Position numbers and translations under genes: made by a program. Shown piece by piece: positions 1 through 64,000 of a stretch of DNA of 64,000 bases. The notes under the pieces are model-generated. The model worked only from the letters and a program-made list of their open reading frames with translations, searched no databases and was not told where the DNA came from. How positions within the stretch are numbered: the first letter of the stretch is position 1; the number at the start of each line of letters is the position of its first letter. Source of the DNA: Cyanobacteria bacterium P01_A01_bin.123 (GTDB lineage: Bacteria > Cyanobacteriota > Cyanobacteriia > Phormidesmidales > Phormidesmidaceae); NCBI GenBank assembly GCA_039815185.1, contig JBCBZT010000012.1, positions 96,001-160,000 of the forward strand. The letters are read 5' to 3'.

Positions 1-318
1 GATGTCAACATACTGGTTGGGGGCAATTTGACCATCGATTAAAAAGACCCTACCCACCTCCACCAGCGCCGATGGGTTAGCCACTTTATCAAGGCCAAAC
101 TGCCCTGGGCGACCAATCTCAACCTGACCAATGGCAATTTTTCGGCCGGTGATGTTGTAAGGCGCTTGGTGGAGCCGCAGGGCATCAATGCCGCCACTGC
201 CGACAGACGTCGACAGCGCGATCGCCGGTAAACCCACCGCCGCACTCAAAGCCCCACCCAGTAATCCATATCGTTTTCGTAAAAAGCGCTTCAGTTGAAA
301 AAAAGAAGAATTTGCCAT
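1..318 (-). CDS. S8 (subtilisin-like) serine peptidase, N-terminal part; runs off the window edge
   Basis: Not in the ORF track. Manual translation from ATG 318 gives MANSSFFQLKRFLRKRYGLLGGALSAAVGLPAIAL...GIDALRLHQAPYNITGRKIAIGQVEIGRPGQFGLDK, a signal-like N-terminus followed by a segment I recognise from cyanobacterial S8 peptidases. The frame is open to position 1. Confidence 0.75.
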   Translation of the reverse strand, partial: MANSSFFQLKRFLRKRYGLLGGALSAAVGLPAIALSTSVGSGGIDALRLHQAPYNITGRKIAIGQVEIGRPGQFGLDKVANPSALVEVGRVFLIDGQIAPNQYVDI

Positions 319-515
319 CAAGGGTCAAGCCTTATCTAAGTCCAGAGGGGGTAGTTTCGCTCAGGAAAAACGTTAGCTTTTCAATTGGAATTGAGATTAC
401 GCCAACATCGCCGAGCTCCATCCCGAGTCTAAAGAGTCTGATCTCAACCTGGCTAGGAGGAATCTAAAGACTTTGTTACGATAGATACGACAGTCTTGAT
501 AGGAGGGAGCCACCC

Positions 516-1217
516 GTGAGCCAGTCCAAGAAATCCGTTGTTATTTCCCCATCAATTCTATCAGCCGACTTTAGTCGGTTGGGAGATGAGATTCGTGCTG
601 CTGATGAAGCCGGTGCCGATTGGATTCATGTTGATGTGATGGATGGTCGCTTCGTGCCCAACATCACCATTGGCCCTCTGATTGTGCAAGCCATTCGTCC
701 GATTACCCAAAAGCCTCTAGACGTTCATTTGATGATCGTCGAACCCGAAAAATACGTCGCCGATTTTGCCAAAGCCGGGGCTGACATCATCTCGGTTCAT
801 GCTGAGCACAATGCGTCTCCCCACCTGCATCGCACGCTGGGGCAAATTCGGGAACTGGGCAAGCAAGCGGGTGTGGTGCTCAACCCGTCTACGCCGCTCT
901 CTCTAATCGAACATGTTTTGCCGCTGTGTGACTTGGTGTTGATTATGAGTGTGAACCCTGGTTTTGGCGGTCAAAGCTTTATTCCTGAAATGGTGTCTAA
1001 GGTCCGGGCCCTCCGCCAAATGTGCGACGAGCGTGGTCTAGATCCCTGGATTGAGGTCGATGGCGGTCTTAAAGTCAACAACACCTGGCAGGTGTTAGAG
1101 GCGGGCGCAAACGCCATCGTGGCTGGGTCTGCGGTATTTAAGGCCGATGACTATGCGACGGCCATTGAAGGCATTCGCCACAGCAAGCGCCCTGCCCCTG
1201 AACTAGCTGCTGTCTAA
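516..1217 (+). CDS. rpe: ribulose-phosphate 3-epimerase
   Basis: [35 protein letters not shown] and EVDGG motifs; GTG start after an AGGAGG RBS. Confidence 0.98.
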
Positions 1218-1256
1218 GGCATACGCTTTGCGGATAACTGAAGAATAGCTCGGAGG

Positions 1257-1287
1257 CGCGATCGCACTTAAATGCGATCGCGTTTTT
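1257..1287 (+). terminator. intrinsic terminator whose stem is built from two HIP1 sites
   Basis: CGCGATCGCA-cttaaa-TGCGATCGCG followed by TTTTT, 40 nt after the rpe stop. Confidence 0.7.
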
Positions 1288-1306
1288 ATGTAGGATTGGC
1301 CAATTG

Positions 1307-1412
1307 ATAGCGCTGGCCGGATTGCTGAGTGCACCTAGTATTGCTGGGATGCTCAGCACACCAGCAATCTGGCTCGCCGTAGCGCACAAAGCTTTGTGGC
1401 TACGGCTGTATA
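1307..1412 (+). repeat. ~105-bp structured intergenic repeat (MITE-like), copy 1
   Basis: Aligns by eye with 14688-14794 and 26314-26418; nested hairpins GCCGGATTGCT...AGCAATCTGGC and GCCGTAGC...GCTACGGC. Confidence 0.85.
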
Positions 1413-1549
1413 AGGGGGAAGGGGGGATCTGTCCAGTCTTTGGGTGTAGTTCAGTTTTAGAGAACTGGTATAAACCCTTTATGTGAAAAAACGTCACAGC
1501 TTTGCTGTGACGCCTTGCACTATGGGAAAACGAAGCTTGATGAGTCGCC

Positions 1550-2275
1550 TTAGTAGGGTTCAGCCCCCTCCTCATTAGCTTCTTGCTCTTCCAACGCCCT
1601 ACGCTCTGCCTCGTTCAGCATCTGCGTTGCTTCCCCTTGATTCAAATTAATCTCTTCTTCAGGCGTACCCACAAAGAACAAAGTAATGAAGATAGTCGCC
1701 ATCGCGGCCAAAAATACTCCGACAGCCGCAAGTAAGCCCAGCTTGGCAACGGGAATGCTCTTACGAACCGCAAAAATTGTAATTGCAAACACCGACGCTA
1801 AGAAAAGCTGGGATACGAAGCTCATTGTTGGGAATGCTGAGCACAAAGTAATCAGCAGTGTGTCAAATGCGATCGCTAGTAAAAAGATTTGGAGCCGCTG
1901 CCAGTAAATGCTCGAAGCCTTGTTTAAGGAATACTGGAAGGGAACCCAGAGGTTTTTGTCAAACGCCTTGAGCAAATCTTGCAGGGCAAATACAACCACA
2001 CTCGATATTGTCACGAACGCGGTGATCCACTGCAAATAGACCATCGCCCCTAGATTGCCTTGGCGAAACTGTACCACTGCTGCAATTGTGGCACTCATCC
2101 CAAACACAATGACAACCGAGAGGAGCACCCAAGCCGCATTGACGAACAAGTTAGCCATCACCCGAACTCTTTTGGGTGTGGCCTTCCAGCGACGACTTGC
2201 GGCAGAACTTGAACGCTGAACACCCAGCGAACTAGGTACCAACGCAGAAGAACTAGGTGCCTTTTGATAAATCAT
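1550..2275 (-). CDS. hypothetical multi-pass membrane protein
   Basis: 241-aa ORF with about 5 hydrophobic segments and an acidic tail. Confidence 0.7.
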   Translation of the reverse strand: MIYQKAPSSSALVPSSLGVQRSSSAASRRWKATPKRVRVMANLFVNAAWVLLSVVIVFGMSATIAAVVQFRQGNLGAMVYLQWITAFVTISSVVVFALQDLLKAFDKNLWVPFQYSLNKASSIYWQRLQIFLLAIAFDTLLITLCSAFPTMSFVSQLFLASVFAITIFAVRKSIPVAKLGLLAAVGVFLAAMATIFITLFFVGTPEEEINLNQGEATQMLNEAERRALEEQEANEEGAEPY

Positions 2276-2788
2276 TTTTCCGCTTTCCGCCCGTAGAGTT
2301 TCAAGTAAGTCAGATGAAAAATTGCCAACAAGTAATGGTTCAACCAGACGTAAGTTTAAATTAAACTCTGTTCAACCAATAACCTCGGTAAATACACCAT
2401 AGTTAACTCATGATATTGCAATCAAGATATTGGAGATTGCGTAGTGTAAGCAAGGCGTTTAGGCAATCTTTATAGTCTCCATAAGAAGGATGTTGGTAAA
2501 ATCCGCAACACTTCATTTGAGGTTCATGATACCAGGGTATCTACCTAACGCATTACCAGGATACTTTGGCGATCGATCTTAAACAAACTTCTAGTAAGGA
2601 GTGTGCAGGATCGCTATAGTTCGCGCCGTCAGTCAGGTTTCGAGTCGGTACGTCAGCGGAGCACTGGGTCGAGTTGAGCATAATGCCAGAGAGATATAGC
2701 TGGGTGTGATGGAGGCAACTTCTACCAGGTGCCTTGGTTCGATAAGTTTGAAGTAGATATCTAGTCATAAAACGCAAGGGATTGATAT

Positions 2789-4771
2789 ATGGGTGCCAAG
2801 CCATCGACTGAGCAGCATAACGGAAAATTGGCCATTCATCGGTCGGGGGCTTCGGTAAGTTCAAAGGTAGACCTGCCAACCCCTCGCCCCTGGACCATTG
2901 AAGATAGCGAGGAGCTTTACCAAATTCAGGGTTGGGGTGAGCCCTACTTTTCAATCAATGCTGCCGGGCATATGACGGTGTCGCCTAAGGGCGATCGCGG
3001 CGGATCCCTTGATCTTTATGACTTAGTTGAAGCGCTAAAGTTGCGTAATCTGGGTCTACCTATCCTGATTCGGTTCTCGGACATCTTGGAAAATCGGATC
3101 GAGCGGCTGAATGCCTGCTTTGCCAAAGCGATCGCTCGCTATCGGTATAACGGCGAGTATCGTGGCGTATTTCCGGTGAAATGTAATCAGCAGCGCCATC
3201 TGATTGAAGCCTTGGTGCGCTTTGGCAAACCCCACCAGTTTGGTCTAGAAGCGGGGTCTAAACCAGAATTAATGATTGCCTTGGCCACCCTCAATACCCC
3301 AGGAGCGCTATTAATCTGCAACGGCTATAAAGACCAAGAATATGTTGAAACGGCTATGCTCAGCCAAAGATTGGGGCAAACCCCAATTATTGTGGTTGAG
3401 CAACTGAAGGAGCTGGAGTTGGTGATCGACGCCAGTCGGCGGCTCAATATTCGCCCCATGCTGGGGGTGAGGGCTAAACTGACGGCCAAGGGGATGGGGC
3501 GCTGGGGCAGCTCTGTGGGCGATCGCGCTAAATTTGGCCTCACCGTGCTCGAAATTCTGACTGCTGTGGAACGGTTGAAGGTCGCAGGTATGTTGGATTG
3601 TTTGCGACTACTGCATTTTCACATTGGCTCTCAAATTTCCTCGATTAGCGTGATTAAAGATGCCCTGCGAGAAGCGGCCCAAATTTACGTGGAACTGGTT
3701 AAATTGTCAGCCCCCATGGGTTATCTGGACGTGGGGGGCGGCTTGGGCGTCGATTATGACGGGTCTAAAACCAACTTCCATGCGTCTAAGAATTACAGCA
3801 TGCAAAACTACGCCAATGACGTCGTAGCTGAGATCAAAGAAGCCTGTGATGCTGCTGATATCACCGTACCGACCCTGGTCAGTGAAAGTGGCCGCGCGAT
3901 CGCCTCCCATCAGTCGATTTTAGTGTTTGACGTGTTGGGGAGCAGTGAAGTCCCCAAGGGCCTTCCAGAGCCAGCTCAACCCGATGAACACCTAATCATT
4001 CGCAATCTCTACGAGACCTACCGCTCGATCACCCTGAACAATTATCAAGAGGCTTACCACGACGCCATCCAGTTCAAAGATGAAGCGACCAGCTTATTTG
4101 GCTTTGGCTATCTTAGCCTGCGTGAACGAGCCAGAACGGAGCGTCTGTTTTGGGCCTGTTGCGAACGGATTATGACCCTAGTGCACGATGAAGACTATGT
4201 CCCTGACGATCTTGAGGATCTCGAGACGATCATGGCTTCGATCTACTACGTGAACATTTCCGTCTTTCAATCAGCTCCAGACAGTTGGGCCATCGATCAG
4301 CTGTTTCCAATTGTGCCAATTCATCGCCTGGATGAAGAACCAACCTGCCGCGCTACCCTGGCCGACCTGACTTGCGACAGCGACGGCAAAATCGATCAGT
4401 TTATCGATCTACGTGATGTGAAATCGGTGCTAGAACTGCATGCCCTTAAACCAGAACAACCCTATTATCTGGGCATGTTTCTCAACGGCGCCTACCAGGA
4501 AATTATGGGTAGCCTGCACAATCTGTTTGGCGATACCAACGCTGTCCACATTAATATGACGCCCAAGGGGTATCAGGTCGAACATGTGGTCAAAGGGGAC
4601 AGTATGACCGAGGTGCTGGGTTATGTGCAGTATGACGTGGAAGATTTGATCGAAAATCTACGCAAGTGCTCGGAACACGCGCTACAAGAAGGCAAAATTA
4701 CGCTGCAAGAAGCTCAAATGCTGCTGCAAAACTACGAGCGTAGCTTAACTGGGTATACGTATCTAGCGTGA
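2789..4771 (+). CDS. speA: biosynthetic arginine decarboxylase
   Basis: PLP-lysine motif FPVKCNQ; HFHIGSQI, DVGGGLGVDYDG and DLTCDSDG motifs. Confidence 0.97.
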   Translation: MGAKPSTEQHNGKLAIHRSGASVSSKVDLPTPRPWTIEDSEELYQIQGWGEPYFSINAAGHMTVSPKGDRGGSLDLYDLVEALKLRNLGLPILIRFSDILENRIERLNACFAKAIARYRYNGEYRGVFPVKCNQQRHLIEALVRFGKPHQFGLEAGSKPELMIALATLNTPGALLICNGYKDQEYVETAMLSQRLGQTPIIVVEQLKELELVIDASRRLNIRPMLGVRAKLTAKGMGRWGSSVGDRAKFGLTVLEILTAVERLKVAGMLDCLRLLHFHIGSQISSISVIKDALREAAQIYVELVKLSAPMGYLDVGGGLGVDYDGSKTNFHASKNYSMQNYANDVVAEIKEACDAADITVPTLVSESGRAIASHQSILVFDVLGSSEVPKGLPEPAQPDEHLIIRNLYETYRSITLNNYQEAYHDAIQFKDEATSLFGFGYLSLRERARTERLFWACCERIMTLVHDEDYVPDDLEDLETIMASIYYVNISVFQSAPDSWAIDQLFPIVPIHRLDEEPTCRATLADLTCDSDGKIDQFIDLRDVKSVLELHALKPEQPYYLGMFLNGAYQEIMGSLHNLFGDTNAVHINMTPKGYQVEHVVKGDSMTEVLGYVQYDVEDLIENLRKCSEHALQEGKITLQEAQMLLQNYERSLTGYTYLA

Positions 4772-4802
4772 ATTGGGCAATAGAAGTCGATGTAATTGAG
4801 AT

Positions 4803-5264
4803 CTAGCGACTCGCAAAGGGTTTGAGCCAGCCTTGACTCAGCCCCCAATCGAGCAAAGCTGCGACAATGGCAAACAACAGCAGGCTCTCGCCAATGGCGG
4901 CGAGGAACGGCCAAAAATGTTGGTTAAGGGCAGAACCTACGTCCACTAACGCCAGCCCCCGCACCAAACCAAAGGCCAAGACCACGCCACTTTTGAGTTG
5001 GGGATTATTGTCTTGCCGCACGGCGTAGCGGTAGTTGAGGCCAAACAAAGCCCCGGATAGCGCTGCGATCGCACTGCTAATCCAAAACGTTTGGCCACCC
5101 AAACCCTGCGTTATCATCGCCAGCGCGGCTGGCCAGCCCACTGCGTCAATGCGGTGCCAAAGCAGCAATAGGATGCCAAACAACAACGCTGCTGTACCAG
5201 CGACGAGCCCGGCTTTGACTGACTCAAGTCGCTCTTGGGGCGTGAATGGATTCGAAGGCTGCAT
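4803..5264 (-). CDS. conserved hypothetical membrane protein
   Basis: 153 aa with 3-4 TM segments; ERLESVKAG and YRYAVRQDNNPQLKSGVVLAFGLVRGLA look like a conserved cyanobacterial/plastid family. Confidence 0.75.
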   Translation of the reverse strand: MQPSNPFTPQERLESVKAGLVAGTAALLFGILLLLWHRIDAVGWPAALAMITQGLGGQTFWISSAIAALSGALFGLNYRYAVRQDNNPQLKSGVVLAFGLVRGLALVDVGSALNQHFWPFLAAIGESLLLFAIVAALLDWGLSQGWLKPFASR

Positions 5265-5339
5265 GGGGTCACATTCCCGACAAACTTTACCGTATGATGA
5301 AGAATGTCATCATCAACACTTTTAATTTAGACATCTCCT

Positions 5340-5429
5340 ATGGATATCTTGACGCTGGGTTGGGTTTCTTTGCTAGTCGTTTTCACCTTTTCAATTTCGT
5401 TGGTCGTTTGGGCCCGTAATGGCCTGTAA
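5340..5429 (+). CDS. petN: cytochrome b6f complex subunit VIII (PetN)
   Basis: Below the ORF-track cutoff; translates to [29 protein letters not shown] (29 aa), the PetN pattern. Confidence 0.97.
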
Positions 5430-5504
5430 ACCCACCCAAGTTTGCATTAAGTAGGGGCATGCATGCCATGCCCTGAGCATGATTTTAGTGGACGAAGGTT
5501 AAGT

Positions 5505-5684
5505 ATGGGTTTGGTCGCCGAAAGCCAAATTTACACCGTTCTTGCAGTGCTGGCCTTTGTGTTGATGGCAACTGTAACTGGCGGCGTGGTGTATTTGACC
5601 GCCGCAGAATGGCGCGATCGCCGCCGCCGTGGTCGTGACCAGCAGGGCGCTAGCAAAGGCACTCGCCGTAGTCGTAAATCGTGA
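5505..5684 (+). CDS. small single-TM hypothetical protein
   Basis: From ATG 5505: one TM helix, then TGGVVYLTAAEWRDRRRR; its stop overlaps the rsmB start (GTGA). Confidence 0.7.
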   Translation: MGLVAESQIYTVLAVLAFVLMATVTGGVVYLTAAEWRDRRRRGRDQQGASKGTRRSRKS

Positions 5685-7030
5685 TCATCCAAGATGCCCG
5701 TCAGTTGGCCTTGGTTGTGTTGCAAACAGTGCGTCGGGGTGCCTTTGCTGATGTGGCCCTTGATCAAGGCTTTGCTAAGGCAGATTTGTCGAGTCGCGAT
5801 CGCGGTCTGGCCACCGAATTAGTTTATGGTAGCCTGCGTCGTCAGCGCACTTTGGATGCTCTGATTGATCAGCTAGGCAAAAAAAAGGCTGAACAGCAAC
5901 CCCCAGATTTGCGCCTGATTTTGCACCTAGGCTTTTATCAACTGCGCTATCTCGATCAAATTCCAGTCTCAGCAGCGGTCGATACCACGGTTAACCTAGC
6001 GAAACAGAATGGCCTGAGCCGTTTAGCCTCAGTGGTGAATGGCATTTTACGTCAGTATGCTCGACTCGCTGATCGAGGGCAAGATCAGGGCGATGTGTTG
6101 CAACTGCCTGCCGATCCGATCCAACAGTTGGGGATACTGCACAGCTTCCCCGACTGGATTGTGGAGTGTTTTCGCCAGACATTGCCTCTACCGGAAGTTG
6201 ATGCGCTTTGTGATTGGTTGAATCGCTCACCGACTCTCGATTTACGCATTAATTCCCACATTACTACCCGAGATGCGGTTGAAGCCACCTTCAAGTCTGC
6301 CCAAGTCGCCGTAGAACACTTGCCCCACCTACCCCACGCCCTGCGCCTCAGCGAACATGTGGGCGCACTTCACACGCTACCCGGTTATGCCGAGGGTTGG
6401 TGGAGTGTGCAAGACGGCAGCGCCCAACTCGTAGCCCAACTGGTTGATCCCCAACCGGGGGAAACTATTATCGATGCTTGTGCGGCCCCTGGGGGCAAGG
6501 CGACTCATCTGGCAGAACTGATGGGCGATCGCGGACGGGTGATCGCTTGCGATCGCGCTGCTTCTCGGTTGAAAAAAGTGGCGCAAAATAGCTACCGACT
6601 GAAGCTCAACAGCATTGAAGCCCATTGTGTCGATAGCACTGACCACCCGGCCTTTCAAAACCTGGGCGATCGCGTCTTAGTGGATGCTCCGTGCTCTGGC
6701 CTCGGCACCCTCCACCGCCACGCCGATGCCCGCTGGCGACAAACTCCTGAAAGTGTAGACGGGTTAACCCAGCTTCAGCAAACTATCTTGAACCACACCG
6801 CAACCTGGGTGAAACCTGGTGGGCTGCTCGTTTATGCAACCTGTACCCTCCACCCTGCCGAAAATGAAGGCGTGGTTCAAGCCTTTCTCAATCAGCACCC
6901 CGCCTGGGAAGTTGAAGCCCCTGAGGGAGATCTCAGCGCGATCGCCTCTCCCGGAGGTTGGATCAAGCGTTGGCCCCACCGCGACGACACCGATGGATTT
7001 TTCATTGCCCGTCTGCGTCATCATCGTTAG
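5681..7030 (+). CDS. rsmB: 16S rRNA (cytosine967-C5)-methyltransferase (Sun/Fmu)
   Basis: NusB-like N-terminus; DACAAPGGK, VDAPCSGLG, YATCTL and DGFFIARL motifs. Confidence 0.95.
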   Translation: MIIQDARQLALVVLQTVRRGAFADVALDQGFAKADLSSRDRGLATELVYGSLRRQRTLDALIDQLGKKKAEQQPPDLRLILHLGFYQLRYLDQIPVSAAVDTTVNLAKQNGLSRLASVVNGILRQYARLADRGQDQGDVLQLPADPIQQLGILHSFPDWIVECFRQTLPLPEVDALCDWLNRSPTLDLRINSHITTRDAVEATFKSAQVAVEHLPHLPHALRLSEHVGALHTLPGYAEGWWSVQDGSAQLVAQLVDPQPGETIIDACAAPGGKATHLAELMGDRGRVIACDRAASRLKKVAQNSYRLKLNSIEAHCVDSTDHPAFQNLGDRVLVDAPCSGLGTLHRHADARWRQTPESVDGLTQLQQTILNHTATWVKPGGLLVYATCTLHPAENEGVVQAFLNQHPAWEVEAPEGDLSAIASPGGWIKRWPHRDDTDGFFIARLRHHR

Positions 7031-7075
7031 GGGCCATCATCGTTAAGCGTTGGATTAGGAGACACCAAAGTAGGA

Positions 7076-7327
7076 CTATTGGTTCTGCTCCGCTTGTTCC
7101 AACTTTTCCCGAGAATCACCCCAGTAGGCACTGTAGGTCCACTCTTCATTGCTGCCTTTGTCTTCGACCGACCAGCGATAGGTGGCAATCTTTGGGTTCA
7201 CGCCCACTTCAATCAGCTTGGCCCCCATGTAATATTCCATCTGATTACGCGTCCGCTGCTTAAAGAACTCTGATTGGGCCTTGGGCAACGTGCGGGACAT
7301 GTGAGCCTGGGTGTGTTTCGCCATCAA
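7076..7327 (-). CDS. hypothetical protein
   Basis: 83-aa ORF with natural composition, co-oriented with the upstream minus-strand genes. Confidence 0.7.
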   Translation of the reverse strand: MMAKHTQAHMSRTLPKAQSEFFKQRTRNQMEYYMGAKLIEVGVNPKIATYRWSVEDKGSNEEWTYSAYWGDSREKLEQAEQNQ

Positions 7328-7428
7328 TTACAAACCTATCGTCATTCAAATTAAGTGCAATCATGCCATTTGGCATAGTCTCTTATTTTGAATGACAAGC
7401 GTAGTCGGAGCAAACGCTGACTCAGGCA

Positions 7429-7773
7429 TTAGCTGACGGCTGCCAGGACACCGGGCAAGCCGATTTCACTGCAAACCTCATAAAAGCGAGTCACGGGTGG
7501 GGTTTCAAACAGGTGAGAAATCTTGCTGAGGGCAGCTTGATGCACCTCATTGTGGGCTTGGGCATCCATGTCACCGACGTTTTCCCATAGGATGATGGCA
7601 ATCCCGCGATCGCTGTCGGGTTCTTGCAGCAAGTAAGCCCCCTTGAACCCTTGGGAATAGGTCGAGACAGCCTGCTCGTAGAGTTGACGCGCTTCTGTAA
7701 ACGTACCGGGCTTAAATTCGCCAATGGCGACATAGGCAGACTTGTGCTTCAAGAAATCTGAAAATTCACTCAT
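7429..7773 (-). CDS. antibiotic biosynthesis monooxygenase (ABM)-like protein
   Basis: GFKGAYLL...IAIILWE pattern of a dimeric alpha/beta barrel; GGAGG RBS. Confidence 0.65.
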   Translation of the reverse strand: MSEFSDFLKHKSAYVAIGEFKPGTFTEARQLYEQAVSTYSQGFKGAYLLQEPDSDRGIAIILWENVGDMDAQAHNEVHQAALSKISHLFETPPVTRFYEVCSEIGLPGVLAAVS

Positions 7774-8007
7774 AGGGGGCCTCCTGTTCTATGGGGTTAG
7801 GCCATTAGTTTCCCTCACTTGATCGCCAACCCGCAGAAATCTTGGTCAGGTTTTAGATTCTGTTGTCTAAATCGACAAAAGTATGGAGAATCATTGCGCT
7901 GTTATGTGTGGGTGTTAACAAACGCTGCATTATCCCATTGCTGACAGAGAACAAGATTTAGTTAGTACTAGCCGCCCTAGTCGTATTAACCCTGAGACCA
8001 CTCCATC

Positions 8008-9207
8008 TCACAGCAAATAAACGGGTTGAATTTCAGCATAAAATCTATTAAAAGTAGAGGTGCGATAGCTGGTGTAGACCTGTTGAACCGTTTCCATCGC
8101 CTCGGGTAGCAAATGCCCTGCCAATTCAACGTCTTTGCCTCGTCTTTGAATCATCAGTGCCGCGTTTTTCATACCAGGCACTTTTGTGGATCTCTCTTGT
8201 TCTCTCAGGGGTGACAAGCTGGATTTCTCAATGCCAAAAACTTGACGGCGATATCCAAAGAGTATCTCGTATGCAGTCAGATTGTTATCGTCAAAGCTTA
8301 GAACCACCTTGGCAAACAACAAATATAGGAATTTACTCCAAATAAAATAGACGACAGCTGTAAAAAATAAGACTTGGAACCCCCAAGCTGGCAGAATAAG
8401 GAAAAGATTGTCTGAGGCTATCGGATCGTTTAGATAGTCAGACAGCCCAAACACAACCATTACAACCAAGCCATATAGAGCGAACAGGAAAAACATTAAA
8501 GGCACACAGATTATTGCAAAGTTCTCTTGTAAATCTTGAGAGGAAATTTTATAAAATTCAATTCTTATTGAGTCTGACTGTTTTTGAACAACGAAAGCAC
8601 GTGAAGTAAAGAAGCCTATTAGTTTCTTGATGAGAGATTCTGATGATCTTGACTCGGGAAAGTCAGCCATCTCTTTAGGATATTGAACACTGGGTAATTG
8701 TTCTTGATAACAGTCATCTAAGAACGCTCCCTCTGACCCATAAGCAATTTTCAGGCTAACCATCATCTGGAAGATTAGTCCAAAGAAAGGAATAATGCAG
8801 AACATCACGACTGGGCTTTTACTGATCAGTAGATCTGGCAATATACGAATAAATTCTGAGAATATTTTAAGCGGATTAGTTGTGAGTGGATGAGTGATTT
8901 CTAGATCTTGGTTATAGATAAAACTATCAACTGCTGCTACTGTATAGGGGATAAAACACCACAGTCCAAAAATTAGCGTCCCTAAACTTTTGAATAGATT
9001 CAATGGTGTCAAACCTTGCCATTGCCACCGATACTTTTGGCGATGCTGAATCGCAAACTTTATGAGTATCCCAGCCCAAAGACCGGCCAGCACAATCCTC
9101 GAAATACCGTTGATGGGCAGCAGCATTTGCAAGCCCATGCCCATGAAAAAGGTGAAAAAAAGCTTGTGGTCGAATGAAGCAGCGTTCTTCCGGGATTGGC
9201 GTTGCAT
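8008..9207 (-). CDS. hypothetical membrane protein
   Basis: 399-aa ORF with several TM segments; AT-rich with no HIP1 site seen. Confidence 0.7.
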   Translation of the reverse strand: MQRQSRKNAASFDHKLFFTFFMGMGLQMLLPINGISRIVLAGLWAGILIKFAIQHRQKYRWQWQGLTPLNLFKSLGTLIFGLWCFIPYTVAAVDSFIYNQDLEITHPLTTNPLKIFSEFIRILPDLLISKSPVVMFCIIPFFGLIFQMMVSLKIAYGSEGAFLDDCYQEQLPSVQYPKEMADFPESRSSESLIKKLIGFFTSRAFVVQKQSDSIRIEFYKISSQDLQENFAIICVPLMFFLFALYGLVVMVVFGLSDYLNDPIASDNLFLILPAWGFQVLFFTAVVYFIWSKFLYLLFAKVVLSFDDNNLTAYEILFGYRRQVFGIEKSSLSPLREQERSTKVPGMKNAALMIQRRGKDVELAGHLLPEAMETVQQVYTSYRTSTFNRFYAEIQPVYLL

Positions 9208-9388
9208 GGTAAATAAATTTGCAATCAGAAATCACAACTATTAGCGTTCCCATTCAGTAGTCCCTTCTCGAAACATCTGCATGGAGAACTCCTGACAGGT
9301 TGCTTCAATCCCATGGCAACTATGCTTTGACCAGAATTTTTTGTCCATTTCTGCGTATACTGACCAGGGAACAACACCAGAGGCAACA

Positions 9389-10030
9389 TTGGGCGTAGAA
9401 CTTCGCAGTTACGTATATATCGACAATCTTCAACCGCAACACGCGGCCTATATGGGAACCGTTGCCATCGGCTTTTTGCCCCTACCGGGGGATGCGTCCC
9501 TCTGGATTGAGATTTCACCCGGTATTGAAATTAACCGCGTCACCGATGTGGCCCTCAAGTCAGCCGTGGTGCGCCCCGGCGTGCTCATGGTTGAACGACT
9601 TTACGGCTTGCTCGAAATTCACTCCAGCAGTCAAGGCGAGGTCAAGGCATCGAGCCGAGCCATCCTAGATACCCTGGGGGTACGCCGCACAGACTGCCTA
9701 AAACCGAGGATTGTATCGAGTCAGGTGATTCGCAATCTAGACCCGCACCACGTACAGTTGATTAACCGCAACCGCCGGGGCAATATGATTGTGGCGGGGC
9801 AAACACTCTATGTGTTTGAAGTTGAGCCCGCGGCCTATGCTGCCCTCGCCGCTAATGAAGCGGAAAAGGCGGCGCTGATCAATATTTTGTCAATCAATGC
9901 CATAGGCAGCTTTGGACGTCTTTATTTGGGGGGTGCTGAGCGAGATATTCTCGCAGCTGAACAAGCCGTACTCGGCGCGATCGAAAGCCTACCCGGGCGA
10001 GCCCATGGCAATGGTAAACGCAACGAGTAA
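9389..10030 (+). CDS. ccmP: carboxysome shell protein CcmP (tandem BMC domain)
   Basis: [46 protein letters not shown] and [10 protein letters not shown]; probable TTG start at 9389 after GAGG, giving 213 aa. Confidence 0.9.
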
Positions 10031-10052
10031 GGGCAGCGGCCACTCACCCCTA

Positions 10053-11051
10053 TCAAGCATTCTTTTGGGCGGTTTGTTCGATATCTCGACGCTGGCGGAT
10101 TTGGGCCATGAAAAATTCCTCAAGAGACGGGCGGGCCAGTTGTACTGTGGCGATTTTGCCCCCCATTAAGCGCACACTGGAGAGAAAATCGTAGGGTTCG
10201 CCTTGGAGATAACCCTGCCAATAGCCGCCGCTAAATTCCAGATTACTCATCCATTTTTTCAACACATCCAGACTGCCACCGCGACCCCTGACATAGTATC
10301 GATTAGGATTGCCCAGTAGCTCTGTCATGGTCCCCGAAGCGATCAGTTCCCCTTGATCGAGTAACGCCACGCGATCGCAGATCACTTCCACATCTGACAA
10401 AATATGGCTGTTAAAGAAAATGGTTTTGCCCTGGCCTTTGAGCGACAAGATGATTTCGCGTACCTGGTAGCGACCAATCGGGTCAAGTCCAGACATCGGT
10501 TCGTCTAAAAATACCACCTCTGGGTTGTTAATCAACGCTTGGGCCATGCCGACCCGTTGCAGCATGCCCTTGGAATATTGCCGCATCTGCTTTTTGCGGG
10601 CAGCGTTGCGGGATAAGCCCACGAGATCGAGCAGCTCAGGGATCCGCTGGCGCTGAACCTTACGGGGGAGCTCAAACAGTCCGGCGGTGTACTGCAAAAA
10701 TTCCCAACCTGTGAGGAAGTCGTAAAAGTAAGGGTTTTCGGGTAAATAGCCAACCCGCTGCTTAACGCTGCGATCGCCTGCGGGTTTACCCAACAAACTC
10801 GCCTGTCCCGATACCGGCCGAATAATCCCCAGCAGAATCTTTAACAGTGTCGTTTTGCCTGCACCATTAGGGCCGAGCAAGCCAAAGGTTTCGCCTTGAT
10901 ATATCGACAACGAACACCCTTTAAGTGAAGACACCTTTTGAGTCAGCCAAAATCCGGTGCGGTAGGCTTTGCTCAGCTCCTGGGTTTGAACTACCAATGG
11001 GCGCTCAGCAATAGCTTCAGTCTCTTCAGGTAAAGTAGATTCCACGCTCAT
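10053..11051 (-). CDS. ABC transporter ATP-binding protein
   Basis: Walker A GPNGAGKT, signature YSKGMLQR, Walker B VFLDEP, H-loop. Confidence 0.93.
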   Translation of the reverse strand: MSVESTLPEETEAIAERPLVVQTQELSKAYRTGFWLTQKVSSLKGCSLSIYQGETFGLLGPNGAGKTTLLKILLGIIRPVSGQASLLGKPAGDRSVKQRVGYLPENPYFYDFLTGWEFLQYTAGLFELPRKVQRQRIPELLDLVGLSRNAARKKQMRQYSKGMLQRVGMAQALINNPEVVFLDEPMSGLDPIGRYQVREIILSLKGQGKTIFFNSHILSDVEVICDRVALLDQGELIASGTMTELLGNPNRYYVRGRGGSLDVLKKWMSNLEFSGGYWQGYLQGEPYDFLSSVRLMGGKIATVQLARPSLEEFFMAQIRQRRDIEQTAQKNA

Positions 11052-11144
11052 AATTTATGAAGTTTTGTATGACTTGGCGTATGGTGGATAACAGACCTAA
11101 GATACCCCGGCCTTTTGACCTAAAGCGATCAATCGATTAATCCT

Positions 11145-11339
11145 ATGGAGCGTTCTAAAATCGTTGCAATTATAACGGGTACTTTTACAGTCCTACTGGC
11201 GATCGCGTACCTCTGCCTCGTTCAAATTTTAGATTTTCGCGGCGAAATGGTGCCTGCCCCATTGGATTTGGGTCAGCTTAGCCAGTTCCTGACGAATCCA
11301 CTCTACAGCTTACCCACTAGTCCACTGCAGATTTTGTGA
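11145..11339 (+). CDS. small single-TM conserved cyanobacterial protein
   Basis: MERSKIVAIITG...LVQILDFRGEMVPAP. Confidence 0.7.
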   Translation: MERSKIVAIITGTFTVLLAIAYLCLVQILDFRGEMVPAPLDLGQLSQFLTNPLYSLPTSPLQIL

Positions 11340-11383
11340 GCTGCTGCTTTCCAGAGCAATGAAACCTAATTGCGATTAATCGA

Positions 11384-12718
11384 CTACTGGGCCAACACCT
11401 GATCGCGTTTTTGAAGCGCAAACTGACGGATTTCTTGAGCTTCTGCGTAGGCGGTAGTGTTGGGTTTTACCCTGTCGAGTTCATTGATGATGCTCTGCAC
11501 TTCTTGGGCAATTTCGGTCGCAGTCATTGACTCAATGCCAAGCAGACGTTCAGTTTTTTGCTTAGCAGTCTGGAGGGCTGTGATGGAGGCTTGCTCACTA
11601 ATCGCATTTTCTTGGGTAATACCTAGGTTATTTTGGTATTCGGCAATCTTTTGTTGGGCTTGGATATAACCTGGATCTTCGACTGGGATTTGTTCTAATC
11701 GTTGGATTGCCTGTTGCCATAGTCCCGCAATGCGGTTCCAGGTTTCGGCTGAGTGGGGAGGATTTTGAGATTGAGTCGCGGCTTGAGTTGCAAACGATAG
11801 CGCGGCATCCATGAGTGTGTTGGCACGCGTTCCCCCAGCAGCTACCCCAGCAACCTCTTGATAATCGCGTTCATAGGCTTGAAGCTTGGTTTGGGCGCTT
11901 TTGCCGGCGTAGGTCTCTGGGGCAATTTCTGCCAGCTTATCCATGCCGGCTTGCCAGTTCGCTAGGGCAGTGTCTTCGGCTTGTAGGGTTGTAGATGTGG
12001 CGTGAGCTTGTTTGGCAGCTTCTACTGCGGCGACGCCTTCCGCTAGTAGGGTCTGGGCGTTAGTTTCTTGAAAGACTTGGGCTTCCATACGGCCTACGGA
12101 TTTGCGGGCCACTTCAAATTCGTCGTAGGTAAAGCGCCAGGTGCAGCTAAATAAGGTGCAGTAGGTTTGGGGATAGTAGCCTAGGAACCAGACGGGTAGC
12201 CGATCGAGATGTTTTTGGGCGGATTCTACTTTTTCTGCCCCCAGTTCGATGTCTTGGGGGCTGGTAGCCTGGTTGATCAGCTGGTCGGCTTGTTCAACGA
12301 GGGAAACTGTCTGGCGATAGCTATTATCCATGCGTATAAAGCTGGGCAGCAAAATAATTGGCGCAACCCTTGATACGGGCCAGCGGATCATGGGGTAGGG
12401 CAAGTTCAATACCCAGACACCGCCCATCAATGCTGCCAGACCTATTACTGTGGTGCCTGCCCAGCCGAGTTTACGGGTTTGACTAGCCCGTTGATTTGCC
12501 TTGGCAGCTTGTTTAATGGCTTGGGGATTGAACTCTGGAAAAATGTCGATAACAGCCTCGCAGATTTCAGCTTCGCTGAGGGGTGGCCCTTCTTGCAATC
12601 GAAATTTTTCGAGGCGGCGCAACACAATGCTGCGGCGGGTTTGTTCGAGGGGAGATGAGGCGAGACGTTTAATCTCATTTGAGAGGATTTCAAAGGCGCG
12701 ATCGCTGAGACGAGCCAT
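11384..12718 (-). CDS. hypothetical protein (one TM plus helical repeats)
   Basis: Long ORF with probable start MARLSD at 12718; LNLPYPMIRWPVSRVAPIILLPS followed by TPR-like helical repeats. Confidence 0.8.
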   Translation of the reverse strand: MARLSDRAFEILSNEIKRLASSPLEQTRRSIVLRRLEKFRLQEGPPLSEAEICEAVIDIFPEFNPQAIKQAAKANQRASQTRKLGWAGTTVIGLAALMGGVWVLNLPYPMIRWPVSRVAPIILLPSFIRMDNSYRQTVSLVEQADQLINQATSPQDIELGAEKVESAQKHLDRLPVWFLGYYPQTYCTLFSCTWRFTYDEFEVARKSVGRMEAQVFQETNAQTLLAEGVAAVEAAKQAHATSTTLQAEDTALANWQAGMDKLAEIAPETYAGKSAQTKLQAYERDYQEVAGVAAGGTRANTLMDAALSFATQAATQSQNPPHSAETWNRIAGLWQQAIQRLEQIPVEDPGYIQAQQKIAEYQNNLGITQENAISEQASITALQTAKQKTERLLGIESMTATEIAQEVQSIINELDRVKPNTTAYAEAQEIRQFALQKRDQVLAQ

Positions 12719-12894
12719 AGTTGGGTTAGAGAATGCTCCAATGTTTGTAAAGAACAGGGGCACACCTGTCTTCTGGGTTGAGTATGCCCAAGGGGATCTT
12801 CAAAGTCCCACAGGCAATTTCCTAAAGCGACCCATTTTCTAAACTAAATCGCGCACTGCCATAATGGCAAACAGTGTCCTAAAAACAGTGGCAA

Positions 12895-14601
12895 ATGATG
12901 ACTCAGGCGGCGCTACGACAAACCCTGAAGCAGCTCGACGGCCAAAGCTACAAAGCTTACAAGTCAATCAAAGGCAAGTATGACTTTGACGAGTTCACCC
13001 TACAGATTGACTATGTACAGGGCGATCCCTTTGCGGCACCCAGCCAAGCACGCGTATTTGTACCCCAGTCAATCGCGCAGTTTCCCACTGAACTATTCAA
13101 AACACCCAGCCGCACTGTCGCCCTAGAAGATTACCTAACGCGCCAATTTGACCAAACAGCTAACCAATTCAAACAACATCGCGGGTCGGGCAAGAGTGGG
13201 TTGATTGCGATTACCCGACCCGGGCAGGCAATTTTGCCCCGCACCACAGCCTTTGTGGATGAAGACCGGATTGAGCTGCGATTCGTGGTGGGGTTGCCCG
13301 CGTTTGGCCGCCGGATTGCAGGCTATCAGGCGGTGGATTTGCTGTGTGACGATGTGCCGGAAATGGTGATGCGATCGCTGCTTTATGCCAACCTCAACCC
13401 CAAAACCATCCGTCGCCATGTGGAAACCGCCGAAGATGCAGACTGGCTAAGAGCAGAACTCAAAGCCCACAATCTAATAGCGTTTGTCGCAGACGGGGCG
13501 GTTTTACCCCGGCGCAGCGGCGTGGATGAACGACCTTTAACCACAGAAGCACTGTCATTTCAATCTCCTGAGAGCTTGCGGGTGAGCTTTGATCGACCCA
13601 ACCATGGCGAGATCTCAGGTATGGGTATTTCTGAGGGGATTACGTTAATTGTCGGCGGTGGCTATCACGGCAAGTCAACCCTACTGCGGGCCATTGAACA
13701 AGGCATTTACAACCATATTCCGGACGACGGACGGGAATGGGTGGTGAGCGATCCGGGGGCGGTGAAGGTGCGGGCTGAAGATGGTCGCAGCGTAGCCGGG
13801 GTGAATATTTCGCCGTTTATCAACCGCTTGCCCCAAGGACGTTCAACGGCAGACTTTTCGACCCCCAATGCCAGCGGTAGCACCTCCCAAGCGGCCAATA
13901 TTATCGAGGCAATTGCAGCTGGAGCCACCACCTTATTGGTGGATGAAGACACCGCAGCAACCAACTTTATGATTCGCGATCGCAGAATGCAGGCTCTCAT
14001 TGCCAAAGATAAAGAGCCGATTACGCCGTTCATCGATAAAATCCGCCAACTCTATACCGACTGCGGCATTTCTACCCTGTTGGTGATGGGGGGCAGCGGC
14101 GACTACTTTGACGTGGCTGACACGGTGATCGCCATGGAAACGTTTGCGCCCAGTAATATAACTGAAGCCGCCCAAGCGATCGCCCAACAGTACGCCACCG
14201 ATCGCAACCCAGAAGGGGGCCAAACCTTTGGCAAGATCACGCCTCGTATCATCGATCCGCGCAGCCTTGACCCCAGCAAAGGCAAACGAGATGTCAGTCT
14301 CAAAGTAAGAGATGTCGATCAAGTCCGCTTTGGCACCGAAGATATTGATCTGTCGTCGGTAGAGCAATTGATAGAACCGGGACAACTCAAAGCGATCGCA
14401 GCGGCGATGGTCTACGCCCAGCAGCACTATCTCGACGGTCGGCAATCTTTGAGTGAAGTATTGGATGGGGTGATGGCCGATATTAAGGCGGGTGGGTTAG
14501 ATATCGTCAGCGATCGCGTGCCAGGAGATTTAGTTGGTTTTCGACGGTTTGAATTGGCGGCAGCAATCAATCGATTAAGAACCCTGCGAATTTTGACTTG
14601 A
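12895..14601 (+). CDS. ABC-ATPase domain-containing protein (predicted ATPase of the ABC class)
   Basis: QGDPFAAPS, Walker A GGGYHGKST, RAEDGR, ASGSTSQAA and LLVDEDT motifs. Confidence 0.88.
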   Translation: MMTQAALRQTLKQLDGQSYKAYKSIKGKYDFDEFTLQIDYVQGDPFAAPSQARVFVPQSIAQFPTELFKTPSRTVALEDYLTRQFDQTANQFKQHRGSGKSGLIAITRPGQAILPRTTAFVDEDRIELRFVVGLPAFGRRIAGYQAVDLLCDDVPEMVMRSLLYANLNPKTIRRHVETAEDADWLRAELKAHNLIAFVADGAVLPRRSGVDERPLTTEALSFQSPESLRVSFDRPNHGEISGMGISEGITLIVGGGYHGKSTLLRAIEQGIYNHIPDDGREWVVSDPGAVKVRAEDGRSVAGVNISPFINRLPQGRSTADFSTPNASGSTSQAANIIEAIAAGATTLLVDEDTAATNFMIRDRRMQALIAKDKEPITPFIDKIRQLYTDCGISTLLVMGGSGDYFDVADTVIAMETFAPSNITEAAQAIAQQYATDRNPEGGQTFGKITPRIIDPRSLDPSKGKRDVSLKVRDVDQVRFGTEDIDLSSVEQLIEPGQLKAIAAAMVYAQQHYLDGRQSLSEVLDGVMADIKAGGLDIVSDRVPGDLVGFRRFELAAAINRLRTLRILT

Positions 14602-14687
14602 CTAGCGTTAGCGGGGGTGTTGATCTAGCGATCGCAGATCGCCCCCTTTGGGAATTAGGGTATCCGTTTCCGGACGAGATTGGACAA

Positions 14688-14794
14688 ATATAGCGCTGGC
14701 CAGATTGCTTAATGCACCGAGTACCGCTGGGATGCTCAGTACACAAGCAATCTGGCCCGCAGTAGTGCACAAAACTTTGTGACTACCGCTATAT
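14688..14794 (+). repeat. ~105-bp structured intergenic repeat (MITE-like), copy 2
   Basis: Same core as copies 1 and 3; its ends form the inverted repeat AAATATAGCG (14686-14695) / CGCTATATTT (14787-14796). Confidence 0.85.
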
Positions 14795-14940
14795 TTCACC
14801 AAATCAATAAAAACCATTGAAACTTTACACGCCTTAATCTGATACGCTAAGAACCATAAAGTTTTATAAATGCTTAATTTGAAGTTAGCACCGACGCTAG
14901 TCGTCAATCCCTAAACCAGTGTGGGGGTGCTTGCTGAGAG

Positions 14941-15393
14941 GTGGAACAAATGGTGGGGTTATCAGTTTTGTCGTTGATTCATAGGCAAGTTAGTCAGGCG
15001 CTACATAGGATCAATGCCTGGTTTGGGTGGATAGTTAAGGTCTTTGGGATTCGGTTTTGTTTGGGGTTTGCTTTAGCCTGTTTGGTATTGCTAGCTGGCT
15101 GGCTACCGCAGATTGAGAAGTTTACAGCAGTCCCCGACGAAGGTAGTCCGATTGTCCAGTTATCCTCCGTTGTTGCTCAAGGATCGGCCTCAACATCATT
15201 CCGCTCTGCCCAATCTTCAGGTCATAACACGCTAAGTTCAGCAGCTGACCATCACGAGTTAACTTATCTGGAGTTTGATCCGGCTGTTGCTCAGCGATTA
15301 AGCCACAGCGGTTTGACCCACAGGGTTCTAACAGGGAGTCATTTGACCCGTGCCCACTTATTTACCGATGGGCAACCCGCCTCAGCGGATTAA
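14941..15393 (+). CDS. hypothetical protein
   Basis: 150-aa ORF with one hydrophobic segment; no recognisable motif. Confidence 0.4.
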   Translation: MEQMVGLSVLSLIHRQVSQALHRINAWFGWIVKVFGIRFCLGFALACLVLLAGWLPQIEKFTAVPDEGSPIVQLSSVVAQGSASTSFRSAQSSGHNTLSSAADHHELTYLEFDPAVAQRLSHSGLTHRVLTGSHLTRAHLFTDGQPASAD

Positions 15394-15509
15394 AAGACGG
15401 ATTAAGCGTGAGCTGATTCAGCCTGTTGACCTGCTAAACCAGGATTTTCCAATAACCCGAAAATTAGGGGCACAATGGAGGGAAGCTTAACCCCTTCTCC
15501 ATACGTCCT

Positions 15510-16910
15510 ATGGCTTCAGTTATTGAAACTGGGAAAAATTTGTTAACTGAATTGGTGACACGGTATCGCGATCGTGTTGATTACTTAGCCATTCGCCTAG
15601 AAGAGTCAGAAGGCACTGATATTTTTCTGCGTGGCGGCAAGGTTGAGACCCTCAGCGAAGGCATTTCCATTGGCGGCCAGGTGCGGGCTTGTTTCAAGGG
15701 AGGTTGGGGATTTTCTAGCTTCAACCAACTCACCAGTTTAGAAGAGCGCCTGCAAGATGCGATCGCCGCGGCCCATCTCATTGGCGATGATGAAACCTTG
15801 CTGGCCAACATTGAAGCTATTCAAACAACCTGTAAGTTACCCTTAACGGGCACTGATCCACGTCAGATTGCCTTAGCACGTAAAAAAGCCCTATGCGATC
15901 GCTACGCAGACATTTTGCAGAGCCTGGATGACCGCATTGCCACCACCTCTGTGCGTTATGGGGACAGCACCCAGCGTATTTTGCTGGTCACTTCAGAAGA
16001 CACCTTAATTGAGCAATCGTGGGTAGATCTGGAAATGCGCTTTGCCGCTACTGCCCGCAATGGTGAAACCGTTCAAACCGGACGGGAAACCACTGGATCG
16101 CGCAAGGCCTATGAAGATTTGGAGAATTTAGATGTTCAGGTGCTTGGCGCGGCTCAGCGAGCCGTGAAGGCGCTAGATCTACCCCCGGTCAGTGGGAACA
16201 CCTACGATGTGGTCATTGATCCAATTTTGACCGGGCTGTTTGTCCACGAAGCTTTTGGCCACCTGTCAGAAGCCGACATGGCCTACGAAAATCCTGACTT
16301 ACTTGAAGCCATGACCCTCGGGCGACAATTTGGCCCTGACACGCTACAAATTTTTGACGGTGCTGCACCATCCGGTCATCGCGGCAGCTATCTTTACGAT
16401 GACGAGGGGACGCCAGCTACCACGACTCAACTGATTAAAGATGGCAAATTGGTGGGGCGACTCCATTCCCGTGAAACAGCAGGCAAGCTCGGTGAAACCC
16501 CGACTGGCAATGCTCGCTGCCTCAATTACCACTATCCGCCTCTGGTGCGGATGACTAACACCTGGATTGAACGTGGCAATACCCCAGTCAATCGTTTGTT
16601 AGATGACATTAAGGTCGGTGTCTATGCTTGCAACTGGCTGGGCGGCATGACTAACGGCGAAATGTTTACGTTTACCGCTGGGGAAGCTTGGATGATTCGT
16701 GACGGCGCGATCGCAGAACCTGTCCGTGATGTCACGCTCTCGGGTAATGTATTTCGAACGTTGGCTGACATTGAAGCTATTGGCGACGATTTTTATTGGG
16801 ATGAATCTGGCGGTTGTGGCAAAGGCGGACAAAGTGGCTTACCCGTTGGCTGTGGCGGCCCCAGCCTCCGCATTAGCAATGTAGTTGTGGGCGGAGAATC
16901 TGCGAATTAA
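15510..16910 (+). CDS. tldD: TldD/PmbA-family metalloprotease (TldD type)
   Basis: HEAFGH metal motif, YDDEG, RMTNT and GCGKGGQSGLPVGCGGP. Confidence 0.9.
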   Translation: MASVIETGKNLLTELVTRYRDRVDYLAIRLEESEGTDIFLRGGKVETLSEGISIGGQVRACFKGGWGFSSFNQLTSLEERLQDAIAAAHLIGDDETLLANIEAIQTTCKLPLTGTDPRQIALARKKALCDRYADILQSLDDRIATTSVRYGDSTQRILLVTSEDTLIEQSWVDLEMRFAATARNGETVQTGRETTGSRKAYEDLENLDVQVLGAAQRAVKALDLPPVSGNTYDVVIDPILTGLFVHEAFGHLSEADMAYENPDLLEAMTLGRQFGPDTLQIFDGAAPSGHRGSYLYDDEGTPATTTQLIKDGKLVGRLHSRETAGKLGETPTGNARCLNYHYPPLVRMTNTWIERGNTPVNRLLDDIKVGVYACNWLGGMTNGEMFTFTAGEAWMIRDGAIAEPVRDVTLSGNVFRTLADIEAIGDDFYWDESGGCGKGGQSGLPVGCGGPSLRISNVVVGGESAN

Positions 16911-16919
16911 TCCTTACTA

Positions 16920-16960
16920 GGCATCCTCGATTCAAGGCTCTGCCTCGAATCGAGGATGCC
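16920..16960. terminator. long hairpin after tldD
   Basis: GGCATCCTCGATTC...GAATCGAGGATGCC inverted repeat starting 10 nt after the stop. Confidence 0.7.
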
Positions 16961-17099
16961 CTCCTTACAAACCCGGCGGATATTGCAGATTGTGTCTGTT
17001 GACGACAATTCTTTGCAGGATTTAAGCGCATGCCTCGTTGCCCACACCAGAGGTGATACGGTGCCCTAAACGCCCATGACCTCTCAATATTATTAACCC

Positions 17100-17270
17100 A
17101 TGTATAACAATGAGCCGAAGAAAGACTGGTTTGGCGCAGTCATAACCGCAGGGCTCGGTGCCGGAATTGTCACTTCCCTAGCAGTGGGGCTGGGTCAAGA
17201 CCCAATTATTGCTGCTGCGATTACCTTGTTTGCGATCGGCGGTGCATTGTTAATTGACCAAGTTTTATAA
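17100..17270 (+). CDS. 56-aa two-TM small protein
   Basis: Not in the ORF track; MYNNEPKKDWFGAVITAGLGAGIVTSLAVGLGQDPIIAAAITLFAIGGALLIDQVL. Confidence 0.65.
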   Translation: MYNNEPKKDWFGAVITAGLGAGIVTSLAVGLGQDPIIAAAITLFAIGGALLIDQVL

Positions 17271-17415
17271 ACCTGCATCCAGTGCGTCTTCACTAGCTGC
17301 CTTTCACCATCTAAAGACTGCGATAACACCTGATCCGTTCAACGGCTTGATCGCGGGGCTCGGGTTTCTCAAGTGACTGGGCCACAGCTATCCCCTGATC
17401 AAACGTACCCATTTT

Positions 17416-18135
17416 TTAGGCGGTTGCAGTCGGAATGTGGGTTGCCATGATCCGATCGACAGTGTCGTGATGTTGTCCTGGAACTTTAATGTTCATAACT
17501 CTAGGTAGTAGCGGCAAGCGCTTGAATCGAATAGTCAATAGATTTGGACGTAAAGGCTGCCAAGCATAAGACTGCATCCGCCGCCAGGGGATAACGGTTA
17601 GTAAGAGACAAATACCATTTTCTCGAATCTCAAGCCCATTTAGCCCCATCGAGAGAAAATAGACCGCAAACGACCAGCAGAAAAGGACTTTTATAATCAC
17701 TTCAATTGGAGTCGTTGCGCCAGGAAAGCGAATCAACTCTCCAAGCAGCATCCAAGTCATATAGGCCGCAAACCCCATCGCAAGCAAAGCCGTCCAAAAA
17801 ATTAGCTTGTTTTGCAATGTTTTACCCAACGCTAGCAGTAAGCTACCCGCAGTACGTTTACGAAACGGCCAACTCAACAACCAAATACCAACCCCAATTG
17901 CAAATAGTGAATAGTAGGCGTCCGCTAGGTTGAAGTGCTCCAAACGATCTAGGGTGCCAACAGTAAATGCGATCGCATAAAACACAAAAAACAGCGTTAG
18001 CGAGAAACCCGTATTGGTTCTTAAGGCAATCCAATCCATTCTGCCATCCGTAGACAAATAGCCCGTCCCCACTTTCACAGCGGCGATCGCGACAACAACG
18101 GCCAAGCCCACAGAAATCCAACCTATGGTAGTCAT
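17416..18135 (-). CDS. hypothetical membrane protein
   Basis: About 5 TM segments followed by a PH-like tail (LEIRENGI...IPWRRMQSYAW). Confidence 0.75.
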   Translation of the reverse strand: MTTIGWISVGLAVVVAIAAVKVGTGYLSTDGRMDWIALRTNTGFSLTLFFVFYAIAFTVGTLDRLEHFNLADAYYSLFAIGVGIWLLSWPFRKRTAGSLLLALGKTLQNKLIFWTALLAMGFAAYMTWMLLGELIRFPGATTPIEVIIKVLFCWSFAVYFLSMGLNGLEIRENGICLLLTVIPWRRMQSYAWQPLRPNLLTIRFKRLPLLPRVMNIKVPGQHHDTVDRIMATHIPTATA

Positions 18136-18480
18136 TTCGCGTCAAGAATTTTATTTGGAATTTCCAGTTATAGTGTGACTCAGACTTAAAGCTAGAAACA
18201 TCACCCAGTTGGGGGGTAGTTGCTTTCTAAGCATTTGCAAATCGTATTATTTACCATCTTTGAGCGCTAAAAATTACGGGCTATAAACACCATCGATTTT
18301 CAGACATAAACCTTCAGTTTGAAAGATGGAAAGGGGAAACTGAATTTGAATTGCCCCAGCATTCTGGCTCACAGCTCAGGTCAAAAGCATCACCCAACTG
18401 GTTATTAGTTATAACAAGTTGTAATTGGTCAGGATTTGGCAATGATCTAAGATCAGGTGAACATTCAACTGAGTTGAGGG

Positions 18481-19005
18481 CTAACCTCTAAGATCGGCTG
18501 TATCTCGCCAGCCATAAGCAACCTCAATGAATGATTGGTCGCCAACTTCAAGGGTTTGTTCGCGAACTGGTTTGCCACCCAGGGCCGCATAAAATTGACA
18601 GGCTGGATTGTCCACAAGAACCCAGGTCAACATTGAATTTATCCCCAATTGATGCAGCCTCTGGGCAACCGTTTGCGTGAGCCGATATCCTAATCTCTGT
18701 CTTTGATGCCCTTGTAAGAGATAAATGGCCATCAATTCGCCTGTATAAACGCGATCGCCTGAACGTTCCATCCCACCATTGGCAAAACCAACAACTCCAG
18801 CAGAGTCATGTTCTGCAACATAAGTGAAGTGCTTATCTTGTACCGCACGGCTGAAAAGCTGATGCCAACGCTGTGTCCTGTGCTCATAGGTCAAACGAGC
18901 TAGATACTCATCGGGCACAATGCCCCGATAAGTGGTTTGCCAACTGTCTACATGAACTCTGGCAATGGTAGGGATGTCTTGCAAAGTCGCTTCTCGAACG
19001 ATCAT
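18481..19005 (-). CDS. GNAT family N-acetyltransferase
   Basis: IARVHVDSWQTTYRG, ELMAIYLLQGHQRQRLG and WVLVDNPACQFY motifs. Confidence 0.92.
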   Translation of the reverse strand: MIVREATLQDIPTIARVHVDSWQTTYRGIVPDEYLARLTYEHRTQRWHQLFSRAVQDKHFTYVAEHDSAGVVGFANGGMERSGDRVYTGELMAIYLLQGHQRQRLGYRLTQTVAQRLHQLGINSMLTWVLVDNPACQFYAALGGKPVREQTLEVGDQSFIEVAYGWRDTADLRG

Positions 19006-19300
19006 TGGCCGTGGGATTATATTTTATTGGCTCGCCTAGATAGCTGTATGCTCAAGCCCAAAAAGCTAGCACTAAAAATCAACATGACTAATCGTGGCAG
19101 AAATTTTGACAAACTGAAATAAGTTGTCCAATCAATAGCGCTCTTTTAAATCGGGTCACCCATCTGGCTATTTCTAATTCAGAGATAGCCTAGATTTACC
19201 TCTATCTTTGCCATTAAGACAACGTCAGGTTGTTGGCTTTGCAGTGACAAAAATTTTGCTAGCCTGTGAGTTGAGCATACTTTAACGTGAGGTTAGTCCC

Positions 19301-19642
19301 ATGATGCGACTCGTCCTAACAGTGCTGTTGTCAACAGCGTCAATTACGGGTTTGGCAGGATTAGTATTTGCCAACAGTGAACCTCCCGTCGATGAAGGTT
19401 CTGCTGCTGAGGGGAATCCTGTTGTCGCGCAACTCGTTTTGCGCGATCGCATTGTGACCATCACCTCATCTCCCACGGGTTATCTATATGCCGTTGCTGA
19501 CGAGTCGGGTGCAGTCCTCAGTGCTGGGTTAACCGAAGACCAGCTGAGTGAGCAATATCCTGGGCTTTTGGATACGCTCCGACCTGCCGTCGCTGACGAA
19601 AACTCAGAGCTAATGATGCTGGCTCCCGTTGAGCATTTCTAA
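19301..19642 (+). CDS. hypothetical exported protein
   Basis: Signal-peptide-like N-terminus; GAGG RBS. Confidence 0.65.
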   Translation: MMRLVLTVLLSTASITGLAGLVFANSEPPVDEGSAAEGNPVVAQLVLRDRIVTITSSPTGYLYAVADESGAVLSAGLTEDQLSEQYPGLLDTLRPAVADENSELMMLAPVEHF

Positions 19643-19768
19643 GATTGATATCATTAGGTTTTTAGAGGCTTTTTGTTCTTGCCCATTGAGTGATTGTCGA
19701 AGCGCTTTGCTATCAAGTGATAGATCGCCTCGAAGTCCCAGGCTATTCACGTTGTACCATGGGTGCAA

Positions 19769-19817
19769 GTGTCAGAACTAATGAGAATTAACCAGATGGG
19801 CACTCAGTTCTGACACT
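19769..19817. terminator. inverted repeat between convergent genes
   Basis: GTGTCAGAACT...AGTTCTGACAC arms. Confidence 0.4.
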
Positions 19818-19845
19818 GATGAAGAGAACCGACATCTCCAGCAGA

Positions 19846-21495
19846 CTACGCTAAACAAGCTGCCAAATCTTCCTCAGGAGTGGTAATGGCCTGCAGCCGA
19901 TAGGTCTCGGACAAGAGCTTAAATACGTTTGGCGAGATGAATGCAGGCAGTGTCGGTCCCAAACGGATATCCTTAATGCCCAGGTGTAGTAGGGTTAGCA
20001 ATATAGCCACGGCTTTCTGTTCATACCAAGACAGAACCATGGAAAGGGGCAACTCATTGACATCCATTTCAAAGGCATTCGCTAGGGCGATCGCAATTTG
20101 AATGGCTGAGTAGGCATCGTTGCATTGCCCCACGTCCATCAGACGAGGCAACCCGGCAATTTCGCCTAAGTCGCGATCGAAGAAACGGAACTTGCCACAG
20201 GCCAAGGTCAGCACCACACAGTCATCAGGGACTTTTTCAACAAATTCGGTGTAGTAGGTGCGTCCAGGCTTGGCTCCGTCACAGCCACCTACTAAGAAGA
20301 TGTGGCGCAGCTTGCCCTGCTTAACGGCATCGATAACCGTATCGGCAACACTCAACACCGCGTTGCGGGCGAAGCCAACCGTCACCGATTTTGGCGGAGC
20401 GGCTTCAGTAAAGCCAGGAAGCGATAAAGCCTTCTCAATCACTGGTGTATAGTCAGGAATGCCGCCTTCCTCAGCAGGCAAATTGGTGAGATGGGGATAG
20501 CCGACAGGGCCAATGCTAAAGAGTTTGTTGTTGTAGTGCTCGTGGGGCGGCATCAGGCAATTGGTGGTTATTGCGATCGCGCCAGGAAACTTGGCAAAAT
20601 CCTTGGTTTGGTTCTGCCAGGCAGTGCCGTAGTGGCCGTATAGATGAGGATAAGACTGCTTGAGCTGCGGATAGCCATGGGCTGGGAGCAGTTCCCCGTG
20701 GGTGTACACCGTGATGTTGGTTCCCACTGTCTGTTTCAGAATCGCTTCTAACTGCCGAATGTCGTGGCCCGATACCAGAATGGCCTTGCCCGGCCTGGGG
20801 TTGAGCGGCACTTTAGTCGGAGTGGGGTGGCCGTAGGTAGTGGTATGTCCGGCATCCAAAAGCTCCATCGATCGCAGGTTCACTGCTCCGACTTCGAGCG
20901 CCAACTTGACCCAGTTATCCAGGCTGAGGCTTTGATTGTTGAGCGCATCTAGAGCGCGGTAGACGAAGCGATACACCTGCTCGTCTTCTTGGCCAATTTC
21001 ATAGGCATGGAAAGCGTAAGAAGCTGCCCCTTTAATGCCATACAGCACCGTCAGCTTGAGCGAAAAAATATCGACAGCATCTTTACCCACTTGGCTGATA
21101 AATTTCAGCGCGACTTCTTGTCCCTGTTCGACCAGGCTTTCGGCGACATCAGGCTCAAAGTCGGCAATCGCTGGCCAAGTGACGGATTCTTGCGTGGCTT
21201 GAAGCTGGGTCTTAAGCGCTTCACGGTGAGCCAGTGCGGTTCTGACATAGCACCTAAATCGGCTGGTATCGAAGTTCACGTTGGTCATCGTGGCAAAGAT
21301 GGCCTCACAGGTGAAGACATCCACCGCATGGGTGTCAATGCTCTGCTCTTTAGCCTGCAGTGCAACGGGAGCTAGGCTTCTGAGACAGTGAATCAATAAA
21401 TCCTGCACGGCATTCACCTCAGGACTTTTGCCACAGGCTCCAAATTGGTGGCAGCCATCGCCGCTGGCGGTCTGTTCACATTGTTCGCAAAACAT
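19846..21495 (-). CDS. hcp: hybrid cluster protein (hydroxylamine reductase / NO reductase)
   Basis: N-terminal C-X2-C-X8-C-X5-C; SGHD, THGE, TTNC, GGCDG, LACGK, GQCND and WYEQKA motifs. Confidence 0.97.
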   Translation of the reverse strand: MFCEQCEQTASGDGCHQFGACGKSPEVNAVQDLLIHCLRSLAPVALQAKEQSIDTHAVDVFTCEAIFATMTNVNFDTSRFRCYVRTALAHREALKTQLQATQESVTWPAIADFEPDVAESLVEQGQEVALKFISQVGKDAVDIFSLKLTVLYGIKGAASYAFHAYEIGQEDEQVYRFVYRALDALNNQSLSLDNWVKLALEVGAVNLRSMELLDAGHTTTYGHPTPTKVPLNPRPGKAILVSGHDIRQLEAILKQTVGTNITVYTHGELLPAHGYPQLKQSYPHLYGHYGTAWQNQTKDFAKFPGAIAITTNCLMPPHEHYNNKLFSIGPVGYPHLTNLPAEEGGIPDYTPVIEKALSLPGFTEAAPPKSVTVGFARNAVLSVADTVIDAVKQGKLRHIFLVGGCDGAKPGRTYYTEFVEKVPDDCVVLTLACGKFRFFDRDLGEIAGLPRLMDVGQCNDAYSAIQIAIALANAFEMDVNELPLSMVLSWYEQKAVAILLTLLHLGIKDIRLGPTLPAFISPNVFKLLSETYRLQAITTPEEDLAACLA

Positions 21496-21554
21496 GGGTC
21501 AGGTCTCCTCTGGCTTTCTGGTATTACTTTACGTAAGGGGGCGGAATGAATACC

Positions 21555-21568
21555 TTGACTTAAGTCAA
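21555..21568. promoter_or_regulatory. Fnr/Dnr-type palindromic operator upstream of hcp
   Basis: Perfect palindrome TTGACTTAAGTCAA, 23 nt upstream of a minus-strand TAAAGT -10 element (21526-21531). Confidence 0.8.
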
Positions 21569-21684
21569 AGACTTGACCCAGTTAGAATCAATTAGGGTAT
21601 CCACGCAGAAATTATGGAGTAACAATCCCCGCTACTTCTGATGTCATTCGTTTGCCATTGGCACAAGTTATCTGAGCACGGCCC

Positions 21685-22377
21685 ATGTTAGAACCTACCC
21701 ATCCCTTCTCAAAGCTGCTCGACTTTCTGGGTAACACCCAAATCTTTCAAGGACTGCCGCAAGAACAATTAGCTGCACTAGTCCAACTTGTTCATGTCCA
21801 GTCCTATGGCAAAGGAGAATTTGTTTTCCATCAGGGGGAAGAGGGCCGTGGCTTCTTTATCGTACAATCAGGTCGCATCAAGGTTTTTCAGCTTTCTGCC
21901 AGTGGACGCGAGCAAATTTTGCATGTTTTCGGGGCAGGAGATCACTTTGCCGAAGTTCCTGCCTTTGACGGTCAGTGTTTTCCGGCCTCCGCCGCTGCTT
22001 TGGAAAAGTCTGAAGTCCTGTTCTTCCCTCGTCAGCTCTTTCTAGAACTTCTAGAACGGAACCCGACTCTAGCAATCAACATGCTGAAAAGCTTTGCCCG
22101 TCATCTGCGACGTTTTCCTAACTTGGTAGACAACCTTTCCTTACGAGAAGTGCCAGGGCGCTTAGCTTCCTACCTACTGACGCTATGCGACCCGGCAGAC
22201 GACATCAGCCAAATAGAATTGACGCTCAACAAAGGGCAATTGGCAGCAATGTTGGGTACTATCCCTGAGACCCTTTCTCGGGTTTTTCATAAATTCAGCC
22301 GTGCTGGGATTATCACGCTAGAGGGTTCCAAAATCACAGTGCTGGATCGCGATCGCTTGCGCCAGATGGCTCAATAG
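21685..22377 (+). CDS. Crp/Fnr family regulator (HcpR/Dnr-like)
   Basis: cNMP-binding-fold domain plus HTH LAAMLGTIPETLSR; no Fnr Cys cluster; divergent from hcp. Confidence 0.92.
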   Translation: MLEPTHPFSKLLDFLGNTQIFQGLPQEQLAALVQLVHVQSYGKGEFVFHQGEEGRGFFIVQSGRIKVFQLSASGREQILHVFGAGDHFAEVPAFDGQCFPASAAALEKSEVLFFPRQLFLELLERNPTLAINMLKSFARHLRRFPNLVDNLSLREVPGRLASYLLTLCDPADDISQIELTLNKGQLAAMLGTIPETLSRVFHKFSRAGIITLEGSKITVLDRDRLRQMAQ

Positions 22378-22391
22378 ACATCGCACGTGCC

Positions 22392-22435
22392 ATACATGCC
22401 CCTGTTCTAAAACGGGTTCTGAAAGGGGCATGTAT
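22392..22435. terminator. hairpin between convergent genes
   Basis: ATACATGCCCCT...AGGGGCATGTAT arms. Confidence 0.6.
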
Positions 22436-22495
22436 AGCAGTCGCCAGTTCCGTTAGGGCAAGATCGTTTCAAACCAGGTCTTAGCTTTAGGTCGC

Positions 22496-23254
22496 TCAAC
22501 CCAACCCTTTAGTCTGCAAAATGGCGATCGCTCCACCCATGTATTCAAACACGGCGGCGTCTGCCGCCCCTTGACTAGCCTTGGCTGGCCCTTCCTGCTG
22601 ATACATTGTGTTCAGCGATCGCGCAATGCCAGCATCGCCTCCCGTAAACATCTGAATCAGTTCCTGCCAGCGTTGAGCAATGCGCTGGACTCCCTCACTG
22701 GCCGGATCAACAGCGTTTTCCATAGCAGTGCGAGCTTGGGCAATCAGCTGTGTCCACTCAGCCTCAACTTGGTGGATAGCATCTTCGCCCAATTGTTCTC
22801 GACGCTGCTTCAAGGTTTCCAATTGGTCAGGGGTGTAGTAATTTTCAATCATGGTGATTGCCTCAATAGTTTGTAGCAAGTTTTCAATCGTCACCGATGC
22901 ATCTGGCGTACTGGCGATCGCTTCTAAGCGATTAAGCAACTGATGCGATCGCTCAATCTGTTCTTTCAAACGATTGATATGGAGCTGAGTGACATGCTTT
23001 AGAGAAAATTCTGGCTGTTCCAAGCAGTCTCGAATTTCTTCTAGGGAAAAGCCAAGCTGTCGCAATGACATGATTTGCTGCAACCTGACAATATCTTCAG
23101 GGCCATACAAACGATGTTCCGTATCCGTCCGCTGAGACGGCGAAAGTAATCCAATTTCGTCGTAATAGTGCAGCGTCCGAATTGAAATTCCCGCTTGTTT
23201 GGCAAGCTTGCCAACCTTCATGCCATTAATTTTCTGATCAGATTGCATCGTCAT
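22496..23254 (-). CDS. MerR family regulator with a TipAS-like ligand-binding domain
   Basis: VGKLAKQAGISIRTLHYYDEIGLL HTH; C-terminal DPASEGVQRIAQRWQELI. Confidence 0.92.
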   Translation of the reverse strand: MTMQSDQKINGMKVGKLAKQAGISIRTLHYYDEIGLLSPSQRTDTEHRLYGPEDIVRLQQIMSLRQLGFSLEEIRDCLEQPEFSLKHVTQLHINRLKEQIERSHQLLNRLEAIASTPDASVTIENLLQTIEAITMIENYYTPDQLETLKQRREQLGEDAIHQVEAEWTQLIAQARTAMENAVDPASEGVQRIAQRWQELIQMFTGGDAGIARSLNTMYQQEGPAKASQGAADAAVFEYMGGAIAILQTKGLG

Positions 23255-23282
23255 CAGCCTCTCCAGATGGGGTGATAATTCG

Positions 23283-23313
23283 ATGCTAGAACCTGACGTT
23301 ACGTGAGGATCAA
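23283..23313 (-). promoter_or_regulatory. MerR-type promoter with a 19-bp spacer and dyad operator
   Basis: Minus strand TTGATC-ctcacgtaacgtcaggttc (19 nt)-TAGCAT; dyad CCTCACGT-A-ACGTCAGG resembles TipA/Mta operators. Confidence 0.85.
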
Positions 23314-23393
23314 GGGCTAAACCACAAATTCAGAAATGACTGATTGGACGATGTGCGATCGCACCACTATGCAGCTATGGTGCGACTACCTGC

Positions 23394-24950
23394 GTGCTAT
23401 CTCCAGAAACAGCGGTTGCTTTTATGACTATCCATCGCAGAACAAGCTTGTCAATCCGCCGGACATACCAGCAGCTTCACAAAAGCTGGGCTCAGCTAAG
23501 GCAGACCCTCTTTCCCACCAAGCCAGCCGCCTACATCAAGTGGCAACAGGAGTTTTTGCACAAACGACTAGGCTTTGGGCTCTGGATCGGATTGATTTGT
23601 TTCTTGATTTCTGCTGGCCATGGACTATACATCTACTTATTTGAGATTGACCAGATTCGGGCCGATTTAGACGACTTCTACGGAGAACCCGGCCTCACCA
23701 ATCAATTTAGAGAAATTAGCGTGATTGGGTTCTTTGTCATCGTCGGGCTGATATTAATTTGTCTATTCATTCAGAGAACTCAATGGGGGAAACGTCATCC
23801 GGCACTTGTTTTTCTGATATTTGCCAGTGCTGTGAATGGGTTTGCCACCCAGATCATCTCCACATTTTACGGTATCCCGATTGCGCCGACCTCAACGGTT
23901 TTCCTTGTCTTTGCAGTGCTTGCACCGCTGCGTTGGCGGTTGCATTTACTGGCACAAATGTTGCCGATCACTTATTACACAATTGTTTTACCGATCGTTG
24001 GGTTTACCGAAATTGGCAATCGATCTGTTTTTGACACCGTCTATAGTGTCGGCACATTTATCGAACTCGGTTTAGTTTGCTTAATCTGCAATGCAGGGGT
24101 TTTTGTCTATGAAAAGCTGCGTCTCTCCGAGTTTGAGTCGCGCCGAGAGCTGCAGATATTTTTACACGCGATTTCCCATGACCTGCGTAACCCAGTGATG
24201 GGAACTTCAGTGGTAATTAAGAGCCTATTGGACAAATCAGTAAATGGGCAGGTCAAGATCAGCACGCCAATGCTCGAGCGACTTTTGCAAGGTAGCGATC
24301 GCCAACTGGCCCTGATCAACGCTTTGATCGAAGCCTATCACGCCGATGCTCAAGGTATGACACTCCACCGTCAGCCGCTGCAACTCAATACCCTTGTGCA
24401 GACTGTTCTAGCCGACGTTGAGCTCAAGCTGATGCAAAACAAAGTTGAGATTCACAATGCTATTGGTTCAGATCTGCCGTTGATTAATGCTGATCAAACC
24501 CATATGTGGCGAGTGTTGAACAATCTAATTGACAATGCGCTCAAGCACAATCCACCAGGGATTCAACTGACCTTAGCGGCAGAGGTTGGTAAAGATGTGT
24601 GGCGCTCCGCTTGGCAACCTAACGGATTATGTGCGCAGCCCAAAAGGCTACCAAAACCATTGCGTCAAAAGCCTTCAAGACTAAAGTCAGTGCCAATGCT
24701 CTACTGCTGTGTCCAAGACAATGGTATCGGGATTCCCCCTGATCAATGCCAGCAGCTTTTCGAGCTTTATAGCCGAGGTAAGCGGGCGCGCTATATGCCA
24801 GGCATCGGTTTAGGACTTTACCTCTGCAAACAAATTATTACCGCCCACGGTGGAGAAATTGGCGTTGTCAGTCAGCCAGGTAAGGGGTCAACGTTTTGGT
24901 TTACGTTGCCATTAGCCACACCAAGAGCACCATCACCCCCAGAGAGCTAG
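23394..24950 (+). CDS. membrane-bound sensor histidine kinase
   Basis: About 6 TM segments; H-box ISHDLRNP, N-box NLIDNALKH, DNGIGI and GIGLGL; exact start uncertain. Confidence 0.92.
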   Translation: MLSPETAVAFMTIHRRTSLSIRRTYQQLHKSWAQLRQTLFPTKPAAYIKWQQEFLHKRLGFGLWIGLICFLISAGHGLYIYLFEIDQIRADLDDFYGEPGLTNQFREISVIGFFVIVGLILICLFIQRTQWGKRHPALVFLIFASAVNGFATQIISTFYGIPIAPTSTVFLVFAVLAPLRWRLHLLAQMLPITYYTIVLPIVGFTEIGNRSVFDTVYSVGTFIELGLVCLICNAGVFVYEKLRLSEFESRRELQIFLHAISHDLRNPVMGTSVVIKSLLDKSVNGQVKISTPMLERLLQGSDRQLALINALIEAYHADAQGMTLHRQPLQLNTLVQTVLADVELKLMQNKVEIHNAIGSDLPLINADQTHMWRVLNNLIDNALKHNPPGIQLTLAAEVGKDVWRSAWQPNGLCAQPKRLPKPLRQKPSRLKSVPMLYCCVQDNGIGIPPDQCQQLFELYSRGKRARYMPGIGLGLYLCKQIITAHGGEIGVVSQPGKGSTFWFTLPLATPRAPSPPES

Positions 24951-25121
24951 ATCCTCATAGCTTCAAAGACGGGTGCGGGTAGGGATTCACATCACTACCC
25001 AGATATCTGCTGTGTGAAAGCTGTATCAAACAACGATTGATGCCAAAGCTAGCAAACTCCAGTAGGCATGTCCTAAGTTCAAGTTCATATCAGCGATCGC
25101 TGACATGAATCCCCAATCTAC

Positions 25122-25159
25122 CTGACCAACCGGACACTTCTGATTGTCCAGTTGGTCAG
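25122..25159. other. intergenic hairpin
   Basis: CTGACCAACCGGACA...TGTCCAGTTGGTCAG. Confidence 0.5.
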
Positions 25160-25285
25160 CCCATGACAACCAGGCAGATGATGTAGCCGCTCTACCCCTA
25201 GCGTCATTGTTTAAGGGCGCAAGAGTTGAAATGTTTTGATCCTGCGCTTTGAGTCTCTGATAGAAAACCTGTAGGAAATCTGCTT

Positions 25286-26281
25286 ATGCCTGGGAAACTA
25301 TTCAAAAAAATTGGCTTAACAGCCCTCTTTGTAGGGCTTTCCACTGCTTTTGCCACTGCCAACGCAGCTCCAGATCCAGTCTTTGATTCAGTGATTGACG
25401 ACATTCGCAGTGAGTTACCTGAAGGTTGGCAATTTCGTTTACCTTCAGAGATGCCACTAGACAGCGAAATCTATCCTTTTGTGAGTGAAGCGAGCGACAC
25501 CAAGCTGGTCGTCAGTCTGGGCATCACGCCCGACTGTACTTCAGCAGACTGTACGATCGGGGTGATTGGTGCCGTGGATGCAGGCGCAAGCAGTTGGCCT
25601 CCTGAAGGCGAAAGCGTGACACCCGTTGATCTGGGCCAAGATGAGCTAGGCCAAGACTTAGAGGGCTATTACCTGCTGCAAGGGGAAGGTACTGCCACGA
25701 ATCAACTCGTCATGTGGCAGCAAGATGGGCTCCTGTATGGCATTGTGACCGTTGCAGATGCGCTACCCCAAGAGCAGCTTGTGGCAGTGGCCAGTTCAAT
25801 GGCGAGTGAACCCCCCATTGACGGTGACGCATCGATGACAGAGCCGCCTATTGACGGTGAGCCCCCTGTTACAGAACCGCCCATTGATGGTGAGCCCCCC
25901 GTCACAGAACCGCCGATTACAGAACCGCCGGTTGACAGCGTACCCCCTGTGACCGAACCGCCGATCACCGAACCCCCTGTTGACGGCGTCCCCCCTGTGA
26001 CCGAGCCACCCATTGATGGTGAACCCCCTGTCACAGAACCACCTATCGATGGTGAGCCGCCTGTGACCGAGCCACCCATTGATGGTGAGCCGCCTGTCAC
26101 TGAGCCCCCGATTACAGAGCCGCCCATTGATAGTGGTGTACCCCCTGTCACTGAGCCACCCATTGATGGTGAACCCCCTGTGACCGAGCCGCCCATTGAT
26201 AGCGAGCCGCCCGTGACGGAACCCCCGATTGACAGTGAACCGCCTGTAACCGAGCCCCCGATTGAAGATGAAGCACCCTAA
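25286..26281 (+). CDS. exported protein with a Pro-rich acidic tandem-repeat tail
   Basis: Signal peptide ending ANA-A, a globular domain, then EPPIDGEPPVT repeats. Confidence 0.85.
   Translation: MPGKLFKKIGLTALFVGLSTAFATANAAPDPVFDSVIDDIRSELPEGWQFRLPSEMPLDSEIYPFVSEASDTKLVVSLGITPDCTSADCTIGVIGAVDAGASSWPPEGESVTPVDLGQDELGQDLEGYYLLQGEGTATNQLVMWQQDGLLYGIVTVADALPQEQLVAVASSMASEPPIDGDASMTEPPIDGEPPVTEPPIDGEPPVTEPPITEPPVDSVPPVTEPPITEPPVDGVPPVTEPPIDGEPPVTEPPIDGEPPVTEPPIDGEPPVTEPPITEPPIDSGVPPVTEPPIDGEPPVTEPPIDSEPPVTEPPIDSEPPVTEPPIEDEAP
25804..26265 (+). repeat. coding tandem repeat (33-nt EPPIDGEPPVT and 15-nt EPPIT units)
   Basis: Units are conserved at protein level with synonymous third-position variation. 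Confidence 0.9.
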
Positions 26282-26313
26282 CGGATCCTCCCGTTAGCCC
26301 TTAAGCGCTTTCC

Positions 26314-26418
26314 ATAACGCTGGCCAGATTGCTTAAGACACCGAGTATCGCTGGGATGCTGAGTATACAAGCAATCTGGCTCGCCGTAGCGCCCAAAGCT
26401 TGGGGCGCTACGGCTATA
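26314..26418 (+). repeat. ~105-bp structured intergenic repeat (MITE-like), copy 3
   Basis: GCCAGATTGCTT...AAGCAATCTGGC plus GCCGTAGCGCCC...GGGCGCTACGGC, ending GCTATA. Confidence 0.85.
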
Positions 26419-26513
26419 CCATCCCGTCGCCTTTAGGAATTGCTTGGTTGTTATGGCATTCTCAACGCCCAGTAACATCCAGTCACTAGCGCCTAGCATG
26501 ACAGTCTCAGCAC

Positions 26514-27160
26514 CTATTCACCCACGTGCTTTTCTTCTGGAAAATAGCTTTTTAGATAATTGAAGGCGAGTCTCTGCGTTTCCTGCACGAGTCGTTGACG
26601 GAAATCAGGTGCTTGCCCCGAAGAAATCCAGAGTAAATTGCCCATTGCCTTGACGAGAACAAACGCGATCGCCTCGCAGTCTTCTGCACTTAAGACATCA
26701 TTCAGTTTAGAAAAAATCCTTACGAATGCCTGAACCAATTGATTATCCGTCGCTTCATTTATTTCAGGCATGCTGGTTGTGATTTCTACAAAAGTAGCGC
26801 GGTAGCCAGGATTTTCGCGAAAAAAGCCGTTGATTCCCTGGGTTAAGCGATTCACATACTCCGATAGGGGAAGTTGCATCATCGCTTCCGTCTCAAAAAC
26901 CTGCAACTGCTGGTTGAGTAAATCCGTATATTGCTCCGCCAAAGCCTGCAAAATCGCTGTCTTATCGGGAAAAACTGGTACAGCGTACCGATCGGTACCT
27001 CCGCTTCCGCTGCGATCTGTTTCGTGGTTGCAGCAGTATATCCCTGCTCAACAAATATTGCTGCCGCCATCTCCAAAATTCGATTAACCCGTTCTAAACT
27101 GCGGGCCTGCTTGGGCTTGCGCCATTTTCGCACGATCGTCTCTGAAGATTGTTCGGTCAT
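26514..27160 (-). pseudogene. TetR family regulator, frameshifted
   Basis: The HTH (ATTKQIAAEAEVPIGTLYQFFP) continues as DKTAILQALAEQY in another frame; one base is missing in the TTTTTCCC run near 26968-26975. Confidence 0.88.
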
Positions 27161-27175
27161 TTCGTCAATTCCTTC

Positions 27176-27229
27176 TTGACATAACATGAGCTTAACTCAT
27201 ATATTCAAAAACGTGAGCTTAACTCATAT
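27176..27229. promoter_or_regulatory. paired TetR-type operators overlapping a promoter
   Basis: ATGAGcttaaCTCAT (27186-27200) and GTGAGcttaaCTCAT (27213-27227); TTGACA-N18-TATATT on the + strand brackets the first. Confidence 0.8.
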
Positions 27230-27251
27230 CTTAATTTGAAGGAATATCGGA

Positions 27252-27620
27252 ATGCCACATTCTGGGCAGCTTCGCATCAATCTATTTGGTCATCTGCGAT
27301 TAACGTTTGAGAACCAGCCGATTGCTAGTTTGCGGACGGATCGGTATCAATCGCTGTTGGCCTATTTTGTCCTTCAGGCGCGATCGCCTCAACCCCGCTC
27401 TCAGCTGGCTGGCTTATTTTGGCCAGATATTCCTGAGGCCAAGACTAAAGCCAGCCTTAGACAAGAGCTATACCGGCTCAAAAAGATGCTGCCCCAGGCA
27501 GATCAATTTTTACAGGTAACCGCAAAGACCGTGCAGTGGTTACCACAGCTTCCCCCAAACTCGTCTCCCAGTCAGAGTGACACGTGCTCAAACGGGGCTA
27601 GCTCAGGGATGGGTATTTGA
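27252..27620 (+). pseudogene. N-terminal fragment of a SARP/AfsR-type (wHTH-BTAD) regulator
   Basis: LRINLFGHLRL...LLAYFVL...RSQLAGLFWPD...ASLRQELYRLKK; similarity ends after about 100 aa. Confidence 0.7.
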
Positions 27621-27981
27621 TGAGGGTACCTCTCTACCTGTGCAGCTGCGAGTTCTAAACTTCTATGCCAACGGTGACATCACCTACGTAGCAAAAATCA
27701 ATGGTGTCGGGCTAAGAGAGGGAGATTTTGTTTCAAAAGGACAGCTCCTGGCTACGATTGACGACCGCAGACAAACCTCTAGCATCGAAACCGCAGAAGC
27801 TGATATTCAGGTGGCTATTAATCAGCGGGAGCAATCAGAAGCTTCGCTTTTACAGGCTCAAGCCAATTTAGATAAGACTGAATCTGATCTGGCCTTAGCA
27901 CAAACAGAACTCCAGCGTTATCAATCTCTGTTTGAACGAGGGGTAGTGGCAGAGAGCTATCGCGATGCTGGCGATAGCTAA
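27577..27981 (+). pseudogene. internal fragment of an RND efflux periplasmic adaptor (HlyD family)
   Basis: LREGDFVSKGQLLATIDD lipoyl half-motif plus a coiled coil; lacks the N-terminal anchor and the C-terminal half. Confidence 0.75.
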
Positions 27982-28293
27982 TGTTACTTACAACCCTTTT
28001 GCAGTTGCTCTGGTAACAGAATTGGCTCCCAAACCTTCTCTTGGCATTTATCTATCTCTAAATGCTCAATGCTGGACAATTGGTTACTGACTTGGCCCGC
28101 TAGTAGGGGGGTGATCACTCGCTCAAAATGAAAAAATTGCTCATGGGCTTTGGGCTACTGTGTCTCTCAGTACGCTGGTTGGAGTGCTTATGCTAAGGCG
28201 ACTCACCAGGTTGCAAAGGACAACTGACTGATTACAATTCGGTTGCATCTAATCAAGCAAATTCCAACCACATATGTGTCGCTTGCTGAAGCG

Positions 28294-28379
28294 AGCTAAC
28301 GGTGCAGTTGTGCGGCGGCCAATACTTTTGCATTGATGCCTGAATTGTAAATTCCGTCCGCTCCTGCGTAGGGTTAGAC
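28294..28379 (-). mobile_element. integron attC site (partly degenerate)
   Basis: Minus strand GTCTAAC-N5-GCAGGAGCGGACGG...CCGCCGCACAAC-N6-GTTAGCT: R''/R' boxes, 5/6-nt spacers and a GCGG(A)CGG/CCGCCGC stem with one extrahelical base; 86 bp. Confidence 0.75.
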
Positions 28380-28646
28380 GACAGGATCAAGCAGTTGTCC
28401 CATGTCTATCTCGGGGCCTATGTTAGCCTGAAATCGATTGCTTCAAGGAATTTATGAGAATGGTGCGGTCTTCAAAATTTAGTGGTGAGGCATTATGAAG
28501 TTACATCAGAGATCGCACCTTACAGCTAAGTTAGACACTTTGTCCTTTACATACGTTTCAACATAAAATTAGGTTCGCAAAAACCTATAATCCATGAGTC
28601 TTGTGCCTCAATCTGGTTTGTAAAGTGACTGGTTCTCACTCCTTTT

Positions 28647-30386
28647 CTAACTGATTGGTGAATAAGCTGTATCCAGGAGATCTAGTATAGTCTCAGCACT
28701 TCCCTGCCCAATCACCTGAATTTGTGGACCGTGAAGTGACTCTTTAAATATATCAATCTCTTCTTTGCTAGGGCATTCATGGGCCCCACCTAATTTCTGG
28801 CAAGCATATGCTGCCCAAGCTTGACTATCTTTCACAGCTCTTTGAAGATCGAAAAAAGAGAAGATTGACTCATGCTTGTCAAATAGATGTGATGCAATGG
28901 CTGCACCAAAAGCGTCCCCCGCACCTGTAGGATCTACAATTTTTCCTGGTTTATAAGGAAGTATTAAAATAAGCCCATCTGCACCATCTTTATAGCTACA
29001 GACTGCCCCTAATTTATCCATAGTAATTACACTTGTAACTCCTTTTTTGTTTAGAGAAGTTACAATCTCCTTCAAAGCAAGATCCTTCTTATCTACCTGG
29101 AATAAGCGCTTGACTTCATCTAGATTGAGCTGAAAAATAGAAATTTTTGGTAAAAACTCTTGCCAGAAGTCAAATCCATATTCGATTTGACTTCTGCCAA
29201 AATTAGCAAGGATATCAGCATTAGGGAATCTACTTATCAGTAGCTTTGTACATTTCCCTGAGCCTTCACTATCAGCATAAATATGCCCAATAATAACAGT
29301 CTTTATCCTCCTTTCAACTTCTTCCCCAAGGTCATCTAGGCGATTCGTAAGGTGGCGGAAAAAGTCTCCCTGCTCCACATTTTCGGTAAGAATAGTACGT
29401 TTCTCCCCTCTCACCAGAATCGTAGAGTAATTTGTTATTGCTCCAGGAATAAAAAAATTTTCAGAACCAACAAAATCATCAATTATTTTTGGCAATTTAC
29501 TCGTCCGTCTTATAGTGTTGAGAAGCTCTTCTTGAATACACTCTCCAAGACGATCCCGACCAACGCCAGGTATTGGGATTACTGGGATGCCAAAGTTCAT
29601 CAGGCGTATACTATAGTTAATACAGCTTCCACCAAAAAGTTTAATAGGATTAACGGTATATTTCCGATCTTCTTTGAACTCTAACGGTAGCTGAATTATA
29701 TTTTCACCATTGCTTCCACCAACAACAAGAACATAATTTTCCTGCTCACAAACATTTACTAGCTGGTTTTGTTTTCGGATAGGTAGCAATCTAGTCCAGT
29801 AGTCATCTTGCTGATGAGACTCTGTCTGAAGGTTTCGTAGTTCAGGGAGCTTCTCCAAAACCGCATAGGAAGGAAGAGCACCACCGCCTAAATCGCTAAA
29901 TTTATCACGAGTAAAATTAAGAATTCCGCATACTTTACCTGTTCGCTGATTCAACAAGGCAGCCCCGCTCATCCCTTTGCTCACCTGTCCCTGAGCAAAC
30001 TTGATGAATGCTGGTTTATCTCCCGTTAACCCCTCACACGTAAACGTCACTGGGCAACCGTTGGGAAAATTATCAGGATAGCCAAATATATATAGTGGGT
30101 CGCGGGTTTGAACTTCTTCACCCAAATACACACAGGACGGATTGACATTGGTTGGAAGCGTTACCCTAAGTAGAGCCAGATCCCAAGGATCAGGTAAAAG
30201 CTGCTCTACAATAGCTTCTACGTCGCTCTCTTGGTTTTGCAACCGTATTTGAACAAATTTCTCGTTCTGTACGACATGAGCACAAGTAAGAATATATTCA
30301 CGGGCCACAAAGAAACCTGTACCCCTTCCACAGGGACTTATGAGCTTTACCGTGCATAGCTTCAGCAGTTCTTCTAGGCGACTCAT
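28647..30386 (-). CDS. trypsin-like serine protease fused to a PfkB/ribokinase-family kinase
   Basis: Protease: GTGFFV, LTCAHVV, DLALL, GMSGAAL (H-D-S triad). Kinase: FGGSCIN, GVGRDRLG, LNLDE, VITMDKLGA, DPTGAGDAF. Confidence 0.9.
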   Translation of the reverse strand: MSRLEELLKLCTVKLISPCGRGTGFFVAREYILTCAHVVQNEKFVQIRLQNQESDVEAIVEQLLPDPWDLALLRVTLPTNVNPSCVYLGEEVQTRDPLYIFGYPDNFPNGCPVTFTCEGLTGDKPAFIKFAQGQVSKGMSGAALLNQRTGKVCGILNFTRDKFSDLGGGALPSYAVLEKLPELRNLQTESHQQDDYWTRLLPIRKQNQLVNVCEQENYVLVVGGSNGENIIQLPLEFKEDRKYTVNPIKLFGGSCINYSIRLMNFGIPVIPIPGVGRDRLGECIQEELLNTIRRTSKLPKIIDDFVGSENFFIPGAITNYSTILVRGEKRTILTENVEQGDFFRHLTNRLDDLGEEVERRIKTVIIGHIYADSEGSGKCTKLLISRFPNADILANFGRSQIEYGFDFWQEFLPKISIFQLNLDEVKRLFQVDKKDLALKEIVTSLNKKGVTSVITMDKLGAVCSYKDGADGLILILPYKPGKIVDPTGAGDAFGAAIASHLFDKHESIFSFFDLQRAVKDSQAWAAYACQKLGGAHECPSKEEIDIFKESLHGPQIQVIGQGSAETILDLLDTAYSPIS

Positions 30387-30389
30387 AAA

Positions 30390-30716
30390 TTATTCCCCTT
30401 GCTGTACTTCCCACTCTAAAGTGATTTCCAGATTAGCTTTGCTGGAACCTTTCACTATTACTGCAGTCAGTTGTCCAGACTCGATTGACAGTTCCATACC
30501 AAATTTTACGCTAGCTTTCTTAGGCTTTACCTTTTGAATCGGGGTGGCAATCATCTGTACCAAGCCCTCAATCGCATCTGCAACAGGCTGAAACTGCTTT
30601 TTATCAAAGCTCGCGCTGGCTTTCTCTAGTCCCGTTTGTGCTACCTCAAATTTGACAGTAGCCCCATTTGGCAGCTGAATTGGAATAGTATTACTGTAAG
30701 GATTAGTAAAGGTCAT
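30390..30716 (-). CDS. Trypco1 (CU044_2847-family) trypsin-co-occurring protein
   Basis: 108 aa with KPKKASVKFGMELSIESGQLTAVIVKGSSKANLEITLEW; ends 3 nt before the protease start. Confidence 0.85.
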   Translation of the reverse strand: MTFTNPYSNTIPIQLPNGATVKFEVAQTGLEKASASFDKKQFQPVADAIEGLVQMIATPIQKVKPKKASVKFGMELSIESGQLTAVIVKGSSKANLEITLEWEVQQGE

Positions 30717-30879
30717 ATTTGTAGATACCTAAGAAGATTAGATTACTATCTTAAAATATCCAGCAGTATTGGCTCCGATTGCGTTCAATGTATACATTGA
30801 TTTCGGCTTGGTAATCTAAATAATAGCAGCGTGCATCAGAGATTTGAGTCCAGTGCCTCATCGAGGTAAGAATGGGCCT

Positions 30880-30898
30880 AGTTAACTATCAATTAGAG
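30880..30898 (-). mobile_element. putative integron attI core
   Basis: Minus strand CTCTAA-TTGATA-GTTAACT has the same spacing as attI1 (CCCTAA-AACAAA-GTTRRRY); about 110 nt upstream of the intI remnant. Confidence 0.45.
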
Positions 30899-31006
30899 AG
30901 AACCATTCCATATAACTCCCTTAAATGGGTGTTTAAGTAGAAACTTTTCAGCCTAATTCCCTGATTTGGGCGTTTAGGTGGAAATACGTCAGCCTAATAC
31001 TCTTAT

Positions 31007-31210
31007 ATGGCTGTGCACCTAGCCAGCATCAATAAACGAGTCGGTTGTCATACGTTTCGCCATAGCTTTGCGACCCACCTTCTAGAAAATGGCTATGACA
31101 TCCGCACGATTCAAGAACTGCTGGGCCACAAAGATGTCAAGACAACAATGATTTGTACCCACGTTTTGAATCGTGGTGGTCGTGGCGTCAGGAGTCCCTT
31201 GGATGGCTAA
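31007..31210 (+). pseudogene. intI: integron integrase, C-terminal remnant
   Basis: [53 protein letters not shown] is the IntI-type C-terminus; only 67 aa remain and the catalytic Y of TMIYTH is C. Confidence 0.88.
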
Positions 31211-31230
31211 GCGGGAGTGCGAAAAACCTA

Positions 31231-33771
31231 CTATTCATTCTCCTGCTTCCACTCTGTCAACACCCCATACAATCCCCAAATCGCCATCGGTCGTAAATAA
31301 TGACACGCCCGAAACGTGCCCACCGCTGTGATCGCCTCTGGTGTGCGAAACTGCAACCCATACTCATAAATCTGCCGCACCACCGCCTTACTAATAGTCA
31401 ACGCCTCCTTAACCATGCCCGTATGGGCCATAAACGCAGCCAGACCAAAGTTAATCCCCGTCCACACTTCTAGCTGATGAGTATCGTCAAAATGCTCCGG
31501 TACGCCGTCTGGCAAAATGCCATTGGCCGCACCCACCGCCATGCCCAAACTAGCAGTGCTAAAATTCCCCGTTTGCGTCCCTTCAAATCGCTGGTTTTGC
31601 ACCACCGAATGGGTCTGCACATATTGATTGAACTTGACAAAACAGGCGTCGTAAATCGTTTCTAGTGCCGATTGGATATACTCTGGTTCTACCAAATCCG
31701 GCAGGCCCATCAACTGCGCCATGAACTGGCCGCAAAGTTGATCCGCCATCACTACTTCAGAGCCGCTGTGGGTATCCAGACGGTAGTAGCGACCGTTCCA
31801 CAGTTTGTTTTGATAGACAACTTGCCCATGCTTCAACCAGCGGCGATATTGGGTCAGTAAAATCGGCAGATTGCCGGGGGCACGCTGATGTTGGGTGAGG
31901 ACATCTGCGATCGCGATCGCAGCTTCCAACGCCGCCAACCATAACCCACCACAATAGGCACTGACGCCCTTAAGCTGCCAGTCATCAAAGGTTTGATCCG
32001 GCGCACCGCCGTTTTCAGGGATGCCGTCGCCGTCTTGGTCAAACCGCTTGAGATAGGTCAGGGTATCTACCACCGCAGGCCAGCAGTCCGCCAAGAAATC
32101 AACGTCGGTTTCTCCAGTCAACTTGTAGGCGCGGTACACCTGCAACACAAAATCACTACCCAGATCTTTCCACTGGTTGCAGTCTTGATAGCTGGTGTAA
32201 TTGGTCTTTTCAAACGGGGATTCATTCGGAGCCCCCAAATCGTGGGGGGTTGCCCCTTGCGCTTTGCGAATTGCGGGCGGGCTTTCTTCTCCCATCGTCA
32301 GGTAGTAGCCCACAATGCGCGGCGTCTGATCCGCTGTAGGAATGGCGCGGGCAAAGGCTCGAATCACCGCTTTTTCGAGTTCAGGCCACAGCATCAATAC
32401 ACCAAAGCCGCCATAGAGCCGGACGTCTAGACTTTCATACCAGCGGTAATCCAGGCACTCTAGCACTGCAAATTGCCCCACCGGGTCGCGATCGCTGGCG
32501 GCAGTCCATAACGTCCCGCCGCTGGTGAGGTCATATAGCTCATTGAACAGGGCCATTTTGAACCAGTTGGGCAAAGCGGTGCGATCGCAGATCGGATCTT
32601 GCCAATCTGCGATCGCTTGATGCCAAGCCGGATAGTCTTTCAAAGCTGTGATTGCGATTTGCCAAGCGTTACGCCCACTGCGATCAAAGAAATCCGTATA
32701 GCGACGGTAAGCGCTGGTACCCGCTGCAAACTCGGTTACGGGTAAATCCCAGGTGATAACGATGGGCACTCGGCGCGATTGTCCTGGGGCTAGGGTAAAT
32801 CGCAGCGCGATTGCCCCCCCAATTTGCTCCCCCGTCACCGCCGGATCGGCATTCCCCAGATTGGGTAGTGAGCCATCTTGGGCAAAGGATTGCCATAAAT
32901 CTGCGCCATTCCCGGCTGGGTTCCAGCGACTGTGGTGAAAGATCTCGGTGTTGGGGAGATTAGTGGTGGCGATCGCCCATTGTCCTTCCCCTTCCAGGCA
33001 AACTCTGTCCTCTGCCCGCGCCCCGTCCATCAAAATTCCAACAAACTTTGGATTGTCAACCCAGTGATTGGTACTGCCCTCGCTTTTGTCTAGGGGCGGC
33101 ACGTAATCATAAAACGGACTGCCGTCATCCCGCTGTTGCACACTGGGCGATTTGTTGGCATTAGTGAACCAGTTCACCATGTTCTGCCAAGACACCATCA
33201 GGCTTAGGGTCAGTGGCTTATCTGTTGGGTTTTGCACCGTCCACTCAAACACCGCAACGGGATAACTGGCTTCTTGGTAATTGTTGGGCCAGATCGGCGA
33301 AAACTGCTCGCAGGTCACCTTGGCATTGAACACGTTCTCATAGACAAATCCGCTGCGGGGATACAAGGCATAATAAGTCCCCGTAGATTTGGAAGGCTTA
33401 TCCCCTTGATCTGATGCGGGATACCACTGCCAGCTGGTTAAAGTACCATCCTGTGGTGGCTGGGTGCAAAGGGCATAGGCTTGAGGCGCTGCCCCTTCAA
33501 CCTGCTCAAACAGGCTAAACTGGCAAGCCCCAAATGACTGTTCCGCCGATTGATAAATGTGTTCGCCACCATCAATGTGCCAGAGGGTAAAGTCTCCTCG
33601 GGGCGATCGGCCGATGCAACCCGCCCCGAAACCACCCAGGGGGGCCCCGTGCCAGGGGCCATCGTCAAGGTTACTGGCATAGCGAACCACGTAGGAATTA
33701 GCCCAACCTTGACCAATCGGTCGGTTCCAGGCGCAGTCGGGGATGTTGGGGAAGATGTCTTGTTTAGCCAT
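31231..33771 (-). CDS. GH116 family glycoside hydrolase (glucosylceramidase-like beta-glucosidase)
   Basis: GAPLGGFGAG, ALFNELY, LECLDYRWYESLDV, PHDLG, DQTFDDW and FRTPEA motifs. Confidence 0.93.
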   Translation of the reverse strand: MAKQDIFPNIPDCAWNRPIGQGWANSYVVRYASNLDDGPWHGAPLGGFGAGCIGRSPRGDFTLWHIDGGEHIYQSAEQSFGACQFSLFEQVEGAAPQAYALCTQPPQDGTLTSWQWYPASDQGDKPSKSTGTYYALYPRSGFVYENVFNAKVTCEQFSPIWPNNYQEASYPVAVFEWTVQNPTDKPLTLSLMVSWQNMVNWFTNANKSPSVQQRDDGSPFYDYVPPLDKSEGSTNHWVDNPKFVGILMDGARAEDRVCLEGEGQWAIATTNLPNTEIFHHSRWNPAGNGADLWQSFAQDGSLPNLGNADPAVTGEQIGGAIALRFTLAPGQSRRVPIVITWDLPVTEFAAGTSAYRRYTDFFDRSGRNAWQIAITALKDYPAWHQAIADWQDPICDRTALPNWFKMALFNELYDLTSGGTLWTAASDRDPVGQFAVLECLDYRWYESLDVRLYGGFGVLMLWPELEKAVIRAFARAIPTADQTPRIVGYYLTMGEESPPAIRKAQGATPHDLGAPNESPFEKTNYTSYQDCNQWKDLGSDFVLQVYRAYKLTGETDVDFLADCWPAVVDTLTYLKRFDQDGDGIPENGGAPDQTFDDWQLKGVSAYCGGLWLAALEAAIAIADVLTQHQRAPGNLPILLTQYRRWLKHGQVVYQNKLWNGRYYRLDTHSGSEVVMADQLCGQFMAQLMGLPDLVEPEYIQSALETIYDACFVKFNQYVQTHSVVQNQRFEGTQTGNFSTASLGMAVGAANGILPDGVPEHFDDTHQLEVWTGINFGLAAFMAHTGMVKEALTISKAVVRQIYEYGLQFRTPEAITAVGTFRACHYLRPMAIWGLYGVLTEWKQENE

Positions 33772-33926
33772 CCCCTGATTTTACAGACAACCTGCGTGAG
33801 GCGATCGCATTTCATCTAGAGGGATTGGCGATAGAGGGCCTCGGCATCCCACAACCCTCCACAACATCTGCCTATGTTGAAGTTGCCGCATAGGGTATGA
33901 GGCAACTGAATTGCATCAGATGATAT

Positions 33927-34676
33927 CTATCGTCGATAAGGCACCTTCTGATCAATATCAATATCGTAAACAGAAATGGAGTTCGGCTGGGCACCTTTGG
34001 AGTTGAGGCTTTTGGCCATATTGAGAAACAAGCTGGGATCGCCAGTTTTGGGTTGGCTGTCGTAGGGGCGGAAGTTGCGGACAGACTCTTGCCAGATTGC
34101 TTGGGGAAAGCCTAATTGATTGCGATGATAGGCATCATACCGAGGCGAGGTAATGTTGAAGGGCGTTTCACCCAAAACACGACTGGGCAGAATCCGACGA
34201 CGGTGATAAGGAACGATATTTTCACCAAAGTTCTCGATGTATTCGTCACTGTTCAAGAGGTTATCAATAAACCCTTTAACGCCCTTGCTCATCACCACTG
34301 CTGACCAGGCAATCTTCTCCGCATTGCTGTAAACTCGACGCCCCAAAACCTTTTGAACACAGTGTTCAACAAAGCGATAATTACTATTTTTGTTGTAAAA
34401 ACTGTCGATAAAGGTATTCGACAATAACAATCCACGAACAAAGTCACGAACTGTGATCTGTCTATTGCGAAGTTGAGATTCCAGGACAATCTCACGATCC
34501 CATCTAAACGCATGAAAAAAGATTTGGCGATAGGCAGCATCTATGAGATTACCCATGTCTGTTGGCGAAAATAGATCATCCGTTGAATAAATAATAGCTT
34601 CGTCATCCCGAGCACCCAGTGCATCTACGCGTTGATTCGGACAAGAAGGGGAATACGCTAATAGAGGAATAGCCAC
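33927..34676 (-). CDS. cpcG: phycobilisome rod-core linker
   Basis: GTG start MAIPLLAY...NQRV; AAYRQIF and [19 protein letters not shown]; hydrophilic C-terminus, so not CpcL. Confidence 0.9.
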
Positions 34677-35053
34677 GTTTACACAAATCTCCAATTCTAT
34701 AAAACTTTGCCAAAAGCGTTCGAATTATACGCTAAGCGTGTAATTCGAATAATCATAATCTAGCAAGGGCTGAAGAGCCCTCCCTATTTAATGAGAGATC
34801 GAGTTGTTTAACGGCGGTTATTAGGAATCTCAAACTCGGCTTCTAGACTTTACGCAATCATACAAGGACGAGGGAATTTTAATCTGCATGCATCGAATAA
34901 AATGTTGCAGAATTTAACTTTAACGACCAAAGAAAACACTGAATAAATTTTTTGCAGCAAAAAATAACTCAATGATTTGTAACGCAAATGTTTCCCGCTG
35001 CATTGTACAAACAGATTACAAGGTTGTGAGTTTATTTTAACCAATAGCTTACT

Positions 35054-35101
35054 GTTTTCTGCACAAATACTGCACAAGTTTTCTGCACAAATACTGCACA
35101 A
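35054..35101 (+). promoter_or_regulatory. perfect 24-bp tandem duplication containing two L-box-like direct repeats
   Basis: (GTTTTCTGCACAAATACTGCACAA)x2 gives CTGCACA-N4-CTGCACA twice; the RcaC L-box consensus is TTGCACA-N4-TTGCACA. Confidence 0.65.
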
Positions 35102-35125
35102 ATCAAATAAGGAGATTTAGATCCC

Positions 35126-35644
35126 ATGCTAGACGCCTTTACTAAGGTTGTTTCCCAATGTGATGTTCGAGGTCAGTTTGTGAGCAATGCTCAAATTGAT
35201 GCGCTATTGGCCGTGGTTAAGGATGGTACGAAGCGCACCGATGTTGTGAACCGGATTACAAGCAACGCTTCCACAATCGTGACTAATGCAGCTCGTGCAT
35301 TATTTGAAGATCAGCCTCAGTTGATTGCTCCCGGCGGCAATGCTTACACTAATCGTCGGATTTCTGCCTGTATGCGCGACATGGATATCGTCCTACGCTA
35401 TGTCACCTATGCGGTGTTTTTAGGAGACGCCAATGTTCTAGAAGATCGCTGTTTGAATGGTCTGAGGGAAACCTATTTAGCGTTGGGAGTTCCTGGATCT
35501 TCCGTCGGCACCAGCATCCTTAAAATGAAGGAAGCTGCCATTGCCATTGCTAACGATAGTAACAATATCCAACCGGGTGATTGTAGCTCTTTGATGGCTG
35601 AATTAGCGGGCTACTTCGATCGAGCAGCAGCAGCAGTGAGCTAA
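35126..35644 (+). CDS. cpcB: phycocyanin beta subunit (divergent)
   Basis: 172 aa; [11 protein letters not shown]82 in [16 protein letters not shown] and C153 in GDCS. Confidence 0.93.
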
Positions 35645-35785
35645 AAGCCTGTGGACTGACGCACAAGCTTAAGACAGCATTCTCAAAGTCTGTCATGACA
35701 AGAAATATATTCAAGCTAAAGCGGTTTCTCGCTCAAGCTTTTTCCAGATCAAAACTTTCTGAACTATTAGGGAGATATTATTTCA

Positions 35786-36271
35786 ATGAAGACGCAATTA
35801 ACTGAGGCGGTTGCCGCAGCTGATTCTCAAGGCCGTTACATAGGCAACACTGAACTTCAAGTTGCATTGGGTCGTCTGCGGTTGGCTACGGCTGACCTAG
35901 AAGCAGCCAAGGCTCTGGGTGCTAAAGCTTCACAATTGGCTGAAGGCGCAGCTAATGCGGTCTACCAAAAGTTCCCCTACACCACCACCATGCAAGGCAA
36001 CAATTATGCCTCTGATGCTCGTGGCAAAGCCAAGTGCTTGCGCGACATCGGCTACTATGTGCGGATGATTCAATACTGTCTGATTGCAGGTGGAACAGGC
36101 CCTGCTGATGATTACCTATTGGCCGGTCTAGCTGAAATGCACAGCAGCTTTGAATTGGTTCCCAGTTGGTATGCTGAAGCGCTCAAGTATATCAAAGCTA
36201 ACCATGGTTTGACGGGTGACCCTGGGCTTGAGGTCAACTCCTACATCGACTACATCATCAACGCACTCTAG
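35786..36271 (+). CDS. cpcA: phycocyanin alpha subunit (divergent)
   Basis: 161 aa; [16 protein letters not shown]84 in [14 protein letters not shown] and YIKANHGL. Confidence 0.93.
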
Positions 36272-36409
36272 TCGCGTGCGTTGCCCAGAAAGATAAGTGG
36301 TTCTATTAATAGATGGCTCTGTTTATCATTCTGGGCAACTTTATAAACAACAAAGTTAAAAATCTGTGAAAAACCGTGTTTATCGATTTTTAGATTAGGG
36401 GAAACAACT

Positions 36410-37225
36410 ATGGCTGGTTTAAAGGAAGCGGGGAGATTAGGAATTAAACCCTTTGAGGAAGCTGAACCTGTTGAATTACGTCCCAATTGGGCTCAAGATG
36501 AGGTTCAAGCTGTGATTTCGGCAGCCTACCGACAGGTGCTAGGCAATGAGCATCTGATGGAGAGTGAGCGATTAGTAGGGGCTGAATCACTTTTGGTGAG
36601 AGGCCTTATTTCGGTGCGAGGCTTTGTTCGGGCGATCGCAGCGTCAGAACTCTATCGCGAGAAGTTTTTGTATCCTAACTTTCATGTCCGCTTTATCGAG
36701 TTGAACTACAAGCACCTATTAGGACGAGCACCTTACGATCAGACTGAGATTTCCTATCATTTGGATCTATTCCTCTCCGAAGGGTATGAAGCTGAGATTG
36801 ATGCTTATCTCAACTCAGAAGAATATCTCAATGCTTTTGGGGATAATATTGTTCCCTATCATCGAGATTTTCAAGTTGATCACCCAGGGCAGCGAGCGGT
36901 CGGCTTTAGTCGTTTGATGCATCTCTATCGTGGCTACGCTAATAGCGATCGGGCACAAGGACAAAAGCAACCCTTGTTAACCTGGGAAGTGGCCAGAAAT
37001 TCAGCAACCTCGATCGCGGCTTCTAGCCCCAGCGCCCTCTCTGGTGGTTTAGGAGGGGCTCGCGGGGACGTCTATCGACTACGGGTGATGCGATCTGCAC
37101 GCCCCAATTCAGCTGTTGTACGACAGACCACAACTGAAGTGCTGGTTTCCTATGAACAATTGACGACTAAGCTCCAACAGTTGAGTCGTTCTGGAAGTAA
37201 GGTGATCAGTGTTACCACTGTCTAG
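36410..37225 (+). CDS. cpcC: phycocyanin rod linker (CpcC2/CpcH-like)
   Basis: [22 protein letters not shown] and [10 protein letters not shown] motifs; CpcD-like C-terminus. Confidence 0.88.
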
Positions 37226-37257
37226 TGATGACATGCCTTAGTCCATCGTTTTCCCTT

Positions 37258-37283
37258 TAGGGGCGCAAGGCTCTGCGTCCCTA
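37258..37283. repeat. REP-like palindrome between the linker genes
   Basis: TAGGGGCGCA-aggctc-TGCGTCCCTA; a second hairpin TTCACCAAAGGG...CCCTTTGGTGAA follows. Confidence 0.55.
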
Positions 37284-37403
37284 CCCCACTCTTCAAATCG
37301 GATGGCGTTCACCAAAGGGCAATCGATTGCTGATTACCCTTTGGTGAATCAGCCTACCCATTTTCATCTATATCTTTTGGAATTTATTGAAGGAGAATTT
37401 CAG

Positions 37404-38273
37404 GTGGCTATTACAACAGCAGCATCTCGACTAGGGACGTCGGCGTTTAGTGATGTCGCGCCAGTCGAACTGCGTCCAAATGCAAGTCAGGAAGATATTG
37501 AAGCGGTTATTCTGGCTGTTTATCAACAGGTATTGGGTAATCCCCATCTTCTAACTTCTGAGCGTCTTGTCATTGCTGAGTCTCTGTTACGCGATCGCAA
37601 GATCACAGTGCAGGAATTTGTTCGTCAAGTTGCCAAATCAGATCTGTACAAGCAGAAATTCTTCCACAATAATTTTCAAAGCCGGACAATTGAGCTCAAC
37701 TATAAGCACCTCCTCGGGCGGGCACCCTATGAGCAGTCAGAAATTACGGAGCATATGAATTTGTATCAATCCAACGGTTTTGATGCAGATATTGACGCCT
37801 ACATTGACTCGCCTGAGTATCAGACCAGCTTTGGTGAATACATCGTGCCCTACTACCGAGACTTTGTGACCACAGGCATGGGTCAAAGATCAAGTGGATT
37901 TCCCCGTTTACTCCAGCTTTATCGGGGTTATGCCAACAGTGATCGGGCGCAGTTGATCGGCAATGCCCCCCGATTGGTCAAGGATCTAGCGCTTAATACT
38001 GCTTCTGGGATAAACCCTCCTTCTGGTGGTGCAGGGGGATTTGCTTTTCTACCCGCCCTAAAAGGTGATGCATCTTTTAGCACCTTTGGCGGTTCAAAAG
38101 CTTTCGGATCTAGTCGGCTCTTCCGAGTTGAAGTTGCAGGCATTAATGGGCCTGGCTATCCCAAGGTTCGCCGGGTTAATAAGGCCGTCATTATTCCCTA
38201 TGAAGAGCTCACCCCTCACATGCAGAGAGTGCAACGCCAGGGCGGTAAGATCGCCAGCATTACGCCACTCTAG
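37404..38273 (+). CDS. cpcC: phycocyanin rod linker (CpcC1/CpcI-like)
   Basis: GTG start after [23 protein letters not shown]...[12 protein letters not shown]-terminus. Confidence 0.92.
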
Positions 38274-38490
38274 GATTAGGAAAGCGTAGAGGGTATATCT
38301 TAAGGCGAGAAACTCCACGGTAAAAAAGTTCTCGCCTATTGATTTGTTGCTTTTAAGTCTTCCGCCTTTTTCGGGGGAAAAATCGCTAAGTCCAAAAGCT
38401 GCAATTCGACTCGAATAATCTCTTGCCAAATAAAAAAATATTGTTTGAACCGCCGCCATAACGAGTGGCTAAATAGCCATGCATTACACA

Positions 38491-38525
38491 ACGATTAGCG
38501 GGAGCAAAGTGCTCCCGCTAATCGT
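38491..38525. terminator. perfect 16-bp hairpin
   Basis: ACGATTAGCGGGAGCA-aag-TGCTCCCGCTAATCGT. Confidence 0.65.
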
Positions 38526-38616
38526 CATCATTGGGCCTTTTATATTACATCGACTTCGGGTCATTGCGTTTGCGTTGATCAGCCCGCCCATGCCCCGCAT
38601 AGTCAGATCTCACGAA

Positions 38617-38739
38617 TTAGAACAAATGCCTTGATTCGAGAAATACAAACCCTAATCGAAACAGGCTCATCCCAATGTAAGACACCAACACCACAAAAAT
38701 CACTGCATTCAAAATACTGCGAACAGAATGCGTTGACAT
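38617..38739 (-). CDS. possible 40-aa single-TM peptide
   Basis: MSTHSVRSILNAVIFVVLVSYIGMSLFRLGFVFLESRHLF; not in the ORF track. Confidence 0.35.
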   Translation of the reverse strand: MSTHSVRSILNAVIFVVLVSYIGMSLFRLGFVFLESRHLF

Positions 38740-39017
38740 AGGAAGTACCTAACTAATGTTGTTATTGACGCTAACGCAAAGTATCCAAGATCTGCCTTAA
38801 TCTAACCTGAGCTAGACATGATTCTTAATGTCAAAAGGCGCGATCGCCCGTGACACTAATCCACATCTCACTATAGTCTAAACGACATGACTACAAGCCA
38901 TTCAGCCAAGTCTTAAGCTGATATTAAATTAATAGCAATATCAACCGCGTCCCCCTCCAGATCCACCGTTTTTCCTTAAGCTAAACTCAAGGTTTAAAAT
39001 CAGATGGGGTTTAGATA

Positions 39018-39374
39018 ATGGTTCGACTCAAAATCATTGAAAAATATGACAGTAGCTTTACTTTGGCCCCTGAGGTGAAAGCGACTTTGTTTGATCTGTT
39101 AATGAGCGATACCTTTCAACAGCAGGTCTGCCAGCACACTGGGTTTGACCGAGTGGAGTTTACTCAGCTGTTGTTTCAACCCACCCCTTACACGCCGGAA
39201 ACCCCTTTGGGAATGCCCAAGCCCTTTGAGGTATATCACGCTTCAGCAGACCACGTGATTGTCAACGTGCCGCCCAACTTTATGTTTAAAGCTAAAGTAT
39301 TTAATCCCAATCGCCTCTGCGCTATCTATCGCCGGATTGGATCGGCTGTTTCCCAATCTGTCGACGCTGAATAG
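39018..39374 (+). CDS. hypothetical protein
   Basis: 118-aa ORF ending 8 nt before the next gene. Confidence 0.75.
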   Translation: MVRLKIIEKYDSSFTLAPEVKATLFDLLMSDTFQQQVCQHTGFDRVEFTQLLFQPTPYTPETPLGMPKPFEVYHASADHVIVNVPPNFMFKAKVFNPNRLCAIYRRIGSAVSQSVDAE

Positions 39375-39382
39375 GAATACCC

Positions 39383-39922
39383 ATGACTCCTCAAACTTCC
39401 CCGACTGTCTTGGCTGATCTAGCCCCATTCCCCTACATTGATGATGATGGGGCGATTCCGACCCATATACAAGGCAAAGTGGGCATCTACGCCATTTTTG
39501 ACCAGGCCCAGGTCTTGCAGTATGTGGGCTATTCTCGGGATGTTTATCTGAGTCTGAAGCAGCATTTAGTGCGCCAACCCCAATCTTGTGACTCGGTGAA
39601 GGTGCAAACTATTGATCGACCCAGTCGTACCTTGCTCGAAGGCATTCGCGACGCTTGGCTGACTGAAAACGGCAGTATCCCTCCTGGCAACGGTGCAGAG
39701 GCAGTGGCTTGGAACCAACCTATCGATGCCAAGCAAACTATGACCGATGCTGAAAAAGCCGAGTTTGAACGCCTAGAAGAATTGGGACAAATTAAGTATC
39801 TGAAAAAGATTGCCCGTCGGGTTGAGGCCAATATTCTAGAAACCCTAAAGCAACGCAACGTTCAGATGGAACTGCGGTTTAACCCCAAGCTCAAAGAAGC
39901 GGGCCTGCTGGATTTGAAATAA
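39383..39922 (+). CDS. GIY-YIG domain protein
   Basis: GIYAIFD...LQYVGYSRD...LKQHLVRQP. Confidence 0.85.
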   Translation: MTPQTSPTVLADLAPFPYIDDDGAIPTHIQGKVGIYAIFDQAQVLQYVGYSRDVYLSLKQHLVRQPQSCDSVKVQTIDRPSRTLLEGIRDAWLTENGSIPPGNGAEAVAWNQPIDAKQTMTDAEKAEFERLEELGQIKYLKKIARRVEANILETLKQRNVQMELRFNPKLKEAGLLDLK

Positions 39923-40057
39923 ATAGAGGAACCCTCATTACTCTGAAGAGTCTAGCGAAAGAAACACTCTCCTCATTTCAAGAGATTGCATGGGTGATTC
40001 AAAAACGCTCTAACGCGACGGTAAGATCGAGAGATCGCGCTGCTCACCCATCTGCCC

Positions 40058-41569
40058 ATGTATCTCGATTACCTCGAACGTATTCTGACTGCTCGGGTCT
40101 ATGACGTCGCCCAAGAAACGCCCCTCGACCTAGCGCCTAATTTGTCAGCACGGCTGAATAATCGAGTGTTGCTGAAGCGGGAAGACGTACAGTCGGTGTT
40201 TTCGTTTAAGCTGCGGGGGGCTTACAACAAGATGGCTCAATTACTGCCAGAACAGTTGGCCCAGGGAGTGATTGCGTCTTCGGCAGGTAACCATGCCCAG
40301 GGAGTGGCTTTGGGGGCACGGCAGTTGGGCACAACTGCGATTATCGTGATGCCGACAACAACACCCCAAGTGAAAATTGATGCGGTCAAGGCACGGGGAG
40401 GAAAGGTTGTCCTCTACGGCGAAACCTATGATGATGCCTATGGCCATGCCCGACAGTTGGAAACCGAAAAGGGGCTGACGTTTGTGCATCCCTTTGACGA
40501 CCCTGATGTGATCGCCGGTCAGGGCACCATTGGCATGGAAATTTTGCGTCAGTATCAGCAGCCCATTCATGCGGTGTTTGTGGCGATTGGCGGGGGTGGC
40601 TTGATCTCGGGCATTGCAGCTTATATCAAGCGGTTGCGTCCCCAGACCAAAATTATTGGGGTTGAACCTGTCGATGCCGATGCCATGCACCAGTCGCTCA
40701 AAATTGGTCGACGCGTATGTTTGCCTCGGGTGGGTTTGTTTGCTGATGGGGTGGCTGTGCGCCAGGTGGGGGAAGAGACCTTTCGGCTGTGTCAGCAGTT
40801 TGTCGATGACATTATTTTGGTCGGCACTGATGATACCTGTGCGGCGATCAAAGATGTGTTTGAAGACACGCGATCGATTTTGGAGCCTGCGGGGGCGCTG
40901 GCGATCGCGGGGGCAAAGGCCTACGTCGAACGAGAAGGGATTACGGATCAAACCCTTGTGGCGATCGCTTGCGGGGCCAACATGAACTTTGATCGACTCC
41001 GCTTTGTAGCCGAACGGGCTGAGGTGGGGGAACGACGAGAAGCCATTTTTGCCGTCACTATTCCAGAAAGACCCGGCAGTCTGCGGCAGTTTTGCGATTG
41101 TATTGGCAAACGCAACCTGACGGAATTTAACTACCGGATTGCCGACCAGAAAATTGCCCACATTTTTGTCGGGCTGCAGATTCAAAACCGGGCTGATGCC
41201 GCGCAAATGAAGCAAACTTTTGAAGCCCAGGAATTTGAAACTTTAGATCTGACAGATGACGAGTTAGCTAAACTGCACCTGAGACATATGGTCGGTGGGC
41301 GATCGCCCCTGGCTAAAAATGAACTCCTCTATCGCTTTGAGTTCCCTGAAAGACCGGGGGCACTAATGAAATTTGTCACCTCCATGAGCCCCAACTGGAA
41401 TATCAGCCTATTCCACTATCGCAATAATGGCTCAGATTATGGCCGCATTGTCGTGGGCATGCAGGTGCCGCCCCACGAAATGGCAGAGTGGCAAACTTTT
41501 CTCAATAGTTTGGGGTACCGCTATTGGGACGAAAACCAAAACCCAGCTTACCGTCTCTTTTTAGGTTAA
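40058..41569 (+). CDS. ilvA: threonine ammonia-lyase, biosynthetic
   Basis: SFKLRGAYN, SAGNHAQG and GGGGL motifs; two ACT-like domains (PERPG). Confidence 0.97.
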   Translation: MYLDYLERILTARVYDVAQETPLDLAPNLSARLNNRVLLKREDVQSVFSFKLRGAYNKMAQLLPEQLAQGVIASSAGNHAQGVALGARQLGTTAIIVMPTTTPQVKIDAVKARGGKVVLYGETYDDAYGHARQLETEKGLTFVHPFDDPDVIAGQGTIGMEILRQYQQPIHAVFVAIGGGGLISGIAAYIKRLRPQTKIIGVEPVDADAMHQSLKIGRRVCLPRVGLFADGVAVRQVGEETFRLCQQFVDDIILVGTDDTCAAIKDVFEDTRSILEPAGALAIAGAKAYVEREGITDQTLVAIACGANMNFDRLRFVAERAEVGERREAIFAVTIPERPGSLRQFCDCIGKRNLTEFNYRIADQKIAHIFVGLQIQNRADAAQMKQTFEAQEFETLDLTDDELAKLHLRHMVGGRSPLAKNELLYRFEFPERPGALMKFVTSMSPNWNISLFHYRNNGSDYGRIVVGMQVPPHEMAEWQTFLNSLGYRYWDENQNPAYRLFLG

Positions 41570-41574
41570 AGGCT

Positions 41575-42321
41575 CTACAGTTTAGCCGCCGCAACAGCGT
41601 TAGGCACTTTGCTGTCGACTGATGCAACTTCGCTGCCTATCCGTTCTAGATTAAAACGATAGCCGACGTTGCGCACGGTTTGAATGATATTCGGTTGACG
41701 GGGATCGTTTTCGATCTTTTTACGCAAAGACAACACATGGGTATCTACGGTACGGGGGTTGTCAATGGCGTCAGGCCAAGCGCGCTTTAGCAAATCAGAC
41801 CGACTTAAGGGGGATCCTGCAGCTTGAGTTAACACGTACAGCAAGCTAAACTCTTGCGGCGTTAGATCAATAAAGGCTTCCTTATAGCGGACTCGACGCT
41901 GCACTAAATCGATATCGAGCTCGCCATATTTAAGGGAAGCAGGGGCTACAGTCCTCTGGCTGCGGCGAGTGAGGGCTTCTACCCGGGCTAAAAATTCCTG
42001 CATGCCAAAAGGTTTTGACAGATAGTCATCAGCGCCTGCTTTTAAGCCAGTGACAATATCAACCTCAGCATTACGGGCAGACAACATCAGAATCAACGCA
42101 GTTCCCCGACGCTGCATCCAGCGACAAAGCTCTAAGCCATCTCCATCCGGTAACTCTGAATCGAGAATCACCAGATCTGGATCACGGGATTGAAACGTTT
42201 CTCGACCCCGGGTAATGTCCGCCGACTGGTGCACCCAATACCCTGCCTGCTGCAAGTGCCAGCCTAGCAGCGATCGCAGGTGCGGGTTCCCTTCAACAAT
42301 TTGAATACAAACAGATGCCAC
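41575..42321 (-). CDS. nrrA: OmpR-family nitrogen-regulated response regulator (NrrA/Rre37 type)
   Basis: SVCIQIVEGNPHLRSLLGWHLQQ N-terminus; wHTH DNPRTVDTHVLSLRKK; class II NtcA promoter upstream. Confidence 0.85.
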   Translation of the reverse strand: MASVCIQIVEGNPHLRSLLGWHLQQAGYWVHQSADITRGRETFQSRDPDLVILDSELPDGDGLELCRWMQRRGTALILMLSARNAEVDIVTGLKAGADDYLSKPFGMQEFLARVEALTRRSQRTVAPASLKYGELDIDLVQRRVRYKEAFIDLTPQEFSLLYVLTQAAGSPLSRSDLLKRAWPDAIDNPRTVDTHVLSLRKKIENDPRQPNIIQTVRNVGYRFNLERIGSEVASVDSKVPNAVAAAKL

Positions 42322-42363
42322 AGGGTTTAGTGCTTTTATCACATCAAGGCCTAGTTGAGCTTT

Positions 42364-42405
42364 AGGTTATCAGAGCAGTTGTCATGAATTTGTAACTGCC
42401 GTTAC
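42364..42405 (-). promoter_or_regulatory. class II NtcA-activated promoter
   Basis: GTA-N8-TAC (42392-42405), exactly 22 nt, then TAACCT -10 on the minus strand. Confidence 0.88.
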
Positions 42406-42654
42406 GCTGTCTGATTTTGGACAGGAGGATTCGTAAGCTGTTTGAAGGTCTGTGGTATGGACTGACCCAGACCAAACCTGGTAACATAAGTGTACAAACG
42501 CTTGCGTATTTGTTGTCAAAAAAGCCACATACTTGACTGTGATTTCACTCAATTTTGGGAAATTGAATCTTGGCGTGTGATGTTACCCACAGGGAACTCC
42601 GATAGATCTTTGTCGGTCTGCTTTGATTTTGACGCGGTTGATTAACTATTTGCC

Positions 42655-42900
42655 ATGCTTCAAGACGCACGCGCCATTCGCTACTATCAACGGATCACCG
42701 ATGCCCTGGTAGAACAGTGGAATCGAGGGTACCGCAGAAATGATGAGCTTAGGCTTTTCCTCGATGGTTATTTGGCCGCCCTGCGCCATGCCGATGCCAT
42801 TGAACCCTATTTGATTCATCGCCTAGAAGAAGACGTCATCCGCTTTCTTCATGACACTTCTAATTTCGCCATGCCAGAGTCAGAACCGGACTATTACTAA
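42655..42900 (+). CDS. conserved cyanobacterial small protein (DUF6761-like)
   Basis: MLQDARAIRYYQRITDALVEQWNRGYR...LDGYLAALR. Confidence 0.8.
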   Translation: MLQDARAIRYYQRITDALVEQWNRGYRRNDELRLFLDGYLAALRHADAIEPYLIHRLEEDVIRFLHDTSNFAMPESEPDYY

Positions 42901-43004
42901 TAATTGCGCGGGTACTGATTACGACTTGCTGTTTGAGGTCAGTTCAGTGTGCGCTCCTCAAGCGCTCTATTCTTGGGTAAACGATTTTGGGCCGCGACCA
43001 TCGC

Positions 43005-43087
43005 AATAAAAAACCGACAGTGCCGCAAAGCAATCTGTCGGTCGGTTGTGTGTTCCCTGTAGATGACTCGGCTAGAGTTGAGTCATT
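43005..43087 (-). ncRNA. candidate small RNA
   Basis: Minus strand: 5' hairpin ATGACTC/GAGTCAT, single-stranded CTACAGGGAACACACAACC, terminator ACCGACAG/CTGTCGGT with a T-run; CATACT just upstream. Confidence 0.4.
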
Positions 43088-43457
43088 CTCAGTATGGCTA
43101 ACACAATGGAAAAGGCAGGCGATCAGAATCATAGAATCATGTGACTTAGATCACATCCGAAATGAGGTACATACACCTTGCACCCCTTAGATAAGGAGCA
43201 GGTACGGGCTGGATATGATCTGAAAGTGTTGTCCAGTATCCTTTAAGTGCATTCGCAGTCCATCAGCGGTTGCATCAGGCAGCGCTTTCAAATCAGTGTT
43301 TAATCCGCATAATTTTTTTAGATTACGATTCCTGTTCCTGAGCGGGGTCTTAATAGCGCTGGGTAAGGTTTAATCATTGATTAACGGAAATCCTGGATGC
43401 CCTCACTACAATGGAGACTACGGCCCAAGGAGTGTCCAAGCAACGGAGGAACAAGCT

Positions 43458-44627
43458 ATGGCGCGGACTTTACTGGAACAACTTAGGGAGATGACTGTCG
43501 TGGTTGCGGATACGGGGGATATTCAAGCCATTGAAAAATTTACCCCCCGGGATGCCACGACTAACCCGTCACTCATCACAGCGGCTGCTCAAATGCCGCA
43601 GTATCAGGGGATTGTTGACGATACATTGCTTAAAGCCAAAGCTGATGCAGGGTCAGAGGCAAGTGATCAAGACATTGCCAATTTGGCCTTTAATCGGTTG
43701 GCAGTGGCATTCGGTCTCAAAATCTTGGCGATCATTCCCGGTCGTGTTTCGACAGAAGTTGATGCCCGATTGTCCTATGACACTGAGGCTACCCTCAAAG
43801 TTGCTCGTGATTTGATCAGTCAATATGAAGCAGCTGGCCTATCACGCGATCGCGTCTTGATCAAAATTGCCTCTACCTGGGAAGGGATCAAAGCCGCTGA
43901 GATTCTGGAAAAAGAAGGGATCCACTGCAACCTAACCCTACTGTTTGGTCTTCATCAAGCGATCGCCTGTGCTGAAGCGGGTGTCACCCTGATTTCTCCG
44001 TTTGTTGGGCGCATCCTGGACTGGTACAAAAAAGATACTGGACGGGACGAATACCCGGCTGATGAAGACCCCGGTGTGGTTTCAGTAACGACTATTTACA
44101 ACTATTACAAAAAGTTTGGCCACACGACCGAGGTCATGGGGGCGAGCTTCCGCAACATTGGCGAGATTACCGAACTCGCAGGTTGTGATTTGCTCACCAT
44201 TTCGCCTAAGCTGCTGGCCCAACTGGATGACACGACTGCTGAGCTACCTCGGAAGCTGGATGCTGCCAAGGCTGAGGGCATGGAGATTGAAAAGATTGCC
44301 ATGGATAAAGCTGTATTTGCAGCGATGCATGCTGAAAATCGCATGGCTTCTGAAAAGTTAGAAGAGGGCATCAATGGTTTTGCCAAAGCCCTAGTATCTT
44401 TAGAAGACCTGCTTGCGAAGCGTCTAGCGCGTTTAGAAGGGCAGGGCGTTGTCGAAGATATTTTTCGCGTTTACGACCTGGATGGCGATGGCTTCATTAC
44501 CCGCGAAGAATGGCTTGGCACGGATGCAGTTTTTGACGCCCTCGATATGGATCACGATGGCAAAATCACCCCAGAAGAAATGGGTGCTGGCCTGGGCGGT
44601 ACGCAACGGTTAGCAGGGGTGAGCTAG
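43458..44627 (+). CDS. tal: transaldolase with C-terminal EF-hands
   Basis: [23 protein letters not shown] and ISPFVGRI motifs; EF-hands [12 protein letters not shown] and [20 protein letters not shown] before ATG 43458. Confidence 0.96.
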
Positions 44628-44658
44628 GCGCTATAGCACTCACTAGCGTGTTTCGTTC

Positions 44659-44687
44659 ACAAACCTCCAGCACTGCTGGAGGTTTGT
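44659..44687 (+). terminator. hairpin after tal
   Basis: ACAAACCTCCAGCA-c-TGCTGGAGGTTTGT. Confidence 0.75.
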
Positions 44688-44723
44688 CATTATTGAGGCA
44701 ATGGGAAATTTCTGGGATATTCA

Positions 44724-45389
44724 ATGAAAGCCAAGCATTTTATCAATCTGCATAAGGGCACAACGTTCTTTTTTGTATTGGCGTTGATGCTGGTGTATGA
44801 CAACTTTACGACTGCGGCCTGGGTGTATCTGGCGCTGCACGGGACGTATGGATTTTTGTGGTTGCTCAAAGATCGGATCTATCCGGATAAAAGCTGGGAA
44901 CAGGAGATTTCTATCCTGACTGGATTGGCCGGGTTCGGATTTGTCAGCCTCTACTGGGTTGCCCCGTTTATTCTGATCAGTCAGCGAGTTGATCCGCCGT
45001 TACCTTTGATGGCCGGGGCGATCGCGCTCAATGTTGTAGGCATCTTTTTACACTACGTCAGCGATGCCCAAAAGTATTACACGCTTAAGTATCACAAGGG
45101 GTTAATTACGGAAGGTTTCTTCGCCCGCTGCCGCAATACGAATTACCTGGGTGAAATTTGTATCTATGGGTCTTTTGCCCTGCTGACAATGCACTGGTTG
45201 CCGTTCGTTATTTTAGGAATTTCTGTGGCTCTATTGTTTGTGCCAAATATGCTCAAGAAGGAGCAGTCTCTATCTCGTTATCCAGCATTTGAGGCCTATA
45301 AATCTCGTTCAGGGTTTCTGTTTCCCAAGTTGTGGGGCAATGAGCAAGAATCGGATGATGCGTGTTTGTCCTCTGATGCATCGCAATAG
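44724..45389 (+). CDS. DUF1295 / steroid-5-alpha-reductase-like membrane protein
   Basis: SDAQKY, GLITEGFFARCRNTNYLGE and KEQSLSRY motifs. Confidence 0.85.
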   Translation: MKAKHFINLHKGTTFFFVLALMLVYDNFTTAAWVYLALHGTYGFLWLLKDRIYPDKSWEQEISILTGLAGFGFVSLYWVAPFILISQRVDPPLPLMAGAIALNVVGIFLHYVSDAQKYYTLKYHKGLITEGFFARCRNTNYLGEICIYGSFALLTMHWLPFVILGISVALLFVPNMLKKEQSLSRYPAFEAYKSRSGFLFPKLWGNEQESDDACLSSDASQ

Positions 45390-45420
45390 GGGACAAATTA
45401 CGCCACTTTCTGATGTTTCG

Positions 45421-45507
45421 GTGCCGGAACCCGGAACTGTGATTGGGTTGTCCGTTGTGGCTGGAGCTGGCGTTTTGCTTCGAAGTAAGATTAGCCAAAC
45501 AGAATAA
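45421..45507 (+). pseudogene. orphan PEP-CTERM sorting-signal remnant
   Basis: VPEPGTVIGLSVVAGAGVLLRSKISQTE-stop with no credible upstream coding body. Confidence 0.6.
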
Positions 45508-45566
45508 GGGATTCAGCTTTGGAACCAGAGTAATCAAACGAGGGATTGCTGAGCTCACCAAACATA

Positions 45567-47189
45567 CTACTGATTTAGCTCAAAAAGTTCGTCGCCGACG
45601 GGTTGGCCGTTTAGGGGAGCAGGGGTGAGTTGCCAACCCGCATCTTCTAAATAGGCGACAAGCTCTGCGGAGGGTTTGTAGGCAAACGCGGGGCGATCGC
45701 TGGGCCAAGTTTCTAAGACGGCAAAGTCTGTAGACTGCCAGCGCAGCAACAGTTGCACGTCTTCGTCTAAGCGGTAACTGAGGGAAAGCAGATTGCCAAA
45801 GTTTGTGTAGGCGCTGCCTTGGTCGCTCACCACTAAGGGCTGATCAACGCTGTTGATTTGTTTGGCTACCGCCGCATTGTAAAAGCTGGGTTCTTTATTC
45901 CACCAAGTTTCAGCAGGTAGGCTAATGACGTTAGAGGCAATACTCCCGGTGAGCAACAACGGCAACCCAATGCGCCAGAGCCTTTTTTCGGGTTGAATTT
46001 GACGACTCAGCCAGCCGCCCACCGCCAGCTGTAGTCCCGGCATGATCGGCAACACATAACGGCCAATGACTGACCGAACCCCCCCGGTCGTCACATCGGG
46101 TATGGCTAGGAGCAAAAACGGCACGAAAATAATCGTGATTAGATAAAGGGCCTGCGATCGCGGTAGATGCTGCCACAAATACCACAAGGCTAAGGGCAGA
46201 ACCAACAGTGCTAAGAGCTTTAAACCTAAACCCACTATGCCAATTTCCGCGGCTGTTAAGTCAAAGTCAAAGTCAATCCACAGGGCCCCAAAGTTGCGGA
46301 TCCAAAGCTTTATCAGCTCTAGTAAGGGAATAGACTGTTGGGTCCAGCCTGTTGCGAGCTGAAAGGTTTGGTTATTGCTGCGAATCACCCAGATCCAGGG
46401 GCTGTAGAGGAGTCCCATAAGTCCGAAGGCAGCGAATAAGCTAACGACTCGTTTTAACCCAGAAGAACGACGACTGGCACGGGGAAAATCAGGGCTGGGC
46501 CACTGGTTAAACACCCAGGCAATTGCACCATAGGCCCCATGGGCAATGGGCACGAGCGCGAAGAGCGGATGGGTGTAAAGCCCTAACGTGCTGACAACCG
46601 TATACAACCCCCAGTTGACCCAAGTGGGATACTGCAACGCTCGCATAAAACGCCAATGGGACGCGATCGCGCATACCGTCAATAAACTATATTGTCGGGC
46701 GGCTTGGGCATACAGAATATCAAAGGGCGACAGGGCCAGCATCACCGTTGACCACCAAGCTGCCGAGGTGGTTTGGAACACGCTCTTCGCCCACTGGTAC
46801 ATCAACGGTAGGGATAGCAAACTGAGTAGCGCTGGCAAAATGCGGGCGATGACAATGGTGTTGCCAAACAGCTGCATCCATCCCCTGGCTAACAAGAAAT
46901 AGAGCGGTGGATGCTGAGGATCTTCTAAGGCCAGCGACTGTAGCGTATCGACTACCGTGCTGTCAGGCTTGAGCTGCTGAAACGTTTGCAGCTCACTGGC
47001 GGGTAAAATCTCGCCCTGAAAGGCCCGATCCAAAATCTCCTCGGCAAAATACCCCGCCGCACGAAAGGTGGTATAGACTTCATCGTGCCAGTAGAGCTTG
47101 TGAGCTAAGTTGGTAAAGCGTCCAACAATGCCCAATACCAGCAATACAGCAATTAACAGACTAACCCCTCGAACCTGCTGTTTCACCAT
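45567..47189 (-). CDS. GT39/PMT-like membrane glycosyltransferase
   Basis: YWHDEVYT, EDPQHPPLYF and AQAARQYSL motifs; many TM segments. Confidence 0.9.
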   Translation of the reverse strand: MVKQQVRGVSLLIAVLLVLGIVGRFTNLAHKLYWHDEVYTTFRAAGYFAEEILDRAFQGEILPASELQTFQQLKPDSTVVDTLQSLALEDPQHPPLYFLLARGWMQLFGNTIVIARILPALLSLLSLPLMYQWAKSVFQTTSAAWWSTVMLALSPFDILYAQAARQYSLLTVCAIASHWRFMRALQYPTWVNWGLYTVVSTLGLYTHPLFALVPIAHGAYGAIAWVFNQWPSPDFPRASRRSSGLKRVVSLFAAFGLMGLLYSPWIWVIRSNNQTFQLATGWTQQSIPLLELIKLWIRNFGALWIDFDFDLTAAEIGIVGLGLKLLALLVLPLALWYLWQHLPRSQALYLITIIFVPFLLLAIPDVTTGGVRSVIGRYVLPIMPGLQLAVGGWLSRQIQPEKRLWRIGLPLLLTGSIASNVISLPAETWWNKEPSFYNAAVAKQINSVDQPLVVSDQGSAYTNFGNLLSLSYRLDEDVQLLLRWQSTDFAVLETWPSDRPAFAYKPSAELVAYLEDAGWQLTPAPLNGQPVGDELFELNQ

Positions 47190-47212
47190 CTCAGCTGCCC
47201 CACTACTCCCCT

Positions 47213-48058
47213 TTACCCCTCGATTTCACACACCAACCCATCCAATGCTAACTGCATCTGTGTTTCCACCATGGCATAGCATTCATCAACATAGGCCAAA
47301 TCATTCAAGCACTTGCGTCCGTAGTGTTCAAACCAAATGGGGGGACAAATGCGTAGGTGAATCGGGGCAGGCAGAGGCAAATTGGGCAATGGGCCGATGG
47401 ACAAGCCCCAGGGTAAACCGAAGTAAATGGGAAACACTTCTGGATCGATGCCGAGCGGCCAAGGTATACCCCGCTGGTGCAGCTGCTTCGCTTGTTCATA
47501 AATGTCTGATAGCACCCACAAGGTATCGTGGGCTCCCCAGGAAATCACTGGCATGATCGGTACCTTTTGGCGCAGGGCTAGCTTGATAAAGCCTTTGCGG
47601 TTAGCCAATTCAATCCGATGGCGATGGCGATGGGGCCGAAAGGTATCTTGGGCGCCGCCCGGATACACCAGCACGCTAGCGCCTTGATTTAAAGCGGCGA
47701 TCGCCATTTTAGGGTGGGCCCGAATTGCCCCAACTTTGGCCATCCCCTGAGCCAGGGGCGGAAAGGCAGCCCACACCTTAGGATGGGCTAGGCCATAAAT
47801 CAGCCGTTCGGTGCCGTAGTGACGATACCAGTCGTAGATAGCCATGTGCATGTCTGGGGCGGCTAAACCCCCGTTATGACTCCCGACAAATAGGACATTG
47901 TCTTGATTAGGAACGTGCTGCCAACCGTCGCTGGTAACCCAGAAATAATGACGATAAAGCCACTCCCATAGCGGCATGATGGAGTGGATAAAGGCCGAGT
48001 CGCGATCGCCTAGCGACCAGCCCTGAAACTGTCCCGGCGGGGCATTGATTTCGAACAA
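47213..48058 (-). CDS. DGAT2-like / lysophospholipid acyltransferase (Slr2103-like)
   Basis: VGSHNGGLAAPD, VYPGGAQD and RKGFIKLALRQKVPIMPV motifs. Confidence 0.85.
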   Translation of the reverse strand: MFEINAPPGQFQGWSLGDRDSAFIHSIMPLWEWLYRHYFWVTSDGWQHVPNQDNVLFVGSHNGGLAAPDMHMAIYDWYRHYGTERLIYGLAHPKVWAAFPPLAQGMAKVGAIRAHPKMAIAALNQGASVLVYPGGAQDTFRPHRHRHRIELANRKGFIKLALRQKVPIMPVISWGAHDTLWVLSDIYEQAKQLHQRGIPWPLGIDPEVFPIYFGLPWGLSIGPLPNLPLPAPIHLRICPPIWFEHYGRKCLNDLAYVDECYAMVETQMQLALDGLVCEIEG

Positions 48059-48118
48059 AAACCGCTGCTCCTCAAAGGGTGTATCTTACCGTGCATTATG
48101 CTAATGGTTCACAACTAG

Positions 48119-48448
48119 CTACTGTACTATTGCCAACCTGAGCTGTTGCTCAAGGGAGCTAAAGTCTATGCCAAATGCCTGCCGTAGAATCTGAGTTGCT
48201 AGCCCGGTGGGATGACCAAAATCTTCCATTTCCTCCGTTTCTCTGATGATGCCGAGTAGCAAGTGCTCTGGCGCAACTCGGGATTGTTCTAACTGGTCGG
48301 CCTCTTCACGCGCTAATTCCAGCACGCGTTTTGCTCTGAGGGCAAACGGTAGATGGGGCGGGGTGGGAATTTCTACAGGCGGGGTGGGGCGAGCCCCCAA
48401 TCTTTCTCGATCTGCACCAACCCCATCGGATTTTTGGAATTTCGGCAT
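48119..48448 (-). CDS. stand-alone Clp N-terminal domain protein
   Basis: PFALRAKRVLELAREEADQL...APEHLLLGII. Confidence 0.8.
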   Translation of the reverse strand: MPKFQKSDGVGADRERLGARPTPPVEIPTPPHLPFALRAKRVLELAREEADQLEQSRVAPEHLLLGIIRETEEMEDFGHPTGLATQILRQAFGIDFSSLEQQLRLAIVQ

Positions 48449-48520
48449 AGACAGCCCAGATCAAACAGCTATTGATAGAAATCATCACAATATCCATGTT
48501 TCATCACACAAACGACAAGA

Positions 48521-48536
48521 TGTATCGGTAAATACA
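48521..48536. promoter_or_regulatory. NtcA consensus site
   Basis: TGTA-TCGGTAAA-TACA between the Clp-N gene and the NHase operon; no class II -10 element at 22 nt on either strand. Confidence 0.5.
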
Positions 48537-48706
48537 ATTGCCGTCAAGATCTTCCGATTTACTACCTCAGTAAGGAAAGATAGATACTAGTAAATAGCTA
48601 GAATCCCGCATTATTTTTGCCTCTTTAAAGGCTGAAATTTTGCCGATTTTCTATTTTTTATTTGGAATTTTAGCTTGTGTTTGAATCTATTGGTTCGTGA
48701 CCTGAT

Positions 48707-49708
48707 TTGCTAAGGGGTGTTGCCGTGTTGAAACGACGAAAATTCTTCCAATATGCGGGTTTAGGCAGTGTTGGTTTTCTGCTGGCAACCCGTGACGGCA
48801 TAGCCTCTTCAATGGAGAATCCTGCTCTGATTCAGCCAGATCGTCAAACGCTTTCAGATTTAAAAACATTTGAGTTTAGCGTTACGACGGTTGATCAGGC
48901 TGGTCAAGTAAAGCGACGCCAAACTCACACGGCAAAACTCTTTCCAGAACCCCTTAAGGGTGCTGAGAAATTAGAAATGGTGGCGATCGCGTCTGGGCAA
49001 TTTTGGATGGGAGCATCGCAAAATCAATCCCGTTCCCAAGGCCCAACGGAAGGCTATGATTTGCCTCGCCATCGGGTCAATCTGCCATCCTTTTTTATTA
49101 GCAAATATCCGATTACCCAAGCGCAGTGGGCAGCGGTGGCAGCATTACCCCAGGTGCAGCGCCCCCTTGATGCGGCACCGTCCCACTTCCAGGGTCGCGA
49201 TCGCCCGGTGGAAAGCATCTCCTGGTTAGAAGCGGTAGAATTTTGCGATCGCCTCAGCCAACACACGGGGCGTCGCTATCAACTTCCTAGTGAGGCCCAA
49301 TGGGAATATGCCTGTCGGGCTGAAACACAGACGCCCTTTAACGTCGGAGAAACGGTTACCAGCCAATTAGCCAATTACGTGGGTACCTATACCTACAAAG
49401 CTGAATCCGTAGGCGACTATCGCCAGGCAACTGTGCCCGTAGGCAGCTTTTCCCCCAATGCGTTTGGTCTGCAGGATATGCATGGCAACGTTTGGGAGTG
49501 GTGTGCGGATAGTTGGCATCACAATTACCGAGGGGCACCCACCGATGGCAAAGCCTGGGTCAGTGCTCAGCGGTTCCCAATGCGTGCCATTCGTGGCGGT
49601 AGCTGGCTTGATGCGCCTGTCAAGACCCAGTCTGCCAGTCGGTCTGGGTATTTCGAAACCGCCCTGAATCGAACCATTGGATTTCGAGTCAGTATGGCAT
49701 CGCTTTAA
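48707..49708 (+). CDS. FGE-sulfatase (SUMF1) domain protein with a Tat-like signal
   Basis: KRRKFFQYAG; LPSEAQWEYACRA, NAFGLQDMHGNVWEWC, RGGSW and IGFRV; lacks the catalytic Cys pair of true FGE; start uncertain (possibly 48728). Confidence 0.88.
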   Translation: MLRGVAVLKRRKFFQYAGLGSVGFLLATRDGIASSMENPALIQPDRQTLSDLKTFEFSVTTVDQAGQVKRRQTHTAKLFPEPLKGAEKLEMVAIASGQFWMGASQNQSRSQGPTEGYDLPRHRVNLPSFFISKYPITQAQWAAVAALPQVQRPLDAAPSHFQGRDRPVESISWLEAVEFCDRLSQHTGRRYQLPSEAQWEYACRAETQTPFNVGETVTSQLANYVGTYTYKAESVGDYRQATVPVGSFSPNAFGLQDMHGNVWEWCADSWHHNYRGAPTDGKAWVSAQRFPMRAIRGGSWLDAPVKTQSASRSGYFETALNRTIGFRVSMASL

Positions 49709-49756
49709 GCCTGACATTCGCAAGCGCGCACAGTAAATCAAGAGACGTTTGAACCC

Positions 49757-50740
49757 ATGGCATTGATTCAGAAAGTTCCCGTCACGGTGCTTACCGGATA
49801 TTTGGGAGCGGGCAAAACAACATTGCTCAATCGCATTCTCACTGAACAACACAACAAACGAATTGCGGTCATTGTTAATGAGTTTGGCGAGGTTGGGATT
49901 GATCACCAGTTGGTGCTGGATGCAGACGAAGAAATCTTTGAGATGAATAACGGCTGCATCTGCTGTACTGTCCGCGGTGACTTGATGCGGATCATCGGTG
50001 ATTTGATGGCGCGACGCGAGAGTTTTGACCATTTAGTGATTGAAACAACCGGGTTGGCAGATCCGGCTCCGGTGATCCAGTCCTTTTTTATGGATGAAGT
50101 GATGCTCCGGCAAACCCAGCTGGATGCGGTGGTGACGGTGGTAGATGCCAAACACATTGGCAACCATTGGGACAGCAGTGAAGCCCAGGAGCAAATCGCC
50201 TTTGCGGATGTGATCTTGCTGAACAAGACGGACTTAGTGCCCGCTGAACACCTGAAAGCTTTGGAATTAAAGGTGCGTGGCATGAATGCGATCGCCACCA
50301 TTCACCGCACCCGAAACTGCGATATTGATCTGGATGTGCTTTTAGGCGTCCAGGCATTTGACCTAAAGCATGCCTTGAGCATCGATCCAGAATTTCTCGA
50401 TGAAGATGCCCACGACCACGACGAGTCTGTTTATTCCATCGCCATTACGGAACCGGGCACCGTAGACAGCGACAAGCTCAACCGCTGGCTTTACCAACTG
50501 GTGCAAGATCGCGGCCCCGATATTTTTCGGATGAAAGGCATTTTAGACGTCGATCATGCCGCGCGACGATTTGTATTCCAGGGCGTCCACATGACCCTGG
50601 ATGGACGACCCGGCAAACCCTGGCAACCGGGGGAAACCCGCCGCAACCAGTTGGTTTTTATTGGCAGAAATTTAGATGAAGCCGAGCTCCGCGCAGGCTT
50701 TCAAGGGTGTTTTGCCAAAGCTTATGCCCACGCCTCGTAA
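49757..50740 (+). CDS. COG0523/CobW-family metallochaperone GTPase
   Basis: [27 protein letters not shown] and NKTD motifs; CobW_C domain. Confidence 0.93.
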
Positions 50741-50814
50741 CGATCCTCCCCATCATCCCTACCTTCCCCATCACCCCATCTCTACGACCACTCAATTCAG
50801 CACACAGCAAACCC

Positions 50815-51561
50815 ATGAAACTACAACACAACCTCGGAGGACTAGAAGGACTAGACCCCATTAATACAGAAATCCAGGTCTTCGTCGAACCCTGGGAACA
50901 GCGCATTTTTGGCATTCATACGGCCATGATGGCGCTCAGTAATCACCTGGATACATCATTGCCTGACTATGCCATCGAGCAGGTGCCCACCACGTTCAAA
51001 AGTTTTTGGACCTGGGGACATTTGCGCATGGGCGCAGAAGGGATGCACCCCTTTGAGTACTTCCGGTTGCGCTATTACGAAAAATGGCTTGGGGGTATTT
51101 CGGGTTTCTTTGTGGCAGAGGGCTACATTACTCAAGAAGAGTTGGATACCCGCACCGCCGAGTTTTTAGAAAATAGCGAACAAGCTGAAGCCCCGCTGCC
51201 CAGTGGGGGAGACCCTAAAATCGATGCTCAAGTGGTGAAATACCTGCGAGAAGGAGATTCTCCGCTGCGACCGTTACCTGACCCGCCTAAATTTAGTGTG
51301 GGCGATCAGGTCAGGGTGAAAGACGTTTCCCCCGCTGCCCATAGTCGCCTACCGGGTAACTTGAGAGGCCGAGTTGCTGAGGTTGTACTGGTGTATGAGG
51401 GGGCCTTCACCTACTTCTTCCCAACCGCAGATGGGCTTGGCACACCGATGCCGGTCTATAGTCTGGCTTTCAAACCCGAGGAGCTTTGGGATGAATCACT
51501 GATTGAACCCAATTCGGTGTACTACAACGACATTTTTGAAGTTTATTTAGAGGCCGTTTAA
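50815..51561 (+). CDS. nthB: nitrile hydratase beta subunit
   Basis: HNLGG, VFVEPWEQRIFG, YYEKWL and the SH3-like FSVGDQVRV...HSRLPGNLRG; ATG at 50815. Confidence 0.85.
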   Translation: MKLQHNLGGLEGLDPINTEIQVFVEPWEQRIFGIHTAMMALSNHLDTSLPDYAIEQVPTTFKSFWTWGHLRMGAEGMHPFEYFRLRYYEKWLGGISGFFVAEGYITQEELDTRTAEFLENSEQAEAPLPSGGDPKIDAQVVKYLREGDSPLRPLPDPPKFSVGDQVRVKDVSPAAHSRLPGNLRGRVAEVVLVYEGAFTYFFPTADGLGTPMPVYSLAFKPEELWDESLIEPNSVYYNDIFEVYLEAV

Positions 51562-51572
51562 GGGGAAGCATT

Positions 51573-52196
51573 ATGCCCAGTCAATATCCAGGATTTAAGT
51601 ATGGTGCCGATCGCGAGACCTTCAGTGCCGCTAGGGTCAAAGCTCTAGAATCGCTTTTGATTGAAAAAGGTGTGATCACGGGGGACACGGTTGACAACAT
51701 TCTCGGCTACTTTGAAACCGAAATGGGGCCGTTTAATGGGGCCAAACTCGTGGCTCGGGCGTGGGTTGATCCAGCCTTTAAGGAACGGTTACTGGCAGAT
51801 TGCAATGCAGCCTGTGATGAGCTGGATTTTCCAGAAGGCATGTCTGGGGCTGAGGGCGAACATATGCGCATTGTGGAAAATACACCGGAAGTGCATAACG
51901 TCATCGTGTGTACCTTGTGTTCGTGCTATCCCTGGCCGACCCTGGGATTGCCCCCCTATTGGTTCAAAGACCCCACCTTTCGGGCTCGGGTGGTGCGTGA
52001 ACCCCGAGTGGTTTTGTCTGAGTTTGGAGTGGAGCTAGATGAATCGGTCAAAGTTGCCGTTTGGGATAGCAGTGCTCAGATTCGCTGGTGGGTGCTGCCC
52101 ATGCGTCCCCCTGGCACCGAGGGGATGAGTGAAGCAGAATTGGCGGCGTTGCTCACCCCGGAAGCCATGATGGGCGTTGCCACCGTGACGGTTTAA
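51573..52196 (+). CDS. nthA: nitrile hydratase alpha subunit, cobalt type
   Basis: GAKLVARAWVDPAFK; metal motif VCTLCSCYP; LGLPPYWFK. Confidence 0.93.
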   Translation: MPSQYPGFKYGADRETFSAARVKALESLLIEKGVITGDTVDNILGYFETEMGPFNGAKLVARAWVDPAFKERLLADCNAACDELDFPEGMSGAEGEHMRIVENTPEVHNVIVCTLCSCYPWPTLGLPPYWFKDPTFRARVVREPRVVLSEFGVELDESVKVAVWDSSAQIRWWVLPMRPPGTEGMSEAELAALLTPEAMMGVATVTV

Positions 52197-52218
52197 TCGA
52201 CGGCAGGATTTTCAGCAT

Positions 52219-52575
52219 ATGTTTACGAAATTTGAGCATTTTGCAGCGACGAGTTTAATGGGCTCCCCTGAAGAAGCACCACCGCGCAAAGATGGCCATC
52301 TGCACTTTGATCGCGATTGGGAAAAGATGGCCTTTGGGGTCGCGATCGCCCTTTCAAAACAGGGCCATTATGAATGGGAAACTTTTCGGCAGACGCTAAT
52401 TGCCACCATTGGTGAATGGGAGGCCACCCATGATCTGGCTGATCCAGAGTGGGACTATTACCAATGTTGGCTGGCTACCCTGGAGAAACTGGTGATTGAA
52501 TCTGGGGTGATCGACGGGGGCGAGTTGGAAGCGGCGATCGCTCAGCTTGTGGACTGTAAAGAAACACCCAATTGA
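52219..52575 (+). CDS. nitrile hydratase accessory protein (P14K-like)
   Basis: PPRKDGHLHFDRDWEKMAFG...WETFRQTLI...YYQCWLATLEKL. Confidence 0.88.
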   Translation: MFTKFEHFAATSLMGSPEEAPPRKDGHLHFDRDWEKMAFGVAIALSKQGHYEWETFRQTLIATIGEWEATHDLADPEWDYYQCWLATLEKLVIESGVIDGGELEAAIAQLVDCKETPN

Positions 52576-52699
52576 GCCTCTAATTGAAATTGTTGCACTG
52601 AGGCTTAATGCGGTTGGGTTTCATGCTTCAACCTAAACCGCGTCCACATCCAGATCCATAGTTTTTCCTTAAGCTAGAAGAAACAGTGCCAAAAATGAG

Positions 52700-53281
52700 A
52701 TGATGGCGACGACTAGTACCCTATTAACTCCTATCAAGTGGAGCATTGACGACTACCACCAGATGATTGCATCTGGACTGTTGTGCGATCGCCGGGTTGA
52801 GTTATTGGATGGAGATATTGTTGAGATGGTGCCAGTCGAACCTCTGCATGACGACGTGAGAGAGGAACTGGCCAGCTATCTACGATCAGTGCTAAGCGAT
52901 CGCGCCAGGGTGAGAGAGGCGACGGCAGTCACATTGCCTAACCGCAGTGAACCCATCCCTGATATTTCAGTGGTGCGACCCCAGCGCTATCGCGATCGCC
53001 ATCCCTACGTAGAAGACATTTATCTGCTAATTGAAATCGCCAACAGCAGACCCGTGCGAGATACAGAGGTTAAACGCCTAACCTATGCCAGAGCGGGTAT
53101 TCCAGAATATTGGGTGTTTGACCTAGAGAAAGACGATCTGCGGGTTTTTCGAGATATCCAGGGCGCAGGGGATGAGGCTGATTATCAGCTCGACATCACT
53201 TGGGAAGAAGACATGATCGAGATTCAGGCGTTCCCCGATATTGCGTTGTCAGCCACTACAATGAAGCAGTTGATTGCTTAA
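52700..53281 (+). CDS. Uma2 family endonuclease-fold protein
   Basis: RVELLDGDIVEM, EPIPD, LLIEIA and YARAGIPEYW motifs. Confidence 0.92.
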   Translation: MMATTSTLLTPIKWSIDDYHQMIASGLLCDRRVELLDGDIVEMVPVEPLHDDVREELASYLRSVLSDRARVREATAVTLPNRSEPIPDISVVRPQRYRDRHPYVEDIYLLIEIANSRPVRDTEVKRLTYARAGIPEYWVFDLEKDDLRVFRDIQGAGDEADYQLDITWEEDMIEIQAFPDIALSATTMKQLIA

Positions 53282-53604
53282 AGCAGGTTATTTGAGCACT
53301 GATAGAGTCATGACCCACGACAATTTAGCTGCTCTGTACAATTTAGCTACTCTGTACAATAACGAGTATCCCCACATCCCTCACCCAGCTCACAGTGGAG
53401 CAGCAGGTGGTTGAGTAGAGGTGATGCTTAGGCAGGAAATGTCCAACGATACTGCTCTTTCAAGGCTTCGCAATGGTATTTGAATCAAAATATAAGCAAC
53501 GCTCATGATCACCCCGCTTGCAGAACGCATCACCCGACTGGAGGCCAACATGTCAGAAGTGCAAGCTACCCTTTTGCGATCGACTCAGATGGCCCGATTC
53601 ATCG

Positions 53605-53817
53605 ATGCCTAAAAAGATCCGAGAATTAAAAGCGATGCTGCTAAAAGCGGGATTCGACTGTAAGCCAGGTCAAGGAAGCCATACAAGATGGCGGCATTCG
53701 CTGCTGCCCGAGCATCCGCTTACCCTTTCCGGCAAAGATGGCAGTGACGCCAAGCCATATATTGAAAAAGAAGTTGAGTTTCGATTGCGTTTATTAGAGG
53801 AGAGAAAGCAATCATGA
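53605..53817 (+). CDS. hicA: HicA family toxin
   Basis: MPKKIRELKAMLLKAGF...GQGSH; its stop overlaps the hicB start. Confidence 0.88.
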   Translation: MPKKIRELKAMLLKAGFDCKPGQGSHTRWRHSLLPEHPLTLSGKDGSDAKPYIEKEVEFRLRLLEERKQS

Positions 53818-54038
53818 CCTCGCAGTACAGCATGTTAATCATCTGGTCACCTGAAGACGAGGCCTATCTTGTGCATCTACCAGAGTTTAACTTCCAAAAA
53901 TTTCACACCCATGGCCAAACCTACGAAGAGGCCGCGAAGAAAGGACAAGAGGCGATCGAGTCGCTAGTCGACTGGTACGAAGAAGAGGGCAAAAGCCTTC
54001 CAGATCCTCAGTTGCCTCCCTCGTTCAAAGTCGCTTGA
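53814..54038 (+). CDS. hicB: HicB family antitoxin (short, no DNA-binding domain)
   Basis: WSPEDEAYLVHLPE...THGQTYEEA. Confidence 0.9.
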   Translation: MTSQYSMLIIWSPEDEAYLVHLPEFNFQKFHTHGQTYEEAAKKGQEAIESLVDWYEEEGKSLPDPQLPPSFKVA

Positions 54039-54194
54039 TTAACCATGGCGACTGAAACCCTGGTAATTGACAAACCCGCCAATGCCGCTGTCCTGAGTGT
54101 GAACGGCCCGTCGTTCAGACTCAGCCGCCAAGGGTGCATTGGGATTGCGCGTGCTGTGGGTGGATGAATGATTCGGTGTGAGTAGGGGCGATGC

Positions 54195-55041
54195 TTACTC
54201 AAGAAATAGCCCAGGATACCTCTCTTTCAGGGCTCCGCAGTGGTAGTTGGGATCGAGGTCGATGTAATCGGGCAGTTCTGTTTCGCAGAGTTGTGCCTTG
54301 CTGAGCTGCTCTGGGGTTAAGCCTTCAGCATTGCTGAGACGCGTTCGTGGCAAAACTGCCCCTTCCAGATTCGCGTACTCTAGGACAGCCCCTTCCAGAT
54401 TCGCGTTCCCTAGGTTAGCCCCTTCCAGATTCGCGTTCCCTAGGACAGCCCCTTCCAGATTCGCGAACCCTAGGTCAGCCCCTTCCAGATTCGCGAACCC
54501 TAGGTCAGCATTGGGAAGCGAAATGCCTGCCAGGTAAACCCCCGACTCTAGACCTAGAGACTGTTCACCCTCTTCTGAAGCTTCAGCACCATCAACCGAG
54601 AGATTAATTCCAGCTAAACTCTCTCTAGGCCACACACAAAACCGATACGTACAAACCCACGGAAAACGACGTCTCCAGTTGGCCCCTGGTGAAGCGTTCA
54701 AAAACTCCAGCGCCCGTATCCGACCCCCACTGCCTGCTAGAGGTAAGCGTTTGCCATGCATTGAGAACTTCTGCATCCCGCCGTTGCTTTTCTGAACCAA
54801 CATAGACAGCGATCGCAACGATCAGGCCCACATTGCCAATAATGCTCAGGATCTCCAGCAACGCTAATTGCTGAAGCATTTTCAACACGGCTTCTAAGCG
54901 GCGTTCTGCCCAAATGAACGGGCGCAGCGGTATTGGAGCTTTGGGTTTCGATTCAGATTTCTCTGGGGGAATGTAGCGCCCCATCCGTTTTTGCGTTTCA
55001 AGGGGAATGTCGGAGTAGTCGGGCTTACGTTTGCGCGGCAT
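54195..55041 (-). pseudogene. pentapeptide-repeat membrane protein, frameshifted
   Basis: One frame gives ...EKQRRDAEVLNAWQTLTS and another continues AGSGGRIRALEFLN...ANLEGA repeats; the shift is near 54738. Confidence 0.8.
54358..54507 (-). repeat. five 30-bp coding tandem repeats
   Basis: Units begin GCCCCTTCCAGATTCGCG and encode AxLxxANLEG. Confidence 0.9.
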
Positions 55042-55232
55042 ATTAGCGTTAGAGAGGGTTATGAGTAGCTTCAATCGCTCAAAGCCTGATTCTGGACGAT
55101 CTACCACACCTAGGACACATACAGTTTGGCAGGAGCACATGTGGGAGTGAGCACACCCATTTGGGAACTATGAATCACATAGATATACCAAATAGACGTG
55201 GCCCCGGTAGTGATGCTGGGGCTTTTTATCAA

Positions 55233-55370
55233 ATGCAAAACTTCAACATCCTCCTCACCGACATCGCAGCAGTTCCCTGGGACATGCGCTCAGTGTTGTT
55301 TGCACTGAGCTTCTTCGCCATCTTTGCCTGGGCGTTGTGGGGCAACTGGAAGGCAGGGCGGTTGAGATGA
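55233..55370 (+). CDS. possible 45-aa hydrophobic peptide
   Basis: One TM segment with a basic tail; ATGA overlap with the next ORF. Confidence 0.35.
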   Translation: MQNFNILLTDIAAVPWDMRSVLFALSFFAIFAWALWGNWKAGRLR

Positions 55371-55603
55371 ACAAGATGCGTGAAACGCCTTATCGGTTTC
55401 GATTTGAATGCAGCGCCCCGACGCCGCAGGCCCAAGCCTTGATGTCTGAAATGGTGCTGGATGAAAGCGGTGTATTTGCTTGTACACCAAGCCATTTAAT
55501 TTTGCTGGCAGCCAGTATAGATGCAGCTATGCCAAGATCCAGCGAATGGAAGTTAGTTGATGTCGAGGAGTGCGATCGATGTGGATCGACTGAGGTAGAT
55601 TAG
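55367..55603 (+). CDS. possible hypothetical protein
   Basis: Translationally coupled to the upstream ORF; ends CDRCG. Confidence 0.3.
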   Translation: MNKMRETPYRFRFECSAPTPQAQALMSEMVLDESGVFACTPSHLILLAASIDAAMPRSSEWKLVDVEECDRCGSTEVD

Positions 55604-56196
55604 CCCAACATCTCCTCAGCCGCTGCGCTCCACTTCTCCAACACCTCTGACTTAACCTTTTGCTGGCCGCGATACTCACCCTTCTGGATGTAGATCCGCC
55701 CATCCAACACCCAAACAGAAACATAGCTATCAACAGGATTGACAACCCAATACTCAGGTACCTTAGCGTCGGCATAATCTGCCCGCTTATCTTGGGTGTC
55801 CGTTTTGACGGTGTCAGGACTGACAACCTCCAAAACTAGCAGCGGTGCATTATCGCACAAGAATAAAGCCTTTGTCTGATTGACCATAGCCGCCCATTGG
55901 GCTTTCGTGCAAACCACCAAATCAGGATCTCGACTACTGTCAGGCCGACCCACCTGCGGAATCTGAACACCAGGGCCAGACTTCACGACCAGTTCTAACT
56001 TGTGGTCACGAAAATAGGCTTTGAGCAAGTCCCCCAGGATTTCAATGGTGTCGATATGCAGGGGGCTAGGCTCAGTCATTTCAATAATTTCCCCATCCAC
56101 GAATTCAGTCCGCCGCCCGTCGTAGGGCAACAGTAAGTACTGCTCAAACGTGAGCTTTTTGCCCGCCCCTGCCAGAGTCGGGGTTACCTGAGCCAT
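55600..56196 (-). CDS. Uma2 family endonuclease-fold protein
   Basis: TEFVDGEIIEM, RDPDLVV, LEVVSP and KRADYADAKVPEYW motifs. Confidence 0.92.
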   Translation of the reverse strand: MAQVTPTLAGAGKKLTFEQYLLLPYDGRRTEFVDGEIIEMTEPSPLHIDTIEILGDLLKAYFRDHKLELVVKSGPGVQIPQVGRPDSSRDPDLVVCTKAQWAAMVNQTKALFLCDNAPLLVLEVVSPDTVKTDTQDKRADYADAKVPEYWVVNPVDSYVSVWVLDGRIYIQKGEYRGQQKVKSEVLEKWSAAAEEMLG

Positions 56197-56487
56197 AAGC
56201 TTTCCCAATTGATTGCTTATGTAATAAAGTAACAAATCCAGAAGATTGGACGGCTGTTTTTGATTTAAAGATCAGCACACCGTAGTCTTTGGATACCGCT
56301 CGCGGATCACGGAATGACTGAAAGTTGTGGCGGTTGAAGTAAGCGCTATTCATTTGCAGCCCACACGGTAAACCGTATACGGTTCATTCGGCGTATTTTC
56401 CCCCTAGTTCAGGCGGCTTTTCCCACCTGTGCCGAGGCGGTAGATTTGAGATGATGCAACTGCTAACCATAAAATCAGAACACGTCC

Positions 56488-56925
56488 ATGACTAACACTC
56501 AACGCATAACCGAGCATCTGCAACAGCTCAAGACCGAAGGCGGTCAGCGCTCACGAAAGATTGGCAAAATATTTCGTGAGGCCTTTATTGAAGCCGCTAC
56601 TGAGGTCAAAGCGGGTACTCAAACCGTTCGCCCCATTACTAAAGACCTCGCCGGTGTCGTTGCTGAAACTGCAAAATTGAAAGGACAAGAGGTCAGCAAC
56701 AACGTCCGCAAAGCGTATGCTGAAACTGCCGTTGACGAGCAAGACCAGACTACACGCTGGCAACTCAAGCTGAAAGCCGTCTTCAAAGCCATTCGTGACA
56801 CGCTTGGGTCAAGCTGGAACCGCAAGGCTGAAGCTGCACCAATACCAACAGTTGCAAAAGAAACCACTGCCGAGTCCCACGATCGCGTAACCATTGATGT
56901 GGATCTGGATGTAGACGCGGTTTAG
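56488..56925 (+). CDS. hypothetical helical protein
   Basis: 145-aa ORF rich in Ala, Lys and Thr. Confidence 0.7.
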   Translation: MTNTQRITEHLQQLKTEGGQRSRKIGKIFREAFIEAATEVKAGTQTVRPITKDLAGVVAETAKLKGQEVSNNVRKAYAETAVDEQDQTTRWQLKLKAVFKAIRDTLGSSWNRKAEAAPIPTVAKETTAESHDRVTIDVDLDVDAV

Positions 56926-57035
56926 ACGTTAAATGGTTGCCTGAGAAGTGCGATCGCGTGTGTCACTCAAACTTTGTTCTCAACTCAATTTGTTGAGCTT
57001 ATGCCTCCAAGTTCTCCCTGCAATGAACCTGAAAT

Positions 57036-57332
57036 ATGATTCTTGAAGTTGCCGTTCTAGATATTATTCCTGGGCGAGAAAAAGAGTACGAAGAAGCCTT
57101 TGCAAGGGCTTCAAAAATCATTGCTTCTATGCAGGGCTACCGTTCTCATCAATTAAGGCAGTGCATTGAAAAAGAGAACCGATATTTACTGTTAGTTGAG
57201 TGGGAAACTTTAGAAGACCATACAGAAGGATTTCGTAAATCTGAGGAATATCAAGCCTGGAAACAATTACTACATCACTTTTACGATCCCTTTCCCATCG
57301 TTGAGCATTACACCAGTTGTTTTTCTCTTTGA
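57036..57332 (+). CDS. antibiotic biosynthesis monooxygenase family protein
   Basis: MILEVAVL...WETLEDHTEGFR...LHHFY. Confidence 0.9.
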   Translation: MILEVAVLDIIPGREKEYEEAFARASKIIASMQGYRSHQLRQCIEKENRYLLLVEWETLEDHTEGFRKSEEYQAWKQLLHHFYDPFPIVEHYTSCFSL

Positions 57333-57402
57333 CCGTAGATTTTTCCGGGTGGGTTGCCCTAGGATAGCGGTGATGATCCCTATCTAAACAGATTCAGTTG
57401 TT

Positions 57403-57843
57403 ATGTCGCCGAAACTGCTAGGGCTGATCGTAGGCGGTGTCTTGCCAGCGCTGTTCTATGGTGTTTCAAGCGTATTTGCGAAAAGCAGTACGAACGCAGG
57501 CATGTCGGTGGGGGGACATTTGTTCTTTATCGGCATTGCCATCAGCGGCGTAGGGCTGCTGTTGAATCTGTTGCTGCCAGGCAGCATCCCGTCGCTAGTT
57601 GCTGTTGCCTCATCTTCTATGCAGGGGATGTTATGGGCATTAGGCACTGGCTGCGTTGTTCTAGGCTTGCTTAAATATCAGGCTCCTTTGGCTAAGCTAG
57701 TTCCCCTTTACAACATGAATACGCTGGTTACCTCAGGGCTGGCCTTGATAGTTTTCGCTGAGTGGCGACAGGTGAATCCGGTACAGCTTTTAATTGGCGC
57801 TGGGTTAATTATCGTGGGTGGGATACTCGTATCAGGGGCATAG
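57403..57843 (+). CDS. small DMT/EamA-like membrane protein
   Basis: 5 TM segments; LAKLVPLYNMNTLV...FAE. Confidence 0.7.
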   Translation: MSPKLLGLIVGGVLPALFYGVSSVFAKSSTNAGMSVGGHLFFIGIAISGVGLLLNLLLPGSIPSLVAVASSSMQGMLWALGTGCVVLGLLKYQAPLAKLVPLYNMNTLVTSGLALIVFAEWRQVNPVQLLIGAGLIIVGGILVSGA

Positions 57844-57892
57844 AAGGATAACGGTTAGTTGTGCTTCTATGCTGAACCTAGGGTCATGGGGG

Positions 57893-58858
57893 CTAACATA
57901 GGTCGCCAGGTTCAGCCGCCGGATTCATGGTCTCGTAGCTGAAGTAGCGATCGGGAACGCCGTTATAAATCAGATAGTCGTCAAAAATGTGGATTCCGGG
58001 TGCACCATCGATTTTGGCGATCGCGCTCCGCACCGAGCGCAGCTGATCCACGGTCATTTCTAACGGTCGTTCGTAGGGCTGATAGCTGGTGCGCACCAGA
58101 TAATCTAAACGTGGGTAAAGGGACATTTCGATGTGGCAACCCAGGAGGTGCTTGATCGGGGAGTGGTCACAAAAGGCGATCATCCGCTCAATACTGTCTG
58201 TGAACTCCTGCCAATCACTCACGTAGAGCCGCCCCGGATAAAACAGATCGCCGGTAAAGAAAATCTGGGTGTAGGGATCATAAATGGAGACCTCAGCGTC
58301 TTCGTGGCCAGGGGTTGCCATCACCTGCAGCGATCGCCCCCCCAACTCAAAGGTTACCAAGTCCTCAGGCCAGTTTTGGAAGCCATAAAAAGCAATCGTG
58401 TCTTGCAGGCTTTTGCCGACAATGATCGTGTTGGGTCGAGCCAAGAACTGGGGATCCGCCTCAAAATGATCGCGATGCAGGTGGGTATGGGCCACCACCA
58501 GGGCATAGGACTCGCGGGGATGGTTGATCAGCCATTGATCGATCAGCTGATCGACGGTTTGCCGCAGGGGGAAATAGTCTGGCGATCGCGTCGCGCCAGT
58601 ATCGAGCAGGATGGCGCGGTCGTTGCCAAATAGTAAAAACATGAACGGTGCTTCTGGGTGCACCGCCATGTTCTGGCGCATGATGATCGTGTGTTCGTTA
58701 TAAGCGTGAACCTGAATCTCTGGGTCAGTATTATGCTTTGGCGATACTGACCCAGAGATTCAGCGCACGTCTAAGCTGCCAGGTGCGGCCTGGGGTAGTG
58801 TAAAGTTGATCGGCGTAAAGTTGATCGGCTGCGATCGCGACGTGGAGCGGGTCGTCAT
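57893..58858 (-). pseudogene. metallo-beta-lactamase-fold hydrolase with an in-frame TGA at codon 33
   Basis: LDTG, HTHLHRDH, TPGH, TGD and GCH motifs; the frame extends to ATG 58858, interrupted only by TGA at 58760-58762. Confidence 0.8.
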
Positions 58859-58982
58859 GGTTATCAGAGGTAAAAAAATTGTGGCAACGCTCAGAGCTAG
58901 CGTTCTACTTGAAGGTTAGCGTAGCTGTTTTTTGCGGGTCTACTTTGAGCTGTTTTATACAAATCAAGTCAAACGACTAGCT

Positions 58983-61900
58983 TTACTCTTGATCGGCACC
59001 CTCTGGTGCGACCAAACTCTCCAAAGGATTCGGCGCATCGGCGTCGTTGGGGGAGTCAAGATTGCGTAGGATGGCGGGGGCTTGCTCCAGGCTACCAGCG
59101 TCATCGCTGCCAAAGATTGCCCTCAACGCTTGGTCTAGGGTACCGGCCATGGCAATGCGATTTTGAAAGGTGACGATCACTCGTACTAGGGTGGGCAGGC
59201 TGTTTTGTTCGGCTTCTAAATAGAGGGGTTCGACATACAGTAGCGATCGCTCGATCGGAATCACCAGCAAGTTACCCTGGATCGCCCGTGAACCCTCGGT
59301 GTTCCAAAGAGAAATGCGCTGGGAAATTTCTGGATCTTGGTTGATCCGGGCTTCAATTTGCTCGGGGCCAAACACCAGTTCTTGCTTGGGGAAACGATAG
59401 AGCAAAATGCTGCCGTAGCGATCGCCATCGGAGCGGGCCGCCATCCAAGCAATCAGATTATTGCGTTCGGCTGGGGTAAACGGGCGGAGCTGAATAAACT
59501 CCTCAAAATCTCCCAGGGGCAGCTTCATAATCAGGTAGTAGGGTTCTACCTCCTGGGCTTCGTTGGCGTAAATTTCATTGGGTGCCCGCCACAGATCTTC
59601 CCGGTTGTAGAACACCTGGGGGTCGGTCATGTGGTACGTCATCAACTGATCTGACTGCACCTGAAATAGATCGCGGGGGTAGCGAATGTGCTGGCGAATT
59701 GCAGGAGGCATGGCTTCTAAGGGTTGAAACATGCCGGGGAGCAGTTTGGCCCAGGTTTGAATCAAGGGATCGCTGGCATCGGCGATGTAAAAGTTGACGG
59801 AGCCGTTGTAAGCATCGACGACCACCTTGACCGAGTTGCGAATATAGTCAAAGTCGTTGTCTCCGGGGTCAGAGTAGGGATAGCGGTTGCTGGTGGTGTA
59901 AGCATCTAGCATCCAATACAGATAGCTGCGATCCATTGGGAAGGCATCGCGGTTTGCGGCTTCCTCTGGCGGATAGGCTTCAATGGGCGGCGCTTCGGGG
60001 TCGGCAACGACGAGGTAAGGATCGGTGTCGAAGCGCAGAAAGGGCGCGATCGCTTCCACCCGCTCCCGAATATTGCGCCGAAACAGCAGCCGGGTTTCTG
60101 GCGTAAAATCGGCGCTAAACAGCATTTGCCAATCGCGTAGGTGGCGGGAAAACAATAGCCGTCGAACCATAGGCCCGACATTGATGCCCGCAGTGCCATC
60201 ATAGGTGGTGTAAACGTTATCGTTGCCGCTGGGGTAGTCGAGTTCGGCTGCCTGGGTGTTGGTCATCACGTAGGTGTTGGTCAACTCACCAAAATAAATC
60301 CGGGGTCGCCCTACGGGAATGCTTTTGCGGATGGCTTCGCTGCTCGGGACATGGGCAATGTCGCGAATGAAGTAGTCAGGCAGTCCGCCCGTTGCGGTTG
60401 TGTTCACCGGGCTCATGGTGAAGCCGTAGCCGTGGGTATAGATTAAGTGTTCGTTGACCCAGGTTTTGGCCCGATCAGCCACTTGCTCATAGTTCAGTTC
60501 TCGGGCTGAAAGGATGACCTGGCGGAGTTCCCACTGATTATCTTCGGTCAGCAAATGGTAGCGATCGACATTGGCATCATTGAATTCGTAGTAGGAGCGA
60601 ATTTGCTGGAGCTGGCGGTTGGACTCTAGTAGCGGACGGGTATCCCACAGCCGGATATTGCGGATGGTTTGTTCGTTATTGTTGAGGTCTTCAGTGGTTA
60701 GGGTGCCTTCTGGGGTAAAAGTCTGGTCATTGACGTTGGTCAGGCCAAACGCAGCGCGGGTAAAGTCAATGGAACGACTGATGAACGGCGTTTCACGAAC
60801 CAATTCATTGGGTTGCACCACCAACCGCTGCACCAGTCGGGGAGCCACCAAAATTCCCAGGACTGCCAGCAGGCCATACAAACTCAAGCCCCAAACCAAT
60901 AGCTGCAGGGTCGGCGGTTTGCGGGGAATCGGCGGTAAGTGATCGTACTGGTGGCGCATCACTTCAATGCACCAGTCCACCAGGCTGCGCAGCCCCACTG
61001 CCCAAAATAAGGTGCGCCACAATAACGCCAGACCTAAAACCAAAGCTAATAGACTCAGTCCGGTATTTGCGGGCAAATCCAGAGTGACATCGGTGTAGCT
61101 GGCACCGTAGGTGACGCCCCGTTCAGAAAACAGGAGTTCGTAGCGGGCGATCCAGTGGCTAAAGCTGGTAACCAACAGCAGTGCACCAGCAAGCCCATAG
61201 AGGTGTCGTTTCTGAGCCGTTGAAAATCCATAAAATCTTCCCTGACTGAGGCTTTTCCCTGACAGCACGTAGACCAGCGTGACCACCAAAAAACCAAAAA
61301 ACAGCAGTCCACTCAGCCAAAATTCCAGCAGCTCCCACACGGGTAGCGAAAACAGATAGAAGCCAATGTCTTGCTGAAACAGCGGGTCAGTTTGTTGAAA
61401 TGCGGTGGGTCTTAGCATGGGCAGCACGGTGGGCCATTGTTCTGAGATCACCAGACCAAAGCACAGGCTCATCACCACAGCTGCGATTGTGCTGAGCACT
61501 CGGGGATAAATCACAAAGGCGATCGCGCCCAAGATCAATCCGCCGATCACGATTGGCTGAGTCGCAATTGTTTGGATCAACTTCAGCGCACTCTCAGGGG
61601 TTGCCCACAGGGGCAACGGCGGGGTCGGATTGTAAACCGTTGTCGATGTTTGCCAATAGCTCAGCGCCACTTGAGTGTGGTAAACCAGCAGCCCCCCAAT
61701 CGCCAGCGCCAGAACCCCGCTTAATCCCAGCAGTTGTCTGAGGCCTAAATGGGGCAAATCAGCCTTTTTCTCAGCCAAGGGTTTAAGCCGCTGAGCCACC
61801 CCTAAATTCAGCAAAGCAAAGCCAAAACTGCCCCCAAAGGCCAGCACCCCCAAACTCAACCGCGCCTGGAGCTGCAACCAAAACGCGGGCAAAAACCCCA

Positions 61901-62030
61901 CCTGGGCAAACCACAACCCCTCTGCCCAAAAATACCGCAGCACATCCAGTAGGATTACCCCCCCGACAGCTAATAGCACCCACTGCCAGCGCAACAAACG
62001 ACGTTTAGATGGGGGTGCAGCTTGGGACAT
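58983..62030 (-). CDS. UPF0182 family membrane protein
   Basis: DPLFQQDIGFYLFSLP, GASYTDV, NIRLWD, YTHGYG, YIRNSVKVVVDAYNG and GNLLVIP motifs. Confidence 0.95.
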   Translation of the reverse strand: MSQAAPPSKRRLLRWQWVLLAVGGVILLDVLRYFWAEGLWFAQVGFLPAFWLQLQARLSLGVLAFGGSFGFALLNLGVAQRLKPLAEKKADLPHLGLRQLLGLSGVLALAIGGLLVYHTQVALSYWQTSTTVYNPTPPLPLWATPESALKLIQTIATQPIVIGGLILGAIAFVIYPRVLSTIAAVVMSLCFGLVISEQWPTVLPMLRPTAFQQTDPLFQQDIGFYLFSLPVWELLEFWLSGLLFFGFLVVTLVYVLSGKSLSQGRFYGFSTAQKRHLYGLAGALLLVTSFSHWIARYELLFSERGVTYGASYTDVTLDLPANTGLSLLALVLGLALLWRTLFWAVGLRSLVDWCIEVMRHQYDHLPPIPRKPPTLQLLVWGLSLYGLLAVLGILVAPRLVQRLVVQPNELVRETPFISRSIDFTRAAFGLTNVNDQTFTPEGTLTTEDLNNNEQTIRNIRLWDTRPLLESNRQLQQIRSYYEFNDANVDRYHLLTEDNQWELRQVILSARELNYEQVADRAKTWVNEHLIYTHGYGFTMSPVNTTATGGLPDYFIRDIAHVPSSEAIRKSIPVGRPRIYFGELTNTYVMTNTQAAELDYPSGNDNVYTTYDGTAGINVGPMVRRLLFSRHLRDWQMLFSADFTPETRLLFRRNIRERVEAIAPFLRFDTDPYLVVADPEAPPIEAYPPEEAANRDAFPMDRSYLYWMLDAYTTSNRYPYSDPGDNDFDYIRNSVKVVVDAYNGSVNFYIADASDPLIQTWAKLLPGMFQPLEAMPPAIRQHIRYPRDLFQVQSDQLMTYHMTDPQVFYNREDLWRAPNEIYANEAQEVEPYYLIMKLPLGDFEEFIQLRPFTPAERNNLIAWMAARSDGDRYGSILLYRFPKQELVFGPEQIEARINQDPEISQRISLWNTEGSRAIQGNLLVIPIERSLLYVEPLYLEAEQNSLPTLVRVIVTFQNRIAMAGTLDQALRAIFGSDDAGSLEQAPAILRNLDSPNDADAPNPLESLVAPEGADQE

Positions 62031-62106
62031 GGGAGGGTAAGAGGGGACAGTACCCTGATTGTACTGAGCCTGATTTGATTGGGTAAATCAGTTAACCATA
62101 GAAGCC

Positions 62107-62715
62107 CTATCTGACCCCAGCCCACTGCAAAATCTCTTTGCCGACAGCTTCGTAGTCTTGCCAACCCCATTCAGCCCTGGGATCTTTCACCGCATAAACC
62201 GGAACCCCAGCCAAAGCTGCCTTTTGAAACGCGGCTAAGCGTCGAATCCCAGTCTCAAACACGGGCAGATTAGCTTCGGCTAATAGATCACGGACCTCCT
62301 GCCCTGCTTTGCTTGGTTTCGGCGGAATCGCTGTCAACAAAATCTGGTAGTGCTGCATGCGAATTTGGCTCAAATAGTCCACCGTCAACACCAAAGCATC
62401 CAAAGCCAATACATCTGGTGTGGTAGGCAACACCAGCAAGTCACAGCTGTTCGCCAGCGCCGCCAGGTCAGCTGGGGTTGGGCGAGCCTGGGTGTCAATT
62501 ACCACATGTTCATAGGGATAAAGCTGTTTCCCCGCCTGCCACTCATCCAACACCGGAAACGGCAATTCCCCCCGCTGTGCCCACCCCGACGCTGACCGAT
62601 TGGGATCAGCATCAATCAACTGCGTTTCGCCTTGACCCTGGAAAAACGCAGCCAAATGGACCGCAGTCGTGGTTTTGCCCACGCCCCCTTTGAAGCTGGC
62701 AACGGTGATGATCAT
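62107..62715 (-). CDS. ParA family ATPase (orphan)
   Basis: KGGVGKTT, IDADPN and VIDT motifs; no adjacent parB. Confidence 0.9.
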   Translation of the reverse strand: MIITVASFKGGVGKTTTAVHLAAFFQGQGETQLIDADPNRSASGWAQRGELPFPVLDEWQAGKQLYPYEHVVIDTQARPTPADLAALANSCDLLVLPTTPDVLALDALVLTVDYLSQIRMQHYQILLTAIPPKPSKAGQEVRDLLAEANLPVFETGIRRLAAFQKAALAGVPVYAVKDPRAEWGWQDYEAVGKEILQWAGVR

Positions 62716-62869
62716 ATTTTTAGGGTAAGGGAGGGAGGCGTTGGAAATTCATTGGAGTGGGAGAAACGCGATCGCCCTTAATATAAAAGAACGCGATCGC
62801 CCGTTATTTTGAACCGACTGATAGCCCTCAAGCCCTCGGGGATTTAAACCGCGTCCACATCCCGATCCA

Positions 62870-63367
62870 ATGCCTACAACGATCACCCTAGCCCTCCCTA
62901 CTGCCGAAAGCACCCATAGACTGGGGCAGCGCTTGGGGCGATCGCTCCCACCCGACACAATCTTGCTCCTAGAAGGCAACCTGGGAAGTGGCAAAACCAC
63001 TTTAATTCAGGGGTTGGGAAGTGGCTTGGAGATTACAGACACGGTCGACAGTCCTACGTTTACGCTGATTAACGAGTACGTTAGCGGACGTATTCCGCTC
63101 TATCATGTGGATCTTTATCGCCTAGATCCACCGGGTATAGACGGTCTGTACCTTGAAACCTATTGGGGAGGGGTTGAAGTAGAACCCGGTATTTTAGCTA
63201 TTGAATGGGCCGATAAATTAACCTACCGCCCTGCCGATGGGTTGCAAATTACCTTACAGTATTCAGAAGCTACTGGACGCATAGCCCATCTGCAAGCGAT
63301 CCGCAGCGATCACCAAGCTCTGCTCAAGACCCTAGACAGCGATGCGATATTGGCTCATGAAATCTGA
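62870..63367 (+). CDS. tsaE: tRNA threonylcarbamoyladenosine biosynthesis ATPase
   Basis: GNLGSGKTT, SPTFTLINEY, HVDLYRL and IEWA motifs. Confidence 0.95.
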   Translation: MPTTITLALPTAESTHRLGQRLGRSLPPDTILLLEGNLGSGKTTLIQGLGSGLEITDTVDSPTFTLINEYVSGRIPLYHVDLYRLDPPGIDGLYLETYWGGVEVEPGILAIEWADKLTYRPADGLQITLQYSEATGRIAHLQAIRSDHQALLKTLDSDAILAHEI

Positions 63368-63797
63368 ACCCGATGTGTACAGCATCGCGGATTTAGAAAA
63401 AGACCAAACGGAAATTTGGGACGGTATCCGCAATTATCAAGCCCGCAACTTCTTGCGAGATATGGCCGTGGGTGATGTGGCCTTCTTTTACCACTCCAAC
63501 ACCAAACCCCCTGGTATTGCTGGACTCATGACGATTGTGGAAACAGATGTCGTCGATCCTACTCAGTTTGACGCCAGCAGCAAATACTACGACGCTAAAT
63601 CCAAGCCAGATGCCCCCCGTTGGCAAACGGTCACTGTGGGTTACCAAGAAACCTTTACAAACTACATTGCCCTGGATGCACTCAAAGAAAACTTTACCCC
63701 AGAGGAACTCCTGGTGGTAAAGCGCGGCAATCGACTTTCGGTTATGCCTGTAGACGAAGCGGTGGCGAAGAAAATTTTAGCGATCGCCCACAGTTAA
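63342..63797 (+). CDS. EVE domain protein
   Basis: YWLMKSEP, WDGIRNYQARN, FFYHSN and RLSVMPV motifs. Confidence 0.95.
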   Translation: MRYWLMKSEPDVYSIADLEKDQTEIWDGIRNYQARNFLRDMAVGDVAFFYHSNTKPPGIAGLMTIVETDVVDPTQFDASSKYYDAKSKPDAPRWQTVTVGYQETFTNYIALDALKENFTPEELLVVKRGNRLSVMPVDEAVAKKILAIAHS

Positions 63798-63807
63798 ACC
63801 ATTCCCT

Positions 63808-64000
63808 TTATTGTCCGTAGGGATAAACGTAAGGCTGCTTCAGACCCTTAGCCAAAAACACATAAAACACCTCCGTGGCTTCCCCGCCCCGCAAAATGGG
63901 GGCTGTCCCCAACGGTTCTAGCGTTTCGAAATAGGGACGAAAGCGATCGGTAATATCAGACTGCTCGGCAAAGCGTTCTAGGGTGATGTACAAGGCATCT
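63808..64000 (-). CDS. C-terminal end of a gene entering from the right edge (possibly a GT39-like glycosyltransferase)
   Basis: Frame open from the edge: ...ALYITLERF...RPYFETLEPLG...VFYVFLAK...YPYGQ. Confidence 0.6.
   Translation of the reverse strand, partial: DALYITLERFAEQSDITDRFRPYFETLEPLGTAPILRGGEATEVFYVFLAKGLKQPYVYPYGQ

Follow-up and report, generated by a model that had tools for sequence, protein, structure and literature searches.

What does a PfkB-type kinase do when it is fused to a protease of the kind that activates bacterial immune effectors? Pairs in which a protease activates an effector, such as Pepco, rank with the commonest output units of bacterial immunity and, to our knowledge, pairs of this type have so far been found wired to ATPases that sense proteins or nucleic acids. 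In the window, i.e., the whole stretch of 64,000 nucleotides of cyanobacterial DNA that was analyzed, a Trypco1 gene is followed by a fusion gene (positions 28647 to 30386, minus strand) encoding, in 579 residues, a trypsin-like protease, a disordered linker, and a PfkB-fold kinase (Table 1). The two genes are co-oriented and their junction reads TAA-ttt-ATG, as expected from the first-pass annotation, which described a two-gene operon with a 3-nt gap; neither the list of open reading frames (108 and 579 codons for the operon) nor the domain scan revealed a third gene. That annotation also proposed a conflict-type cassette, a view supported by the conflict-system domains found as heads and partners and by the foreign composition of the DNA (see below).

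Table 1. Positions of the cassette and of the surrounding features in the window
Feature	Positions	Strand	Description or basis
Trypco1/Pepco gene	30390-30716	-	108 aa; ORF, PF19493, NF041216
Spacer (ttt) from Trypco1 stop to fusion-gene start	30387-30389	-	3 nt
Trypsin-like serine protease domain, aa 1-195	29802-30386	-	Trypsin_2, triad conservation, confident fold
Protease catalytic codons H37, D69, S140	30276-30278, 30180-30182, 29967-29969	-	
Inter-domain linker, aa 196-213	29748-29801	-	Predicted disordered; contains I203-R204
PfkB-like kinase module, aa 214-579, plus stop codon	28647-29747	-	
Kinase catalytic Asp codon	28914-28916	-	Key residues E228, G252-G253, N257, N421..E424, D485..D491
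Low-GC, HIP1-free stretch around the cassette	27388-31906	none	
Tyrosine integrase C-terminal fragment, 67 aa	31007-31210	+	PF00589, profile 118-169 of 172
wHTH (Trans_reg_C-like, 122 aa) and HlyD-like (134 aa) fragments, overlapping	27252-27981	+	Weak matches below curated cut-offs
TetR gene in two frames	26514-27187		
GH116, whole gene	31231-33771		

Profile searches identified the first protein as Trypco1-like, as annotated (PF19493, E value of 7.3e-18, 65.4 bits for a cut-off of 24.6, profile positions 1 to 97 of 98; NF041216, 68.5 bits for a cut-off of 23). Its C-terminal strand leads into a polar tail of 10 residues (...NLEI98-T99LEWEVQQGE). In an alignment with the four paralogues of the same genome, the column of I98 contained Ile or Val in three and Glu in the remaining one. 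In the second protein, Trypsin_2 (PF13365) matched residues 22 to 155 (E value of 4.4e-16), and the triad described as intact (H37, D69, and S140) is present and was kept in all 21 protease rows of the alignment. The locus combines two features of Pepco modules, a Trypco1 protein and an adjacent serine protease with an intact catalytic site; such modules are further characterized by cutting of Pepco by its partner protease, an SDS-stable β-barrel of 9 to 10 subunits, and toxicity once the cut is made. Residues 1 to ~205 are 55 to 68% identical to cyanobacterial trypsin-NACHT/TPR/NB-ARC/CHASE2/WD40/FGE proteins, and the position occupied here by PfkB is taken, in relatives of the protease domain, by NACHT, NB-ARC, TPR, WD40, HEAT, CHASE2, or FGE.

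In the homologous pair from Streptomyces subrutilus, SsPepco-SsAvs4, the protease is reported to cut Pepco (a name covering Trypco1 and Trypco2) at a C-terminal Ile (I97-R98), thereby generating an active β-barrel pore (bioRxiv 10.1101/2025.11.14.688446). In the same preprint, the main text of which does not contain the word "kinase," the domains fused to Pepco proteases are named sensors and the Pepco-protease pair is described as behaving as an effector unit that is exchangeable between them. Similar to SsPepco-SsAvs4, the cassette comprises a Trypco1-family gene located immediately 5' of a gene whose product starts with a trypsin-like domain retaining the catalytic Ser, an Ile in the last β-strand (a candidate cleavage position) with a short polar tail behind it, and a modular protease head. 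Unlike in that pair, the protease is fused to a PfkB-fold small-molecule kinase instead of a STAND ATPase, FGE, or peptidoglycan-binding sensor. Cleavage of Pepco was described for one Streptomyces pair, in which the tail comprises about 20 residues and the residue following Ile is Arg, versus 10 residues and Thr here. The first-pass annotation proposed that Trypco1 gates the protease. The order reported for the Streptomyces pair is the opposite and, by analogy with that pair, the mechanism should probably be reversed, with the protease switching on Trypco1. Prediction of a complex between residues 1 to 210 of the protease and Trypco1 gave a score of 0.00 in a run without controls, which speaks neither for nor against the interaction.

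The match of the C-terminal region to PfkB (PF00294, E value of 1.3e-14) was restricted to residues 406 to 536 (profile positions 175 to 297 of 302), so that the annotation of a complete kinase had to be evaluated at the level of the fold. The AlphaFold2 model of residues 214 to 579 (pLDDT of 91.9 and pTM of 0.92) retrieved 460 PDB chains at an E value of ≤0.001. It showed the ribokinase-like α/β fold with a β-sheet lid. Alignments to ribokinase, pseudouridine kinase, and sulfofructose kinase extended over about 335 to 364 columns and gave TM scores of 0.70 to 0.83 normalized by target length, ribokinases being the best matches. With a complete fold and all motifs present (G252-G253..N257, N421..E424, and D485-PTGAG-D491), the annotation of a complete kinase was upheld in spite of the partial Pfam match. 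The module has in common with metabolic kinases of the ribokinase/PfkB family (E. coli RbsK, 1RKD; human RBKS, 5C3Y; pseudouridine kinase, 7VVA; sulfofructose kinase, 7AG6) the complete fold and the GG, NxxE, and DxTGAGD motifs. It differs from these enzymes by an identity of only 15 to 21%, a length greater by ~60 residues with an extra helical insert and a C-terminal extension, the replacement of ribokinase Asp16 by an invariant Glu and of Lys43 by Ser or Gly, and the fusion to conflict-system domains. It forms a distinct PfkB subfamily of ~365 residues that could not be assigned to a named substrate class, since the scores were far below the NCBIfam equivalog cut-offs for all 20 families listed (at best, 47.3 bits for ribokinase TIGR02152, with a cut-off of 299.65). 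The ESM Atlas returned generic PfkB clusters only, the closest being a cluster of 372-aa proteins mostly from Thermodesulfobacteriota.

Among 91 members of the subfamily, the catalytic Asp (D278 of the module) was conserved in 91, the residues of TGAGD in 88 to 91, E211 in 90, and GG in 90, and the catalytic set was conserved in every architecture. The kinase thus looks functional, and these alignments and the modeled fold fit a working nucleotide-dependent switch. Strict conservation of catalytic and sugar-binding residues would be equally expected of an output enzyme. The conserved pocket suggests that the substrate may be a common cellular compound rather than a phage-specific one.

The N-terminal partners of the 91 module proteins were TIR (18 proteins), PNP_UDP_1 (2), EAD7 (2), trypsin (2), CHAT (1), and DUF4062 (1); other members had an unassigned helical extension of ~70 aa (23), a short extension (2), or no additional N-terminal sequence (40). 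In a tree of the module, obtained by a quick IQ-TREE search and used unrooted, partner types were interleaved, and the protein of the window was nested within a PNP-PfkB clade (SH-aLRT of 100), beside DUF4062 and TIR forms. Rooting with the two ordinary PfkB genes of the genome was abandoned, as the corresponding branches of 6 to 8 changes per column made the placement unreliable. The distribution of the module was very patchy (2 of 401, 2 of 401, and 3 of 173 genomes). The last figure is that of one cyanobacterial family, in which the module is joined to trypsin in one genome, to TIR in another, and to PNP in the third. Alignment by blastn of the fusion gene with the PNP-PfkB gene revealed 75.9% identity over 1,117 bp, comprising the kinase module only, and similarity ended at about positions 29737 to 29745, i.e., at the domain border. 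These three related cyanobacteria, with a break in DNA similarity at the domain border, offer a clear natural case of exchange of effector heads. We also considered synteny of the HlyD- and wHTH-like fragments of the window with the HlyD, AcrB, and response regulator genes of the PNP-PfkB locus, and rejected it since similarity was confined to the kinase module.

The PfkB partner, annotated as a candidate for an undescribed one, proved rare and, within the material searched, undescribed. The trypsin-PfkB fusion formed two clusters at 90% identity. PF13365 and PF00294 occurred together in P0001 and P0002 only, among the 120 proteins listed, and P0001 alone spanned both halves among the best 150 of 2,348 matches. 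Scanning genome contigs for the pattern D[PTS]TGAGDAF uncovered two true family members among the 80 loci listed; a metagenome scan with a motif-trimmed alignment uncovered 14 loci, nearly all stand-alone genes of one Syntrophus-like clade. In PADLOC-DB v2, no family matched Trypco1, the kinase module of the window, or the stand-alone, EAD7, and N-extended forms; the matches were confined to the protease, TIR, PNP, and CHAT heads (ThsB/PDC-S66, SAVED_TIR, SAVED_CHAT/chat, and the CBASS "Effector PN-superfamily"). The partners of the module are therefore, as judged from these profile matches, effector-type domains. Nothing relevant to the kinase module was found in the literature searched. Neither "PfkB" nor "ribokinase" appears in the main text of PMC7159879 or in two of its supplementary files, which do not contain "Trypco1" either and may not be the architecture tables. 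For the ~70-aa extension, the search of other proteins, limited by shared words, returned the query only, and comparison of P0142, P0147, and P0160 with Pfam at an E value of ≤1 gave no match.

Retention of one C-terminal module under changing effector heads is typical of a receptor or switch. Together with the location of PfkB at the sensor position of the protease relatives and the conservation of a complete fold and catalytic set in all architectures, this leads us to favor, tentatively and at a level somewhat short of probable, a reading in which the PfkB domain is an ATP- and ligand-dependent input switch, the protease a transducer, and Trypco1 the executioner. The absence of another candidate sensor, the operon having two genes only and the search for longer architectures of the module yielding none beyond P0004 (654 aa), argues weakly in the same direction. 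The cassette would be a self-contained, horizontally acquired, abortive-infection-type system of three parts. Trypco1/Pepco would be a latent executioner, a small protein assembling into a β-barrel and becoming membrane active once its C-terminal tail is cut by the N-terminal trypsin-like domain. The PfkB-like domain would act as the input switch at the position occupied elsewhere by STAND NTPases, TPR/WD40 repeats, or other sensors. We infer that the trigger could be ATP plus a small molecule with a hydroxyl group, such as a sugar, an amino sugar, or a nucleoside, present at a level that shifts upon infection. Binding of the two would close the lid and drive or alter oligomerization, thereby bringing the protease domains together and turning the protease on. 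Phosphotransfer would then allow turnover or resetting, the role played by NTP hydrolysis in STAND switches. No signal-making enzyme adjoins any of the three cyanobacterial loci.

Alternatively, the kinase could be the output enzyme, phosphorylating a sugar or nucleoside to cause pool depletion or to generate a toxic product or a signal, either after release by self-cleavage of the linker or within the intact protein, with Trypco1 and the protease acting in parallel or upstream. We consider this mechanism, which retains the central idea of the first-pass annotation, to be unlikely. It is in line with the conservation of the catalytic Asp (91/91) and of the phosphotransfer set (88 to 91/91) regardless of architecture, and with ribokinase and pseudouridine kinase being the closest solved folds. 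Ribose-containing nucleotides are substrates of both TIR and PNP domains, and such heads could supply a ribose-bearing substrate to the kinase, but trypsin and CHAT heads supply none. The close kinase relatives appear to be harmless metabolic enzymes, so that the reaction is unlikely to be toxic per se. Furthermore, a kinase acting as the output would leave the cassette without an input domain, and a killing function is already provided by Pepco, as reported in bioRxiv 10.1101/2025.11.14.688446. The linker gives a weak hint of release of the kinase by the protease: pLDDT is <50 at residues 195 to 213 (pTM of 0.66), and this disordered segment contains Ile203-Arg204, kept in P0002 and identical to the two residues of the SsPepco site reported in that preprint (I97-R98), but I[RK] occurs seven times in 579 residues and one occurrence in a linker of 20 residues is therefore not unexpected. 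The existence of EAD7-PfkB forms also bears on this question, as EAD7 is stated to "primarily recruit[s] other effectors" (Kaur et al., eLife 2020, PMC7159879), which would place PfkB on the effector side of these proteins; in that article, "effector" also covers STAND and repeat proteins.

A role outside immunity, which we regard as improbable, would be that of a metabolic or regulatory kinase fused to a protease, through which, for instance, regulated proteolysis would respond to sugars or amino sugars in the normal physiology or development of a filamentous cyanobacterium. The first-pass annotation had proposed that its own interpretation would fall if the architecture were located mainly in sugar-metabolism operons. 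This is the case for a tight clade of stand-alone genes, located in amino-sugar/nucleotide operons where they follow either GlmS-like, PyrG, and GlmM genes or a GlmM/NagB-like pair, but not for the fused forms at the three loci inspected. The family accordingly includes apparently ordinary metabolic kinases. Inspection of the neighborhoods of fused forms, limited to the three cyanobacterial loci, revealed genes for a response regulator, AcrB, TauD, and PLD but no recognized defense gene, and the kinase module had no match in the collections of viral contigs, plasmids, and phages that were searched. These observations favor a physiological role. Against it stand the nature of the partners, since Trypco1, TIR, PNP, CHAT, EAD7, and DUF4062 are hallmark domains of conflict systems, the patchy distribution of the module, the rapid exchange of heads between close relatives, and the foreign composition of the cassette with an integrase remnant alongside.

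The description of the cassette as AT-rich and HIP1-free was confirmed. The GC content of the operon is 0.416 versus 0.499 for the window, and the GC3 values of the fusion and Trypco1 genes are 0.33 and 0.40, respectively, versus 0.45 to 0.60 in four neighboring genes. HIP1 (GCGATCGC) occurs at 90 sites in the 64 kb, for 0.94 expected, but is absent between positions 27387 and 31907. No other HIP1-free gap in the window is as long as this one (4,527 bp); a Poisson model predicts about 0.17 gaps of this size. The low GC content, the lack of HIP1, and the adjacent integrase remnant argue for a foreign origin, and we infer that the stretch is a horizontally acquired island. No tRNA gene was found in the window, so that no att site could be proposed. 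The statement that every neighbor is broken holds for the immediate neighbors, which on both sides are fragments (an integrase piece, wHTH-like and HlyD-like pieces, and a split TetR gene), but not for the next genes outward, GH116, a histidine kinase, and phycobilisome genes, which are whole.

An assembly chimera, also envisaged in the annotation, does not account for the fusion: P0002, from a separate assembly, has the same 579-aa architecture with 83% identity, and the domain junction (positions 29744 to 29804) is bridged by contigs from three additional runs, which belong to the study that also includes the possible source. In a run from a second study, both halves were present in pieces at 95 to 99% identity, with no contig across positions 29788 to 29991. 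It is very improbable that the cassette is an inert passenger, i.e., an intact-looking remnant of a decaying island that is neither expressed nor functional in its host. Gene fragments on both sides would agree with decay, as would the number of promoter-like matches around the cassette, which was not above expectation (10 versus 6.7 ± 2.2 in shuffled sequences); the terminator scan of the region likewise did not exceed the shuffled expectation. In contrast, neither frame is interrupted, no catalytic residue is missing, and the conservation of the gene in the 95 to 99% variant together with the open 579-aa frame of P0002 argues for purifying selection.

With its kinase at the sensor position, the cassette suggests that bacterial immunity uses a type of input domain that is undescribed. 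If a metabolite kinase does occupy that position, infection would be read from a small-molecule pool by means of an enzyme fold of central metabolism. Since TIR, PNP, and caspase-like heads would be under the control of the same module, its ligand and product would then explain a whole unannotated family, the members of which are currently labeled "carbohydrate kinase" or "TIR domain protein." A broader proposal, which we consider somewhat doubtful, is that the PfkB-like module represents a new class of bacterial immune receptors, a catalytically active small-molecule kinase replacing the STAND NTPase or SAVED/CARF as effector switch. It would sense infection through a sugar, amino sugar, or nucleoside appearing or accumulating in infected cells, which it would bind and phosphorylate. 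Such a class would cover the control of TIR, PNP, caspase-type, and trypsin/Pepco effectors, and the unassigned ~70-aa helical head, present in a quarter of the family, would represent a new adaptor domain. Effectors of CBASS and type III CRISPR systems consist of a TIR, CHAT, or PNP-like head and a SAVED/CARF receptor. The module family similarly displays the same set of heads swapped on a constant, small-molecule-binding C-terminal module. The likeness is positional only, as the part held constant is not SAVED/CARF but a PfkB kinase, the catalytic site of which is fully conserved, and no cyclase or other signal synthase is nearby.

The cassette shares with the VMAP/MoxR-vWA ternary systems and EAD-coupled effectors of multicellular bacteria the Trypco1-trypsin pairing, a cyanobacterial host, and a pool of TIR, PNPase, caspase, and EAD modules, as described in the main text of PMC7159879. 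It differs from the ternary systems by the lack of vWA, MoxR, VMAP, and STAND at its locus; no vWA, MoxR AAA+, or VMAP domain was detected in the open reading frames between positions 23394 and 36271. Four further Trypco1 loci are present in the same genome. One is without a protease partner in the open reading frames scanned, two adjoin caspase-STAND proteins, one of them divergently transcribed, and one (L105) is a classical ternary locus combining Trypco1 with Trypsin-VMAP, MoxR, and FGE.

Pfam profile searches and ORF calls upheld the first-pass annotation of a two-gene operon in which a Trypco1 gene precedes, with a gap of 3 nt, a gene encoding a trypsin-PfkB fusion protein (P0001). Trypsin_2 was matched at residues 22 to 155 of the fusion (E = 4e-16), and the catalytic triad previously described as intact (H37, D69, and S140) was conserved in 21 of the 21 protease rows of alignment A4. 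Because the PfkB match (E = 1e-14) covered only residues 406 to 536, corresponding to the C-terminal half of the profile, the kinase module (residues 214 to 579) was folded separately on the basis of 28 aligned relatives. The resulting model was confident (pLDDT 91.9, pTM 0.92) and superposed on ribokinase, pseudouridine kinase, and sulfofructose kinase over ~335 to 364 columns (TM 0.70 to 0.83 on target length; 15 to 21% identity), indicating that the predicted PfkB-fold kinase is complete, as had been claimed. In the model of the full-length protein, two confident domains were connected by a disordered linker (residues 195 to 213, pLDDT <50), and the mutual orientation of the protease and kinase was undefined (pTM 0.66).

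The fusion is not an assembly artifact, since a 579-residue protein with 83% identity (P0002) was present in a separate assembly and contigs of three further runs, all from the study that probably yielded the window, bridged the domain junction. This rules out the chimera that had been considered earlier. A run of a second study contained both halves at 95 to 99% identity, in separate pieces. Both whole-database searches split the fusion query at residues ~205/214. The N-terminal 205 residues matched cyanobacterial trypsin-NACHT, -NB-ARC, -TPR, -WD40, -HEAT, -CHASE2, and -FGE proteins (55 to 68% identity), and residues 214 to 579 matched, as a single block, proteins of 366 to 654 residues (31 to 72% identity). 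The two halves occurred together only in P0001 and P0002 among the 120 rows listed by one search and the best 150 of 2,348 in the other. A two-domain match would outscore single-domain ones and should therefore appear among the best-listed rows, and the proposed rarity of the fusion was borne out among these matches.

Features of the window and of related loci (L numbers, fetched loci)
Feature	Position	Strand	Remarks
Trypco1 ORF, 108 aa	30390-30716	minus	PF19493, E 7e-18 (Pfam)
Trypsin-PfkB fusion ORF, 579 aa	28647-30386	minus	Trypsin_2 + PfkB (Pfam)
Longest segment without HIP1	27388-31906		
TetR-family regulator, two overlapping frames	26514-27187	minus	TetR_N in one frame, TetR_C_15 in the other
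GH116 (beta-glucosidase 2/glucosylceramidase-like), intact	31231-33771	minus	Directly beyond integrase fragment
Phycobilisome linker and two phycobiliprotein genes	33927-36271		Next after GH116
331-aa protein, EPPVTEPPIDG-type repeats	25286-26281	plus	Weak extensin-like match below cut-off
Genes downstream of TIR-PfkB gene, related cyanobacterium	L113:4733-8874	minus	481-aa protein (weak ATP-grasp hint), TauD-family dioxygenase, 481-aa PLD-family protein
Syntrophus-like operon	L002:114-8116, L096:109-8116, L101:5-8101, L095:4454-8116		Conserved gene order
Gene pair of a second cyanobacterium	L090:5548-7058		138-aa protein and stand-alone module

The AT richness and lack of HIP1 sites attributed to the operon were confirmed and point to a foreign origin of the cassette. 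Its GC content was 0.416 versus 0.499 for the window, and GC3 was 0.33 (fusion gene) and 0.40 (Trypco1 gene) versus 0.45 to 0.60 for four neighboring genes. HIP1 sites numbered 90 in the window versus 0.94 expected by chance, and the longest gap between them spanned 4,527 bp, with ~0.17 such gaps expected. The statement that every neighbor is broken held for the immediate flanks, which comprise the C-terminal fragment of an integrase, two short pieces of genes, and a TetR gene divided between two frames, but not for the next genes (GH116, histidine kinase, and phycobilisome genes), which are whole. The split TetR gene contains a HIP1 site and is therefore probably native, with a frameshift or a sequencing error accounting for the two frames. 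Around the gene for the 331-residue protein, local GC reaches 0.57 to 0.59, and near-perfect repeats fill the C-terminal half of that protein.

The kinase module defines a separate family, which was analyzed in 91 proteins (79 from databases and 12 translated from fetched loci), with partner types assigned from Pfam scans. The N-terminal partner was TIR in 18/91, PNP_UDP_1, EAD7, or trypsin in 2/91 each, and CHAT or DUF4062 in 1/91 each; 40/91 had no partner, 2/91 a short extension, and 23/91 an extension of ~70 residues or longer, counts that are not independent since several of the 12 locus-derived proteins are near-duplicates of one clade. The catalytic Asp was kept in all 91 proteins, T-G-A-G in 88 to 91, and the Glu of NxxE and the GG in 90 each, and 88 proteins had a Glu where ribokinase has Asp16; conservation of the catalytic and substrate-side residues extended to every partner class. 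No NCBIfam equivalog was approached by the kinase module, and a weakly powered search for architectures of >654 residues found none.

In a maximum-likelihood tree from a quick search (unrooted in practice; SH-aLRT support values), partner types were interleaved, and P0001 and P0002 nested inside a PNP-PfkB pair (support 100), with DUF4062 and TIR forms adjacent. Three related genomes harbor three different heads, namely, trypsin (window), TIR (L001/G811), and PNP (G828; this PNP gene is very probably that of database protein P0003, with equal Pfam scores). Over 1,117 bp, the window DNA was 75.9% identical to the PNP-PfkB gene, in the kinase module only; similarity stopped at codon ~214 to 217, and none was detected between the flanks of the two genes. 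The family is rare and patchy. Among 401 sampled cyanobacterial genomes, 2 carried the module, one of them that of the window; it was also present in 2 of 401 genomes of the phylum of a Syntrophus-like carrier and in 3 of 173 genomes of the window's order, namely, the three related genomes just described, all in one family. The only other genome of the window's genus, which is 85% complete, yielded no match. The partner domains of the module, this patchiness, and conservation across strains argue against both a cassette with a non-immune role, which we consider improbable, and an inert remnant, which is more improbable still.

Kaur et al. 2020 (PMC7159879) named Trypco1/2 as proteins that accompany trypsin-like peptidases in the conflict systems of multicellular bacteria and characterized EADs as homotypic adaptors. 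The terms PfkB and ribokinase are absent from its main text and two supplementary files; other supplements may list architectures. A 2025 preprint (10.1101/2025.11.14.688446) reports that Streptomyces Pepco (Trypco1/2) forms SDS-stable 9-10-mer barrels, that the adjacent Avs4 protease cuts Pepco after Ile97, thereby removing a ~2-kDa tail, that toxicity appears only after this cut, and that a nuclease head can replace the Pepco-protease pair on the same sensor. In the literature on TIR, EAD, Pepco, and phage-defense systems, we did not find a PfkB-fold kinase component described. The pfkB gene of the Pseudomonas KKP module was rejected as a precedent, since the name there denotes a Ser/Thr kinase gene.

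Judged from its sequence, the cassette is a predicted Pepco-protease module whose PfkB-type partner is new. The first-pass annotation was right about the kind of system, of the conflict type, but its wiring, in which Trypco1 gates the protease and the latter frees the kinase, is probably wrong, as it conflicts with the sole experimental data on such a pair, those of the preprint (10.1101/2025.11.14.688446). Instead, Pepco/Trypco1 would be the executioner and the protease its activator, and the kinase domain would remain as the sole candidate input. We tentatively favor an ATP- and ligand-dependent switch role for this domain, because it occupies the sensor slot and is the constant partner of changing effector heads. 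In the closest relatives of the protease, this slot is filled by STAND, repeat, or FGE sensors; SAVED/CARF receptors are, similar to the kinase module, constant partners of rotating effector heads. On this reading, the strictly conserved catalytic site would parallel the conserved NTPase sites found in STAND switches. A kinase acting as an output enzyme would be expected to show such conservation as well; this reading, which we regard as less likely, also agrees with the EAD7 fusions and with the presence of an Ile-Arg pair in the disordered linker. The cassette also brings to light a broader family of TIR/PNP/CHAT/EAD7-PfkB proteins that are unannotated.

PADLOC models of defense effectors matched the heads (ThsB/PDC-S66, SAVED_TIR, chat/SAVED_CHAT, and a CBASS PN-superfamily effector), and none matched the kinase module, Trypco1, EAD7-PfkB, or the stand-alone forms. 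The neighbors of TIR- and PNP-fused genes included no recognizable defense genes, RidA, TauD, PLD, a response regulator, and AcrB being found instead. The stand-alone kinase genes (~376 residues) of Syntrophus-like bacteria form a tight clade (11 rows, support 100) and are located directly behind genes for a 1,250-residue GATase+SIS protein (resembling GlmS and having large additional regions), CTP synthase, and a mutase of the GlmM type; a variant arrangement comprises GlmM, a NagB-like gene, and then the kinase. This context, essentially that of one lineage, looks like amino-sugar/nucleotide metabolism. The operon may encode an undescribed amino-sugar or nucleotide-sugar route and offers a clue to the substrate of the kinase-module family. 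In a second cyanobacterium, the 138-residue protein encoded 3 nt upstream of a stand-alone module matched neither Pfam nor PADLOC models and has a C-terminal hydrophobic stretch resembling a transmembrane helix; the pair may represent a version of the system made up of two genes.

The genome of the window contains four further Trypco1 loci, L105 (C130), L106 (C35), L107 (C120), and L108 (C99). Of these, one forms a Trypsin-VMAP + MoxR + FGE system, two adjoin caspase-STAND proteins, and one showed no protease partner among the ORFs scanned. At the two caspase-STAND loci, one Trypco1 gene is divergent from a caspase-nSTAND1-pentapeptide protein, and the other precedes a caspase-TIR-AAA_35 protein, after which AAA_35-TPR follows.

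None of the 23 long N-terminal extensions of module proteins matched a Pfam family, and the motif IPY.G..[ED]..YG.D is common to most of them. The ~70-residue extension may represent a previously undescribed, EAD-like adaptor domain. These extensions, present in about a quarter of the module proteins (including P0131, P0142, P0136, P0147, P0143, P0171, P0177, P0167, P0198, P0176, P0170, P0199, and others), range from 65 to 157 residues and are mostly ~70 residues long and helical. The fuller motif, ...F..FC.....IP.A.LK.IPY.G.S..E..YG.D.E.LI..., is found in most of them.
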